Positions 1 to 42,847 of a stretch of 42,847 bases of DNA are shown one piece after another. The notes below the pieces were generated by a model that was not told where the DNA came from, made no database searches, and worked only from the letters and a program-made list of their open reading frames with translations. The translations under genes and the position numbers were made by a program. How positions within the stretch are numbered: position 1 is the first letter of the stretch; each line of letters begins with the position of its first letter. The stretch comes from a virus, in IMG/VR virus record IMGVR_UViG_3300022748_000008; one strand, written 5' to 3'.

Positions 1-127
1 GCACCCGAAAGTTTTTGGCTTCTCATCGTGGTCGGTGGAATGGCTGTGGAAGCGGTCTACCATTCCTTGCAGAGCATCCAACAGCTCAGGCGCTGCGGCG
101 ATCAGGTTGACGTTGTTGGCACCAAAA
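1..127. repeat. Terminal direct repeat, copy 1 (identical to 42721..42847)
   Basis: Base-by-base comparison of 1-127 with 42721-42847 shows identity. A length of 127 is typical of a k-mer overlap on a circular assembly. Confidence 0.95.
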
Positions 128-240
128 CCCCAGACTGTCGCAAACCCAACCGAAGAATTTGGGTTGTCTGAAATATCAATGCAGGCCGCTTCGGGGTGCT
201 TGCGAATAAGCCACGGCCCCGGTGTGTGTTTCGTGGTCAT
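1..240 (-). CDS. Hypothetical protein, N-terminal 80 codons of a 115-aa ORF that crosses the contig junction
   Basis: The reverse strand from ATG at 240 reads MTTKHTPGPWLIRKHPEAACIDISDNPNSSVGFATVWGFGANNVNLIAAAPEL with no stop down to base 1. It is in frame with track ORF 42613..42801 once the duplicate is collapsed. Confidence 0.6.
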   Translation of the reverse strand, partial: MTTKHTPGPWLIRKHPEAACIDISDNPNSSVGFATVWGFGANNVNLIAAAPELLDALQGMVDRFHSHSTDHDEKPKTFGC

Positions 241-242
241 GC

Positions 243-398
243 TCAAGCCCTCCAAACAAACAAGTCGAGGGCGGTGACGATAAAGCCAGCGGCGCACACA
301 AGTGAAAATGCCCAAGCCTTGATCTTGGCGCGGCGCATTTCGCGCAAGCGGTTCTCGATGGTGGGGATGTAGTTTTGGCGGTGTTGACTGAATTGCAT
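243..398 (-). CDS. Small membrane protein (51 aa), below the ORF-track cutoff
   Basis: Hand translation gives MQFSQHRQNYIPTIENRLREMRRAKIKAWAFSLVCAAGFIVTALDLFVWRA. An AGGAG Shine-Dalgarno sequence lies about 8 nt upstream, there is a hydrophobic C-terminal helix, and the stop sits 2 nt before the next start at 240. Confidence 0.5.
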   Translation of the reverse strand: MQFSQHRQNYIPTIENRLREMRRAKIKAWAFSLVCAAGFIVTALDLFVWRA

Positions 399-432
399 TT
401 GTCGTTTCTCCTGTTGTCGTTGAGTGGCTTTA

Positions 433-452
433 CTATACCGCCAACGGAATAG
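433..452 (-). promoter_or_regulatory. Palindromic element S1: CTATACCG-N4-CGGAATAG, with a TATAGT -10-like hexamer on the minus strand (432-437)
   Basis: The same 20-bp inverted repeat occurs at 6490-6509, with a degenerate copy at 36748-36767. It is flanked by TTGTCGTT (414-421) and AACGACAA (455-462) inverted arms. Confidence 0.55.
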
Positions 453-522
453 AAAACGACAAAGGAGCCGAGAAATACCCTGAAAATATTTCTATCGGCC
501 CCTCGGTGGTGTTAGCTTTTAC

Positions 523-720
523 CTATTGCGGTGCTTCGGCTGGCTGTTCGCCTGAAACCCAACGATTCACAGCTTCGACGTTCACCCAAAGGTTGCCATC
601 GGGCGCGATCTTGGTGTGCACGCCGTCGATGAATTGCCCCTTGCGGCGCTTCGCGTGAACGGCATCGCTGGTGTCGCCGGTCTGCTCGCAGTAGTGCTTC
701 AATTTGACCCACTGGCTCAT
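523..720 (-). CDS. Excisionase-like DNA-binding protein (lambda Xis/DUF1233-like), 65 aa
   Basis: MSQWVKLKHYCEQTGDTSDAVHAKRRKGQFIDGVHTKIAPDGNLWVNVEAVNRW resembles the Xis winged-helix pattern. It has an ATGA overlap with dut. Confidence 0.55.
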   Translation of the reverse strand: MSQWVKLKHYCEQTGDTSDAVHAKRRKGQFIDGVHTKIAPDGNLWVNVEAVNRWVSGEQPAEAPQ

Positions 721-1166
721 TTGGCCTCTCCTTGTCCTGTTGAACCGAAACCTCCAGAGCCGCGCTCGGTGCTGCTCAGTTCGTCAACCTCAATGAATTC
801 CACGGCTGGAACCGGAACGATCATGGCCTGCGCAATGCGGTCGCCCTTGTTCACGATGAAATACCCCTGTTCGTCTTGCGTGAGCTTCACCATCACTTCG
901 CCGCGATAGTCGGCGTCGATCACGCCCACGCAGTTCGACAGCCTGACGCCATGCTTGAAGCCGTGACCGCTGCGCGAATAGATCATCATGGCGTAGCCTT
1001 CGGGAATTTCAACGGCTAGGCCCGTGCGAAGCGTGGTGACGCTTTGGGTGCTATCCAGCGCCGTTTCGCTGTCGAAAAGTGCGTGCAAGTCAAAGCATGC
1101 CGCGCCCTTGGTGGCGTAGCGCGGAATGATTGCGTCAGGGTGTAGTTTTTTGATACTTAGTTTCAT
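717..1166 (-). CDS. dut: dUTP diphosphatase
   Basis: Canonical dUTPase motifs are present: AACFDL, SRSG, GVIDADYRGE, GDRIAQ, RGSGGFGSTG. Confidence 0.95.
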   Translation of the reverse strand: MKLSIKKLHPDAIIPRYATKGAACFDLHALFDSETALDSTQSVTTLRTGLAVEIPEGYAMMIYSRSGHGFKHGVRLSNCVGVIDADYRGEVMVKLTQDEQGYFIVNKGDRIAQAMIVPVPAVEFIEVDELSSTERGSGGFGSTGQGEAK

Positions 1167-2035
1167 ATCTCCATCTCCCCGCCCAACACCTCAATAAGCC
1201 CATTCAAGAGGGGCTGCATTTCTCCAGCAATGATGGTCATGTCTGCATCAAAACCATCTTCGTGGCCTTCGCCGGATTGGTCTTCAAACACCACGTCAAG
1301 GAATTGCACTTTCTTGAGCGTCATCGCCTCGGTCAGCACAAACGATGTTCGGGCGTTGTAGGTCATCGCCAACTTGGTGGGCAACTTGCCGCTTTCTACG
1401 TGGGCCTTAACCTCGTCAATGTCCAGCGGGTGACGGCCATACTTAACCACGGCTTTGCTTTCATCAGCCGCCTTTAATTCGCACTCGCGGTCAATGCTGA
1501 AACCGTGGGGTGGCTCCTGTTCAATGAGCCAATTAGCCATAGAGGTTGCTGGCGATTTGTTGGTGTTGATAAGCGTAACCACAAGTCCGTCGAAAGCACG
1601 AACGAGCATAGTTATGGCGTCGTCCGCTTTGGATTGGTTAGATGCGTCTATCAACAAAAAGCCATCCTTGGTGAACATCACTGTGGTGGCTGTGCGCTTG
1701 GCAAATGCGTGCGGCAGGAGGGCAAGTTTCATGTCTTCCTTGATTTCCCGCATTTCTTTCTTGCTAGGCTTGCGGCCCTCGTTGTGATTGATTTCGCGGG
1801 CACGCTCCGCCGCTTTGCGCGTGAGCACATCAGTTGGGACGCTCTTTGTCTCCGTCAGGAGTTTCAGAATGGAGTTGCCGCCAATTACTTCGATAAGCTT
1901 TCCGTGTGCCTCGCGTGGCGGCACCCATCCCAACGATTTTTCTTGAGTTGATCCACAGGGCACGAATTCATCGAGGGTTGGCGATATGTCGTTGTCGGGC
2001 TTTTTAAAGCGGTAAATGATTATGTTCTTGAACAT
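1163..2035 (-). CDS. rdgC: Recombination-associated protein RdgC
   Basis: MFKNIIIYRF...FVPCGSTQEKSLGWVPP...LLPHAFAKRTATTVMF..GFLLIDASNQSKADD is collinear with E. coli RdgC. Confidence 0.85.
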   Translation of the reverse strand: MFKNIIIYRFKKPDNDISPTLDEFVPCGSTQEKSLGWVPPREAHGKLIEVIGGNSILKLLTETKSVPTDVLTRKAAERAREINHNEGRKPSKKEMREIKEDMKLALLPHAFAKRTATTVMFTKDGFLLIDASNQSKADDAITMLVRAFDGLVVTLINTNKSPATSMANWLIEQEPPHGFSIDRECELKAADESKAVVKYGRHPLDIDEVKAHVESGKLPTKLAMTYNARTSFVLTEAMTLKKVQFLDVVFEDQSGEGHEDGFDADMTIIAGEMQPLLNGLIEVLGGEMEI

Positions 2036-2065
2036 GGGTTTCTTTCGTTACTTCTTTGTGCTGCG

Positions 2066-2524
2066 TCAAAATGGAATGTCGTCGTCCATGTCGTCAAAGC
2101 CGCCCTTCGCGGGTGCTGGCTGACGCTGTGGTGTTGGTTGTTGCTGGCGCTGTGCGGGTGCTTGGCGCTCGCCATTTTCGGAGCCTTCACGCCCACCAAG
2201 CAACTGCAGCTCAGTCGCAATGATTTCGACGGTGTTCTTTTCCACGCCCGTGGTCTTGTCGGTGTAGACGCCATATTTCAAGCGGCCCTCGACGTAGATC
2301 GGCTTTCCCTTCTTGACGTACTCGCCCGCGATTTCAGCCAATCGCTCGTAGAAGGTGACGCGGTGCCATTGGGTGTCCTCGATGACTTCGCCGGTTTCAC
2401 GGTCTTTGCGGCGGCTTGATGTGGCAATGCTGATGTTTGCCACGGCCTTGCCAGAGGCCATGTAACGCAACTCAGGGTCGCGCCCGCAGTTGCCTACCAA
2501 GATGACTTTGTTTACTGATGCCAT
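2066..2524 (-). CDS. ssb: Single-stranded DNA-binding protein
   Basis: MASVNKVILVGNCGRDPELRY...WHRVTFYERLAEIAGEYVKKG, a Gly/Gln/Pro-rich linker and the acidic tail DDDIPF. The start was moved to ATG at 2524. Confidence 0.93.
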   Translation of the reverse strand: MASVNKVILVGNCGRDPELRYMASGKAVANISIATSSRRKDRETGEVIEDTQWHRVTFYERLAEIAGEYVKKGKPIYVEGRLKYGVYTDKTTGVEKNTVEIIATELQLLGGREGSENGERQAPAQRQQQPTPQRQPAPAKGGFDDMDDDIPF

Positions 2525-2534
2525 TGCTTGCCCC

Positions 2535-2732
2535 TTAGTTGGAAACACGAGCTAGAACACGCTCAAGTTGTGGCTTCGACAGACTGCCAAGCATTCGATC
2601 AACGCTTTGGTGGCGAGGCATCCGGTGGAAGGCATCGCCTCCCAATACGGCATTAATGGCGTTCGTCACCAAGATTGGATTTGCGCGTGTTTCCCGCTTG
2701 ATTGCGCGAACGGGTCGAATGGTGATGGTCAT
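2535..2732 (-). CDS. Hypothetical protein (65 aa)
   Basis: An internal ATG is preceded by a purine-rich SD (AAGAAAGAGAGAAAG). The upstream part of the track ORF overlaps the neighbouring gene. Confidence 0.5.
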   Translation of the reverse strand: MTITIRPVRAIKRETRANPILVTNAINAVLGGDAFHRMPRHQSVDRMLGSLSKPQLERVLARVSN

Positions 2733-2748
2733 AAGCTTTCTCTCTTTC

Positions 2749-2946
2749 TTAGTTATCGAACATGTCGATGGTTTTTGGGTCACGGTTTTGATTTGAATAG
2801 CGGCCCATGAATCGTAGGCGGCTACCCTTTGTAATCTTGGTAACGAGCAACCCTGCACGCTTGGCGCACTTTGGGCCAATGGCCTCGTTTCCAATGTAGA
2901 CGGCTGGCATGGTCTTGCGACCACACAGCGCACAGATTGTCCTCAT
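2749..2946 (-). CDS. Hypothetical Cys-containing protein (65 aa)
   Basis: MRTICALCGRKT...GPKCAKRAG. It has an ATGA overlap with the upstream gene stop at 2943. Confidence 0.5.
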   Translation of the reverse strand: MRTICALCGRKTMPAVYIGNEAIGPKCAKRAGLLVTKITKGSRLRFMGRYSNQNRDPKTIDMFDN

Positions 2947-3209
2947 GCTTGTAGCCTCTCCACGGTCACGCCGAGCGCGTCGAGTTCGTCCATCTTGCGC
3001 AGTGCCCATGCTCGTTTTTGACCGTGCCATCCCATAAACGGCCCTTGGTGGCACTCTTTGCAAAGCGCCACGCATGTGTAGGCTGATGATTGCTTGATGT
3101 GGTGCGCGTCGCTTGGTGGCGGTGCATCACATACACTGCAAGGCAGGTCTTTCACTTTGGCAATGTAATCACGCTCGGCTTGAGTTGTTTTTTTGTTTTT
3201 TGATTGCAT
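2943..3209 (-). CDS. Ref-like RecA-dependent HNH nuclease (PF16786-like)
   Basis: ERDYIAKVKDLPCSVCDAPPPSDAHHI....ALCKECHQG matches the pattern 'hL..Va.lgC.vC...vHHi...plC..HH' of P1 Ref-family proteins. Confidence 0.6.
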   Translation of the reverse strand: MQSKNKKTTQAERDYIAKVKDLPCSVCDAPPPSDAHHIKQSSAYTCVALCKECHQGPFMGWHGQKRAWALRKMDELDALGVTVERLQA

Positions 3210-3215
3210 TGATCG

Positions 3216-3602
3216 CTAAACCTCAATTCCAAGACCAGCGCAGAAGGCCAGCGTGTACTCAATCAGGCTAGAGCCGCGCTTTTTGCTCATTAGCGCCGTG
3301 CTCTCTCTGATGTTGACAAACTCGCCTTCGATGCCGGGGACAATTTCTGCGTCTTCTTTAGTTGCTACTGCATGGCCTGAGACAAGCAAGACCTTCCACT
3401 GCGCCGCTGTGCGAGGCTTACCCGCCCACTCAGCTTTTGCCTTAGCAAGGTCGGTGCAGATCGCGTGAAACTTCGCATTTTGGTCAAGCGTGCGGGTTTT
3501 CTGGCTGATCGTGACCATGTAGTCATCGGGCGCAGTGCGCACGGCGTCCACGGCGTTTTGACGCGCCGCTTGATGCACCAGCATGAAAACCCGCTTCATC
3601 AT
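3216..3602 (-). CDS. ninB: NinB/Orf-family recombination mediator
   Basis: QAARQNAVDAV....VTISQKTRTLDQNAKFHAICTDLAK...WKVLLVSG...STALMSKKRGSSLIEYTLAF is collinear with lambda NinB. Confidence 0.85.
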   Translation of the reverse strand: MMKRVFMLVHQAARQNAVDAVRTAPDDYMVTISQKTRTLDQNAKFHAICTDLAKAKAEWAGKPRTAAQWKVLLVSGHAVATKEDAEIVPGIEGEFVNIRESTALMSKKRGSSLIEYTLAFCAGLGIEV

Positions 3603-3886
3603 GCCTCAGCGGTTTCTGCCGGAAACTTGGTGAAGGCCAGTTGCTTGATGTGCTGACCGAAGAACTTGCCAATCGACTCGCTGGCAATGAACGCGTCGTA
3701 GGTTTCCTTGGGCACGTTCGGGTAGTGGTAGATCGCGCCCGCGCCACGGGTAAAGGTGACGGCGAGCGTCTGTGTGGCCTCGTCGTAGCCGATGGCTTTG
3801 ACCTGCGAGGATTCGACAGGCTTGAGTTCAATGTGAGGGCGTGGCGCGTCGGTGTACGCTGCTGGCTCTATGTAGGTTTTGGTCAT
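3599..3886 (-). CDS. KTSC domain protein
   Basis: VESSQVKAIGYDEATQTLAVTFTRGAGAIYHYPNVPKETYDAFIASESIGKFFGQHIK matches the KTSC (PF13619) consensus. Confidence 0.8.
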   Translation of the reverse strand: MTKTYIEPAAYTDAPRPHIELKPVESSQVKAIGYDEATQTLAVTFTRGAGAIYHYPNVPKETYDAFIASESIGKFFGQHIKQLAFTKFPAETAEA

Positions 3887-3917
3887 GGTTTACTCCTGAG
3901 GGTGGTTGAAATTGTGG

Positions 3918-4694
3918 TTAGGCCGAACGGCTGGCGAGTTGCTTTTCTTCGTAGACGCGCACGCCGTCGATCTTCATTGTTTCGCGCATGGCCTTCGCCA
4001 TTTGGTTGAGCGCGGAGGTGTTCACATCGAGCAGGTTGAGGAATTGCGGGTTGGCGGCAACGAAGGCCACCAGCGCGGCTTTGTCGGTGCACTCGGCCTT
4101 CCACGCACTACGCATTGAAACGCCGGACACCTTGGCAACGGCTGGCGCTGCGACTGGCGCGGTCATCACTTGCGCGGTGGCGGCGAGGCTGGCGGCTTCA
4201 ATGGCTGCTTCGGCTTGCACCTCGGCGGCTTTCTCGGCGTCCCCTGCTTCGATCAGCTTGGCGGCTTCGGCTTGGGCTGCGGCTTCACGCTCGGCGGCTT
4301 CTTTGGCAATGCGGGCTTGCTCGGCGCGAATCGCGGCCTCTGCCTTGCGGCGTTGTTCGGCGGCGATGCGCTCTTGCTCCGTGGTGTAGCCGATCATCTT
4401 GCGTTTGATGATCGCCTCGGCTTGTTCAAGGTATGCGCCAGGTGCGCGAAACAGGTCGTTGACAGCTTTAAGCGCCTTGTTGATCGGGCCGGTGATGGCG
4501 GTGCGCTGTTCTTCAAGCGTCTTGGCCTTGGACTTGATCGCTTTCAGTTCGTCGGCTGCGAGGTCGTAGGTTTCCTGCGAATCGATGACCATCGACTCGA
4601 CCATTGCCAGCGCGGATTGTGCGCGGGTGTTGAGTTGGTTCGCGTCGGGCGCGGCGATTGTCGCCAGCGGCGCGAAGATGTTTTCTGTTGTCAC
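3918..4694 (-). CDS. Ala/Glu-rich coiled-coil protein of the recombination module (258 aa, function unknown)
   Basis: A GTG start overlaps the stop of the exonuclease gene (GTGA). It has a long AEAAK-type coiled coil. The longer track start at 4766 would overlap the exonuclease gene by 76 nt. Confidence 0.6.
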   Translation of the reverse strand: MTTENIFAPLATIAAPDANQLNTRAQSALAMVESMVIDSQETYDLAADELKAIKSKAKTLEEQRTAITGPINKALKAVNDLFRAPGAYLEQAEAIIKRKMIGYTTEQERIAAEQRRKAEAAIRAEQARIAKEAAEREAAAQAEAAKLIEAGDAEKAAEVQAEAAIEAASLAATAQVMTAPVAAPAVAKVSGVSMRSAWKAECTDKAALVAFVAANPQFLNLLDVNTSALNQMAKAMRETMKIDGVRVYEEKQLASRSA

Positions 4695-5257
4695 TTGTGT
4701 TGCTCCAAAAATGAGGTGATGGTGATGAGAGATACAAAAACGGGCCAATCTGTGCTGGCCTTCCATTCGATCAGGCGGTAGGTGCCGTCAGCGCGAAGCT
4801 GCACGGTGCCGCGCCGTGATTTTGGTTTGCCGCGTCCATTTGCATAGGCGGCGGTTTGGATGCCCCAAACGGGGTGTGATGCGGCGGCAGTCTTAATGTC
4901 CAGCGTCCACTCGTCGCCCTCCATGAGGCCTTCGCGGTCGAGCGTGCCAGCGTAGGCAAGCGCGGGGTGGTAGAACATCTGCTCAATCGCGCTCCATGCT
5001 GGTTTCTTCTCAGCCATGAACAGACGCCAGCCGTTGACGTAGCCTGCGATTGCAGGGTCTACGCTGTCCTCATCGAGAATGCCCTTGTCGAGGTATTCGC
5101 AGGCCAAATGCACGGCGGTACCGCGCTGTGATGCGGCCTCAAGCACATCGGTAGGCACGCCGTCGAAGTTGTGCAGGGTCTTGAGCAGGCCAGTCACACC
5201 CGGCACGCGCTTGCCGTGCCAATAGTAGGTGTGCGTGGCTTCGTCAAACGTCAGCAT
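4691..5257 (-). CDS. PD-(D/E)XK family exonuclease (RecB/Cas4-like fold)
   Basis: THTYYWHGKRVPGVTGLL, GTAVHLACE, AGTLD...WTLDIKT, QTAAY match motifs I-IV of phage PDDEXK_1 exonucleases. It is adjacent to recT. Confidence 0.75.
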   Translation of the reverse strand: MLTFDEATHTYYWHGKRVPGVTGLLKTLHNFDGVPTDVLEAASQRGTAVHLACEYLDKGILDEDSVDPAIAGYVNGWRLFMAEKKPAWSAIEQMFYHPALAYAGTLDREGLMEGDEWTLDIKTAAASHPVWGIQTAAYANGRGKPKSRRGTVQLRADGTYRLIEWKASTDWPVFVSLITITSFLEQHK

Positions 5258-5259
5258 GA

Positions 5260-6126
5260 TTACGCCGCCATCAAGTGAGCTTTGACGGTATCGAACTGCT
5301 CGGGCGTGATCGTATCGAGGGATTCAACGCCCTTTTCTTTGAGCACGGAATCAACCTCAAGGCCAAGCGCCTTGCACTTGTTCTCAATCCACTTGAGTTG
5401 GCCTGCGGCGACTGGCTTGGGTGCGGCATCGGTCTGGGTGGTCTGCTTTTGCTCAACCGTCTGCGCGGCTTCGGTCTTGGGCTTGGGCATAGCCACGCGG
5501 GGGGTCGCTTCGGCCTCGATGGTTTCGCCGTCGAACAATGCTTTGCCTTCCATTTCTTCTGCGGTGGCCTCTGCGCCGATTTCGGGGAATGCCATGCGCA
5601 AGGCTTGGGCTTGGGCGCACTTGGCAAGCTGACCGTAGGGGCGCTTCTTCCACATTGCGTTTGGCGCGGTGGTGTCCTTGCCTGCGGTGGCGTAGTTCTC
5701 TTTCCATCGCTCAACGGCGGTGAAGTCAGCGGTGACACCGTCAGGCAATCGGCGCTTGACTGTGACCTTGCACCACTGTGGGTAGGTGATTTCAACGCCG
5801 CCAACCTTCTCGGTCACGTCAGGGCCAAAAATCGGCTCATCGATGCCGCCGTACGCGTTGGAGCGTGCAGCCTGAGTGCGGTAAAGGCCAATACCGGGCA
5901 TCACCACGTCGCGCATCGACTTGGTGTTCTTGTCCCACATGGGGACGATGTGCACGGGCTTTTGCATCGGGTCTAGGCCAGCGGCTTTGCAGTAGCCCAA
6001 GACCATTTTGATGCTCGTGACTTGAGCACCGGGATACAGACTGGTGGCTAAGACTTCAATAAGCTCGGCTTCGCTCATCTGCAGCGCGGGCAGCATTGTC
6101 GTTTCCTGTGTAGTGATTGCGTTCAA
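5260..6126 (-). CDS. recT: RecT/Bet-family single-strand annealing protein
   Basis: ELIEVLATSLYPGAQVTSIKMVLGYCKAAGLDPMQKPVHIVPMWDK...KRPYGQLAKCAQAQALRMAFPE. A TTG start is preceded by AGGAGTAAACC. Confidence 0.9.
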   Translation of the reverse strand: MNAITTQETTMLPALQMSEAELIEVLATSLYPGAQVTSIKMVLGYCKAAGLDPMQKPVHIVPMWDKNTKSMRDVVMPGIGLYRTQAARSNAYGGIDEPIFGPDVTEKVGGVEITYPQWCKVTVKRRLPDGVTADFTAVERWKENYATAGKDTTAPNAMWKKRPYGQLAKCAQAQALRMAFPEIGAEATAEEMEGKALFDGETIEAEATPRVAMPKPKTEAAQTVEQKQTTQTDAAPKPVAAGQLKWIENKCKALGLEVDSVLKEKGVESLDTITPEQFDTVKAHLMAA

Positions 6127-6151
6127 GGTTTACTCCTGAGGTTGGTTGTGT

Positions 6152-6451
6152 TTATGCAAAGAGGGATTCGATTTCGTTGACCGCTGCAGCTTTGGCAATT
6201 GCTTGAGCAGCAAGGCGTGCGGCGCGTTCTTGGGCTTCTGCCAACATTTCGCGGGCTTCCTCAACGCTGATTTTTTCGACGCCGTTGTGAGGAACGAATT
6301 TGTAGAGTTGTGTGCCTGCTTGGTTTGTCAGGATGTAGGCATCAGGCATGTAGTCGCCGGGTGTTGCAACTGCAGCCTTCACGACCAATGAGAGGAAGCC
6401 AACTTTCACTGTTGCGCCGACTGTCCAGTTTTGTTTTGTCTTGGTGATCAT
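6152..6451 (-). CDS. Hypothetical protein (99 aa), first gene of the leftward recombination operon
   Basis: An internal ATG is preceded by CCTCAGGAGTAACAGC. The track N-terminal extension runs into the promoter/operator region. Confidence 0.6.
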   Translation of the reverse strand: MITKTKQNWTVGATVKVGFLSLVVKAAVATPGDYMPDAYILTNQAGTQLYKFVPHNGVEKISVEEAREMLAEAQERAARLAAQAIAKAAAVNEIESLFA

Positions 6452-6489
6452 GCTGTTACTCCTGAGGTGTTTCGTTGTCGATGGCTTAA

Positions 6490-6509
6490 CTATACCGCAA
6501 TCGGAATAG
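6490..6509 (-). promoter_or_regulatory. Palindromic element S2: CTATACCG-CAAT-CGGAATAG, with minus-strand TATAGT (6489-6494)
   Basis: It shares extended homology with S1 (GCTTWACTATACCGC..CGGAATAGA). The flanking arms GTTGTCG (6474-6480) and CGACAAC (6521-6527) are inverted. Confidence 0.55.
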
Positions 6510-6598
6510 AAGACAGCCAACGACAACAAATATATTTCTAATGGTTTGCGAAACGTCATAGGTTTTGGCTATTGGCTTTGATTGTCTGCGGTCTGCCG

Positions 6599-6627
6599 AC
6601 TATATCCAAAAATCAATACTTCGCCAA
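6599..6627 (-). promoter_or_regulatory. Candidate leftward early promoter (PL-like): -35 TTGGCG, 17-bp spacer, -10 TATAGT embedded in TTGGATATAG
   Basis: The minus strand reads TTGGCGaagtattgatttttggaTATAGT. The TGGATATA motif is shared with the rightward promoter at 7497-7504. Confidence 0.4.
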
Positions 6628-6658
6628 GCCAAAAATGGCTAAATGGAAACGATAGGCG

Positions 6659-6685
6659 AAAAAAAACCCGGCATCAGGCCGGGTT
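6659..6685 (-). terminator. Rho-independent terminator of the repressor operon
   Basis: The minus strand has stem AACCCGGC / GCCGGGTT with a 5-nt loop, followed by eight T. It lies 20 nt after the stop at 6705. Confidence 0.8.
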
Positions 6686-6704
6686 ATTGGTACGTGGAAA
6701 GGGC

Positions 6705-7016
6705 TTACTTGATGTTGATGACTTCTGCCAGCGGGTGTTTCGATTTAGCGCGGCTGGCGAAGGTGCGCAGCTTGGTCTTGATGCGCGTCAACACGGCATT
6801 GATGGGCAATACATGCTCAGGCTCGACATTGACTGCGCGTGACCTAATGTCGCCATCTTCCGTAACCATGACGCAAATGCACGCGACTCCCTGTCGGTTA
6901 GGTTGACAGTCGATTTCTCCTATGCAGCCCTCACGCACGATCATCTTGCGTTCATTGGTTGCCGCCCAACTTCCGGGCACGGCGTGGATTTGTATTACCT
7001 GCGTCTTTCTTTCCAT
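6705..7016 (-). CDS. Hypothetical protein (103 aa) immediately downstream of the repressor, the position lambda rexAB occupies relative to cI
   Basis: The ATG at 7016 is preceded by a GAGGAA SD. It overlaps the repressor ORF 3' end by 65 nt in another frame and ends just before the terminator. Confidence 0.5.
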   Translation of the reverse strand: MERKTQVIQIHAVPGSWAATNERKMIVREGCIGEIDCQPNRQGVACICVMVTEDGDIRSRAVNVEPEHVLPINAVLTRIKTKLRTFASRAKSKHPLAEVINIK

Positions 7017-7440
7017 GGTTCCTCTGTCGTGATGCTGTTGGTGAACGGCCTGCCGCCCTGCGCATAGCTTGTTGCATGGCGGGTTGGGCCGGGTGTTCTT
7101 CATTGAAACTGAGTGTGGATTGTTGAGCCAAAGTGAACTCAATGAACGCAACAATCTTTGACTGTTCTGCCTCGGGAAGCGCACCTACTTTTTGCAACGC
7201 AACACTCATGCCCGGTGAAAGCATTTCAACAGGGTCGCGTCCGAATGCTTGTGCAATTGCATCAAGATTGTCGATGTTGGTACCGGTGCGTGCGCGAAGT
7301 ATGCGGCTGATGCTGGACTGACCAATACCTGTCTTCTCTGACACCTTCACCTGAGTGTCGAGGTCGGGCCGCGCTTTCATCCATGCGCGTAAGGCCTCTG
7401 CAACGCGCTCTCTGATCGGCTTTGCCATCCGGCGAAGCAT
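6952..7440 (-). CDS. cI-like HTH (XRE family) repressor
   Basis: The HTH is VSEKTGIGQSSISRILRARTGTNIDNLDAIAQAFG. It is divergent from the cro-like gene. The start is uncertain (TTG 7452, ATG 7440 or ATG 7428), none has a clear SD, and no S24 peptidase motif was seen. Confidence 0.7.
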   Translation of the reverse strand: MLRRMAKPIRERVAEALRAWMKARPDLDTQVKVSEKTGIGQSSISRILRARTGTNIDNLDAIAQAFGRDPVEMLSPGMSVALQKVGALPEAEQSKIVAFIEFTLAQQSTLSFNEEHPAQPAMQQAMRRAAGRSPTASRQRNHGKKDAGNTNPRRARKLGGNQ

Positions 7441-7510
7441 ATCCAAATCCAAATAGAAATACTAGGGATTCCCCGATTTTGCATAATAGCCAAAAATGGA
7501 TATATACTCA
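7436..7510. promoter_or_regulatory. Divergent promoter/operator region (OR-like)
   Basis: The rightward promoter is TTGCAT (7479-7484), a 16-18 bp spacer, and TATATA/TATACT (7501-7508). ATATCCA (7439-7445) and TGGATAT (7497-7503) form an inverted pair. AGCCAAAAATGG (7488-7499) is repeated at 6628-6639. Confidence 0.5.
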
Positions 7511-7538
7511 CCACAGAAACAACAAGCAAGGAAGTGTG

Positions 7539-7766
7539 ATGAGTACAGCAGAACGCGTGCGCCAAAAGTTGATCAAGACGGGCGCAACACAGGTGCAGAT
7601 CGCGGCATCGACTGGCATAGGACAAGCCAGCGTCAGCCGATTTTTGCGAGGCCAAGGTGATGCCAAAGTCACCGTGGTGGACAAGATGGAGGCCTTTGCT
7701 GACCAGCAGCTTGAAATCATCAAGCGTGCGAAGCGTGCCGAGCTTCGGGTGAAGGACGCGGGATGA
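7539..7766 (+). CDS. Cro/cII-like HTH regulator (75 aa)
   Basis: MSTAERVRQKLIKTGATQVQIAASTGIGQASVSRFLRG. There is an AAGGAAG SD, and it is the first rightward gene. Confidence 0.7.
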   Translation: MSTAERVRQKLIKTGATQVQIAASTGIGQASVSRFLRGQGDAKVTVVDKMEAFADQQLEIIKRAKRAELRVKDAG

Positions 7767-8686
7767 ACTATTACCCGTTCCACATCGGGGACTATGCGGC
7801 GCACACAGCGCACCTTAGCCCCATTGAGGACATTGCATACCGACGTTGCATTGACCTTTACTACCTCCATGAGAAGGCTTTGCCGCTTGATTTGGCAGAG
7901 GTGGCCCGCCTTATTCGTATGCGTGACCACGCCGACACCGTGGCGGCTGTTGTGCGCGAATTCTTTGCTCAAGGCGTTGACGGTTGGTATCACGACCGAT
8001 GCAACGACGAAATCGAGCGTATGCAGGACAAGCAGATTAAAGCCAGAGCGTCGGCTCAAGCATCGGTCAACGCCCGCAGAGCGAACGCTCAACGTCCGTT
8101 AAACGAACGCTCAACGGACGCTCAACAAGACGCGCAAACGGATGTTGAGCTACCAACACCAACACCAACACCAACACCAACACCAAAAGATACCCCCCCT
8201 ACCCCCCGCAAGCGGGTGGCGGCTGCAAATCGCTTTGATGATTTCTGGTTGGCATGGCCCAAGGGCGAGCGAAAGCAGGACAAGGCCAAGTGCCTTGACC
8301 ACTGGAAACGAAACCAGCTTGACGAGAAGGCCGAGGCGATCTTGGGCGACGTGCGAACGAAGCGGGGCACCAAGAAATGGGCCGAGGGCTTTGTGGAAGC
8401 TCCGTTGGTCTACCTGCGCGGCAAGCGCTGGCTTGACGGCGTAGTGCCTGAGGCTGATGGCGGCGCAGAGCCGATGGACTGGCGTGAGACAGCCAAGGGC
8501 ATTCGTGCCAAGGGCATTGAAATCGGTGTCGGTGACTGGAATGAGCACGACCTGAGCGCCAACCGAGAGCATTTCCCTGCTTACCGTGCACGGGTTGAGA
8601 GGCGCGTTTTGGAGTTGGAAGGCGGTGCGCCCGACAAGGCCGGACAAAAGCGCGTAGCTGAACTCATTGCGGGTGTTGCGCGGTGA
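7763..8686 (+). CDS. Replication initiation protein, N-terminal DUF1376 (YdaU-like) domain
   Basis: MNYYPFHIGDYAAHTAHLSPIEDIAYRRCIDLYY matches the DUF1376 signature. It has a central (PT)5 linker and a C-terminal FDDFWLAWPK...RWLDG module. Confidence 0.75.
   Translation: MNYYPFHIGDYAAHTAHLSPIEDIAYRRCIDLYYLHEKALPLDLAEVARLIRMRDHADTVAAVVREFFAQGVDGWYHDRCNDEIERMQDKQIKARASAQASVNARRANAQRPLNERSTDAQQDAQTDVELPTPTPTPTPTPKDTPPTPRKRVAAANRFDDFWLAWPKGERKQDKAKCLDHWKRNQLDEKAEAILGDVRTKRGTKKWAEGFVEAPLVYLRGKRWLDGVVPEADGGAEPMDWRETAKGIRAKGIEIGVGDWNEHDLSANREHFPAYRARVERRVLELEGGAPDKAGQKRVAELIAGVAR
8082..8150 (+). repeat. Iteron-like repeats inside the replication gene (candidate origin)
   Basis: CGAACGCTCAACG occurs at 8082-8094 and 8104-8116, GGACGCTCAACA at 8116-8127, and an inverted copy GTTGAGC at 8144-8150. 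Confidence 0.45.
8153..8182 (+). repeat. Hexanucleotide microsatellite (CCAACA)x5 encoding (PT)5
   Basis: Five perfect tandem copies were read directly, plus a degenerate sixth copy (CCAAAA). Confidence 0.95.
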
Positions 8687-8889
8687 CCGAGTGCATCGCC
8701 TGCAAGCGTTTCAACCTGCGCGATGCAAAAGCCATGGCCTCGCTTGGGTTTGGCTGCTGCGAGTTGCAGCCGCGAAGCGTTTACAAGAGTGCGGTCTACC
8801 CGAGGGAGTGCACGCACTTCATCCAAGAAAAAACAGAAGCCGTCACGACACGGCGCGAATGGTTAAGCAGTAAAAGGAGCAAGACATGA
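8683..8889 (+). CDS. Hypothetical Cys-rich protein (68 aa)
   Basis: It has a GTG start in a GTGA overlap with the replication gene stop. It contains CIACKRF...GFGCCE. Confidence 0.5.
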   Translation: MTECIACKRFNLRDAKAMASLGFGCCELQPRSVYKSAVYPRECTHFIQEKTEAVTTRREWLSSKRSKT

Positions 8890-9137
8890 CCCACAAGACA
8901 CAATCGGAACGAATCCTCGACCACCTGAAATCGGGGCGACAATTGACCCAGTTTGAGGCATTGCAAGACCTCGGCATCATGCGGCTGGCATCGCGCATCA
9001 GCGACCTCAAGCGCGACGGACATAGGATTGAGAAAAAAATGATTGAAGTGTTCAACCGATTCGGCGAGGGCTGTCACGTTGCGAGCTACACGCTGGTGAC
9101 GCCAACCAAAGAAGCACAGGAAAGGCTCGCGGCATGA
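8886..9137 (+). CDS. HTH_39-family winged-helix protein
   Basis: SERILDHLKSGRQLTQFEALQDLGIMRLASRISDLKRDGHRIEKK matches the PF14090 pattern. Confidence 0.75.
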   Translation: MTHKTQSERILDHLKSGRQLTQFEALQDLGIMRLASRISDLKRDGHRIEKKMIEVFNRFGEGCHVASYTLVTPTKEAQERLAA

Positions 9138-9289
9138 CCTACAAGCCAAAACAGCCACCAGTGCGCCCCGGCTCGCAGGACGCATTCACCAAGCCGTCAT
9201 TGGTGAACGGCAAACCTATTCCGCACAAACCGCCACATGGTGGCCCCGTGGGTCAACTCAAAGATCGAAGGAATCACACAAATGATTGA
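9134..9289 (+). CDS. Small Pro/Lys-rich ORF (51 aa), below the track cutoff
   Basis: Hand translation gives MTYKPKQPPVRPGSQDAFTKPSLVNGKPIPHKPPHGGPVGQLKDRRNHTND. It has an ATGA overlap with the upstream stop. Confidence 0.35.
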   Translation: MTYKPKQPPVRPGSQDAFTKPSLVNGKPIPHKPPHGGPVGQLKDRRNHTND

Positions 9290-9395
9290 GGTCATCGTGG
9301 TGGCGTGGCTGGCCCTCGCAGTGGGTTTTATTGTCGGTGCGTGGTGGGCGACACGCCCGAGGTCAGAAGATGAAGTTGAAAGATTGAGCGAATGA
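9282..9395 (+). CDS. Small membrane ORF (37 aa), below the track cutoff
   Basis: MIEVIVVAWLALAVGFIVGAWWATRPRSEDEVERLSE. It has an ATGA overlap with the VRR-NUC start at 9392. Confidence 0.4.
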   Translation: MIEVIVVAWLALAVGFIVGAWWATRPRSEDEVERLSE

Positions 9396-9763
9396 GCGAA
9401 CATGACACCCAATCGGCATTCTTTGAATGGGCGAACTATCAGCGGTTTCCGGGCATTGAGTTGTTGCACGCGACACCAAACGGCGGTGCACGCCATCCAG
9501 CCGTCGCAGCAAAGCTGAAAAAGGAAGGCGTCAAAGCTGGCGTCCCCGATGTATCGTGGCCCGTTGCCCGTGGTGGGTATGTGGGCCTAGCCATCGAGTT
9601 CAAGCACGGCGACGGCAACCCGAGCAAGGAGCAGCGCGAGCGCATCGACCGGATGCAGCAAGAAGGCTGGATGGTAACGGTTTGCTGGTCTTGGCAGGCT
9701 GCAGCCCGTGTGATGCAAGGCTATGCAGGCATGTTGAAGTTGGAGGCCGCGCATGGCATTTGA
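9392..9763 (+). CDS. VRR-NUC domain nuclease
   Basis: QSAFFEWANY...GVPDVSWPVARGGYVGLAIEFKHGDGNPSKEQRERIDRMQQEGWMV matches the VRR-NUC PD-(D/E)xK pattern (PDxxx...ExK...Q). Confidence 0.8.
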   Translation: MSEHDTQSAFFEWANYQRFPGIELLHATPNGGARHPAVAAKLKKEGVKAGVPDVSWPVARGGYVGLAIEFKHGDGNPSKEQRERIDRMQQEGWMVTVCWSWQAAARVMQGYAGMLKLEAAHGI

Positions 9764-9965
9764 TTCACATCAATATCGTGACCCTATGTTGGTCCTTGAG
9801 GCCAAACAAATGCGCGAGGCGCGGTTTGCCAAGAAAAGCGGGTGCATGGGCTGCGTCCATAAATCCGAGTTGTGGGGCATGGCGTATTGCAAGTTGAGCA
9901 ACACCAAACCGGGCATCGTCAACATGCGCCGCTGTGGTCAGTACCAAAACACGGGGGCGCGATGA
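9753..9965 (+). CDS. Hypothetical Cys-rich protein (70 aa)
   Basis: The ORF overlaps both neighbours by a few nt. It contains CMGCVH...YCK...RRCG. Confidence 0.45.
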   Translation: MAFDSHQYRDPMLVLEAKQMREARFAKKSGCMGCVHKSELWGMAYCKLSNTKPGIVNMRRCGQYQNTGAR

Positions 9966-10561
9966 ACAAGGCGATTTTCAAGAGCACGAGCCAAGCGGTT
10001 CATTTTTCCTTCATCATGGAGTCGCTTGAGGCATCTAGCGAAAGCGTCATGGCGAAGATGCTGCGCGAACACCTCATGTCGTTGGGTCTTTGGAAATCGG
10101 AACCTGGCAGCATCAACTTCGGCGGCTTGACTTCGCTTGAGATTCGCGGGCAATGCGCCATGATTCGCGCCTCGTGCCGTACCAAGCTGTTCGGCCCCGA
10201 GTTCTGGGTGATCGTTTCCCGCTACGGCATGGTCAAGGTCGGCAAGACCCGCGATGGCGAGACGGCCTACTACCTACCGCCAGAAAAAGCCGAGGCGCTG
10301 GACAGCCTTGCCGGTTGGCTGACCGCCGAGCACGCTAGTTTGCCGCCCGAGGTATTGAAGCTGCTGGTGATTCGCGCCACATCAAACGTCGAGGGGATGC
10401 GCCCGACCTTTCGCGCCATTTCGGAGAAGTCCGGCTGCAACAAGGACACGCTGTGCCGTCACGCCAAGAAGATCAGCCACCGCTTGCGCGAGCTTGAAAC
10501 CTTGGCGTTTGACCGGCTAACCCCGTACTTTGAGCGCGACGGCGTAATTGAATGCCAATGA
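9962..10561 (+). CDS. Hypothetical regulator-like protein (199 aa), last gene before the double terminator; possible late-gene regulator
   Basis: The ATG is in an ATGA overlap. The C-terminal segment TFRAISEKSGCNKDTLCRHAKKISHRLRELE looks like an HTH. The role is inferred from position only. Confidence 0.55.
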   Translation: MNKAIFKSTSQAVHFSFIMESLEASSESVMAKMLREHLMSLGLWKSEPGSINFGGLTSLEIRGQCAMIRASCRTKLFGPEFWVIVSRYGMVKVGKTRDGETAYYLPPEKAEALDSLAGWLTAEHASLPPEVLKLLVIRATSNVEGMRPTFRAISEKSGCNKDTLCRHAKKISHRLRELETLAFDRLTPYFERDGVIECQ

Positions 10562-10652
10562 CATTTCATGGTTGTTTTTATTCGCTCTGAGGCCTTGCCG
10601 CTTTTGATACAAGGTGTTATCGTTTATGTCACTCTAGCCATCAGTACCGAAT

Positions 10653-10677
10653 AAGCCGCCTCAACAGGCGGCTTTTT
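10653..10677 (+). terminator. Rho-independent terminator 1
   Basis: The stem AAGCCGCC / GGCGGCTT has a 6-nt loop and is followed by a TTTTT run. Confidence 0.75.
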
Positions 10678-10737
10678 CATTTGTACCGTGGCTTTTGTTG
10701 TGTTTCGTGGTTTTTCATGTGTCTCCTGAGGGTGATT

Positions 10738-10772
10738 TACCCGAGTGGCTAACGCTGCTCGGGTATTTTTTT
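10738..10772 (+). terminator. Rho-independent terminator 2
   Basis: The stem TACCCGAG / CTCGGGTA has a 12-nt loop and is followed by seven T. Confidence 0.7.
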
Positions 10773-10791
10773 GAGGGTTTCAACCGCACGC

Positions 10792-12210
10792 ATGACAGAA
10801 GCCAGCGGGCTAGTCATTGAATACCGCGCCGTCGAGTCGCTGATTCCGTTTGCCAAAAACGCCCGGATGCATTCAGACGCGCAAATCGCGCAGATCGCCG
10901 CGAGTGTCAAGGAATGGGGCTGGACGAATCCGGTGCTCATCGATGGCGGCAACGGCATCATCGCCGGACATGGGCGAGTTCTTGCCGCACGTAAGCTCGG
11001 CATCGAGCAGGTGCCCTGCATCCAACTGGAAGGCATGAGCGAGGCGCAGAAACGTGCCTACATAATCGCCGACAACAAATTGGCGCTGAACGCCGGGTGG
11101 GATGAAGAATTGCTGGCGCTTGAGTTGGGCGACCTGCAGGCCGAGGGCTTCGACATTGACCTGATCGGCTTTTCGCAGGAAGAACTAGACGACTTGCTCA
11201 ACAGCGTTGGGGCCGAGGGCTTCGGCGATGGTGTGAGCCTGTCTGACCGCTTCCTGATACCGCCGTTTTCCGTGCTCAACGCCCGCGAAGGCTGGTGGCA
11301 AGACCGAAAGCGCGGCTGGATAGACATGGGGCTGCGCTCCGAGGTTGGGCGCGATGAAACGCTGACGTTCTCGGTATCGTCGCAACCGCCAGCCACCTAC
11401 CGCGCGAAAAACGAATACGAGGCCAAGGTGGGCCGCGAGGTCACATGGGCTGAGTTTGTCGAGGCCCGACCGGACGCAATCGTTCAGAAGGGCACCAGCA
11501 TCTTCGACCCCACGTTGTGCGAGGTTGCCTACCGTTGGTTTTGCCCGCCGAGTGGCTTGGTGCTTGACCCGTTTGCCGGTGGCAGCGTGCGTGGCATCGT
11601 CGCCGCCAAGTTGGGCCGCGAATACATCGGCGTTGACCTGCGCGATGAGCAGGTTGAGGCCAACCGGGTGCAAGCCGCGAGCCTGTGCCAAGAGATTCAG
11701 CCGGTATGGATTACCGGCGACTCACGCAACATCGACAAGCTGTGCAAGGGCACGCAGGCCGACTTCGTGTTTTCCTGCCCGCCGTATGCAGACCTTGAGG
11801 TCTACTCGGACGACCCGGCAGACCTTTCGACGTTGGACTACCCCGAATTTCGGGACGCCTACCTTCAGATCATCCACAAGACCTGCAGCCTGTTGAAGCC
11901 TGACCGCTTCGCCTGCTTTGTGGTGGGCGAGGTGAGAGACAAGCGCGGGGCGTATTACGATTTCATCGGCGACACCGTGCAGGCCTTCCGTGATGCCGGG
12001 TTGGACTACTACAACGAAGCCATCCTTGTGACGGTGGCAGGTAGCCTGCCAATCCGCGCAGGAAAGCAATTCAGCGCCAGCCGAAAGCTAGGCAAAACGC
12101 ATCAAAACATTCTCGTTTTCTGCAAGGGCGACCCGAAGAAGGCCGTCGAAGCGTGCGGGGACGTTGAGATTGATGAGGAATTATTCGCCGAAGCGGGCGA
12201 TGAGGGCTAG
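10792..12210 (+). CDS. ParB-like nuclease domain fused to a DNA methyltransferase
   Basis: The N-terminus (IPFAKNARMHSDAQIAQIAASVKEWGWTNPVLID..IIAGHGRVLAA) is ParB/Srx-like. The C-terminus has the AdoMet motif LDPFAGGSVRG and then the catalytic SCPPY. The track TTG start at 10771 lies in the terminator T-run, so the start was moved to ATG at 10792. Confidence 0.85.
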   Translation: MTEASGLVIEYRAVESLIPFAKNARMHSDAQIAQIAASVKEWGWTNPVLIDGGNGIIAGHGRVLAARKLGIEQVPCIQLEGMSEAQKRAYIIADNKLALNAGWDEELLALELGDLQAEGFDIDLIGFSQEELDDLLNSVGAEGFGDGVSLSDRFLIPPFSVLNAREGWWQDRKRGWIDMGLRSEVGRDETLTFSVSSQPPATYRAKNEYEAKVGREVTWAEFVEARPDAIVQKGTSIFDPTLCEVAYRWFCPPSGLVLDPFAGGSVRGIVAAKLGREYIGVDLRDEQVEANRVQAASLCQEIQPVWITGDSRNIDKLCKGTQADFVFSCPPYADLEVYSDDPADLSTLDYPEFRDAYLQIIHKTCSLLKPDRFACFVVGEVRDKRGAYYDFIGDTVQAFRDAGLDYYNEAILVTVAGSLPIRAGKQFSASRKLGKTHQNILVFCKGDPKKAVEACGDVEIDEELFAEAGDEG

Positions 12211-12405
12211 CCGACCGGCTTCCTTCAACGCCGCTAGGTCATGACCAAGCCCGAGCGACCAGCGCGGGTTGGTGTAAGCGGTGTGGGCGTCAAGAATGGC
12301 GCTGCGCTGCTCCCCAAGCTGAGGGAATCGCGCCGCAATGCGTATGGCGTCCTGCCAACGCTGTGAGGCCATGTGGTCTTTTACGACTGAGAGTTTTGTT
12401 CGCAT
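12181..12405 (-). CDS. Hypothetical protein (74 aa) on the opposite strand, convergent with the methyltransferase
   Basis: The ATG is preceded by an AAGGAAAA SD. Its 3' end overlaps the MTase 3' end by 30 nt. No recognisable motif. Confidence 0.5.
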   Translation of the reverse strand: MRTKLSVVKDHMASQRWQDAIRIAARFPQLGEQRSAILDAHTAYTNPRWSLGLGHDLAALKEAGRLALIARFGE

Positions 12406-12597
12406 GTGGTTTTCCTTGTTTTGGGCTTATGCGCATCTTGGTATGACTGCCGCATTGGTTCAAGTGAGAATCCCGATTTTCTTCACGGAAAACGACGAAA
12501 AGCGACAAACAAACATCAAGGCCAAGTAAGGATTGAACGGATTTCGATTCAGACTTGGTCGATTTTCAAAAAACCAACCCGATGAACGGAGGGCCAG

Positions 12598-13143
12598 ATG
12601 CCCGAAAAATCATGCGGGGCCAAGACACGCAGCGGTGAGCCTTGTAAGAAGGCACCCATGGAGGGGAAGAAACGCTGCAAGCTGCACGGGGGTGCAAGTA
12701 CCGGCCCAAAGAAACCAGCCGTAGGCAACAAGAACGCCGCGAAGCCGGGGAGCATCTACAGCCAATTTCTCACACCCGAAGAACAAGAGGCGTTTGACGC
12801 GCTTGAACTCGGACGCGTAGACGACGAGTTGCGTTTGATGCGCATCCGATTGGCGCGGGCTTTGAAGGCCGAGGAAGAGAGTGCCAACAAGCCCGAGCTT
12901 GATTCGGTCACTCAACGCCAAGGCGGTGGCCCGAGCACGGTCGCCAAAGAGGTAACACTCAAGCGCCGCGACTACACCAAGATCATTGATTCAGTAACGG
13001 CCCGCATCGAATCGCTTGAGCGCACACGCGCCGAGTTGGAGCGCAAGGGCGCTGACGATGATTTGGATGTAACGCCAGAATCCAAGACCTTCACGTACAA
13101 CGTGGTGGACGGCAGAAAGTCAGCAGATGCCGACGCTGACTAG
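12598..13143 (+). CDS. terS: Terminase small subunit candidate (HGGxSTG zinc-ribbon N-terminus)
   Basis: CGAKTRSGEPCKKAPMEGKKRCKLHGGASTGP is followed by a coiled coil. The gene lies immediately upstream of, and overlaps, terL. Confidence 0.6.
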   Translation: MPEKSCGAKTRSGEPCKKAPMEGKKRCKLHGGASTGPKKPAVGNKNAAKPGSIYSQFLTPEEQEAFDALELGRVDDELRLMRIRLARALKAEEESANKPELDSVTQRQGGGPSTVAKEVTLKRRDYTKIIDSVTARIESLERTRAELERKGADDDLDVTPESKTFTYNVVDGRKSADADAD

Positions 13144-14413
13144 ACCGCAGGCCCAATTCCTTCAACTGCCCCACAAGTTCCGCGCCTATGTAGGCGGGTT
13201 CGGCTCCGGCAAGACATGGGTGGGCAGCACTGCGATCTGCGAGCACTTGTGGGCACACCCGCGCATCAACCAAGGCTACTTCGCGCCGACTTATCCACAG
13301 ATTCGGGATATTTTTTACCCGACGATTGAGGAAGTCGCCGCAGGCATGGGCCTGCGCGTCAAGATCAACCAGTCGAACAAAGAGGTTCACTTCTTTGACG
13401 GCAACCGGTCGCGTGGCACGGTGATTTGCCGGTCGATGGACCATCCCGAGCAAATCGTGGGCTTCAAGATCGGCAATGCGCTGGTTGACGAGTTGGACGT
13501 GATGAAGCACGAGAAGGCGAAGCTTTCTTGGCGCAAGATCATTGCGCGTATGCGCTACAACGTGGACGGGCTGCGCAACGGCATCGACGTTGCAACGACT
13601 CCCGAGGGGTTCAAGTTCGTCTACGAGCAGTTTTATAAGCTGCCAAACGAAAAGCCCGACCTTCGCAAGATGTACGGCCTGATTCAGGCCAGCACCTACG
13701 AAAACGAGCGATTCCTTCCCGCTGACTACATTCCGTCGCTGCTGGCTTCATACCCGCCGCAACTGATTGACGCGTACCTCAACGGGGAATTCGTCAACCT
13801 GACAAGCGGCGCGGTTTACCCCGAGTTTTCACGGGCGCTGAACCACACCGACGCTGAGTTGCAACACGGCGAGCCTGTGCATGTGGGCGTTGACTTCAAC
13901 GTCTACAACTGCACGGCAATGGTCGGCGTGATTCGTGACAACAAGCCCGTGATCGTGGCTGAGTTGACCGGAATGCGTGACACGCCAGACATGGCGAAGA
14001 AGCTGGTTGACCGCTACAAGTCGCAAGGCCACCACGTCACGGTCTACCCCGATGCAAGCGGGCAAGGGCACAAGTCGGTTAACGCCGCTTTGTCTGACCT
14101 GCAAATCATGAAGGATGCCGGACTTACAATCTGCGCGAATAGCACCAACCCTGCTGTGAAAGACCGCGTGGCGGCGGTTAATGCCGCTGTCCTGAACGCC
14201 AAAGGTGTTCGCAGTCTGTTGGTGAACACGCGCAACTGTCCTGTTTTGACGGAGTGCTTAGAACAGCAGGTCTATGACCAAAACGGCGACCCTGACAAGA
14301 CCGCCGGTAAAGATCACGCGCCAGATGCGCTTGGGTATTTCGTGCATTTCCGCTGGCCTATCGTGAGGCCTGTCGCAACGCATGGCACACAAATCATTCA
14401 CATGGCTCGATAA
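13127..14413 (+). CDS. terL: Terminase large subunit
   Basis: It has Walker A GGFGSGKT and Walker B ALVDELD, a C-terminal nuclease-like region, and the expected size and position. Confidence 0.9.
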   Translation: MPTLTRPQAQFLQLPHKFRAYVGGFGSGKTWVGSTAICEHLWAHPRINQGYFAPTYPQIRDIFYPTIEEVAAGMGLRVKINQSNKEVHFFDGNRSRGTVICRSMDHPEQIVGFKIGNALVDELDVMKHEKAKLSWRKIIARMRYNVDGLRNGIDVATTPEGFKFVYEQFYKLPNEKPDLRKMYGLIQASTYENERFLPADYIPSLLASYPPQLIDAYLNGEFVNLTSGAVYPEFSRALNHTDAELQHGEPVHVGVDFNVYNCTAMVGVIRDNKPVIVAELTGMRDTPDMAKKLVDRYKSQGHHVTVYPDASGQGHKSVNAALSDLQIMKDAGLTICANSTNPAVKDRVAAVNAAVLNAKGVRSLLVNTRNCPVLTECLEQQVYDQNGDPDKTAGKDHAPDALGYFVHFRWPIVRPVATHGTQIIHMAR

Positions 14414-15853
14414 ATGTTTAAGACGCTGCAAACCACCTTTCCGAAGGATAAAGACCTGCCGGAGCGCACGTACCGGCTGTCAATCCTGACGCGGGTATTG
14501 CGCGGCGAGATTTACGACAACCTGCCGTATGCATTTCACGACGAAAAAAGTCCGGCAGGCGAATACATCCCGCTTCGCGAGCGCCGCCCGTCCGTACGCT
14601 ACGGCCTGTGCAAGCTCGTGGTGGATGACTCCGTGTCTCTTCTGTTCTCAGAAGGCCATTTCCCAGACGTTGACGCCGACGAAAAAGTGCGTGAAGCGCT
14701 GCAACGGCTGATCAAAGAAACCAAGCTCAACGAGTTGATGGTGGACGCCGCCACGCGCGGTAGCGTTGGCTCAGTGGCTATTCTGTTCCGTGTGCTCGAT
14801 GGGCGCGTGTTCTTCGATGCGATGGACACCGCGTACCTGACGCCCACATGGAAGGACAAGGCCCCCGACACGCTAGAGAGCGTGACCGAGCAATACAAGG
14901 TCAAGGGTTCCACCCTGAAAGCCTTGGGCTATGCGGTGGACAACGACAACACCGAGTATTGGTTTCGCCGCGTCTGGGATGAGAACTCGGAAACGTGGTT
15001 CTTGCCTTGGAAGGTCAACGACGAGCAGGCTGTGCCAGCCATTGATACGCCGCGCACCGTCAACCACGCGCTCGGTTTCGTACCCGTTGTGTGGGTCAAG
15101 AACCTGCCAGGTGGCGACGCTATCGACGGCGCTTGCACGTTCCCCAACGAGGCGGTTGATACCAGCATCGAGATTGACTATCAGCTTTCGCAAGCCGGTC
15201 GCGGTCTGAAATACTCGGCTGACCCCACGCTGTTGATCAAAGAACCCGCGTTCTCTGACGGCACCATGGTGCGCTCTGCCTCCAACGCCATCAAGGTAAG
15301 TGCCGAGGGTGACGCCAAGTTGCTCGAAATCAACGGCACCGCAATCGAAGCGGTCATGGAATACGTGACCAAGCTGCGCGAGTTGGCTTTGGAAACCATG
15401 CATGGCAACCGCGCCAACGCTGACAAGATCAGCGCGGCGCAATCCGGTCGCGCGATGGAGTTGATGAACCAGTCACTCGTGTGGCTCGCGGACAAGCTGC
15501 GCATCAGCTACGGCGAAGGCGCGTTGCGTCAACTGCTGATGATGGTCATCAAGGCCTCGGACAAGTTGCCCTTGACCTACAAGGACGGAACCAAGGTCGG
15601 CAAATTTGAATCGAGCACGCAAATCGCCTTGCGCTGGCCTGCTTGGTACCAACCCACGGCATCAGATAAGCAACAGACAGCGACTACACTGCGCATCTTG
15701 ATCGATGCCGGTGTCATCAGTCGTCAGACGGCTTTGAAGGTGATCGCCGCCGACTACGACATTGAAGATGTTGAGGCCGAGGCTGCGTTGGCTGCTGCCG
15801 AACTGGTGGCGCGTGAAGCCGACGCGCAGAAGAAGATCAACATTCAGGAGTAA
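14414..15853 (+). CDS. Portal protein
   Basis: A 479-aa ORF lies directly after terL and before the scaffold and capsid genes. The call is positional and size-based. Confidence 0.7.
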   Translation: MFKTLQTTFPKDKDLPERTYRLSILTRVLRGEIYDNLPYAFHDEKSPAGEYIPLRERRPSVRYGLCKLVVDDSVSLLFSEGHFPDVDADEKVREALQRLIKETKLNELMVDAATRGSVGSVAILFRVLDGRVFFDAMDTAYLTPTWKDKAPDTLESVTEQYKVKGSTLKALGYAVDNDNTEYWFRRVWDENSETWFLPWKVNDEQAVPAIDTPRTVNHALGFVPVVWVKNLPGGDAIDGACTFPNEAVDTSIEIDYQLSQAGRGLKYSADPTLLIKEPAFSDGTMVRSASNAIKVSAEGDAKLLEINGTAIEAVMEYVTKLRELALETMHGNRANADKISAAQSGRAMELMNQSLVWLADKLRISYGEGALRQLLMMVIKASDKLPLTYKDGTKVGKFESSTQIALRWPAWYQPTASDKQQTATTLRILIDAGVISRQTALKVIAADYDIEDVEAEAALAAAELVAREADAQKKINIQE

Positions 15854-15856
15854 TTG

Positions 15857-16366
15857 ATGAAAAAGCTGTTTTTCTTACTGGCCTTCTGTCAGTCGGTTTT
15901 TGCTGCGTCGTTCAGTGTCGATGCCAGTGGCTGCGATGTGCATTTTTCCCCAAAAGGCGGCGCTACTGAGGCTGTGGTGCAGATTGTGGACGGCACTAAG
16001 TCAAGCGTCCACGTTTTGGCCTATGGCTTCACCAGTCAGCCGATTACCGATGCACTGATTCGCGCACATGCTCGCGGTGCCGAAGTGCTGGTGGTTCTTG
16101 ACCGCAGCAATAAAACAGCACCATCGAGCAAGATGCCAGACCTGATTAAGGCAGGCATTCCAGTATGGATTGATGCAACCCATGCCATTGCACACAACAA
16201 AGTGATGATTGTGGATGGTGCATTGATTGAGAACGGCTCGTTCAATTACACAAATTCTGCTGAAAATAGCAACGGCGAAAACGCGCTTGTTTGCCACAGC
16301 ACACAAGGTGCCGCGATTTACGAAGCTGATTTTCAAAGGCACAAATCGCATAGCGTAAAACAATGA
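15857..16366 (+). CDS. nuc: Secreted PLD-superfamily endonuclease (Nuc family) with Sec signal peptide
   Basis: The signal peptide is MKKLFFLLAFCQSVFAAS. The HKD motif AHNKVMIVD is followed by GSFNYTNSAENSNGENALV, collinear with pKM101 Nuc (HDKVIIVD...GSFNFTKAAETKNSENAVV). An AGGAG SD is present, and G+C is about 44% by hand count over 16141-16260. Confidence 0.9.
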   Translation: MKKLFFLLAFCQSVFAASFSVDASGCDVHFSPKGGATEAVVQIVDGTKSSVHVLAYGFTSQPITDALIRAHARGAEVLVVLDRSNKTAPSSKMPDLIKAGIPVWIDATHAIAHNKVMIVDGALIENGSFNYTNSAENSNGENALVCHSTQGAAIYEADFQRHKSHSVKQ

Positions 16367-16398
16367 TTTCCCCCCGGCTTGATGCCGGAACACAACCG

Positions 16399-16421
16399 AC
16401 AGGCTTGATGCCTGTTTTTTT
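16399..16421 (+). terminator. Rho-independent terminator after nuc
   Basis: The stem ACAGGC / GCCTGT has loop TTGAT and is followed by seven T. A sister hairpin CCGGC-TTGAT-GCCGG lies at 16374-16388. Confidence 0.7.
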
Positions 16422-16436
16422 CCATGAGAGGGCCAG

Positions 16437-17009
16437 ATGCCTAGATTTCTAAAAATGTTCCCCCTGCAAAACGCGAACGATGACGGTTCCGGTGGTGGCG
16501 GCGGTGGTGGTGGTAATCCACCCCCCAAGCCCCCCGAGCCAGAAGTGTTTTCGCGTGAATACGTGAAGGAATTGCGCCACGAGTCGGCGAACTACCGCAC
16601 CAAAGCGCAGGAGGCCGAGCGCAAGGCTCAGGAAGCCGAAGACCGCGCGAAGAAAGCCGCCGAAGAATCCGAATCCAAAGTCAAGGAAGCGACCACAGCA
16701 GCAGAGGCACGAATCATTCGCGCCGAACTGAAAGCCGCCGCCTTGAAAGCGGGCATGGTTGACTTGGACGGCTTAAAACTAGCCGATTTGTCCAACGTGA
16801 AGTTGAACGAAGCCGGTGAAGTCGAAGGCGCTGACGCTCTCATGGAAGAATTGAAAAAGGCCAAGCCTTACCTTTTTGGTACGGCTAACACAAGCCACTC
16901 TGGTAGTACACCGCCGAAAGACCCTCCATCGACCAAGAAGGCGACGGAAATGTCTAAGGAAGAGTACGCCAAAGCGAAAGCCGAAGCCTTAAAAAAGGCT
17001 GGTCGCTAA
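16437..17009 (+). CDS. Scaffolding protein
   Basis: FSREYVKELRHESANYRTKAQEAERKAQEAEDRAKK is followed by a charged helical protein, lying between portal and capsid. It contains a Gly8 run. Confidence 0.7.
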   Translation: MPRFLKMFPLQNANDDGSGGGGGGGGNPPPKPPEPEVFSREYVKELRHESANYRTKAQEAERKAQEAEDRAKKAAEESESKVKEATTAAEARIIRAELKAAALKAGMVDLDGLKLADLSNVKLNEAGEVEGADALMEELKKAKPYLFGTANTSHSGSTPPKDPPSTKKATEMSKEEYAKAKAEALKKAGR

Positions 17010-17086
17010 ACACAACCGTAAACCATCGGGAGCAGGCCTCCACGGGTAAGTGAAAATCGAATCTTTATTTTTTGGAGGTATCCCAA

Positions 17087-18394
17087 ATGGGTATTCAAGC
17101 TTTTCCGGCCTCGTTGCAGGCCATCATCCAACAGAACTTCTTGGAGCGCGAGTTTCAAGAGGGCATCCAGTCGCGTTTGGGCTTCCGCGCCATCGCTGAC
17201 CGCGAAGTGTTCCCCGCTGCAATCGGTGAAACGCTGACCAAGACCCGCCGTGGCTTGAAGGCTCCCGTCACTACGCCGCTGAACCCTTCGACCAACACCA
17301 ACCTAGACAACGGCATGACCCCCTCGGGTTGGACTGTTGAACAGTACACGCTGGCGGTCAATATGTACGGCGACACCATCGACCTGAACATGGTGACTTC
17401 GCGTGTGGGTATTGCATCGCAATTCCTGCAAAACGCCAAAGTCAATGGTGTCCAATCTATCCAGTCGCTGGACCGCTTGGCCCGCAATGCGCTCTACGGT
17501 GCTTATTTGGGTGGTAACACTCGCGTGACGGCCACCTTGGGCGCACCTGCAACGACTATCGCTGTTGATGACATTCGCGGCTTCCAATACGTCACCAGCA
17601 ACGGCGTGATGGTTCCTGTGTCGGTTTCCAACACAATGACCTTGGTCGTTGGCGCTGGCACCTACACGTTGACTGGAGCAACCGCTGATGGCACCAACGT
17701 GTCAACCGCACCAAACGGCGTGTCCGGCACATTGACCTTCTCAGCCAACGTGTCTGTGGCAAACGGCACAACCGGCAACGCTGTGGTGGCTTCCGTAGCT
17801 CCTTACGTCATTCGTCCGAATGCACGCGCGACTACTGCAGCCTTGCAGTCCACCGATACGCTGACCATGCAAGACGTTTTGTCTGCTGTTGCAACGCTTC
17901 GCAGCAACAACGTGCCTGACGTGAACGGTGCATACAACTGCTACTTGGACGACCGCCAGTTGCTCGGATTGTTCAAAGATGGCGACTTCAAGTTGCTGTA
18001 TCGCGGCGCTTACGGCTCCGAAGAATACAAGCAAGGTCAAGTCTTTGAATTGCTCGGCGCACGCTTCATCACTACGACCGAAGCGCCTCAGCAGACATTG
18101 AGTGGCGTTGCCGTTCACCGCGCCGTGGTGTGCGGTCAGGGTGCCATCGTTGAAGGCAACTATGCTGAGACTGGCTACGAGGATGTGGACAATCCCGACA
18201 GCTTGAAGGTGATGGTCGATGACATTTGCATGGTCACTCGTGAACCGCTTGACCGCTTGCAACAAATCATCGCTCAGTCTTGGTACTGGATTGGTGGCTA
18301 CGCAGTGCCAACCGATATCACTGCCAACACCAGCATCATCCCGACCGCAAGCAACGCTTACTTCAAGCGTGGCGTGGTGATCGAATCGGCATAA
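17087..18394 (+). CDS. Major capsid protein
   Basis: A 435-aa ORF follows the scaffold gene, with a GGAGG SD and a strong hairpin directly downstream. The call is positional. Confidence 0.7.
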   Translation: MGIQAFPASLQAIIQQNFLEREFQEGIQSRLGFRAIADREVFPAAIGETLTKTRRGLKAPVTTPLNPSTNTNLDNGMTPSGWTVEQYTLAVNMYGDTIDLNMVTSRVGIASQFLQNAKVNGVQSIQSLDRLARNALYGAYLGGNTRVTATLGAPATTIAVDDIRGFQYVTSNGVMVPVSVSNTMTLVVGAGTYTLTGATADGTNVSTAPNGVSGTLTFSANVSVANGTTGNAVVASVAPYVIRPNARATTAALQSTDTLTMQDVLSAVATLRSNNVPDVNGAYNCYLDDRQLLGLFKDGDFKLLYRGAYGSEEYKQGQVFELLGARFITTTEAPQQTLSGVAVHRAVVCGQGAIVEGNYAETGYEDVDNPDSLKVMVDDICMVTREPLDRLQQIIAQSWYWIGGYAVPTDITANTSIIPTASNAYFKRGVVIESA

Positions 18395-18419
18395 GCCGGT
18401 TTGGTGTTGTAACCAACAA

Positions 18420-18445
18420 GGGGCCGCTTTCGGGCGGCTCCTTTT
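18420..18445 (+). terminator. Hairpin/attenuator after the capsid gene
   Basis: The stem GGGGCCGC / GCGGCTCC (one G-U pair) has a 6-nt loop and is followed by TTTTCATTT. Confidence 0.5.
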
Positions 18446-18463
18446 CATTTCCTTGGAGTAAAC

Positions 18464-18769
18464 ATGGCAGACGAAAACACACAAAACCCAGAATTGACAG
18501 CCGAAGAAAAGGCCGCAGCGAAAGCCGCTGAAAAAGAGGCCGCGAAAGCTGCGAAAGAGGCTGAAAAGGCCGCAGCGAAAGCCGCCAAAGATGCCGACAA
18601 GGTTGAATTGCCAGAATCTGTGACGCTCGCCCGTCCCTACGGCTACATCAACGAAGAAGAAGGCACCAGCCACGCTTGGGCCGCTGAACAAGTCGTGAAA
18701 GACCCCGAGCAAATCGCAGACCTGATGGCTCGCAAAGCCCCTCTCGTTGGCGTTACCTACGACGAGTAA
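18464..18769 (+). CDS. Hypothetical head-associated protein (101 aa), AEKAAAK-repeat N-terminus
   Basis: The ORF has an SD (GGAG) and a low-complexity Ala/Lys/Glu region. Confidence 0.6.
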   Translation: MADENTQNPELTAEEKAAAKAAEKEAAKAAKEAEKAAAKAAKDADKVELPESVTLARPYGYINEEEGTSHAWAAEQVVKDPEQIADLMARKAPLVGVTYDE

Positions 18770-18772
18770 AGC

Positions 18773-19360
18773 ATGAAGCAGTACCGATTTATTGCAGCCT
18801 TCGCGCTGCTCATGGCCTGCGTCGGCGCATTCGCTGCACCGATGCAAGTGAACACCGAAGGCGTGCGGGCAACGTACAGCTATGTCGCTGCCGATTACGC
18901 ACCGGCTGCTGGCGCTACCGATGTGGTTGTCTTGACCGGCTCATCGAGCAAGGTCATTCGCATCAATCGGATTCAGATCACCGCCGATTCGACCGCGCCT
19001 AGCGTGATCGACTTGTATGTGTTCAAACGCTCTGCTGCGAACACAGGCGGCACGTCGACCAATCCCTATGCTGTCAAGCATGACAGCGCGAATACAACCG
19101 CCTCTGGCGTTGTCACGCTGTATTCGGCAAACCCGAGCGCATTGGGCGCGGGCTGGCTGATTCGCGCCGATCACTACGCGCTACCGGCTGCGTCATCGAC
19201 CGGCTACCCCGGCGCACCGTGGTTTGAGGACTTCGGCGTGCGAAATGATCAGCCCATCATTCTGCGCAATGCCAACGAGAGCATTGCAATTAGCTTGAAC
19301 GGGCAGACCCTGCCAGCAGGGTTGAATCTCTACATCACGATTAGTTGGACTGAGGAATAA
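18773..19360 (+). CDS. Hypothetical protein with predicted Sec signal peptide (195 aa)
   Basis: The N-terminus MKQYRFIAAFALLMACVGAFAAP has a positive n-region, a hydrophobic core and an AFA-A cleavage-like site. The remainder looks beta-rich. Confidence 0.6.
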   Translation: MKQYRFIAAFALLMACVGAFAAPMQVNTEGVRATYSYVAADYAPAAGATDVVVLTGSSSKVIRINRIQITADSTAPSVIDLYVFKRSAANTGGTSTNPYAVKHDSANTTASGVVTLYSANPSALGAGWLIRADHYALPAASSTGYPGAPWFEDFGVRNDQPIILRNANESIAISLNGQTLPAGLNLYITISWTEE

Positions 19361-19363
19361 GTC

Positions 19364-19747
19364 ATGGCGCTGACCGCACAAGAAAAAACGGACGTTCGCC
19401 GCTACTGCGGATTTCCGCTGTTCGGCGGTCAGCCCGTGCAAGCTTTCGGACACCGCTTTTACCAGTGGTACGGCACGCTTGAATTCCGCATGAACAACAT
19501 GCAGGACAGCGAAGAAACCGTGGTGCGAAGCTACCTCACCAACCTGAGTGCATTGGAAGCCGCGGTGCCCACGGCGAGCGCAAACCTCGACACCGACCAA
19601 GCGGCGGTGTGGACGCACAACAAACGCGAAGTCGCCGACCGCATGGCCTTGTACGCCACTTGGCGTATTGAGTTGTGTCGGTTCTTCGGTGTGCCACCCG
19701 GCCCCGGATTGCGTGGCGCAGGCCCGAACATGGAATTGGTGGTGTAA
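19364..19747 (+). CDS. Hypothetical virion/head-tail protein (127 aa)
   Basis: It is a tightly packed ORF in the late operon. Confidence 0.6.
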   Translation: MALTAQEKTDVRRYCGFPLFGGQPVQAFGHRFYQWYGTLEFRMNNMQDSEETVVRSYLTNLSALEAAVPTASANLDTDQAAVWTHNKREVADRMALYATWRIELCRFFGVPPGPGLRGAGPNMELVV

Positions 19748-20395
19748 ATGGATGCAGCAACCCTTCAAAGCCGCATTTATGCAGGCTACGCGAAGGCGGC
19801 GCTACGCATTGGCTACACCAGCGACTTGTACCGCGCCACGAGCGCGAGCAACCCAATGGCCTCGGGCAACAAGCTGGCAAGCCTACCGGCGAGCTTCAAC
19901 GCCGAGGACATGAAATACGGTAAGCCGAACAAGTACGGGCATCCGACTTGGTGGGGCTTGTTCGATGGGCGTGTGACCAAGGTGGGCGACTACCTCAGCA
20001 ACGCGCACGATGGCACGTTCTTCATCGCCTCGCAGCAAACCAATCTGCCGATGATTTGCGTGTCGTGCAACGTCACGGTTGACGTGAAGCGCCCGCAACA
20101 GCAGGCCAGCGTTGGCGCGTTGGGCTACGGCGGCAACACGCTTGCGGTTGAAACCCCGCTAATGACCCAATGGCCTTGCTCGATTTTGCAAGGCTCCAAA
20201 GGCGAAAAGGCCGACATGGTGTTGCCCGGTGACACGCGCACGCCATGGTGGACGATTCTGCTGCCCAAGTACGATGGCGTCATGCTGCGCACGGGCGATA
20301 TCGTCACCGACAACAACGCTCGGCGCTTTGTGATCAGCAGCGCCGAACTAACAGATTTGGGTTGGCGCATGACCGCCAGCCAAGCAACGACTTAA
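19748..20395 (+). CDS. Hypothetical virion/head-tail protein (215 aa)
   Basis: The start abuts the previous stop (TAAATG). Confidence 0.6.
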   Translation: MDAATLQSRIYAGYAKAALRIGYTSDLYRATSASNPMASGNKLASLPASFNAEDMKYGKPNKYGHPTWWGLFDGRVTKVGDYLSNAHDGTFFIASQQTNLPMICVSCNVTVDVKRPQQQASVGALGYGGNTLAVETPLMTQWPCSILQGSKGEKADMVLPGDTRTPWWTILLPKYDGVMLRTGDIVTDNNARRFVISSAELTDLGWRMTASQATT

Positions 20396-20403
20396 GGGTA
20401 AAC

Positions 20404-21261
20404 ATGGCTGATCTCATCGACGTGCAAAACGCACTCGTTGCGCTTGCCGCGCAGGTCATGTACCCAAACGGCACATCGCAGCCCTCAGCGGCGGGTATGC
20501 CGGTCAAGATTTACGCCGGTTGGCCCCAAGCCAATCAGCTTGACGCCGATTTGGTGGCGGGCACCTGTCATCTGACGGTGTTTCCGACCCAGATTGAGCG
20601 CAATACCACACGCTACTCGAAAGACTGGCAACCGCTGGACGTTCATCCCGCAACGCTGACGCTCACTGTGTCGGGTCAGACCATCACGGTAGGCGGCGCA
20701 ATTCCGGCTCCGTTCTACCCACAGAACGTGGCGGCGACTGTGAATAACCTGAGCTTTGCCTACGCCACACAGTCCACGGACACGCTGACCAGCATTGCAA
20801 CCGCTTTGGCGGCTTTGATCGCAGTCGGTGTGCCCGGTACCACCAGCAATGGCGCGGTCATCACACTGCCCACAGGTGCAAAAATCAGCGCGGCCCGCGT
20901 GGGTTCGACCGGTACCAGCATCCGTGAGCTGCGCCGCCAAGAGCGCGTTTTCATGTTGAGTGCTTGGTGCAATACCCCTGACCATCGGGACGCTGTGTGC
21001 CGTGCGCTTGACGCGGCGTTGGCTGACACCCTGCGGTTGATCATGCCCGACCAGATGGCGGCGCGGATTATTTACCGCAACAGCCCCGTGTGGGACGCCA
21101 ACCAAAAGACGCTGCTTTACCGCCGCGACATGAACTACTCGGTGGAGTTTGCGACGACGCAGACCCGTACCGATTCGCAGATCACCGACATTCAGGTGAA
21201 CGTCGCCAACCAGCCGGACGGCGCAACGGCTCCAATTTCCAACATCACGATCAACTTATGA
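20404..21261 (+). CDS. Hypothetical virion protein (285 aa)
   Basis: The start was moved to ATG at 20404 (MADLIDVQNAL). The track extension overlaps the upstream gene. Confidence 0.6.
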   Translation: MADLIDVQNALVALAAQVMYPNGTSQPSAAGMPVKIYAGWPQANQLDADLVAGTCHLTVFPTQIERNTTRYSKDWQPLDVHPATLTLTVSGQTITVGGAIPAPFYPQNVAATVNNLSFAYATQSTDTLTSIATALAALIAVGVPGTTSNGAVITLPTGAKISAARVGSTGTSIRELRRQERVFMLSAWCNTPDHRDAVCRALDAALADTLRLIMPDQMAARIIYRNSPVWDANQKTLLYRRDMNYSVEFATTQTRTDSQITDIQVNVANQPDGATAPISNITINL

Positions 21262-21270
21262 GGCTCAAAA

Positions 21271-21435
21271 ATGGCAATTAAACTCGTTGTCACCGCCCCC
21301 TTTGCCGATTACAAGGCGGGCGATGAAATTACCGATTCAAAGGCAGTGCAGGACGTTCTCGACAGCGAGAACGCAGGCAATGCCGTCAAAGTGCAAGCGC
21401 CTGATGCGCAAGCATCCACCAAAGCAACCAAGTAA
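21271..21435 (+). CDS. Small ORF upstream of sheath (54 aa), below the track cutoff
   Basis: Hand translation gives MAIKLVVTAPFADYKAGDEITDSKAVQDVLDSENAGNAVKVQAPDAQASTKATK. It fills the gap between genes. Confidence 0.5.
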   Translation: MAIKLVVTAPFADYKAGDEITDSKAVQDVLDSENAGNAVKVQAPDAQASTKATK

Positions 21436-21444
21436 GGAGGCGCT

Positions 21445-22968
21445 ATGCCAGTTGTTCAACAGGGCCAAATCAACACCACGGCCCTCATCGTCCCTGACGT
21501 TTACGTTCAGATCGTCCCGCCGCAAGTCTCGCTGCTCAACGGCGTGCCAACCAACGTGCTCGGCATCGTCGGTACCGCCACATGGGGGCCAGTCAACGCG
21601 CCCACCATCGTTGGCAACATGGCTGACTATGCCCGCCAGTTCGGTGCAATCCAAGCTCGCAAGTACGACGCAGGCACGCAAGTCGCCGCCGCTGTCTTGC
21701 AGGGCGCAAACAACATGCGCGTGGTGCGCGTCACCGATGGCACAGATACCGCCGCATCTGGCACATTGACTGCGGCATCGAGCAGTGATGCATCTGCCAT
21801 CTGCGCCGCAATCAACCAAGGTCAATCCGGCCTGCGCGGTCCATCTAACTTCGTGGTGGCCTCCGCTACTGGTTCAACCGTCACGCTGACCTCGAAATAC
21901 ACCGGCTCGATGGGCAACACCATCGTCGGTGCCATCGGCGCAGGCAGCAAGGCTTCTACCTCTCGCGTCACCGTGGCCTTGCCCGGTCAAGTTCCCGAGG
22001 TATTCGACAACATCGGCGCGGCTGCGGCTACCGTTGCAACGGCAACGCTCACCGGCGGTACTGACGGCACGACCACTATCAGTGGCTCTGTCTTGGTTGG
22101 CGTGGACACTGTGCCCCGCAAAGGCATGTATGCGCTTCGCAATACCGGCGCGTCGGTCGCTTTCCTCGCTGACTGCGACGATTCGACCACTTGGAGCACC
22201 CAAGTTGCATACGGCTTGTCCGAAGGCACCTACATGGTGGGCGTTGGCCCCTCTGGTGATTCCATCGCCAACGCAGTGAGCGTCAAAGCCACCGCAGGTA
22301 TCGACAGCTACGCATTCAAGCTGCTGCACGGCGACTGGGTGTATTTCAACGACACCGTGAACGGCTCGGTGCGCTTGATTTCCCCTCAGGGCTTTGTGGC
22401 TGGCTTGTTGGCGAACCTCTCGCCCGAGCAATCGAGCCTGAACAAGCAATTGCAAGGCATCGTTGGCACGCAGAAGAGCTACCAAAACCTGACCTATTCC
22501 GCTGCTGAATTGCAGACCTTGGGCCAAGCCGGTATCGACCTCATTACCAACCCTGTGCCAGGTGGCGCGTATTTCGGTACCCGCTTCGGTCACAACACCA
22601 GCAGCAATGCAGTGACCAACGGTGACAACTACACGCGCATGACCAACTACATTGCCTACACGCTCAACGCGGGCATGGGCAAGTTTGTGGGCCAGTTGCA
22701 AAGCGCCACCGTGCGCCGCAACGCCGCTGGTACGATCAGCGCATTCCTGCAAGGCATGGCACAGCAAAACATGATTGGCAACGCTCAGGGCACAGTCCCT
22801 TACAGCGTGCAGATCAACGATGCGAACAACCCGCCTAATCGCGTGGCCTTGGGCTACATGCAGGCAGACGTAAAGGTGCAATACCTGTCCGTCATCGAAA
22901 AGTTCTTGATCAACGTGGAAGGCGGTCAGTCTGTTCAGATCGCCCGTCAATCCACTCAACTGGCTTAA
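21445..22968 (+). CDS. Tail sheath protein
   Basis: At 507 aa, it has an N-terminus VPDVYVQIVPP..GVPTNVLGIVGTATWGP and a C-terminus ISPQGFVAGLLANL...GIDLITNP that match the phage sheath family. Confidence 0.85.
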   Translation: MPVVQQGQINTTALIVPDVYVQIVPPQVSLLNGVPTNVLGIVGTATWGPVNAPTIVGNMADYARQFGAIQARKYDAGTQVAAAVLQGANNMRVVRVTDGTDTAASGTLTAASSSDASAICAAINQGQSGLRGPSNFVVASATGSTVTLTSKYTGSMGNTIVGAIGAGSKASTSRVTVALPGQVPEVFDNIGAAAATVATATLTGGTDGTTTISGSVLVGVDTVPRKGMYALRNTGASVAFLADCDDSTTWSTQVAYGLSEGTYMVGVGPSGDSIANAVSVKATAGIDSYAFKLLHGDWVYFNDTVNGSVRLISPQGFVAGLLANLSPEQSSLNKQLQGIVGTQKSYQNLTYSAAELQTLGQAGIDLITNPVPGGAYFGTRFGHNTSSNAVTNGDNYTRMTNYIAYTLNAGMGKFVGQLQSATVRRNAAGTISAFLQGMAQQNMIGNAQGTVPYSVQINDANNPPNRVALGYMQADVKVQYLSVIEKFLINVEGGQSVQIARQSTQLA

Positions 22969-22978
22969 GGAGTAGACC

Positions 22979-23410
22979 ATGCCATTGAACGGCTTTACCG
23001 TAGGGCGCGACATTGCTCTCACGTTCGTCGGCCCTAACGGGCCTTTGCAATTCAACCTGATCACCGATTTCCGTTCCAAGCCTGAAATCACCGATCAGAA
23101 AATCAAGGGTCTGGACGGCATCACACGCCACGTCCGTTTCCCTGATGGCTGGTCTGGTTCGTTGTCGATTGAGCGCCAAGACAGCACGATTGACGACTAC
23201 TTTGCTCAACTTGAAGCCAACTACTACGCTGGCCTCAACGAGCAAAGCATGACCATCACCGAAACCATCACCGAGGTGAACGGTTCGGTGTCGCAGTACC
23301 AGTACACTGGCGTTTTGCTCAAGCTCGATGACGCTGGTGACTATTCCGGCGACAAGACTGTTAAGCAGTCCGTGAGCTTCGTGGCTCAACGCCGATTCAA
23401 AGTTTCCTAA
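22979..23410 (+). CDS. Tail tube protein
   Basis: A 143-aa ORF lies directly after the sheath gene. Confidence 0.7.
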   Translation: MPLNGFTVGRDIALTFVGPNGPLQFNLITDFRSKPEITDQKIKGLDGITRHVRFPDGWSGSLSIERQDSTIDDYFAQLEANYYAGLNEQSMTITETITEVNGSVSQYQYTGVLLKLDDAGDYSGDKTVKQSVSFVAQRRFKVS

Positions 23411-23456
23411 ACCCGGCGCGGCTTGAGGCCGCGCTTCTAATCGAAAGACGATCCTG

Positions 23457-23819
23457 ATGAAAGTCGAAGTCAAGACCCCAAGCGAAGAAGTGGTGCAAAA
23501 GGCTGTTGCCGATGTGACCATTACCGACCCACGCGGACGCGCTATCACGCTCAAGAAACCGGGCGTGCTGGCGCAGTTCCGTTTGATCGAAGCCTTGGGC
23601 GACACCGCTAAGAATGAGGTCTACATGGGCATGGTTTTGCCCCTGATCTTCATTTCTGCAATCGATGGCGAGGCCATTTTCACCCCGACACGCAAGAGCG
23701 AAATCGAGGCGTTGATTCAACGCTTGGACGAAGACGGCGTGACGGCGGTGGTGACTGGCGTGCAAGAGCACTTTGGCAAGACCAGCCCAGACGCTGACAA
23801 GGCCGCAATAAAAAACTAG
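23457..23819 (+). CDS. Tail assembly chaperone (short, gpG/gpE-like form)
   Basis: It sits between the tube and tape-measure genes and ends at a slippery heptamer. Confidence 0.7.
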   Translation: MKVEVKTPSEEVVQKAVADVTITDPRGRAITLKKPGVLAQFRLIEALGDTAKNEVYMGMVLPLIFISAIDGEAIFTPTRKSEIEALIQRLDEDGVTAVVTGVQEHFGKTSPDADKAAIKN

Positions 23820-23989
23820 CCACGGCTGCGCCGATACGTGAATGCCTGTGGCTTGTCCGCAATGGCGTTCCGTTTGACGTGGCCTTTCAGTTGGATGACA
23901 CCACCCGCACGGCCTTCTCGATTGTGTTCTCCGAAATTGAGGGCAACAAGTTCGATTGGGCCGCGATGCGCTTCAAAGACGACACATGA
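23457..23989 (+). CDS. Tail assembly chaperone, -1 frameshift fusion form (about 177 aa)
   Basis: The slippery A AAA AAC heptamer is at 23810-23816, immediately before the TAG stop. The -1 frame stays open for 57 codons (LATAAPIRECLWLVRNGVPFDVAFQLDD...FDWAAMRFKDDT) and ends in an ATGA overlap with the next gene. Confidence 0.7.
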
Positions 23990-24471
23990 ACTTCGACAGC
24001 CCGCTTGCCTTTGCCGCGCATTTGGTGGCGCTTCAAAGCGCCATCGAACGAGCAGAGCACGCAGGGTTGGAGAAGGTTGCCAAGCTCATCGAGCACGACG
24101 CCAAGGAGCAGATCGGCGCGTATCAGGACGCCGTGGGGCCATTCCCCGCATGGGCTGAACTTGCCGATTCAACCAAGGCAGATCGCTCTAAGCACGGCTT
24201 CTCTGAAAACGAGCCGTTATTGCGCACAGGTGAGTTGCGAAACTCGATTGAGCATGAAGTGTCGGGGTCTGAGGCAGTAATCGGCTCCAAGTCCGACATT
24301 GCCGCTTATCAAGAGTTTGGTACTGACCGCATCCCGCCACGCCCGTTCGTCGGGCCAGCGGCGTTCAAGAACAAAGACAAGATCGAGCAAATATTGGGTG
24401 CAGCCTTGGTGCAGGGTTTGACCGGTGGCAATGCGCTTGATGCCTTGGGCTACGACTTAACCACCGAGTAA
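23986..24471 (+). CDS. HK97 gp10-family protein (tail completion/morphogenesis)
   Basis: RTGELRNSIEHEV....AVIGSKSDIAAYQEFGTDRIPPRPFVGPA matches the gp10-family signature. Confidence 0.7.
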   Translation: MNFDSPLAFAAHLVALQSAIERAEHAGLEKVAKLIEHDAKEQIGAYQDAVGPFPAWAELADSTKADRSKHGFSENEPLLRTGELRNSIEHEVSGSEAVIGSKSDIAAYQEFGTDRIPPRPFVGPAAFKNKDKIEQILGAALVQGLTGGNALDALGYDLTTE

Positions 24472-24677
24472 GCCAACAGCCCGAGAAAGAACAGCGCGAC
24501 CGCGCACACAGCCAACATGCACATCGCATAGAGCACCAAGCCAATGCGAATGCTGGCGGGCATCCGATGCCGGAAAAGCTCAGGCGTCGGGCCGTTAAGA
24601 TTCGGGTATTGCACCCAAAAGAAACGGTCTGCGAGCCATTCGTGCACGCGGATTTTCAATTTATAGAGGTTTGTCAT
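24450..24677 (-). CDS. Antisense small membrane protein (75 aa) inside the tail operon
   Basis: MTNLYKLKIRVHEWLADRFFWVQYPNLNGPTPELFRHRMPASIRIGLVLYAMCMLAVCAVALFFLGLLAYSVVKS has one long TM segment. It exactly fills the 208-nt plus-strand gap before the tape-measure gene. The SD is weak. Confidence 0.4.
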   Translation of the reverse strand: MTNLYKLKIRVHEWLADRFFWVQYPNLNGPTPELFRHRMPASIRIGLVLYAMCMLAVCAVALFFLGLLAYSVVKS

Positions 24678-24679
24678 CA

Positions 24680-26512
24680 ATGTTTGAAGCCTACAAGGTC
24701 GCCGTCAAATTATCGCTGGTCAGCAACGTCGCCAGCGGTTTGGCTGCTTTGGCAGGCCAGTTTCGCACGCTCAACGAGCACGTCAATACTACCCAAAAGA
24801 GCGTCAACGCATTAGAAACCAAGCTGCTCGAAATCAAGCGGCTCGGTATGGTGGGCGGTGCCATGGCTGCGGCTGGCGGCTTTGGCCTGTCGCTGTTCTC
24901 AGGCCCGTTGGAAGAAGCCAAGCTGTTTCAGTTGGAGGTTTCCAAGTTCCGCGCCCTCGGCATTGGTGAGGCCGTCACGCAAGACGCCGTGAAGTTCGCC
25001 AAGGGCATGGACACCTACGGCACCAGCGTGCGCGAAAACTTGGGCCTGTTGCGCGATGCACAGACCGTGTTGGGCGACTATGAGCACGCCAAGGGCGTGG
25101 CCCCGCTGCTCGCACAGATGAAATTTGCCAACACCGCCATGTATGGCGGCGAGGGCGCTGACACCCGCGAGCGTGCCTTTATGGACATGCTCAAGGTCAT
25201 CGAGTTGCGCCGTGGTTTGGTGTCGGAAGACGCCTTTCGTAAGCAAGCCAACATGGTGCAGCAGGTCTTGACCGCAACTGGTGGTCGCGTGGGTGCCAAT
25301 GAGTACCTGCAGATGATCAAGACCGGTGGCGTTGCTGCCAAGGGCATCAGCGACGAGGTTTTCTACTACAAGCTTGAGCCGCTGATTCAGGAAATGGGCG
25401 GCAGTCGCGTCGGTACCGGCCTCATGTCGGCCTACCAAAACCTGATGCTCGGTCGCACCACGGTTCAGGTCGCCAAAGAGTTGCAATCGCTCGGCCTGCT
25501 CGATGAGAAACACGTCGAATACAACAAGATCGGCATGATCAAGCGCGTGCTGCCCGGTGGTTTGCAGGGCGGCGATGTGATGGCCCGCGACCCGGTGGCC
25601 TTCTTGGAAACCGTGTTGCTGCCTGCCTTTGCCAAGAAGGGCATCACGGGCGAGAAGGATGTGCTGCAAGAGTTGGGGTTGATTTTCTCCAACCGCACGG
25701 CCTCTAGCTTGTTTTCGACCATCTTCTTGCAGATGGCGAACATCAAGAAAAACGAAGCGCTCAACCGTGGCGCGATGAACATCGATCAATTAACCGGCGA
25801 AGCCAAAAACACGGCGTTGGGCAAAGAACTGGAATTGCAGAAGAAGTGGAAGGACGTGCTCAACGAACTTGGCACCAGCGTTCTGCCGATTGCAATCAAG
25901 GCTGTTGAGGGCCTGACTGTCGTGGTCAAGGGCGTGATTGCCTTCGCAAAAGAATTCCCGCTGCTGACCAAGGGTCTGACCATTGCCTTTGGCGTGCTGG
26001 CTGGCCTTGTGGCTGCAGGTGGCACGATCATGCTCGCCACCTCCGCATTCAAGGCGCTTGGCCTTGCCTTGTCGCTCGGCGGCGCGGCTGGTGGCATCGG
26101 CGGTGTGCTCGGCACCGTAGCCAAAGGGTTCGGCCTGATCTTCAAGGCTGCAGGCCCGTTGCTGGCGCTGGTGGCGGCTTATGAAGGCGGTCAGTACGTT
26201 GGCAAAAAGATCAGCGAAAACTTGTCCGACAACACCCGCATGAGTCTCGGGCGTGGCATCGCCAAGACGCTCGCCTTCTTCGGCAACGAAGACGCCAAGG
26301 AAGCGCTCGCCCTTGAGGACAAATACATTCGCAGCAAGCAACAAGCTGGCGCGGGTGGCCCCGGCAACGTCTACATGGATGGTCGCAAGGTCGGTGAAAT
26401 CGTGACGCAGCATCAAAGCAAAGAGGCCTCGATGCCAATGCGCGGAACCACTCGCGTTGATGGCTTTATGAACCTCTTGCCACCCGGTGCCATGTTGCCG
26501 ATTGGAAACTAA
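24680..26512 (+). CDS. Tail tape measure protein
   Basis: It is 610 aa, helical and Gly/Ala-rich, with hydrophobic segments near the C-terminus, and follows the chaperone genes. The start was moved to ATG at 24680. Confidence 0.8.
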   Translation: MFEAYKVAVKLSLVSNVASGLAALAGQFRTLNEHVNTTQKSVNALETKLLEIKRLGMVGGAMAAAGGFGLSLFSGPLEEAKLFQLEVSKFRALGIGEAVTQDAVKFAKGMDTYGTSVRENLGLLRDAQTVLGDYEHAKGVAPLLAQMKFANTAMYGGEGADTRERAFMDMLKVIELRRGLVSEDAFRKQANMVQQVLTATGGRVGANEYLQMIKTGGVAAKGISDEVFYYKLEPLIQEMGGSRVGTGLMSAYQNLMLGRTTVQVAKELQSLGLLDEKHVEYNKIGMIKRVLPGGLQGGDVMARDPVAFLETVLLPAFAKKGITGEKDVLQELGLIFSNRTASSLFSTIFLQMANIKKNEALNRGAMNIDQLTGEAKNTALGKELELQKKWKDVLNELGTSVLPIAIKAVEGLTVVVKGVIAFAKEFPLLTKGLTIAFGVLAGLVAAGGTIMLATSAFKALGLALSLGGAAGGIGGVLGTVAKGFGLIFKAAGPLLALVAAYEGGQYVGKKISENLSDNTRMSLGRGIAKTLAFFGNEDAKEALALEDKYIRSKQQAGAGGPGNVYMDGRKVGEIVTQHQSKEASMPMRGTTRVDGFMNLLPPGAMLPIGN

Positions 26513-27472
26513 ATGAAACCAGACACCATCCTGACGCTTGGCGATTTCGCTTTCAGCCGCTTTGAGATTCCCGAAAAGATCACCTTCGGCGGCACGCAGC
26601 ACCTCGCCAAGCATGAAATGGTCGGCGGCGTGCGTGTCATTGACGCCATGGGGCGCTCAGACATGCCGCTGTCGTGGTCTGGGCTGTTTCAGGGTGAATC
26701 GGCGCTCTCCCGCGCCCGCTATCTCGACACGCTGCGCGTCAATGGCGCGGCCTTGCAGCTTGCGTGGAGCGAGTTGCGCTACTTGGTGGTCATTTCGGAC
26801 TTTCAGGCCGATTTCCACCGCTTCTATCAGATTCCCTACCGCATCACCTGCGAGGTGGTGCAAGACCTGACGATTCCAATGAACGTCATTGCCAACCCCG
26901 GCATTGACGAGTTGATCGACTCTGACATGACGACCGCCAACGGCCTCGGCACGGATATCGGCGATTCGACCCTGTCCAGCACGCTTGCCACGCTGGATTC
27001 GGCGATCAAGGGTGTGTCGAGCTTCGCCAAGGCGACCACGGCAACGATCAGCAGCGTGATGACGCCGCTTGCAGCTGTGCAATCCCGCGTGAAGGTGCTG
27101 ATTGCATCGACTGGCAACGTCATCGCCAACGTGGGGACACTGGGCGGCATCGCGCCGAATACGCCGATCGCTCAACAAGCCTCCAAGCTGTCGAGCCAAG
27201 TTGCGGCAATGACGCAAAGCCCCAAGCTCTACAACCTGCAAGGGGTGTTGGGCCGCATGAGCACCAACCTCGGCACGATTGGCGGCGGTACCAAGACCGT
27301 CACCACAGCCGGTGGAAGCCTCTACAAGATTTCGCAGCAGCAATACGGCGATGCCACGCAATGGCCCACGTTGGCGAAGGCGAACAAACTCAGCGACCCG
27401 CAAATCAGCGGCATTGCCACCATTACCGTTCCGTCCGTGCCTGACAATTCGGGCGGCGTTTTGATTCCATGA
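26513..27472 (+). CDS. Tail protein, Mu gp43 (DNA circulation)-like N-terminus with C-terminal LysM
   Basis: It lies directly after the tape-measure gene. The C-terminus SLYKISQQQYGDATQWPTLAKANKLSDPQISGIATITVP is LysM-like. Confidence 0.55.
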   Translation: MKPDTILTLGDFAFSRFEIPEKITFGGTQHLAKHEMVGGVRVIDAMGRSDMPLSWSGLFQGESALSRARYLDTLRVNGAALQLAWSELRYLVVISDFQADFHRFYQIPYRITCEVVQDLTIPMNVIANPGIDELIDSDMTTANGLGTDIGDSTLSSTLATLDSAIKGVSSFAKATTATISSVMTPLAAVQSRVKVLIASTGNVIANVGTLGGIAPNTPIAQQASKLSSQVAAMTQSPKLYNLQGVLGRMSTNLGTIGGGTKTVTTAGGSLYKISQQQYGDATQWPTLAKANKLSDPQISGIATITVPSVPDNSGGVLIP

Positions 27473-28581
27473 TCAACCAACCGATTCAACCCCAAGCACG
27501 CCAGCCGCGTGGCGTCGTTAAGATCAACGGCGTGCGCACGCAGTGGGTGTCTTGGGAACTGGACAACAACGCCTTCTATCAGGCCGACACGTTTCGCGTG
27601 AAGCTGGCGCTCTCGGCGCAGCCTGACCCGACCATCTTTGCATCGGCCTCTGAGCTTGACGTTGAGATTTTTGCCGGGTTTCCTGCTGACCCCGCGAACT
27701 ACACCGAAGCCGAACTGAAAAGCCTGATTTACGGCTTGGTCGATGATGTGACCTATGACCCCGTGCAGGCGGTCGTTGAACTGTCTGGGCGCGATTTCAC
27801 GAGCGTTTTGGTGGACACCAAGACCACGGAGAAGTGGCCCAACCTGACTGCCTCACAGATTGCCGAGCAAATCGCTAAGGCGCACGACTTGACGCCTGTG
27901 GTGACGGCAACCACCGCCAAGGTGGGCACATATTACGAGATTGACCATGCCCGCCTGAGCACACAGCGCAGCGAGTGGGATGTTCTGACCTACCTTGCCA
28001 ACGAAGAAGGCTACATGGTCTACGTGCGGGGCCGCGAGTTGCACTTTGAGCCGCGCCCGTCACCAGATGCCGAGCCGTATGTGCTGACATGGCAAGCGCC
28101 GACGACTGAGCGCGGTCATGCGATCTTCGACGGCAAGAGCGTGATGTTCAGCCGAAATTTGACGCTTGCCAAAGACGTGACGGTATACGTGCGAAGCTGG
28201 AACGCCAAGAACAATCAGGGCTTCACGCAAAAGGCCAAGAGCGCACGCACCAAGAACACGGTGCTGAAAAAAGCCGCGCAGCCCATCGGTGAACCACAGG
28301 TCTACACCTTCAACATCCCCGGCTTGACGCCGGAGCAGGCGTTGCAGCGTGCGCAGTCGTTGTTGCGCGAAATCACCGCGCACGAGGTCAAGATGACCGC
28401 CCATCTGCCCGCCGACAATGTTTTGGACATTACCAAAATGATTCAGGTGGTGGGCACCGGTACCGCGTTTGACCAGATGTATTATCCCGACAGCATCATT
28501 CGACAAATGAGCCTTTCGGATGGCTACCAAATGACCATCCACGGCAAGAACCACTCACCAGAAAGCGTTGTGCAGGCCTGA
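27469..28581 (+). CDS. Baseplate hub protein (P2 gpD / Mu gp44-like)
   Basis: Size and order fit. A segment such as VELSGRDFTSVL...WDVLTYLANEEGYMVYVRGRELHFEP is typical of the late control D family. Confidence 0.65.
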   Translation: MINQPIQPQARQPRGVVKINGVRTQWVSWELDNNAFYQADTFRVKLALSAQPDPTIFASASELDVEIFAGFPADPANYTEAELKSLIYGLVDDVTYDPVQAVVELSGRDFTSVLVDTKTTEKWPNLTASQIAEQIAKAHDLTPVVTATTAKVGTYYEIDHARLSTQRSEWDVLTYLANEEGYMVYVRGRELHFEPRPSPDAEPYVLTWQAPTTERGHAIFDGKSVMFSRNLTLAKDVTVYVRSWNAKNNQGFTQKAKSARTKNTVLKKAAQPIGEPQVYTFNIPGLTPEQALQRAQSLLREITAHEVKMTAHLPADNVLDITKMIQVVGTGTAFDQMYYPDSIIRQMSLSDGYQMTIHGKNHSPESVVQA

Positions 28582-28582
28582 C

Positions 28583-29203
28583 ATGCAAAAAATGCTGAAC
28601 ATCATGCGTATGCAGGCTGAAATGGCGGGTGGCAACCGTGCCAGCACGCGCATTGCCACGGTCAGCAGCTACGACCCTGACAACTACTGCGCCAAGGTCA
28701 TCATTCAGCCTGACAACGTTGAAACCGGCTGGTTGCCTGTCACATCGCCTTGGATTGGCAACGGGTGGGGCTTGTTCGCACCGCCTGCCGTGGGCGACAT
28801 GGTGGAGGTGCAGTTTCAAGAGGGCAGCATCGAGGCCGGTTTCATCGTGGGCCGGTTCTACAACGACAAGCAGCGGCCTTTGGCTACGCCCGGTGGTGAA
28901 TTTTGGCTGGTGCACAAGTCCGGTTCGCTGCTCAAGTTCCACAACGATGGCACGGTTGAATTGACCGCCCATGCAGCCATGACCTACACCGCCACGCAGC
29001 ACAACTTTGTTGGCCCCGTGAGTATGAATAGCACGCTTCAAACGAGTGGGAAGATCACTGGCGGCGCTGACATTCAGGCCGCAGGCAACGTGTCAGACCA
29101 AGGCGGGACCAAGACAATGTCTAGTATGCGCGGCACCTTCAACAGTCACACGCACCCAGACCCACAAGGCGGCAATACCAACGCCCCTAACCAGAGCATG
29201 TGA
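28583..29203 (+). CDS. Baseplate spike / assembly protein V
   Basis: WLPVTSPWIGNGWGLFAPPAVGDMVEVQFQEGSIEAGFIVGRFYN matches the gpV OB-fold signature. Confidence 0.8.
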   Translation: MQKMLNIMRMQAEMAGGNRASTRIATVSSYDPDNYCAKVIIQPDNVETGWLPVTSPWIGNGWGLFAPPAVGDMVEVQFQEGSIEAGFIVGRFYNDKQRPLATPGGEFWLVHKSGSLLKFHNDGTVELTAHAAMTYTATQHNFVGPVSMNSTLQTSGKITGGADIQAAGNVSDQGGTKTMSSMRGTFNSHTHPDPQGGNTNAPNQSM

Positions 29204-29571
29204 CCATGGACGACCTTTTTCACTACTTCGGCTCGGACTTGAGCGTATCGCCAACCGGCGATTTGCAGCCAGTCGATGCCACCACCAAAGGCCAGCAGCG
29301 CATCTTGCGCCGACTGCTCACCAATCCGGGTGACTACGTGTGGAACCCAGAATACGGTGCCGGTGTGCCTCAGTGGATTGGCAAGACCATCGACATTCCC
29401 AAGATCGTTTCGCTCATTCGTGGGCAAATGCTGCTTGAGGATGTGGTGGCGAAAATCCCCGAGCCACAAATCACGGCACAGGAAATTGCAAACGGCCTAA
29501 GCGTGTCGATTCTTTACACCGACGCGCTTTCCAACACCCCGCAAACCCTTCAATTTGATGTGACACCTTAA
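29200..29571 (+). CDS. Baseplate wedge protein (gpW/gp25-like)
   Basis: It lies between the V and J genes. The start is GTG in a GTGA overlap, or ATG at 29206. Confidence 0.55.
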   Translation: MTMDDLFHYFGSDLSVSPTGDLQPVDATTKGQQRILRRLLTNPGDYVWNPEYGAGVPQWIGKTIDIPKIVSLIRGQMLLEDVVAKIPEPQITAQEIANGLSVSILYTDALSNTPQTLQFDVTP

Positions 29572-29573
29572 TC

Positions 29574-30698
29574 ATGGCGATTTCCACCCAAGACTTCACA
29601 ACGCTGGTACGCAACCAAGTAGCTGCCATTCAAGGCGCGGCTTCTCGGCTCGTTGACCTGACGGTCGGCTCTATCCTGCGCTCAGTGGTCGAGGCCAACG
29701 CCTCGGTTGCGCTGTGGCTGCAAGGCCTCATCCTGACGCTGCTGTCAGCGACTCGGGCCTCAACGTCCACCGGCAACGATTTGGACACTTGGATGGCTGA
29801 TTACGGCGTCACGCGCCTGCCTGCGGTAGCGGCAAGCGGCAACGTCACGTTTTCCCGATTCACCACGACCAATCAGGTGGTGGTACCAATCGGCGGGCAG
29901 GTGCAGACCACGGACGGCACGCAGACCTACACGGTGCAGGTGGATACCAGCAATGCGGCGTACAACGCAACATTGGGCGGCTACGTGATTGCCGCAGGGG
30001 TGGGAAGCGTTGCGGTACCGGTGCTTGCGAACGTCGCGGGAGCTGCAGGCAACGCCCAAGCCGGACAAATCAACACCATCACTCAGGCGATGCCAGGTGT
30101 GGACACGGTCATCAACCCATCGACGTTCACCAACGGCTCGGACGCCGAATCGGATGCTTCTTTGCGCTCGCGCTTCGTTCAGTACGTTGCCAGCCTGTCT
30201 AAGGCCACCAAAAACGCCGTGGCCTATGCAATCACATCGCTGCAGATCGGCGTGAGCTACACATTGGTCGAAAATGCGACCTATGCAGGCGCGGCGCAGT
30301 TGGGTTTCTTCTACGTGGTGGTCGATGACGGAAGCGGCACGCCTCCGAGCAGCTTCACCAACGCAGTGACCAATGCCATTGACGCCGTGCGACCCGTCAC
30401 CTCGACATTCAGCGTGTACTCACCCGTCATCGTGACGGCAAACGTGGCGGCAACTGTCACCGTGGCGGCTGGCTACGATGCAACCGCAACCAAGGCGACC
30501 GTGAAGGCCGCAATTCAGGCCTACATCAACGGTCTTGGCTTGGGCAATTCACTGGCCTACACCCGTTTGGCTCAGGTGGCCTATGACGCCTCGCCCGGTG
30601 TCACCAACGTGTCGGGGTTGACCTTGAACAGCGGAACCACAGATGTGACAGCGACCAATAAGCAAGTAATCAAATCGGGCACCGTGACGGTGAGCTAA
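29574..30698 (+). CDS. Baseplate J-family protein
   Basis: VGSILRSVVEANA...ATGNDLDTWMADYGVTRLPA..ASG.VTF...GSDAESDASLRSR matches the Baseplate_J signature. Confidence 0.85.
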   Translation: MAISTQDFTTLVRNQVAAIQGAASRLVDLTVGSILRSVVEANASVALWLQGLILTLLSATRASTSTGNDLDTWMADYGVTRLPAVAASGNVTFSRFTTTNQVVVPIGGQVQTTDGTQTYTVQVDTSNAAYNATLGGYVIAAGVGSVAVPVLANVAGAAGNAQAGQINTITQAMPGVDTVINPSTFTNGSDAESDASLRSRFVQYVASLSKATKNAVAYAITSLQIGVSYTLVENATYAGAAQLGFFYVVVDDGSGTPPSSFTNAVTNAIDAVRPVTSTFSVYSPVIVTANVAATVTVAAGYDATATKATVKAAIQAYINGLGLGNSLAYTRLAQVAYDASPGVTNVSGLTLNSGTTDVTATNKQVIKSGTVTVS

Positions 30699-30701
30699 TC
30701 C

Positions 30702-31361
30702 ATGACCGGTGACCAACAAGACGTATTCAATCGGCTCAAGTCGGCCCTTCCACCATGGTTCGGGGATTCGTCCCCGTTCTTGGACGCGGTATTGCAAGGC
30801 CTTGCATGGGCGGGCAGCTTCATCTATTCCCTATACGCCTACGCCGTTCTGCAAACGCGCATCCTGACGGCTACGGATGGCTGGCTTGATGTGATCGCCG
30901 CCGATTTCTTCGGCACGAACCTGCTGCGCAAGACCAACCAGTCTGACGCATCGTTTCGCAATCAGATCGTCATCAACATCTTTCGAGAACGTGCGACCCG
31001 CAATGCAATCGTCAAGGTGTTGCAAGACCTGACTGGGCGCACGCCGATCATCTACGAGCCGCTGCGCGCGCGCGATACGGGCGGCTATGGCATTGCCTGC
31101 GGCTACGGCGTTGCTGGTGCATACGGCTCCAAAGTCGTCGGGCCGTTTCAAGCTTGGGTCACAGCATTTAGGCCGCTTGGAACGGGTATTCCCTATGTCA
31201 ACGGCTACGGAAACCCTGCTGGTGGCTATGGCGTGCCTTCACGCGCTGTCTATGCCTCGCTCAACATGGTGCAAGGCGGTGTGAGTGACGCCGACATTTA
31301 CGCCGCGATTGACGGAGTGAAACCGGTTGGCACGACAATTTGGGCACGCATTACTGGTTAA
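30702..31361 (+). CDS. Baseplate/tail protein (P2 gpI / Mu gp48-like)
   Basis: The call rests on its position after the J gene and its size. Confidence 0.5.
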   Translation: MTGDQQDVFNRLKSALPPWFGDSSPFLDAVLQGLAWAGSFIYSLYAYAVLQTRILTATDGWLDVIAADFFGTNLLRKTNQSDASFRNQIVINIFRERATRNAIVKVLQDLTGRTPIIYEPLRARDTGGYGIACGYGVAGAYGSKVVGPFQAWVTAFRPLGTGIPYVNGYGNPAGGYGVPSRAVYASLNMVQGGVSDADIYAAIDGVKPVGTTIWARITG

Positions 31362-31444
31362 CTGAGCATCGGTAAGTACAATCAACCCGCTACGCCTCTC
31401 AACGATGCGCACCCCGGCGGGTTTCTTTTTTTCTAGGAGCAAAA

Positions 31445-33484
31445 ATGGATCGCAATATTGTTTGGCCCGGCGCTATCCCGCTGGAGACAGACCTACTCAA
31501 CACCAACAAGAATGCGATGGTTTCCATTGCAAAGCTCGCCGCCGCGCTGCTAGGTAGCGGCACCACCATCAACGGCCTGTCTTGCGGTGCAACTGCTCCG
31601 GCATCCTTGCAGGTTTCCGTGGGTGCAGGCGAAATCTACGCGCTCAAGAACATTGACGACACCGCGTATTCCTCGCTGGCGGCTGACACCACGCATCAAA
31701 TCTTGAAGCAAGGCATCTTGCTCGATGCGGTCACGTTGTCTTGCCCTGCTCCCGGCACCACCGGTCAAAGCATCAACTACTTGGTGCAGGCCGCATTCGC
31801 CGAAACCGACACCAACGCCACGGTGCTGCCGTTCTACAACGCAAGCAACCCTTCGCAAGCTTGGAACGGCCCGAACAACTCAGGCTCGACCAGCGTCACG
31901 ACCCGCGCCGATCAGTGCGTTGTGACCGTCAAGGCCGGTACCGCTGCGACCACAGGTAGCCAAACCACGCCATCGCCTGATTCGGGCAACGTGGGCTTGT
32001 ATGTGGTCACTGTGGCCTACGGTCAGACCACCATCACCGCTGGCAACATCAGCACGTATTCTGGCAACCCATCCGTGCCATCGTCGGGCATCGCTTCGGC
32101 TTTGCACAACGCCTTGTATGCCAAGAGCGTAGCCGGTGGCTCCGATGTGACATTGACCACTCAAGAAGCCGCAAATCCGATCATCGGCTTCTCTGGCACG
32201 TTGAGCGCCAACATCAACGTGATCGTGCCCGCCGCTTCGCATCAGTGGATTGTGAGCAACAACACAAGCGGCGCGTACAGCTTGACCGTCAAGACCGCAG
32301 CCGGTACCGGCATCTTGATTCCTCAAGGTCAGTCGATGATTTTGTATTGCGATGGCGTAAACGTCATTGCGGCGGGTGCAGCAAACCAATCAAGCTTTAC
32401 CCCGACGCCATTTACTGCGACCGCAGGCCAAACGGTGTTCACGGTCGGCTACACGCCCGGAAACATCACAGTCGTCAAGAACGGCTCAACGCTGTCGCCT
32501 TCGGCATTCACCGCAACAAACGGCTCAAGTATCACGCTGGCAACCGCTTGCAACGCGGGCGACGTGGTAGTGGTGTACGCCTTCACATCGTTCACGGTGG
32601 CGAATGCGCTGACGCAAGCCACTGGTGATCTGCGTTACCTGCAACTAGCTGGTGGCACGCTTACGGGGCCGCTGACTCTTGCTGGCAACCCGACTAACAA
32701 CCTGCACGCTGCTCCGAAGCAGTATGTTGATAGTGCTATCGCAACAGTGCAGGGCGCATTCAAGAACTTAGTCGTGTCTGCCACAGGCCTGAATGCAAAC
32801 GTCAGCGTCAGCGCCGATGAAATTGTTGTCGAAAATGGAAGCAACCAATATCAGGCGCTTCGCTCTGTCAGCCTGACTATTGCAGGAACAACGACCGGCG
32901 CTAACGCACTCGACACCGGTACCATCGCTACCTCGACTTGGTACTCTCTGTGGGTAATTTGGAACGGTACAACCACTGCTGGTCTGCTCTCGCTATCTAC
33001 CACGGCTCCAACGCTTCCAAGCGGCTACACGCACAAGGCTCGCGTCGGCTGGATTCGCACGGATTCAACAGCAAACAAATATCCGCTGTCGTTCAAGCAA
33101 TATGGTCGCCGCGTGCAGTATTCGGTAGCAGCAGGCAGCAACGTGGCCGGATTGCCTCTAATGGCTAGTGGAGCTGCTGGTAGTACATCAACTCCGACAT
33201 GGGTTGCTGTTGCCGTAGGCAATTTTGTGCCAAGCACTGCATCGGCAATAAAAGCGTCTCTTATGGGAAATGGTGTAACCGGGATATGGATGGCGGCACC
33301 TAACTCGTCTTATGGGGCGATTGGTTCTGCTTCAAACCCGCCACAAATCGCGTTTTCGTACCCTTCGGGCAATCTTGCAAATGATTCGTTTGCTTTTGAA
33401 ATGTCGCTGGAAAGCTCAAATATTTATTGGGCTTCTAGTGCGGCTGGTTATTTGTCGTGTATTGGATGGGAGGACAATCTATGA
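31445..33484 (+). CDS. Tail fibre protein
   Basis: At 679 aa it is Thr/Ser/Gly/Ala-rich. It has the conserved junction LRYLQLAGGTLTGPLTLAGNPTNNLHAAPKQYVD, followed by an AT-richer C-terminal domain. Confidence 0.8.
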   Translation: MDRNIVWPGAIPLETDLLNTNKNAMVSIAKLAAALLGSGTTINGLSCGATAPASLQVSVGAGEIYALKNIDDTAYSSLAADTTHQILKQGILLDAVTLSCPAPGTTGQSINYLVQAAFAETDTNATVLPFYNASNPSQAWNGPNNSGSTSVTTRADQCVVTVKAGTAATTGSQTTPSPDSGNVGLYVVTVAYGQTTITAGNISTYSGNPSVPSSGIASALHNALYAKSVAGGSDVTLTTQEAANPIIGFSGTLSANINVIVPAASHQWIVSNNTSGAYSLTVKTAAGTGILIPQGQSMILYCDGVNVIAAGAANQSSFTPTPFTATAGQTVFTVGYTPGNITVVKNGSTLSPSAFTATNGSSITLATACNAGDVVVVYAFTSFTVANALTQATGDLRYLQLAGGTLTGPLTLAGNPTNNLHAAPKQYVDSAIATVQGAFKNLVVSATGLNANVSVSADEIVVENGSNQYQALRSVSLTIAGTTTGANALDTGTIATSTWYSLWVIWNGTTTAGLLSLSTTAPTLPSGYTHKARVGWIRTDSTANKYPLSFKQYGRRVQYSVAAGSNVAGLPLMASGAAGSTSTPTWVAVAVGNFVPSTASAIKASLMGNGVTGIWMAAPNSSYGAIGSASNPPQIAFSYPSGNLANDSFAFEMSLESSNIYWASSAAGYLSCIGWEDNL

Positions 33485-33741
33485 GTTATGCAATTCGTAA
33501 AGACGGCAAAAGTTGGCGTGCCGTAAATTCAAAATCCGATTGCACCAAAGAAGAAACATTTTCAGAAGTGCAGCCTGATCCTATTCAGCCTGATCTGGTA
33601 GAAATGGCGGTTCAGCAACGAGAATCTGCCTACCGCGAAGAATCCGACCCGATTTTCTTCAAAGCCCAACGCGGCGAAGCCACGATGGACGAATGGAAAG
33701 CCAAAGTCGCAGAAATTAAGGCTCGATTCCCAAAGGAATAA
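33481..33741 (+). CDS. Tail fibre assembly/chaperone-like protein (86 aa)
   Basis: It has an ATGA overlap with the fibre stop. The C-terminus EATMDEWKAKVAEIKARFPK resembles the fibre-assembly pattern. It is AT-rich like the fibre 3' end. Confidence 0.5.
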   Translation: MSYAIRKDGKSWRAVNSKSDCTKEETFSEVQPDPIQPDLVEMAVQQRESAYREESDPIFFKAQRGEATMDEWKAKVAEIKARFPKE

Positions 33742-33835
33742 GGCAATGATCTTCTACTCGCTTCGCGCAAGTCTCGCCGCCCGCCACTTCTCTGTGGTGG
33801 GCTACTCCCTCTCCGCTTCATTCTGGTAACACCGC

Positions 33836-34636
33836 ATGACAGATAAAACCGAACTACTCGCTGCAATGGCGATTGATTTAACCGGCGCATTGATTCCCTA
33901 CACGGGCAACACAGCGCCAGTAGGAACAGTGCTCGCAGACGGCTCACTCGTTAGCCGTACCACCTACGCAAACCTGTGGAACTGGGTGCAAAACCTGAGT
34001 GGCAACCTAGCCGCCAGCGATGCCGCTTGGGTGCCAGGTCAGTATTCGCCGGGTGACGGCTCTACGACCTTCCGTGTGCCACAGATGAACGGTCGCGTGC
34101 CTGTGGGCGCGGGTACCGGCACCATTGCCGAGGTCTTTGCCGCTGCTGCAGTCACGATTGCGACCGACCTCATCACGCTCGGCAGCAACAACACCAAGTG
34201 GGTCACGGGTATGCCGGTAGTCTTGACCACCAGCGGCTCGGCTCCCGGTGGTTTGACGGCTGGCACAACGTACTACGTTGTGCGCATCAACAGCACCTCG
34301 ATCAAGCTGGCATCGTCGCTTGCCAACGCGCAAAACGGCACGGTGATCGATATCACTAGCCAAGGCTCAGGCAACCACACGATCACAACGACACTGACCG
34401 CACGCACATTGGGCGAGTCGGGCGGTGAAGAAGCGCACGCCATGAGCAGCACCGAATTGCTGGCGCACACGCATACGTTAACCATTCAAACAAACCCGAA
34501 CCCCGGCGCAGGTTCAGCCGTTATGGATTCGACAGCAAGCGGCAACTCTACGCAGACAAGTAACTCAACAGGCGGCAACGCAGCGATGAACGTCATGCAG
34601 CCGTTCAACGGCGTCAACTGGCTCATCAAGGCATAA
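33836..34636 (+). CDS. Tail-collar domain fibre protein
   Basis: PYTGNTAPVGTVLADGSLVSRTTYANLWNWV...DGSTTFRVPQMNGRVPVGAG...GESGGEEAHAMSSTELLAHTH matches Phage_Collar (PF07484), with an inserted Thr/Gly-rich segment. Confidence 0.75.
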   Translation: MTDKTELLAAMAIDLTGALIPYTGNTAPVGTVLADGSLVSRTTYANLWNWVQNLSGNLAASDAAWVPGQYSPGDGSTTFRVPQMNGRVPVGAGTGTIAEVFAAAAVTIATDLITLGSNNTKWVTGMPVVLTTSGSAPGGLTAGTTYYVVRINSTSIKLASSLANAQNGTVIDITSQGSGNHTITTTLTARTLGESGGEEAHAMSSTELLAHTHTLTIQTNPNPGAGSAVMDSTASGNSTQTSNSTGGNAAMNVMQPFNGVNWLIKA

Positions 34637-34641
34637 GCACC

Positions 34642-34812
34642 ATGACAGAAACAGAAGCACGCTTAAATGCCCACGAAGCCGTATGCGCCGAGCGCTACGA
34701 TCAGATCAACGCCCGTTTGAAACGGCTTGAGGGCATCTTGATGAAGACCTGCGGTTTGTTGCTGGTGTCTATGAGTGGCGTCATCTATGCATCAATTGCG
34801 CACATAAACTGA
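34642..34812 (+). CDS. Small C-terminally anchored membrane protein (56 aa), lysis-cassette associated
   Basis: Hand translation gives MTETEARLNAHEAVCAERYDQINARLKRLEGILMKTCGLLLVSMSGVIYASIAHIN. Confidence 0.45.
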   Translation: MTETEARLNAHEAVCAERYDQINARLKRLEGILMKTCGLLLVSMSGVIYASIAHIN

Positions 34813-34820
34813 ACTCAAAG

Positions 34821-35159
34821 ATGAACTACCTCACACCGATTTTGGCGGTCTATGCCCTGTGGCTATTTTTCTTAGCCGTGATGAACCTGAAACGCGCAGC
34901 CGATGCGGGGGCACTCAGCCGCCCCGCCTACGTATTGGGTGTGCCAATCCTGTTGATTGGCTACTCGCTCGACGTTTGCGTGAACGTTTCCATCGGCACG
35001 GTGTTCTTTTTAGAGCTGCCGAATGAGTGGACGGTGACGGCCCGCCTGACGCGCTTGAAGAACCACGACGCGGGATGGCGCGGCATCGTCGCCGCTTGGG
35101 TTTGCATCAACCTGCTGGACAAATTTGACCCCAGTGGTTGCCACTGCGCGGAGGGCTGA
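34821..35159 (+). CDS. Membrane protein (112 aa, at least 2 TM), lysis-cassette associated
   Basis: The hydrophobic segments are ILAVYALWLFFLAVM and YVLGVPILLIGYSLDVCVNVSIGTVFF. Confidence 0.6.
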   Translation: MNYLTPILAVYALWLFFLAVMNLKRAADAGALSRPAYVLGVPILLIGYSLDVCVNVSIGTVFFLELPNEWTVTARLTRLKNHDAGWRGIVAAWVCINLLDKFDPSGCHCAEG

Positions 35160-35160
35160 A

Positions 35161-35388
35161 ATGGATTGGCTTTTGCATCTTCTCACCGGCAAAGACAACA
35201 AGACTCAGGACATTGGACGCTGGCTTGCCGCGCTGATTGGCACGTCTGGCATCTTCTTCCAAGGCTGGTCTGTGATCGTGCATCACGCCGCCTTCTCGAT
35301 GCAGGAATTTGGCATTGGCGCTGGCGCTCTCGCGGCTGGCGTTGGTGCCATGTTGAAACTCAAAGCTGATACGGAACCCACGCCATGA
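35161..35388 (+). CDS. Putative holin (75 aa, 2 TM)
   Basis: MDWLLHLLTGKDNKTQDIGRWLAALIGTSGIFFQGWSVIV...GIGAGALAAGVGAML. It overlaps the endolysin start (ATGA). Confidence 0.55.
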   Translation: MDWLLHLLTGKDNKTQDIGRWLAALIGTSGIFFQGWSVIVHHAAFSMQEFGIGAGALAAGVGAMLKLKADTEPTP

Positions 35389-36047
35389 ACAGTGAGCAAT
35401 TGGCCCAAGCGTTGAAGATAACGCCAGCCAAAGCAGAGGAATGGCTTGCGCCATTGCAAGAGGCATTTGATCGCTTCGACATTAACACCGTTGCACGTCA
35501 ATCGGCATTCATTGGTCAGTGTGCACATGAGTCGGTCAATTTCACCGCGCTTGCTGAGAACCTAAACTACAGCGCAGATGGCTTGGCGAACACATGGCCC
35601 GCACGCTTTGCTATCAAAGGCGCTGACGGCAAGCCTGTCAAGAACGAAAAGGGGCGATACAGCCCCGACGAACATGCTTGCGCCATCGAGCGCCAACCTG
35701 AAAAAATCGCAAATAGCGTCTATGGCGGGCGCATGGGTAACGGCCCTGAGGAATCTGGCGACGGGTGGAAATACTACGGGCGCGGCCTGATTCAATTGAC
35801 TGGCAAGGTCAATTACCAAGCTGCATCCGACGCCTTGGGCGTGGACTTTGTGAGCAGTCCCGAGTTGGTATCAAGCCCGCGCTATGCGGCTTTGACGGCT
35901 GGTTGGTTTTGGAATATGCACGGCCTCAACGAGCTGGCAGACGCCCGCGACAACACCACCATCACAAAGCGCATCCAAGGCGGCTCGCTTGGTCTTGATG
36001 ACCGCTTGGCGAAGACAGACGCCACTTTTTCGGTGCTTTCAGCATGA
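35385..36047 (+). CDS. Endolysin, glycoside hydrolase family 19 (chitinase-like)
   Basis: AFIGQCAHESVNFTALAENLNYS...YGGRMGNGPEESGDGWKYYGRGLIQLTGKVNY...WFWN matches GH19 catalytic motifs. Confidence 0.9.
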   Translation: MNSEQLAQALKITPAKAEEWLAPLQEAFDRFDINTVARQSAFIGQCAHESVNFTALAENLNYSADGLANTWPARFAIKGADGKPVKNEKGRYSPDEHACAIERQPEKIANSVYGGRMGNGPEESGDGWKYYGRGLIQLTGKVNYQAASDALGVDFVSSPELVSSPRYAALTAGWFWNMHGLNELADARDNTTITKRIQGGSLGLDDRLAKTDATFSVLSA

Positions 36048-36529
36048 AGTTTCTTGAACCGTATTTGACCTATATCAAGATGGCTGCGATTGCCGCCGCC
36101 ATCGTGTTTGCCGCTTGGTTTGGGCGGCACTACACGGTGATGCAGTACGAGGAAGACATTGCCGAGCAGAACAGGCAGATTGCCGACCTAAAGACCCATC
36201 AAGCCGAGGAAACGGTGAAGGTGGTCACAAAGTACGTTGACCGCGTGCGCGTGGTGCGCAATCAAAGCCAGAAAATAGCCTCGGAGGTATCAACCAATGT
36301 CCCGCCTACTGCTGACGCTCTGTGCGTCATTCCTGCTGGCTTCGTGCGCGTCCACAACGAAGCTGCAACCGGTGTGCCCGATGCCACCGGAAATCTTGAT
36401 GAGGCCACCAGCGGAGTTGCGCTCTCTACCGTCGCCTCAACCGTTGCCGACAACTACGGCACCTGTCACGAAACCGCAGAGCAACTGAAAGCGTTGCAGG
36501 ACTGGATACGGTCCACCCATCCCCAGTGA
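36044..36529 (+). CDS. i-spanin (Rz-like)
   Basis: It has an N-terminal TM (AAIAAAIVFAAWF), a coiled coil, and follows the endolysin gene. Confidence 0.8.
   Translation: MKFLEPYLTYIKMAAIAAAIVFAAWFGRHYTVMQYEEDIAEQNRQIADLKTHQAEETVKVVTKYVDRVRVVRNQSQKIASEVSTNVPPTADALCVIPAGFVRVHNEAATGVPDATGNLDEATSGVALSTVASTVADNYGTCHETAEQLKALQDWIRSTHPQ
36297..36488 (+). CDS. o-spanin lipoprotein (Rz1-like), embedded in the +1 frame of Rz
   Basis: It has a lipobox (LLASC), a Pro-rich mature part, and lies entirely within 36044..36529. Confidence 0.8.
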   Translation: MSRLLLTLCASFLLASCASTTKLQPVCPMPPEILMRPPAELRSLPSPQPLPTTTAPVTKPQSN

Positions 36530-36535
36530 AGCGGG

Positions 36536-36724
36536 TTATTTCTTCCGCTTGAACTTCAATATTCCGGGGCGCACACGCGCACCCGCGACCACTTGCGGGG
36601 AAGTTGGCAAAATCCAACTGCCCCCGATCTTCTTGGCACCCACCACGCGGCCTTCGGCACATAGCGTGCGCATTCGGCGCTCAGTCACCCCTAGTTTTTT
36701 TGCCGCGTCTTTGAGCGAAATCAT
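36536..36724 (-). CDS. Excisionase-family/MerR-like HTH protein (62 aa)
   Basis: MISLKDAAKKLGVTERRMRTLCAEGRVVGAKKIGGSWILP matches the excisionase-family DNA-binding domain. The start was moved to ATG at 36724, which has an AGGAAAG SD. Confidence 0.65.
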   Translation of the reverse strand: MISLKDAAKKLGVTERRMRTLCAEGRVVGAKKIGGSWILPTSPQVVAGARVRPGILKFKRKK

Positions 36725-36747
36725 TGCTTTCCTTTTTTTGTGCTCAA

Positions 36748-36767
36748 CTATACCGCAAACGGAAGCC
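36748..36767 (-). promoter_or_regulatory. Element S3: CTATACCG-CAAA-CGGAAGCC (half-degenerate copy), with minus-strand TATAGT (36747-36752)
   Basis: The left half and flank GCTCAACTATACCGCAAACGGAA match S1 and S2. TATAGT lies 22 nt upstream of the xis-like ATG. Confidence 0.45.
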
Positions 36768-36770
36768 TTG

Positions 36771-36776
36771 TATAAT
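36771..36776 (+). promoter_or_regulatory. Consensus TATAAT hexamer facing the attP/int side (candidate rightward promoter)
   Basis: A perfect TATAAT is preceded by TG (cttgTATAAT). No good -35 was found. Confidence 0.3.
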
Positions 36777-36805
36777 TTTCGCAGCGCCATGACGCATGAG
36801 GACTA

Positions 36806-36833
36806 GGGACGGGTTAGCGCCGTCCTGCTTTTA
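36806..36833 (+). terminator. GC-rich hairpin plus U-tract (candidate terminator/attenuator)
   Basis: GGACGG-gttagcg-CCGTCC is followed by TGCTTTTAT. It is enclosed by a longer-range pair GAGGACTA (36798-36805) / TAGTCCTC (36869-36876). Confidence 0.35.
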
Positions 36834-37287
36834 TGCAGAGCTACACGGACAACGCTGCTTTATGCGAGTAGTCCTCAGTCGTGATGGTGATAAGCGAAAT
36901 CAATAGCAAGACCGAGTGACCGGAAACGCTCGGAGGCGCGAAACAAACTAGCTGGATCGGGCTATCCGAACGTGTGGAAGCGACGCGAGTACGCCAACGG
37001 GTCAATGAAAACAGTACCGGCCCCACACGATGCCGCAGGATCATCCCCTGCACCATCAACCACTGCTACGGAGTTGCTATCTGAGAGCCGCGCTACGTGA
37101 CGAATCAACCGGTTAAGCGCTCCATCTATCCATTGAACTACGGGGAGGTGATGGGGTTGGCGGTGGTTGCCGCCTGTTGGCTCTGGTGGTAAACGTCAAA
37201 TAAATCCGGGCCTTATATCAGCACTTCGATTTACGACAATCAACGCAAACTTGCCTCACTGCTACCAAAACTGCTACCGTAGCAGTT
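36834..37287. other. Candidate attP region (non-coding, repeat-bearing)
   Basis: About 450 bp without a credible ORF lies next to int. CTGCTTT(T)ATGC occurs twice (36825-36840, 36855-36868). ACTGCTAC occurs three times (37062, 37258, 37270). The palindrome CTGCTACCGTAGCAG is at 37271-37285. The core cannot be identified without the host sequence. Confidence 0.35.
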
Positions 37288-38313
37288 ATGGCGTCAATCC
37301 TGAAAGTGAAGGGCCTGTGGCGTGCGCAGGTCCGTAAGGCGGGTCATGCTAGCACAGCACAGTCATTTCCTACTCGGGCCGAGGCGCTGAAATGGGCGCG
37401 AAAGGTTGAGGCCGATTTCGACAAGGGAAAGCCCCTCAAACCGTCCGAAGTCACCGTGTCGGACATGATTGCCCACTATCGGCAAGCGCGGGAAAAGTCA
37501 GGCCGTCCGATCAATCCGAAGTCCAACGAGCATTACATGCTCAACAACCTGGCTGCAGCCTTCCCCGGCGAAAAGGTCGCCACCCTCAAATCGCAGCGCA
37601 TCGTGGCCTACGCTCAGGCCCGCCGAAAATCCGGTGTCGGCGGCTACACGGTCAACATGGAGATTTCCAAGCTCGGTACCGTCATCCGGCATACGTCAAG
37701 CCTGCTCGATCTTGACCTACCGGATTGCATCGGCAAGGCGAGGCCTCTGCTGCATCACCTGCACCTCATTGGGCAGGGTGGGGAGAGGGACAGACGCCCA
37801 ACGGCTGACGAAATCGGGCGTTTGTTCGCGTGGTTCGCCGCCAACCCACAATACGGCCTGCCCATGGTCGATGTGGTCAAGGTCGCCATGCAATGCGCCC
37901 TGCGGCGCGGCGAGGTATTCCGCATCCTGTGGTCAGATTTGGACATTGAAAAGCGGCTGATCTTGGTGCGCGACCGCAAAGACCCGCGCCGTAAGGTCGG
38001 CAACCATGAGCTTGTGCCTTTGGTGGGCGATTCGCTCGACGTGATCATGCGCCAGCGGCGTGTAGATGTACGAATCTTCCCCCATGAACCCGGTACCGCG
38101 TCCAAGTATTTCAAGTGGGCTTGTGACGCCTGCGGCATTAAGGATTTGCGGCTGCACGACCTGCGCCACGAGGCGACGAGTGCGCTGTTTGAGGCCGGTT
38201 GGAACGTGCCCGAGGTCGCCGTGGTGACGGGCCACAAGGATTGGCGCAACCTCAAACGGTACACCAACCTTGACCCGGCAAAGGTCGCCAAGAAGGGGCA
38301 GAATGCAGGGTAA
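37288..38313 (+). CDS. int: Tyrosine integrase
   Basis: The catalytic region is ALRRGEV...HDLRHEATSALFEAGWNVPEVAVVTGHKDWRNLKRYTNL (R, HxxR, H, Y). Confidence 0.92.
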   Translation: MASILKVKGLWRAQVRKAGHASTAQSFPTRAEALKWARKVEADFDKGKPLKPSEVTVSDMIAHYRQAREKSGRPINPKSNEHYMLNNLAAAFPGEKVATLKSQRIVAYAQARRKSGVGGYTVNMEISKLGTVIRHTSSLLDLDLPDCIGKARPLLHHLHLIGQGGERDRRPTADEIGRLFAWFAANPQYGLPMVDVVKVAMQCALRRGEVFRILWSDLDIEKRLILVRDRKDPRRKVGNHELVPLVGDSLDVIMRQRRVDVRIFPHEPGTASKYFKWACDACGIKDLRLHDLRHEATSALFEAGWNVPEVAVVTGHKDWRNLKRYTNLDPAKVAKKGQNAG

Positions 38314-38790
38314 ATGACGCCCGACAACAAAATTGCCAAGCGTATGTTTGTGTCTGCCCAACAGTTTGAACGGGCCGCGAGTCTGCTAGAGAAAAACATC
38401 AGCGTCAAAAACTATCACGCCGGGTTGGGCGTTCAGCCATTCATCACCTGCGGTACCTTCGCGCTTGAGTTGCACCTGAAATGCCTGCTTGCCATTGCCA
38501 CCGGGAATCACGTCACAGGCCACAGGATGACGGTTCTATTCGGCAAGCTGCCACGCGCTGACAAGGACGGCATTTTGGCGCACATTCGCAAGGTATATCG
38601 TGACCAGTCCGTGCCTCTCTCTTTTATAGATGATCGGCTCAAGCTGATGGACAATGCCTTTGTCGAGTGGCGGTATTTACATGAGGCCAAGAAGATAAGC
38701 ATCGACAGTCGGTTTCTTGGGCGCATGATTTGGGCTTGCCAGCAGCACACCAGAACGCTGCGGCCTAAATGGTTCGCTAACTACCCATAG
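38314..38790 (+). CDS. HEPN-like helical protein (158 aa), translationally adjacent to int
   Basis: FALELHLKCLLAIATGNHVTGHRMTVLFGKL......FVEWRYLHE resembles the HEPN pattern (E..LK..l....H.l..Lf ... RY). The TAAATG junction links it to int. G+C is about 47% by hand count (38581-38700), against 70% in the int 3' end. Confidence 0.45.
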   Translation: MTPDNKIAKRMFVSAQQFERAASLLEKNISVKNYHAGLGVQPFITCGTFALELHLKCLLAIATGNHVTGHRMTVLFGKLPRADKDGILAHIRKVYRDQSVPLSFIDDRLKLMDNAFVEWRYLHEAKKISIDSRFLGRMIWACQQHTRTLRPKWFANYP

Positions 38791-39011
38791 AAAAGCCAAT
38801 TCGCCTCGACCCCGCAAGCCTTGGCGATGCGCTCGACGCGCTTTTTCCCCGGTCTTTCACCATTGACGACGATCTTTCGCATGGCTGAGTAGTCGATGGC
38901 GGCGAGCTTTGCTAGCTGCGTCACCCGCGACGGCTTCCGCCCGCGCCCCTCGCGCACGTCGATTGGTGGCAGCTTGCCCATGGCGGTTTTGAGTCGGTCA
39001 GAAAATGTCAT
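38781..39011 (-). CDS. XRE-like HTH protein (76 aa), last gene of the long leftward operon
   Basis: VTQLAKLAAIDYSAMRKIVVNGERPGKKRVERIAKACGVEANWLFYG. The start was moved to ATG at 39011. Confidence 0.6.
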   Translation of the reverse strand: MTFSDRLKTAMGKLPPIDVREGRGRKPSRVTQLAKLAAIDYSAMRKIVVNGERPGKKRVERIAKACGVEANWLFYG

Positions 39012-39013
39012 GC

Positions 39014-39286
39014 TTAGTACCGCTGGTAAATGCCGCAATTCGTGCATAGGTGGCCTTCTGGCGTGAGATAGAACAGTTGGTTGCCGCAGTTGCATTCGCG
39101 CACCAATTCGCCTGTTGCAGGGGCAAAAGGGAACTTGAACAGGCCTTTCATCGTTTTGCACTCGGGGCATTCAAGCTGCACCGTTCCGGTTGGCGCAACA
39201 GCTACCCACTCGTGGCTGCATTGAAGACAGAACGCGTTGCCGTGCGCGTGCTGTTCACGCTTGGGGAATAGCTCGACAACTGTCAT
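39014..39286 (-). CDS. Zinc-ribbon protein (90 aa)
   Basis: CLQCSHEW...CPECK...CNCG...CTNCG give four CxxC pairs. It has an ATGA overlap upstream. Confidence 0.55.
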   Translation of the reverse strand: MTVVELFPKREQHAHGNAFCLQCSHEWVAVAPTGTVQLECPECKTMKGLFKFPFAPATGELVRECNCGNQLFYLTPEGHLCTNCGIYQRY

Positions 39287-39459
39287 GCTGCGTCTTTCTG
39301 CTTGCAGTCGTCGTGGGTTCGGTCTGCGTACATCAGCAAACCGATCACCATTCCGCACTTTGTGCACTTCCAACTCATGTAGGTATGATTCGGACAGTCT
39401 GGACAAGCCATTTTGCGAGACTGACAAGCGCCAAGCTCTGCGCATGTTCTTTCGCTCAT
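39283..39459 (-). CDS. Cys-rich small protein (58 aa)
   Basis: MSERTCAELGACQSRKMACPDCPNHTYMSWKCTKCG. ATGA overlaps occur at both ends. Confidence 0.5.
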   Translation of the reverse strand: MSERTCAELGACQSRKMACPDCPNHTYMSWKCTKCGMVIGLLMYADRTHDDCKQKDAA

Positions 39460-39986
39460 GCGTTCCCCTTGATGCCGTGGGCGGCAGGAATAGGCATCCA
39501 ATGACATTCCCATGTGTTGAAGTCACGTTTAGTCACTCCCGCGCCATACTGAAATGACCCGCCTGTGTGTCGTCCGTAGTACGTCTTACCGCCGTGGCAA
39601 AACAAAACAGGCTCGCCGATGTGTGGCAAGAATTGCGCTTGTGTTTTGTCGTTTGGGTCAATCCACAGCGGCTTGCGTTGTTGTGGCCTGTCGAACACTG
39701 GCTCTGCGTCCTTGATGCGTGTCCTCCAGTCGCTGCCGCTACCGCTGTCGATGTATTTGTAGCCGTACCCGTCGAAGTCGTAACGCATCGCCACAGGCTC
39801 ATCCTGTGGAGTTGAGGTGAGTATTTGTCCACGCTCGCTTTTCTCGTACGTACCACTCTTGATAATCTCACCGCACTCTTCACACGTTTGTTCCCATGTA
39901 AGATTTGAGTAGTGCGTCATTTTTTGATTTGAGTGATCGCATTCAAAAGTCGCATTAAGTAGTTTTTCCATTGCGTTTCTATTCAT
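39456..39986 (-). CDS. Hypothetical protein (176 aa) ending in an AHGIK motif
   Basis: The ORF has ATGA coupling. Its 5' part is AT-rich (21/60 G+C at 39901-39960). Confidence 0.6.
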   Translation of the reverse strand: MNRNAMEKLLNATFECDHSNQKMTHYSNLTWEQTCEECGEIIKSGTYEKSERGQILTSTPQDEPVAMRYDFDGYGYKYIDSGSGSDWRTRIKDAEPVFDRPQQRKPLWIDPNDKTQAQFLPHIGEPVLFCHGGKTYYGRHTGGSFQYGAGVTKRDFNTWECHWMPIPAAHGIKGNA

Positions 39987-40621
39987 GGCTGCTCCTTAAT
40001 GCCGTGGGCGTCTTCGATGGCTCTGGCAAACTTTAAAACAATATATTCGTCTTGAATGCGAACTGTTTGATTTAGAGCTTTTCGATATGCTTCAAAAATG
40101 TGTTCTTGATGAAGCGGCTCGCGTTGTTGTGGTGTGGTGTAGAGAGGCTGAACGCCGCCATCGCTCATGAAATGCTTTGCTTCTGCAACACGCTCACCAT
40201 CATCGGAATAAACCCACTGCTTCCAATACGGCGCAGGCATCCAGCGCCACGCCACAGGCTCACCCTGCTCTTGCTTTTCTTCTGCAAGGGCTTTCTCGAT
40301 GCACTCGGTGACATAGTCATCAAATAACGCTTTAATGACTGCTTTATCGGTGTTTGGTTTGCTGCATTTGCCGCCAGTGACATGGTCGATCAAGGCAGAC
40401 AAGCCATCCAAGACCATGTGGTAATCAGACATTTCAGCCTCTACGCGCTCGGCTGTCCAACCGTCTGGGTAAACACCTTGCCAAAACTCTGCGGCTGGCT
40501 GCTCTTGCTTGGGTGGTGCATCACAAACAGAACAGCGGTTTTCCCATCGCACTCCGTGGTCACACCGTTCCTTGTAACCTTCCAGCGTCACAGGCTGCTT
40601 GTTTGATTGTTTCTGTCTCAT
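39983..40621 (-). CDS. Hypothetical protein (212 aa) ending in FARAIEDAHGIKEQP
   Basis: The ORF has ATGA coupling at both ends. Confidence 0.6.
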   Translation of the reverse strand: MRQKQSNKQPVTLEGYKERCDHGVRWENRCSVCDAPPKQEQPAAEFWQGVYPDGWTAERVEAEMSDYHMVLDGLSALIDHVTGGKCSKPNTDKAVIKALFDDYVTECIEKALAEEKQEQGEPVAWRWMPAPYWKQWVYSDDGERVAEAKHFMSDGGVQPLYTTPQQREPLHQEHIFEAYRKALNQTVRIQDEYIVLKFARAIEDAHGIKEQP

Positions 40622-40815
40622 GGTGATTCCTTGATGCTGTGCAGCGCCTCGATAGCGCGTGCGAATTCCACGGGGCCGCTATGTTTTGCGTATAGGTTGC
40701 GAATGACTGACGCCTTCAACGGCTTGCGAATGAGGTGGTTGGCGTTCTCGCTGTGCACGATCACGCCCCTGTCATCGCGCACCAGCTTGACGTAGGAAAT
40801 GGTCACGTCATTCAT
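40618..40815 (-). CDS. Hypothetical protein (65 aa) ending in FARAIEALHSIKESP
   Basis: The start was moved to ATG at 40815. The track start at 40851 would overlap the upstream gene by 44 nt. Confidence 0.5.
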   Translation of the reverse strand: MNDVTISYVKLVRDDRGVIVHSENANHLIRKPLKASVIRNLYAKHSGPVEFARAIEALHSIKESP

Positions 40816-40945
40816 GGTTGCCTTCCACGTCGAATGGGTCAGCCAGCGCATCGCGCAGCCACCACAGCATCACGCCGACAAAGAGCACGATGCTCCCGAA
40901 AATCAGCGCCAGCAGAGTTAGCAGGCTTCGTGTGTCGTCGTTCAT
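40808..40945 (-). CDS. Small membrane protein (45 aa)
   Basis: MNDDTRSLLTLLALIFGSIVLFVGVMLWWLRDALADPFDVEGNHE. It has an ATGA overlap upstream. Confidence 0.5.
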   Translation of the reverse strand: MNDDTRSLLTLLALIFGSIVLFVGVMLWWLRDALADPFDVEGNHE

Positions 40946-41184
40946 ATTGCTGGTTGCTCCTTGAGTTTGTTTCCGCGCTTGTTCACGCATACGAGTTTGC
41001 CGCTGTCCGTGTAGACGAACCACGCATTCGGGCCACCGATGGCGGCGCACAGTCGGTATGCGGTGGCGTCCGTTGGGCGCGGCGTTAAGGCTTCTATTTT
41101 CATCGCGTGCCCGTCAAGCATGTAGGCGCTGCCCACGGCGACGATAACAGCGGCGGCAATCAGCCAGTCAATAAGTCGTTTCAT
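40942..41184 (-). CDS. Signal-anchor/secreted small protein (80 aa)
   Basis: MKRLIDWLIAAAVIVAVGSAYM is a hydrophobic N-terminus. An AAGGGG SD is present. Confidence 0.55.
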   Translation of the reverse strand: MKRLIDWLIAAAVIVAVGSAYMLDGHAMKIEALTPRPTDATAYRLCAAIGGPNAWFVYTDSGKLVCVNKRGNKLKEQPAI

Positions 41185-41196
41185 TCGATACCCCTT

Positions 41197-41301
41197 TCAC
41201 AGATCGCCGGTCATTGCCAAGGCGTGATTGATGATGTGCAGCGGGTACCTGACACCGGCACGCACTGCGTCGAGAATTTTGTGGGCATGATCGCGGCTCA
41301 T
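41197..41301 (-). CDS. Very small ORF (34 aa), below the track cutoff
   Basis: Hand translation gives MSRDHAHKILDAVRAGVRYPLHIINHALAMTGDL. It has an ATGA overlap with the HNH gene stop. Confidence 0.35.
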   Translation of the reverse strand: MSRDHAHKILDAVRAGVRYPLHIINHALAMTGDL

Positions 41302-41801
41302 CGCATCAGCCCCAAGAACGGATTGCCAGAAAGATTCACCCAAGACTTGCCAGCACGGATACGGCAAATCACGGTCTTGTCAACGCCATATTTGGCGGCT
41401 TCCTCGCGGCTTGGACGGTTCGACAAACGGATGGCGTCTGCAATTTCCTGCGTTAGCTTTGCCGATGTTGCGCGTTTGTGGGCCTGCACCTTGGCTGCAC
41501 GCAACGGGTTGCCTGCCGCTTTCTTTGCAATGCGGACGCTGAACTTTTGCTTTGTGAGGTGTTTGAGGTGGTTTGGATATACACACGCGGGGTTGTCGCA
41601 CTTGGTCACGATGTAGCCGCCCTCTGGGTAGCCGCGCTCAAGCAAATCGACAAACAGGCGGCGCACGGAAATCATCTTCCCGCCATGGCAAACCTGCGGC
41701 ACCTTGTTGCCGAAGTAGCCTTGCCATTCCCAACAGTCGCCGACTTCAATCGTGCGAGCTTGCAGGCTTTCGGGCGTGTGGTATGTGATGCGGCGGGTCA
41801 T
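41298..41801 (-). CDS. HNH_3-type endonuclease-like protein with C-terminal HTH
   Basis: CWEWQGYFGNK...SVRRLFVDLLERGYPEGGYIVTKCDNPACVYPNHLKHLT matches the HNH_3 pattern. The C-terminus is REEAAKYGVDKTVICRIRAGKSW. Confidence 0.65.
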   Translation of the reverse strand: MTRRITYHTPESLQARTIEVGDCWEWQGYFGNKVPQVCHGGKMISVRRLFVDLLERGYPEGGYIVTKCDNPACVYPNHLKHLTKQKFSVRIAKKAAGNPLRAAKVQAHKRATSAKLTQEIADAIRLSNRPSREEAAKYGVDKTVICRIRAGKSWVNLSGNPFLGLMR

Positions 41802-42016
41802 GCTTGGCCCTTTGCACGGATGCGTTCAAGAAAGTCGGCGTGCGAAATTTGGCGTCCAGTTGCTTTGTCAATGATGATTTCACCGCTGCCAATGACGCCA
41901 TCTTTGGAGCGCAGCCCATGTGTCCCGCTGCCTCCGCAGTTTGTGCAGTTGTACCCGTTGTCTAAGATGCCGTAGCCATTGCAGCGCGGGCATGTACGAA
42001 AATCGAATTCGCTCAT
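41798..42016 (-). CDS. DnaJ-type CxxCxGxG zinc-finger protein (72 aa)
   Basis: CPRCNGYG and CTNCGGSG repeats are present. The start was moved to ATG at 42016, which has a GGAGGAA SD. Confidence 0.6.
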   Translation of the reverse strand: MSEFDFRTCPRCNGYGILDNGYNCTNCGGSGTHGLRSKDGVIGSGEIIIDKATGRQISHADFLERIRAKGQA

Positions 42017-42141
42017 GGTTCCTCCGGTTCTAGTTCTTCTTTGCGCCCGCAGTCGTCGCACTGTCCATAGTTCCAATGCGGCTGGCGGTACATAGGTCCA
42101 CCACACGCGGGGCAAGTCCATTCATCGTCGTCGTCGTTCAT
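42013..42141 (-). CDS. Small zinc-ribbon ORF (42 aa), below the track cutoff
   Basis: Hand translation gives MNDDDDEWTCPACGGPMYRQPHWNYGQCDDCGRKEELEPEEP. ATGA overlaps occur at both ends. Confidence 0.45.
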   Translation of the reverse strand: MNDDDDEWTCPACGGPMYRQPHWNYGQCDDCGRKEELEPEEP

Positions 42142-42398
42142 GCGGCACCGCCTTCTTTTCGGTAGTCATCCCAGTTGTTAGGCAGTATCAAATCCACGTG
42201 CTCACCGAAGTGCTTGTCAAAGGTTTCGACCAAATGGCGGTAGTCACCTGACATCATTTCCTTTCGGATAGGCTCGAAATCGATATTCATCGCGCGAGCC
42301 AAATTGCTGCCAATACCAAGCACGCTCCACGCGTTGCCTTCCGGCCCATTCAAGTCAATGACGTGCTTGCGTGCAGGTTTACGTGCGACTAGGGTCAT
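42138..42398 (-). CDS. Hypothetical protein (86 aa)
   Basis: The ORF has ATGA coupling. Confidence 0.6.
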   Translation of the reverse strand: MTLVARKPARKHVIDLNGPEGNAWSVLGIGSNLARAMNIDFEPIRKEMMSGDYRHLVETFDKHFGEHVDLILPNNWDDYRKEGGAA

Positions 42399-42616
42399 AC
42401 AGCACCCCCTTCGGTGTCATCAGACGGCAGGTGTTTGATGCTTTGCTCGGCTGGTTGGCGTGCAGGGCGCACACCCACCACCATGTCGTAGTGCCCAATC
42501 TTCAACGGCTGGCGTGGCTGTGTTTCGATGGTGAGAACCAATCCGCACTCGCGTGCCAGTTCAACGAGGGCCACCGCCCGGCGCAAGATCACGTCGCGGT
42601 TTGTTTCTTCACTCAT
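42395..42616 (-). CDS. Hypothetical protein (73 aa)
   Basis: The ORF has ATGA coupling. Confidence 0.6.
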   Translation of the reverse strand: MSEETNRDVILRRAVALVELARECGLVLTIETQPRQPLKIGHYDMVVGVRPARQPAEQSIKHLPSDDTEGGAV

Positions 42617-42847
42617 GCTTGTTCTCCTGTCGCTTTGGCGATGGCGGCGCGGGCTTCACGAACTGCTTTCCAGCCGGTGACTAACCCCTCACACATCGGG
42701 CAAGTCTCTGCCATGTGGTTGCACCCGAAAGTTTTTGGCTTCTCATCGTGGTCGGTGGAATGGCTGTGGAAGCGGTCTACCATTCCTTGCAGAGCATCCA
42801 ACAGCTCAGGCGCTGCGGCGATCAGGTTGACGTTGTTGGCACCAAAA
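42613..42847 (-). CDS. C-terminal part of the junction-spanning 115-aa ORF (see 1..240)
   Basis: The frame is open to the window end. It contains CNHMAETCPMCEG. The track start at 42801 is a TTG internal to the longer ORF. Confidence 0.6.
   Translation of the reverse strand, partial: FGANNVNLIAAAPELLDALQGMVDRFHSHSTDHDEKPKTFGCNHMAETCPMCEGLVTGWKAVREARAAIAKATGEQA
42721..42847. repeat. Terminal direct repeat, copy 2 (identical to 1..127)
   Basis: Same as copy 1. Confidence 0.95.

Follow-up and report, generated by a model that had tools for sequence, protein, structure and literature searches.

A dyad embedded in three predicted leftward promoters of a temperate phage is a candidate operator for an excisionase-like regulator separate from cI

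The second immunity region of phage P22, where Arc and Mnt act at the promoter Pant, is independent of c2/cro and relies on a very small, autoregulated repressor whose dyad lies between the -35 and the -10 of a strong promoter. Arc and Mnt are ribbon-helix-helix proteins, and they control one divergent promoter pair and an antirepressor. Apl of phage 186 is an Xis-like winged-helix protein that doubles as a transcription regulator. Cox of phage P2 and the ICE protein RdfS bind attP as well as promoters (PMC3936717, PMC11963761). AlpA-dependent promoters share the arrangement GGGACG (-25 to -20)-N5-GGTA (-14 to -11) (PMC7969949, PMC9371919), and both AlpA and Q require that a -10-like hexamer immediately past the transcription start induce a sigma-dependent pause (PMC9371919). 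Here we describe an element, termed S, that occurs three times in a 42,847-nucleotide stretch of DNA from a temperate phage (IMG/VR record IMGVR_UViG_3300022748_000008; the whole stretch is hereafter called the window), and we compare it with these systems.

Three copies of an 18-nt core, ACTATACCGCNANCGGAA, lie on the plus strand of the window at 432-449 (S1), 6489-6506 (S2), and 36747-36764 (S3). Only 0.16 copies would be expected, and none of 100 shuffled sequences reached three. A window-wide motif scan, which a preliminary description of this DNA had proposed, returned these three sites only, with no additional copies at three or fewer mismatches. That description had placed a 20-bp inverted repeat at 433-452 and 6490-6509, with a third copy at 36748-36767, and these coordinates are correct. 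The full dyad CTATACCG-N4-CGGAATAG occupies the first two positions and CTATACCGCAAACGGAAGCC the third. Its symmetry is imperfect, with 7 of 8 positions complementary and an A/A clash at the fifth. The flank GCT(T/C)(A/T)ACTATACCGC is common to all three copies, as had been reported. The dyad core can be written as T(T/A)CCG-N4-CGG(T/A)A, and its extended form as CTATTCCG-N4-CGGTATAG.

Read on the minus strand and aligned with 18 other sites, S1 (433-452) is CTATTCCG-TTGG-CGGTATAG. The corresponding readings are CTATTCCG-ATTG-CGGTATAG for S2 (6490-6509) and GGCTTCCG-TTTG-CGGTATAG for S3 (36748-36767), in which the proximal arm and the core are intact and the outer 3 bp of the distal arm are degenerate. 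TATAGT, which matches the -10 consensus TATAAT at five of six positions, is found on the minus strand where it had been described, at 437-432 (S1), 6494-6489 (S2), and 36752-36747 (S3). It is followed after 33, 37, and 22 nt by the start codons at 398, 6451, and 36724, each an ATG with a Shine-Dalgarno sequence (GGAG or AGGAA) in front of it. From about -27 to -8 the promoter is occupied by the dyad, whose proximal arm coincides with the first five bases (TATAG) of this -10.

Searches of the literature with S motif strings turned up only primers and unrelated papers. Region 6100-7800 showed no nucleotide similarity to known phages, and the neighbors of the terminase protein are less than 60% identical to it. 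When 185,579 genomes were scanned with the 17-base pattern CTATTCCGNNNNCGGTATAGT, 59 matches were found, compared to about 69 by chance according to our own estimate. These matches are taxonomically scattered, and a host transcription factor site or host regulon was therefore considered unsupported. Likenesses to sigma-54, IHF, LexA, FNR/CRP-type, and OxyR sites and to Correia elements were considered and dropped because of misfits in spacing or sequence.

The transcription units that follow the three sites differ in content. The S1 unit opens with a gene on the minus strand (243-398) for a 51-aa protein whose C-terminal segment is hydrophobic and which matches no family, and it extends past the circular junction as far as about 38781. 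In the S2 unit, the leading gene (6152-6451, minus strand) encodes 99 aa of no family and is the first pL-operon gene in 45 related phages. It is followed by genes for RecT, KTSC, NinB, SSB, RdgC, and dUTPase and by an excisionase-like gene. The S3 unit comprises a single gene (36536-36724, minus strand) for a 62-aa HTH_17 protein, predicted to be an Xis/MerR-like winged helix with a basic tail. S3 has the lysis cassette on one side and int on the other, and attP is presumed to lie in 36840-37280. A tRNA search for attP in the window and in the related loci L014, L203, and L237 found nothing.

In relatives, the S block constitutes the promoter spacer plus the -10, and a canonical -35 is present. 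TTCCG-N4-CGGTATAGT stands at exactly 17-bp spacing from TTGCNT in L014/L121, L119, L120, L237, L203, and L257, and at 16-17 bp from TTGACA in L169 and a 104-kb contig (L150, L202). The -10 is TATAGT in 18 of 19 related sites and TATAAT in the other. Each related genome carries two or three S-type copies (usually three), and each copy is followed by a Shine-Dalgarno sequence and an ATG. Furthermore, alignment of the -10 and of the leader (TATAGTTAAGCCATCGAC at S2, which aligns with the pL leaders of relatives) places S2 at the site of pL in the 45 relatives with the same downstream gene, where phage-specific operators that recur at cI/cro fill the same spacer/-10 position. Because of these comparative data on related phages, we infer that S1, S2, and S3 are sigma-70-type promoters reading leftward. 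All of the tests run agree with the earlier proposal that these leftward promoters are a co-regulated family in which the operator of a symmetric regulator would cover the -10, and the sequence comparisons support it.

Upstream of the dyads, the AGAAATAT(A)TTT blocks reported previously were found again at 484-493 (S1) and 6528-6539 (S2). On the minus strand, the S1 block reads AGAAATATTT and lies at about -68 to -59, and L119 and L237 have the same block about equally far upstream of their S-type promoters. The S2 block, AGAAATATATTT, lies at about -57 to -46, which is the position of an UP element.

The preliminary description had also stated that no good -35 is present. This holds for S1 and S2, where a promoter scan found no acceptable hexamer and the best candidates are TTGTCG (19 bp) and TTGGCT (20 bp), respectively. 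It needs a correction for S3, which has a weak -35, TATACA (36774-36769, minus strand; 4/6 match), with a 16-bp spacer to the -10. S1 and S2 could be weak or activator-dependent promoters. Their lack of a -35 is one of several features that would suit a positive control site, at which a protein bound between -35 and -10 activates transcription or loads onto RNA polymerase as a processive antiterminator in the style of lambda Q or Pseudomonas aeruginosa AlpA. Transcription of the long leftward units would then pass their internal terminators, and terminator-like hairpins do precede the S-type promoters of L121 and the promoter at S3. The Q and AlpA binding elements likewise lie between -35 and -10, and the AlpA register corresponds to TTCCG (-24 to -20)-N4-C-GGTA (-14 to -11) in our numbering of S.

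However, most lineages have S in near-consensus promoters (TTGACA/TTGCTT, 17 bp, TATAGT) that need no activator, and inspection by eye of the listed leaders revealed that none of the S sites is followed by a TAnnnT within ~25 nt, where the pause required by AlpA and Q would be expected. The Q-like gene of this phage (9872-10561) has its own pR'/tR' just downstream, which lacks S. AlpA is a 21Q-like eight-helix protein of which one molecule is bound, whereas S is a two-fold dyad accompanied by a 62-aa protein modeled as an Xis-like winged helix. MerR-type activation requires 19-20-bp spacers, whereas those of the relatives are 17 bp. Altogether, we consider it quite unlikely that S is a site of positive control.

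The alignment comprises 19 distinct S sites from the window and its relatives. TTCCG is kept in 16 of the 19 sites, GGTATAGT does not vary in any of them, and the C preceding this core is kept in 17; CGGTATAGT is invariant or nearly so. The central N4 is variable and carries little information. No stem pair among the eight has changes on both sides, and the covariation score of 0.084 is matched by shuffled alignments (0.085). With its conserved arms, its variable 4-bp center, and its lack of compensatory change, the alignment points to a protein-binding DNA dyad and not to a conserved RNA hairpin.

The preliminary description had raised an RNA element as an alternative and suggested that RNA and DNA conservation be compared, and the absence of covariation beside conserved DNA arms speaks against a stem-loop as the general function. 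The alternative nevertheless has local support. The outer inverted pairs noted earlier are present, with TTGTCGTT (462-455) facing AACGACAA (421-414) around the S1 dyad and 6474-6480 facing 6521-6527 around the S2 dyad, where a middle UGGCU/AGCCA tier is added (6474-6527, minus strand). S1 and S2 alone thereby form a two- or three-tier hairpin. The S1 fold reaches -20 kcal/mol (z = -3.05) and that of S2 reaches -28.3 kcal/mol (z = -6.55), with none of 200 shuffles as stable. These outer hairpins are real but specific to the window, as the outer arms are absent from every relative compared.

Such a tiered hairpin in leftward read-through transcripts, coming from pL or from upstream genes, might serve as an RNase III-type processing or stabilizing site, as a nut/put-like antitermination signal, or as a translational gate. 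In read-through RNA, the S1 stem extends to CUCCU, which pairs with the AGGAG Shine-Dalgarno sequence, and only mRNA initiated at S1 would then be translated. S2 lies at about +65 to +118 from the inferred pL start, and nutL/putL-type elements occupy such a pL-leader position in lambdoid phages. In addition, the register in which the outer arms pair differs between S1 and S2. Pairing itself is perhaps what is kept, although this is a weak indication with n = 2.

Against an RNA function, variation in the inner stem is one-sided, and S3 (z = +0.19) and the three L121 sites (z = -0.74 to +0.58) are no more stable than shuffled sequences when folded. A transcript starting from TATAGT as its -10 would not contain the 5' arm. 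The hairpins are not followed by a U-run, the rightward operon has no S copy, unlike nut/put, and an Rfam gathering search of the window found no family at the S sites, its only hit being abiF RNA at 31386-31422. We therefore regard an RNA role as improbable for S in general. S2 does lie within the leader of the cI-controlled pL, and it may have an RNA or roadblock role there.

This cI-controlled pL is a separate promoter. It consists of TTGGCG (6627-6622), a 17-bp spacer, and TATAGT (6604-6599) on the minus strand, about 105 bp upstream of S2, and it is accompanied within 6599-6640 by two cI-type 14-bp operators (6604-6617 and 6627-6640), an architecture shared by L121. S2 is not this promoter, which sits between the two cI operators. 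The 'TGGATATA' sites belong to these 14-bp dyads, of the type ATCCA-N4-TGGAT, a third of which lies at 7488-7501. Their 5-4-5 geometry is that of the S core, but their sequence is different. No S was found at three or fewer mismatches in the cI/cro region or at the cI-controlled pL. As these regions have their own 14-bp dyads, the earlier suggestion that S is unrelated to the sites of the cI/Cro switch and belongs to a second circuit appears to be sound. The cI operators of L121-type and L120-type phages differ (ATCCATTTATGGAT versus ATGCATTTATGCAT), whereas S is identical in the two. Separately, S was tried as a variant cI operator, and this idea was rejected because a search for TATNCC-N6-GGNATA matched S sites only, meaning that the sequences are distinct.

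A candidate for the protein that binds S emerges from gene content. In every lineage with enough sequence, an S promoter has, downstream and in its own orientation, a gene for an HTH_17 protein with the recognition helix xRRVxxL. The gene lies 23 nt after S3 in the window, ~0.25 kb downstream in L009, ~0.6 kb in L169, ~1.9 kb in L-phages, and ~1.5 kb in the 104-kb contig. We retrieved 125 loci (1.12 Mb) by the DNA motif alone and profiled them for the HTH_17 subfamily. Matches were confined to L014, L146, L169, and L009, in all of which the motif occurs in an intergenic, promoter-like context. In L122, which was retrieved via the protein, the half-site ATATTATTCCGAT occurs only twice in 11 kb, in inverted orientation around the -35 of an HTH_17-Fic gene.

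Some loci do not show the association. L256, whose HTH_17 protein is 84% identical, has no S motif in the 446 nt upstream of the gene; its contig begins at those 446 nt, and the gene is directly behind another gene. More distant HTH_17 homologs (L242-L248 and Clostridia L263) have no S motif, and the Clostridia homolog has no S-like half-sites either. In the short contigs L259-L261 the homolog is internal to an operon, which makes them uninformative here. L013 has three S-like dyads in 14 kb without an HTH_17 gene.

HTH_17 proteins are common in phages. The 62-aa protein of the window scores 25.2 bits against HTH_17 (PF12728), below the Pfam cut-off of 27 (E = 2e-5), compared to 30.5-45 bits for its homologs in L121, L009, and L169 and 27.6 bits, just above the cut-off, in L122. 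No close relatives were found in IMG/VR, and the L014 homolog was needed for alignment. An AlphaFold model (pLDDT 76) has two helices and a beta wing. The closest folds are the DNA-binding domains of phage Xis, RacA, MerR-family proteins, and BldC, with Pukovnik Xis and lambda Xis as the best matches (TM 0.64) and with E-values that are weak owing to the small size. No dimerization domain is evident. The most likely S binder is predicted to be this product of the S3 gene itself (36536-36724). The list of phage HTH proteins in the preliminary description (7539, 8886, 38781, and 9962) omitted this gene.

S might instead be bound by another protein, such as gene X (6705-7016, co-transcribed with cI), Cro (7539-7766), a 75-aa HTH protein (38781-39008), or a host factor. 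The cI family and X, a protein of 103-120 aa whose gene always overlaps the end of cI, are found in the window and in all L-phages, as is a Cro with the conserved recognition helix Q-[AS]-[ST]-[IV]-S-R. The cI family, X, and Cro are all absent from the 45 relatives that lack S. A Q-like protein also co-occurs with S in the window and the L-phages, as do the cI family and X, and in this clade co-occurrence with S does not by itself single out HTH_17. The geometry and TCC core that S shares with the cI operators are what paralogous HTH proteins would be expected to produce. Moreover, promoters such as L121a that lack a cI operator need a repressor in the lysogen, and X is made with cI. However, X has no recognizable DNA-binding family or solved relative, and a search found just two homologs. 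The cI-cro region, where Cro must act, lacks S. L009, L169, and the 104-kb contig carry S and HTH_17 with no detectable cI, X, or Cro homolog in the available sequence, and the chance-level, scattered genome matches give no sign of a host regulon. A binder other than the HTH_17 protein thus seems rather unlikely.

A further possibility concerns the main task of the HTH_17 protein, which might primarily be a recombination directionality factor of the Cox/Apl/RdfS kind. S3 would then be an excision-complex site near attP, and the S1 and S2 copies would couple excision to early transcription. This idea is compatible with S as an operator and does not exclude it. The modeled fold is closest to phage Xis, S3 lies beside the presumed attP, and in L014, L203, and L237 one S promoter is found just after int. 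On the other side, the window has a further gene, distinct from this one, for an excisionase-like protein (523-720; DUF1233 and phrog excisionase), the L-phages have one of 81-88 aa before int, and S does not adjoin the integrase in the available L009 and L169 sequence. Known directionality factors bind direct-repeat arrays or low-consensus DNA and no strict inverted repeat. We consider this primary role to be decidedly unlikely.

We hold with moderate confidence that S is the operator of an HTH_17 repressor made from S3, which would control S1-S3 separately from cI. In the proposed mechanism, S2 would drive the recombination and accessory genes leftward, S1 the distal small genes and those across the circular junction, and S3 only the regulator gene for the 62-aa HTH_17 protein. 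The dyad would serve as operator for a protein that the phage encodes and that binds in symmetric pairs, and the Xis/MerR-like HTH_17 protein is the best candidate. Because the bound protein would cover the -10 and the spacer and thus shut out RNA polymerase, it would limit its own synthesis and keep S1 and S2 down, independently of cI.

A bolder reading, which we consider very unlikely, is that S and the HTH_17 gene form a portable cassette among unrelated temperate phages, with an Xis-like factor that loads at promoters and alters RNA polymerase downstream instead of acting as a simple repressor. The factor would dock on the spacer dyad in the register of the AlpA/Q binding elements, and either terminators between the leftward units would be read through or attP-proximal excision would be coupled to early transcription. 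A small winged-helix protein would then perform a Q-like or Cox-like job via a strict inverted repeat.

If S is indeed an HTH_17 operator, a second switch governs part of the early program in this temperate phage and in three or more further phage lineages. That switch would be independent of cI/Cro immunity specificity and would be carried by a ~60-aa excisionase-like protein with a defined 20-bp operator. It would also account for the identical sequence that heteroimmune relatives keep inside otherwise divergent promoters. The proposal pairs a concrete regulator with an operator in the HTH_17 'excisionase family' of phage proteins, which is very large and for the most part unannotated. Fusion of the operator to the -10 would also provide a compact promoter module that can be repressed. 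General concepts of phage regulation would be unchanged. S most likely represents a second circuit of an ordinary kind besides cI/Cro, formed by a regulator-operator pair that had not been recognized before.

The described systems each share some of these features. MerR operators resemble S in having a dyad within the promoter spacer and, as predicted for the S3 product, a binder with a MerR/Xis-like DNA-binding domain. However, MerR promoters have a 19-20-bp spacer with the dyad centered in it, whereas S-type promoters in relatives have 17 bp and a dyad centered at about -17.5 that overlaps the -10. MerR proteins also carry a coiled-coil dimerization helix, whereas the 62-aa candidate has no coiled coil. 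The binding elements of AlpA and lambda Q are, like S, positioned between -35 and -10, with xxxxCG at -25 to -20 and GGTA at -14 to -11 (PMC7969949, PMC9371919). In contrast to the S dyad, which has no pause hexamer after it, the AlpA element is asymmetric, is bound by one 21Q-like protein, and is linked to a sigma-dependent pause.

P2 Cox (PMC3936717) and ICE RdfS (PMC11963761) are small (60-90 aa) winged-helix proteins of mobile elements with the excisionase fold. As proposed for the S binder, they target their own and other early promoters, with one target near attP. The resemblance of the 62-aa protein to Cox, Apl, and RdfS is one of predicted fold, as no sequence similarity was detected. 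These three proteins oligomerize on direct-repeat arrays or on DNA without a clear consensus, whereas the 8-4-8 inverted repeat of S is strict and has a fixed position on the -10.

The lambdoid OL/OR operators of cI and Cro are likewise dyads that lie over the spacer/-10 in early promoters and combine a variable center with half-sites that are conserved, and S2 occupies the exact position of the immunity operator in pL of the 45 relatives. Unlike them, S is absent from cI-cro and the cI-controlled pL, is kept across differing cI operators, and occurs once per promoter and not as a tandem O1-O2-O3 set. Finally, compared to the Arc/Mnt region of P22, S is associated with a putative winged-helix Xis-like protein, three dispersed promoters, and no evident antirepressor. 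Nonetheless, S as proposed here resembles the P22 arrangement in that a second circuit would be governed by a small self-regulating repressor acting at a dyad inside the promoter.

The window begins and ends with an exact 127-bp repeat (1-127 and 42721-42847) and thus represents a circular assembly of ~42.7 kb (about 42,720 bp). Identical sequence was found only in metagenome contigs of about 42.8 kb, no nucleotide-level relative was found among deposited phages, and its terminase shares <60% identity with those of known phages. The window is a temperate phage with a cI-like HTH_3 repressor gene (6952-7440, minus strand) divergent from a Cro-like gene (7539-7766), a leftward recombination and accessory set (RecT, KTSC, NinB, SSB, RdgC, dUTPase, and an excisionase-like DUF1233 gene), a rightward structural and lysis block, and a tyrosine integrase gene (37288-38313, plus strand). 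Immediately upstream of the integrase start are CTGCTAC(C/G) repeats (37062-37071 and 37258-37285), candidates for the arm-type sites at which Int would bind attP. The 9872-10682 region contains a 229-aa ORF conserved (39% identity) in a clade of related phages (hereafter L-phages), followed by a promoter-like TTGCCG, 17-bp, TATCGT and then a strong terminator (10653-10682), which is how a Q-type late antiterminator is arranged with its pR' and tR'. A match to the abiF RNA motif of Rfam (RF03085; 46.3 bits against a gathering score of 37) occurs at 31386-31422 (plus strand) between a baseplate/tail gene and a 679-aa tail-fibre gene, which is an odd site for a motif named for abortive infection.

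The preliminary description had reported a palindromic element, here called S, ahead of three leftward units (S1, 433-452; S2, 6490-6509; S3, 36748-36767), and every feature it listed was recovered in place. The 18-nt core ACTATACCGCNANCGGAA has exactly three matches in the window, all on the plus strand, compared with an expectation of 0.16; none of 100 shuffles reaches three, and the suggested whole-window scan returned no further sites at ≤3 mismatches. Read leftward, each site is CTATTCCG-N4-CGGTATAG followed by T (dyad complementarity 7/8), which places TATAGT 33 (S1), 37 (S2), and 22 (S3) nt before an ATG with a good Shine-Dalgarno sequence. S3 retains the core TTCCG-N4-CGGTATAG, but its distal arm does not match at the three outermost bases. 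The absence of a good -35 hexamer holds for S1 and S2, where none is acceptable, whereas S3 has a weak TATACA at 16 bp. The leftward unit from S1 crosses the circular junction and reaches ~38781.

The strongest evidence that these sites are promoters comes from other phages. A motif scan of IMG/VR revealed a contig (L014) that shares the gene behind S3, SSB, and endolysin with the window and carries three further S copies, each supplying the spacer and -10 of a promoter ahead of a gene, with TTGCTT or TTGCGT as the -35, 17-bp spacing, and TATAGT. When the S3-gene protein was used as an anchor, seven additional clade members (L119, L120, L121, L236, L237, L240, and L257) were recovered with two or three S-type promoters each, oriented like the left operon. 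A looser scan added L203 (L014 clade), L169, L150, and L202, the last two being matches in one 104-kb contig whose three S-type promoters have TTGACA as their -35. As an independent line, homologues of the gene downstream of S2 (6152-6451, minus strand) are the first gene of pL in 45 phages, whose TATAGT or TATAAT plus leader (TATAGTTnAnCCATCGAC...) align with S2. These phages have phage-specific dyads in the pL spacer/-10 that are repeated 1.2-1.5 kb upstream at cI/cro, and the S motif is missing from all 45. By position, S2 is therefore the homologue of pL, its operator slot being filled by another operator. We predict with considerable confidence that S1-S3 are each a promoter plus operator. 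Separately, just past the integrase gene of L014, a reverse-strand ORF (4154-4399) encodes a peptide resembling a translated tRNA 3' end; ARAGORN detected no tRNA in L014, and the stretch at 4154-4412 may be a tRNA-derived attP core ~150-250 bp from the nearest S promoter.

An alternative proposed earlier was that S is a stem-loop RNA element. The outer inverted pairs at S1 and S2 exist, and because of them these two sites fold much better as RNA than shuffled sequences (z = -3.05 and -6.55, respectively). However, no relative has the outer arms, and S3 and three L121 sites fold no better than shuffles. In an alignment of 19 distinct S sites, CGGTATAGT is invariant or nearly so and TTCCG occurs in 16, whereas the four central positions are unconstrained. 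Variation in the outer CTA of the distal arm is not mirrored in the proximal arm, none of the eight inner pairs shows both-sided changes, covariation is indistinguishable from shuffles, and no Rfam match occurs at S sites. Since the half-sites are kept while the center is free and covariation is lacking, the conserved object appears to be a double-stranded dyad with a non-contacted center, a pattern that would be the signature of a protein binding as a symmetric pair. The extended S1 and S2 hairpins are a window-only feature that does not define the element. They may matter in read-through transcripts, because in S1 read-through RNA (405-470, minus strand) the stem extends and CUCCU pairs with the AGGAG Shine-Dalgarno of a 51-aa membrane-protein gene (243-398, minus strand), which might be translated only from S1-initiated transcripts.

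S is distinct in sequence from the TGGATATA sites assigned to cI/Cro, each of which belongs to a 14-bp dyad of the ATCCA-N4-TGGAT type. One such dyad is at OR (7488-7501), and two left dyads (6604-6617 and 6627-6640, the latter a perfect AGCCA-AAAA-TGGCT) bracket a cI-controlled pL (6627-6599; TTGGCG, 17-bp, TATAGT). With this pL ~105 bp upstream of S2, the left operon is preceded by a tandem pair of promoters whose operators differ. The pL of L121 matches this layout without S; the S-type promoters of L-phages lie further down the left operon, and two of three also bear a cI-type dyad abutting the -35. That dyad is ATCCATTTATGGAT in L121 and ATGCATTTATGCAT in L120 and L257, whereas the S block is unchanged, which supports the proposed second circuit: S would be an operator independent of immunity specificity. 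In the same region, a 103-aa gene (X; 6705-7016, minus strand) overlaps the 3' end of cI by 65 nt and runs up to a strong terminator (6685-6665). L120, L121, and L257 keep the overlapping pair; X belongs to no family, lacks a solved relative, and has just two homologues in the databases.

In most lineages S lies inside near-consensus promoters, which do not depend on an activator, and the dyad lies over the -10. The simplest reading is that a bound protein would repress by occluding the -10. Given the lack of a -35 at S1 and S2, positive control would be conceivable, and the conserved bases of S share the register of AlpA-dependent Pseudomonas aeruginosa promoters (GGGACG at -25 to -20, N5, GGTA; PMC7969949, PMC9371919). 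However, AlpA is 21Q-like and needs a sigma-dependent pause, no element for one is seen by eye at S, and the Q-like gene of the window has its own promoter-terminator pair just downstream. MerR-type activation is ruled out by the 17-bp spacers.

Which protein would bind S? A 17-base version of the motif gave 59 taxonomically scattered matches in 185,579 genomes, about the number we estimate by chance, so a host regulon is not indicated. Within the window/L-phage clade, S co-occurs with the cI family, X, the Q-like protein, and the S3-gene product. The candidate that stands out when lineages are compared is a small HTH_17 protein whose recognition helix reads xRRVxxL. Its gene starts 23 nt past the -10 as the sole gene of the S3 unit in the window (36536-36724, minus strand), follows a full S dyad and a 68-aa gene in L009, is separated from S by two small genes in L169, lies ~1.9 kb into a unit begun by an S promoter in L-phages, and is 1.5 kb past the third S promoter of the 104-kb contig. 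Among 125 loci (1.12 Mb) retrieved purely by DNA motif, mostly chance matches inside genes, the subfamily profile matches only L014, L146, L169, and L009. In L122, which was retrieved via the protein, the promoter of an HTH_17-Fic fusion gene (TTGATA, 17-bp, TATACT) holds the 13-mer ATATTATTCCGAT in its spacer, and a second, inverted copy lies ~30 bp upstream (9898-9952), such that the pair flanks the -35. This half-site is that of S in a different arrangement, and the heptamer TATTCCG occurs nowhere else in the 11 kb of L122.

The predicted structure of the S3-gene protein (pLDDT 76) consists of two helices plus a beta wing, with a basic tail after them, and is closest to phage Xis proteins, RacA, and the MerR-family and BldC DNA-binding domains. 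Self-repressing regulators classically look like this, a lone gene in its unit with a dyad over the -10 of its promoter; the HTH_17 protein would repress its own S3 promoter, with S1 and S2 as further targets. We consider this full model about as probable as its negation. Its weak points are that the available 446 nt upstream of an 84% identical homologue (L256) lack S, that S is absent near more distant homologues, that the protein has no evident dimerization domain, and that HTH_17 proteins are common in phages. Two further observations concern the surroundings of S and of this gene. A 133-kb AT-rich viral contig (L013, 6830-6940) has, ahead of a consensus promoter, one perfect S dyad and two degenerate copies that together make up a larger palindrome within 130 bp, and no HTH_17 gene in the 14 kb examined. 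In the window, the sole terminator-like hairpin past the rightward lysis genes (36806-36835, plus strand) lies beyond the antisense HTH_17 gene and S3, so late transcription would cross both the regulator gene and its promoter in the antisense direction.

The relatives' promoters and the conservation of the dyad thus support the main proposal of the preliminary description, that S marks co-regulated promoters with an operator over the -10. The sequences point to a small regulon of three early-type promoters that share an operator fused to the -10, separate from cI/Cro and apparently conserved across heteroimmune and even unrelated phages. It is most likely served, we predict, by the Xis-like winged-helix protein encoded behind one copy. 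The kind of system is already familiar, and this example of it is new. What makes it interesting is that it gives a phage HTH_17 protein a defined operator and that the pair seems portable.

Follow-up and report, generated by a model that had tools for sequence, protein, structure and literature searches.

The endonuclease Nuc of the IncN plasmid pKM101 (PDB 1BYR/1BYS) is a protein of about 150-170 residues that carries an N-terminal signal peptide and a single HKD motif, and its gene resides on a conjugative plasmid. Nuc is reportedly periplasmic, a location said to have been described by Pohlman et al. in 1993. Exported DNases carried by phages have a functional analogue, with no homology indicated to the protein described below, in the prophages of Streptococcus pyogenes. 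The DNases of these Gram-positive hosts belong to a different, metal-dependent enzyme family and are expressed from regulated promoters of their own, and their genes usually occupy the lysis end of the prophage; what is documented for them is a part in virulence, namely the escape from neutrophil DNA traps. Spd, Sda1 and Spd-3 of this species are secreted non-specific DNases encoded by accessory genes of temperate phages (PMC3629212). Helicobacter pylori NucT (PDB 6EHI) is an exported single-HKD nuclease of the PLD superfamily; it carries an additional basic loop and acts preferentially on single-stranded substrates, and the motif HxK(x)4D(x)6GSxN is the signature of the family (PMC5714352). 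PLD-type nuclease domains are also shared by the defence proteins DISARM DrmC, DpdK and MkoB/C, which are intracellular. A literature search for phage-borne exported PLD nucleases or their role returned nothing specific.

The window analysed here, the whole 42,847-nucleotide stretch of IMG/VR virus record IMGVR_UViG_3300022748_000008, holds a gene of this kind, nuc, in the genome of a circular temperate phage of 42.7 kb. All features described below are on the + strand. The late operon begins with the small terminase subunit gene terS (12598..13143; phrog_1889, E 7e-15), whose end overlaps the start of the large subunit gene terL (13127..14413; Pfam Terminase_6N, E 7e-33, and Terminase_6C). 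The portal gene (14414..15853; Pfam SPP1_portal, E 8e-11; phrog_145 and phrog_64) and nuc (15857..16366, encoding a pre-protein of 169 residues) follow, and the four genes are tightly packed and abutting. Further downstream lie the genes of the scaffolding protein (16437..17009; Pfam Phage_scaffold, E 4e-14) and of the major capsid protein (17072..18394; phrog_1357, E 4.5e-48), the latter 63% identical to the capsid protein of Ralstonia phage Raharianne. Pfam and PHROGs agree on the identities of both portal and scaffold. The lysis genes comprise an endolysin gene (35385..36047; phrog_181, E 1e-79) and a spanin-like gene (36044..36529; phrog_4952, with weak matches to Rz-like spanins), and the presence of an integrase gene (37288..38313; phrog_1, E 9e-39) indicates a temperate lifestyle. 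Megablast of positions 13000-19000 against 50,697 phage records gave no close DNA relative.

Only 3 nt separate the portal stop codon (TAA, 15851-15853) from the ATG of nuc at 15857, which is favoured as the start over an in-frame TTG at 15854. A Shine-Dalgarno sequence, AGGAG (15846..15850), is read within the final portal codons (CAG GAG TAA) at a spacing of 6 nt from this ATG, and no sigma-70-like promoter was found across positions 12000-19500. A previous reading of the same DNA, made from its letters alone and referred to here as the sequence-only reading, had ascribed to nuc a Shine-Dalgarno sequence and no separate promoter, in agreement with these observations. Lacking a promoter of its own, nuc would share its expression with the genes for late packaging functions. 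Its place at the end of that operon could limit the protein to a low level, similar to that of portal.

In order to assign the protein to a family, we compared both its sequence and its predicted structure with known enzymes. The Pfam profile PLDc_2 matches a single domain spanning residues 42-162 of 169 (E 1.4e-22), which places the protein in the PLD family only, while a phmmer search of the PDB sequences retrieved Nuc itself (1byr_A, E 9.7e-25, residues 27-148). The AlphaFold2 model (pLDDT 92.6) adopts the PLD fold and superimposes on Nuc: 1byr is the best Foldseek match (E 3e-16, TM 0.81/0.90, rmsd 1.5 Å over 147 columns), with 34% identity in the fold alignment. The catalytic motif H113-x-K115-x4-D120-x6-G127-S128-x-N130 (16193..16246) reads H113-N-K115-VMIV-D120-GALIEN-G127-S128-F-N130, which is an exact copy of the family signature, as in pKM101 Nuc. 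H113, K115, D120, G127, S128, N130 and E141 are invariant in two alignments of 33 and 40 homologues. A single HKD domain and a size of about 150-180 residues fit the architecture of the Nuc type, whose homodimer builds the active site. Sequence and fold matches thus agree with the sequence-only reading, which had recognized the HKD motif and a protein collinear with Nuc: nuc encodes a Nuc-family, single-HKD endonuclease of the PLD superfamily with intact catalytic residues and a predicted nuclease activity, which in the Nuc type acts on DNA independently of metal ions and resists EDTA. NucT shares the fold (TM 0.76) with weak sequence similarity (E 1e-3), and the best score against the NCBIfam NucT equivalogs was 44 bits, compared with cut-offs of at least 211; membership in these equivalogs was rejected. 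The mature protein has a pI of 6.2 and is not basic, although a strongly DNA-binding surface might suggest otherwise. A full-length match to phrog_12711 (E 2e-35, protein residues 6-162) shows that the family is already catalogued among phage proteins, in an entry that bears no annotation.

We also considered DrmC and other PLD proteins of defence systems, and rejected them. The NCBIfam DrmC model scored 38 bits against a cut-off of 133 and the best PADLOC match reached 40 bits, the matches to these proteins being weak (DrmC, E 7.5e-11, 40 bits). Membership in a DrmC, DpdK or Mko system is further contradicted by the context, the neighbours of nuc being portal and scaffold, without partner genes. 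In contrast to these intracellular proteins, the window protein has a predicted signal peptide.

This predicted signal peptide comprises residues 1-16 (MKKLFFLLAFCQSVFA; 15857..15904) and was delimited by the -3/-1 rule and by alignment with the AxA sites of homologues. It shows a basic n-region (MKK), a hydrophobic core and a V-x-A site, and signal peptidase I is predicted to cut between A16 and A17, after VFA and before AS. A comparable N-terminus with an AxA-type site is present in 113 of 121 homologues. These features are consistent with the Sec signal peptide noticed in the sequence-only reading, and the protein is predicted, on its N-terminal sequence, to be Sec-exported and periplasmic, like pKM101 Nuc. 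We rejected a lipoprotein, as there is no lipobox, Phe precedes Cys11 and Cys11 is not conserved. Two other cysteines, Cys26 (codon 15932..15934) and Cys146 (codon 16292..16294), occur together: 40 homologues have both, 168 have neither and only 2 have one. The pair is specific to the closest clade and absent from more distant homologues, and may represent a single inherited trait of this clade.

We surveyed relatives of the phage, most of which are prophages in Burkholderiales or other Betaproteobacteria. None of 116 relatives sharing the same head genes (portal 45-71% identical) has nuc at the portal-scaffold junction. In Raharianne and phiKX1 the scaffold gene directly follows the portal gene, and nuc was not found anywhere in these two records. 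In this lineage the junction has repeatedly received cargo of different kinds: 50 of 99 relatives carry other cargo there, of 290-3100 nt, including lipases, a methyltransferase and an exonuclease. Homologous nuc genes also adjoin portals in three other, unrelated phages. These data uphold the earlier claim of an accessory insertion between portal and scaffold. The site is less odd than had been supposed, about half of the relatives carrying some other cargo there.

The composition of nuc is foreign, as had been claimed. Its GC content is 0.494 compared with 0.565 for the window, and just 3% of 510-nt windows are as low. Its GC3 is 0.512 compared with 0.66-0.74 for terL, portal and the capsid gene; the scaffold gene is also rather low, at 0.586. 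Of the two hand counts of G+C offered previously, 53/120 within nuc is correct, whereas the last 60 nt of portal contain 34/60 and not 38/60. In other phages carrying nuc, its GC follows that of the genome, suggesting that nuc has not yet drifted to host composition here. Taken with its absence from the junction in relatives, this identifies nuc as a cargo gene of recent acquisition. All eight contigs with the exact scaffold protein of this phage also carry nuc, with an identical Nuc protein on the eight, and no nuc-less variant was found among them. Two of the usual hallmarks of a phage moron, absence from the corresponding position in relatives and foreign composition, are thus present, while a promoter and a terminator of its own, which would permit expression from the prophage, are not.

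Two related hairpins with the same TTGAT loop and a T7 terminator had been assigned to nuc in the sequence-only reading. Both hairpins and the T run do exist. Hairpin 1 (CCGGC-TTGAT-GCCGG) occupies 16374..16388, and hairpin 2 (GACAGGC-TTGAT-GCCTGTT), detected by a terminator scan, occupies 16398..16421, its stem-loop (16398-16416) entering by its 3' arm into the T7 run (16415-16421). However, they do not belong to nuc. The double hairpin with its T run sits directly 5' of the scaffold start and is present in the closest relative lacking nuc (L098), and the terminator-like hairpin 2 is kept in relatives with and without cargo. Of 82 dereplicated relatives, 35 have the element, and each of its 11 stem pairs shows compensatory changes. 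RNAalifold returned no consensus structure for this intergenic element, probably because loop-length shifts disturb the alignment register, and support was instead counted pair by pair for the named structure. The two hairpins share an exact 11-nt repeat, GGCTTGATGCC, of which the window contains no exact copy outside them; allowing one mismatch gave 7 matches in all, five of them inexact, where shuffled sequences are expected to give 1.2. A third copy of the motif GGCnnGATGCC at 16431-16442 includes the scaffold start codon. We thus revealed that nuc was inserted upstream of a conserved element of the phage backbone, exactly between the portal stop codon and the double hairpin.

To explore what such a gene might do, we examined the neighbourhoods of its homologues. 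Scanning of viral contigs with the single protein yielded 2 loci, and an alignment-based scan yielded 80. The closest homologues form one clade, 51-62% identical to the window protein, which has so far been found only in metagenomic contigs; it looks phage-borne, the contigs being phage-like wherever their neighbouring genes could be classified. In 5 of 14 distinct phage contexts of this clade, nuc comes directly after an endolysin gene, with at most one small ORF between them, a position that, by a rough estimate, about 3% of randomly chosen genes would occupy in a genome with some 60 genes. The five endolysins belong to three unrelated families, GH108, GH19 and phage lysozyme, and in one context (L004) nuc is flanked by the endolysin gene and an Rz-like spanin gene. 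In 4 of the 14 contexts, including the window, nuc adjoins portal. Across the wider viral set, where two upstream ORFs were scanned at 77 loci, an endolysin family was matched in 7 of 148 ORFs, showing that the link to lysis genes is a feature of the closest clade and does not extend to the whole set. Detectable homologues are present in 4 of 50,697 GenBank phage records, namely the Ralstonia jumbo phage RsoM2USA, two Wolbachia WO records and one faecal contig. Conjugative plasmids carry homologues very frequently, in more than 5000 PLSDB records; the nearest of these homologues is at most 46% identical. In the window, about 19 kb separate nuc from the lysis genes of the phage (35385..36529), which counts against a role in lysis.

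Gene order around the closest homologues points towards a role linked to lysis. We consider the chances about even that nuc encodes a late-made, non-specific nuclease that is held in the periplasm, freed at lysis and directed against unprotected DNA. The absence of an own promoter and the 3-nt distance from the portal stop codon suggest that nuc is the final cistron to be translated from the late terS-terL-portal operon. The pre-protein would be exported by Sec and cleaved after VFA. It would then fold in the periplasm as a homodimer, as in all PLD-family enzymes, probably stabilized by a Cys26-Cys146 disulfide. Export would keep a non-specific nuclease apart from the replicating and packaging phage DNA. 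Once holin, endolysin and spanin have destroyed the envelope, the enzyme would mix with the lysate and digest any DNA not protected by a capsid, including the host chromosome, unpackaged concatemers and matrix eDNA, and the resulting decrease in viscosity and trapping would allow the progeny to disperse. Any DNA arriving in the periplasm ahead of lysis may likewise be degraded.

The main rival explanation gives precedence to this last activity, the exported nuclease forming a barrier that destroys superinfecting phage, conjugative or transforming DNA and so protects the infected cell or lysogen. A classical parallel is periplasmic endonuclease I, which degrades the DNA of superinfecting T4. 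A signal peptide and a predicted periplasmic destination matching those of pKM101 Nuc are consistent with it, as are the temperate nature of the phage, whose kind often carries cargo genes for exclusion, and the abundance of homologues on conjugative plasmids. However, a gene in a late packaging operon without a promoter-like site is probably silent in the lysogen, exclusion is of little use late in infection, and injected phage DNA is not normally free in the periplasm. Moreover, apart from five Peptidase_S24 neighbours in the wide set, the neighbourhoods elsewhere are late, lysis and head modules and not immunity regions. We therefore regard a barrier as rather unlikely. The endolysin neighbours that favour DNA clearance can also be cited for an enzyme that hydrolyses envelope phospholipids instead of DNA and helps endolysin and spanin to breach the Gram-negative envelope. 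Phospholipases do belong to the PLD superfamily, Zucchini/MitoPLD chains have been deposited as 'cardiolipin hydrolase', and lipases occupy the same slot in relatives. This action on lipids is nevertheless improbable: in sequence and in fold the protein comes closest to the proven nucleases Nuc and NucT, and next to Zucchini, which is itself treated as a nuclease (PMC5714352), a compact protein with a single HKD motif has the architecture of the nuclease subgroup, and the lipases of relatives are not analogous because they have no signal peptides and have fibre-like N-termini.

Scavenging, in which nucleic acid outside the cell or in the periplasm is broken down to supply phage DNA synthesis, is the least likely of the three roles proposed in the sequence-only reading. 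NucT has been implicated in purine salvage (PMC5714352), and one clade member adjoins a thymidylate synthase gene (L015) while another lies near ThyX, RNR and MazG genes (L096). These last genes are on the opposite strand, however, nuc is transcribed along with the packaging genes, when most DNA synthesis is over, and an exported enzyme has no access to the host chromosome before lysis, all of which makes scavenging very improbable. We give similarly little credence to a structural or head-assembly protein, or to an inert passenger without function in the phage. Its position inside the head module, shared by two homologues found among head genes (L097 and L018), would suit either; yet a predicted cleavable signal peptide would remove the protein from the place where capsids assemble and 116 relatives with the same head genes lack nuc at the junction, while an inert passenger fits poorly with the conservation of every catalytic residue and with an identical protein on 8 contigs.

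Clearance of free DNA at lysis would be a fairly ordinary accessory function, and this is probably what the nuclease provides. We also put forward a broader proposal, which is possible though distinctly more doubtful: the clade with the cysteine pair might constitute an unrecognised accessory of Gram-negative phage lysis, a 'lysate DNase' stored in the periplasm and released through holin, endolysin and spanin to free the progeny from host DNA, whose bare ORF would pass from phage to phage by entering junctions within late operons, the portal-scaffold slot being an example.

As nuc is a clear homologue of a well-characterised family, its identification is a useful annotation rather than a surprise. 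The clade would offer small, metal-independent secreted nucleases for biotechnology, and the portal-scaffold cargo hot spot, 5' of a conserved RNA hairpin element, would be a convenient natural system for the study of moron acquisition and of the control of scaffold expression. If the lysis-linked reading is true, some Gram-negative phages own a dedicated enzyme for escaping the viscous DNA of the lysed host or of the biofilm. Escape from this DNA is a step that is usually ignored, and such an enzyme would have a bearing on phage spread in biofilms and on the design of phage therapy.

The nuc gene (15857-16366, + strand, 169 aa) encodes a protein that matches Pfam PLDc_2 (E 1.4e-22). Its nearest structure in both sequence and predicted fold is pKM101 Nuc. 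By sequence, pKM101 Nuc (1byr, E 9.7e-25) precedes Zucchini/MitoPLD and NucT; an AlphaFold2 model calculated with 40 homologues (pLDDT 92.6) was compared with the PDB by Foldseek, and 1byr again came top (TM 0.81/0.90, rmsd 1.5 Å, 147 columns), followed by NucT and Zucchini. Residues 113-130 read H-N-K-VMIV-D-GALIEN-G-S-F-N, which is exactly the superfamily-defining signature HxK(x)4D(x)6GSxN (PMC5714352), and the signature residues are invariant across the aligned homologues. The domain match, the proximity to 1byr and the exact motif bear out the Nuc-type PLD identity proposed in the sequence-only reading. Single-domain architecture and signal-peptide features were both seen, and the protein passes all the Nuc-family membership tests that a sequence can address. 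These analyses show the product to be an intact member of the Nuc enzyme family that bears a signal peptide, and a predicted nuclease. PHROGs already lists this family for phages, as phrog_12711 ('unknown function', E 2e-35). The defence-type PLD families DrmC, DpdK and Mko and the NucT equivalogs matched weakly, far below cut-offs.

The N-terminus, MKKLFFLLAFCQSVFA/AS, displays a basic n-region, a hydrophobic core and a V-x-A site that aligns with the AxA sites of homologues (SASA/Q, AMA/D, AFA/D and others). Of 121 homologues, 113 are extended N-terminally by 15 residues or more and have a strongly hydrophobic 10-residue stretch there. At sequence level, the Sec-type signal peptide claimed earlier is thus upheld; a lipoprotein was rejected because the N-terminus lacks a lipobox. 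Two cysteines, Cys26 and Cys146 of the nuc protein, are common to the closest clade: among 210 sequences, 40 have both, 168 neither and 2 a single one. Such co-occurrence suggests a disulfide, and a disulfide would suit a protein that folds outside the cytoplasm; alternatively, the pair could be a single trait inherited within the clade. In three nuc homologues of this clade (P0016, P0019 and P0024, 245-258 aa), an extra hydrophobic N-terminal region of ~85 residues precedes a signal-peptidase-like site, AHA/EP; this region could represent a fused domain, either holin-like or an anchor, or else an artefact of gene calling. A 195-aa ORF of the head module (18773-19360, + strand), without Pfam or PHROG match, also starts with a signal-peptide-like sequence (MKQYRFIAAFALLMACVGAFA/AP) and may encode a second exported protein among the head genes. 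It has a 62% identical homologue at the equivalent place in L098, the closest relative, which has no nuc at its portal-scaffold junction, and a 31% identical one filling that junction in the related locus L197.

The window is a complete temperate phage genome, as judged from its circular assembly, an integrase gene (37288-38313) and the phage's own lysis genes, an endolysin (35385-36047) and a spanin-like gene (36044-36529). Both ends (1-127 and 42721-42847) carry an identical direct repeat of 127 nt, the k-mer overlap that circular assemblies usually show, which puts the true genome length at about 42,720 bp (~42.7 kb). Family matches confirmed the earlier calls of the flanking late genes: small terminase (12598-13143), large terminase (13127-14413), portal directly 5' of nuc (14414-15853), scaffold downstream of it (16437-17009), then major capsid protein (17072-18394). 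Just 5' of the packaging genes, a 479-aa product (10771-12210, + strand) fuses a ParB-like N-terminal domain to an N6/N4 DNA methyltransferase (phrog_498, E 2e-140). After the capsid gene lies a 101-aa Ala/Lys/Glu-rich ORF (18464-18769, + strand) whose 23-nt direct repeats at 18506-18585 encode EKAAAKAA-type repeats; the scaffold gene holds a weaker copy of the repeat at 16962-16984 (74% identity). The ORF may code for a decoration protein or a scaffold-like one.

The likely start of nuc is ATG 15857 rather than TTG 15854, where the ORF listing puts it, because the AGGAG at 15846-15850 is 6 nt from the former and only 3 nt from the latter. This ribosome-binding site is located within the final portal codons (CAG GAG TAA, the stop ending at 15853). 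No promoter-like site was found for nuc, which abuts the portal gene tightly, in agreement with the previous view that it has no separate promoter. In contrast, the hairpins with TTGAT loops (16374-16388 and 16398-16416) and the T-run, formerly ascribed to nuc itself, are a backbone element. In L098, whose portal is 71% identical, the same element of two hairpins, a T7 run, then ...GGAGGGCTAGATGCCT lies between portal stop and scaffold ATG, and in 35 of 82 dereplicated relatives, with and without cargo, the scaffold start is directly preceded by a hairpin with a T-rich tail. The nuc gene is placed upstream of this terminator-like element. Since hairpins and T-run are not its own, nuc came in as little more than an ORF, with 3 nt separating it from the portal stop and about 7 nt from the first hairpin.

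Alignment of the 35 element sequences revealed compensatory changes at all 11 stem pairs, with 72% of cells paired vs 60% in shuffles, and the observed covariation was reached by none of 500 shuffles. RNAalifold returned no consensus structure for the element. This conserved RNA-like element (16374-16442 in the window, 5466-5540 in L098, and about 35 related loci in alignment A3) consists of two hairpins whose loops follow the pattern YNGATG, a T-run after the second, then a ribosome-binding site. A third copy of the motif GGCnnGATGCC surrounds the start codon of the scaffold gene, which in L157, L162, L164, L170, L173, L174 and L176 sits in the loop of a third hairpin (CGGGCnGATGCCCG). The element may serve as a terminator/attenuator plus a translational operator for the scaffold gene, an operator role that would parallel scaffold autoregulation in P22.

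The portal-scaffold junction, regarded earlier as an odd insertion site, is a recurrent and variable cargo slot in this phage lineage: the distance from portal stop to scaffold start is at most 151 nt in 49 of 99 relatives and 290-3100 nt in 50. Among the cargo are two protein families without known function, one at 19 loci and the other at 14, along with two lipases (one GDSL, one class-3), an exonuclease, a collagen-like protein, and a DNA methyltransferase accompanied by a Mu-F-like protein. This unrelated cargo (loci L098-L213; window equivalent 15854-16373) lies upstream of the hairpin element in those relatives that have the element. No nuc was found at the junction in 116 loci with portals 45-71% identical (80 viral contigs and 36 genomes, mostly Burkholderiales and other Betaproteobacteria). 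In the nearest cultured relatives by capsid protein, Ralstonia phage Raharianne and Komagataeibacter phage phiKX1 (62-63% identity), the scaffold gene directly follows the portal gene. The exact nuc protein occurs in all 8 contigs on record with the exact scaffold protein of this phage. The GC content of nuc is 0.494 vs 0.565 for the window, a value as low in only 3% of equal-sized windows, and its GC3 is 0.512 vs 0.66-0.74 for terL, portal and capsid genes, the scaffold gene itself being lower (0.586). This mismatch, whereas nuc GC tracks flank GC in eleven other phages with a clade member, indicates that the gene arrived recently, from a donor of lower GC. The portal's last 60 nt hold 34 G+C, not 38 as first counted. 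The label of moron holds for presence/absence pattern and composition, but not for a promoter and terminator of its own.

The nearest nuc proteins are metagenomic (51-62% identity). More than 5000 plasmids carry a homologue, the nearest at most 46% identical, and only 4 of 50,697 GenBank phage records do. Among 14 distinct contexts of the cysteine-pair clade, this window included, nuc directly follows an endolysin gene (at most one small ORF between) in 5, with three unrelated endolysin families: GH108 (L004), GH19 (L006, L016) and phage lysozyme (L007, L096). In L004, an Rz-like spanin is encoded two genes downstream, which places nuc within the lysis cassette. It adjoins the portal gene in 4 of the 14: this window, L004, L097 (P22-type portal, 332-aa gene, nuc, capsid) and L018 (nuc, then a Mu-F-like head gene). 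In other clade contexts nuc lies among small unknown ORFs, and one adjoins thymidylate synthase. Neighbours are heterogeneous in the wider viral set (77 loci), where endolysin families account for 7 and Peptidase_S24 for 5 of 148 upstream ORFs scanned.

The recurrent placement of the closest clade beside endolysins favours DNA clearance after lysis, the best-supported role and about as apt to be right as wrong. The gene would be the final cistron of the packaging operon and expressed late; export by Sec would separate a non-specific nuclease from replicating or packaging phage DNA; and lysis, by destroying the envelope, would release it onto DNA unprotected by capsids. The main rival, in which the periplasmic enzyme would act as a barrier to incoming DNA, seems rather unlikely; it is weakened in that nothing points to expression in the lysogen. 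A lipid substrate is quite improbable for this protein, and nucleotide scavenging, like a structural or inert protein, still more so. Streptococcus prophages encode secreted DNases whose enzyme family is not that of Nuc. The predicted nuc enzyme resembles these DNases in function (PMC3629212).

Judged by its sequence, nuc is a new phage-borne member of an already known kind of enzyme. The novelty is modest, and resides in a phage-looking cysteine-pair clade of Nuc-family proteins, in the link of this clade to lysis genes, and in a cargo slot that precedes a conserved hairpin element.
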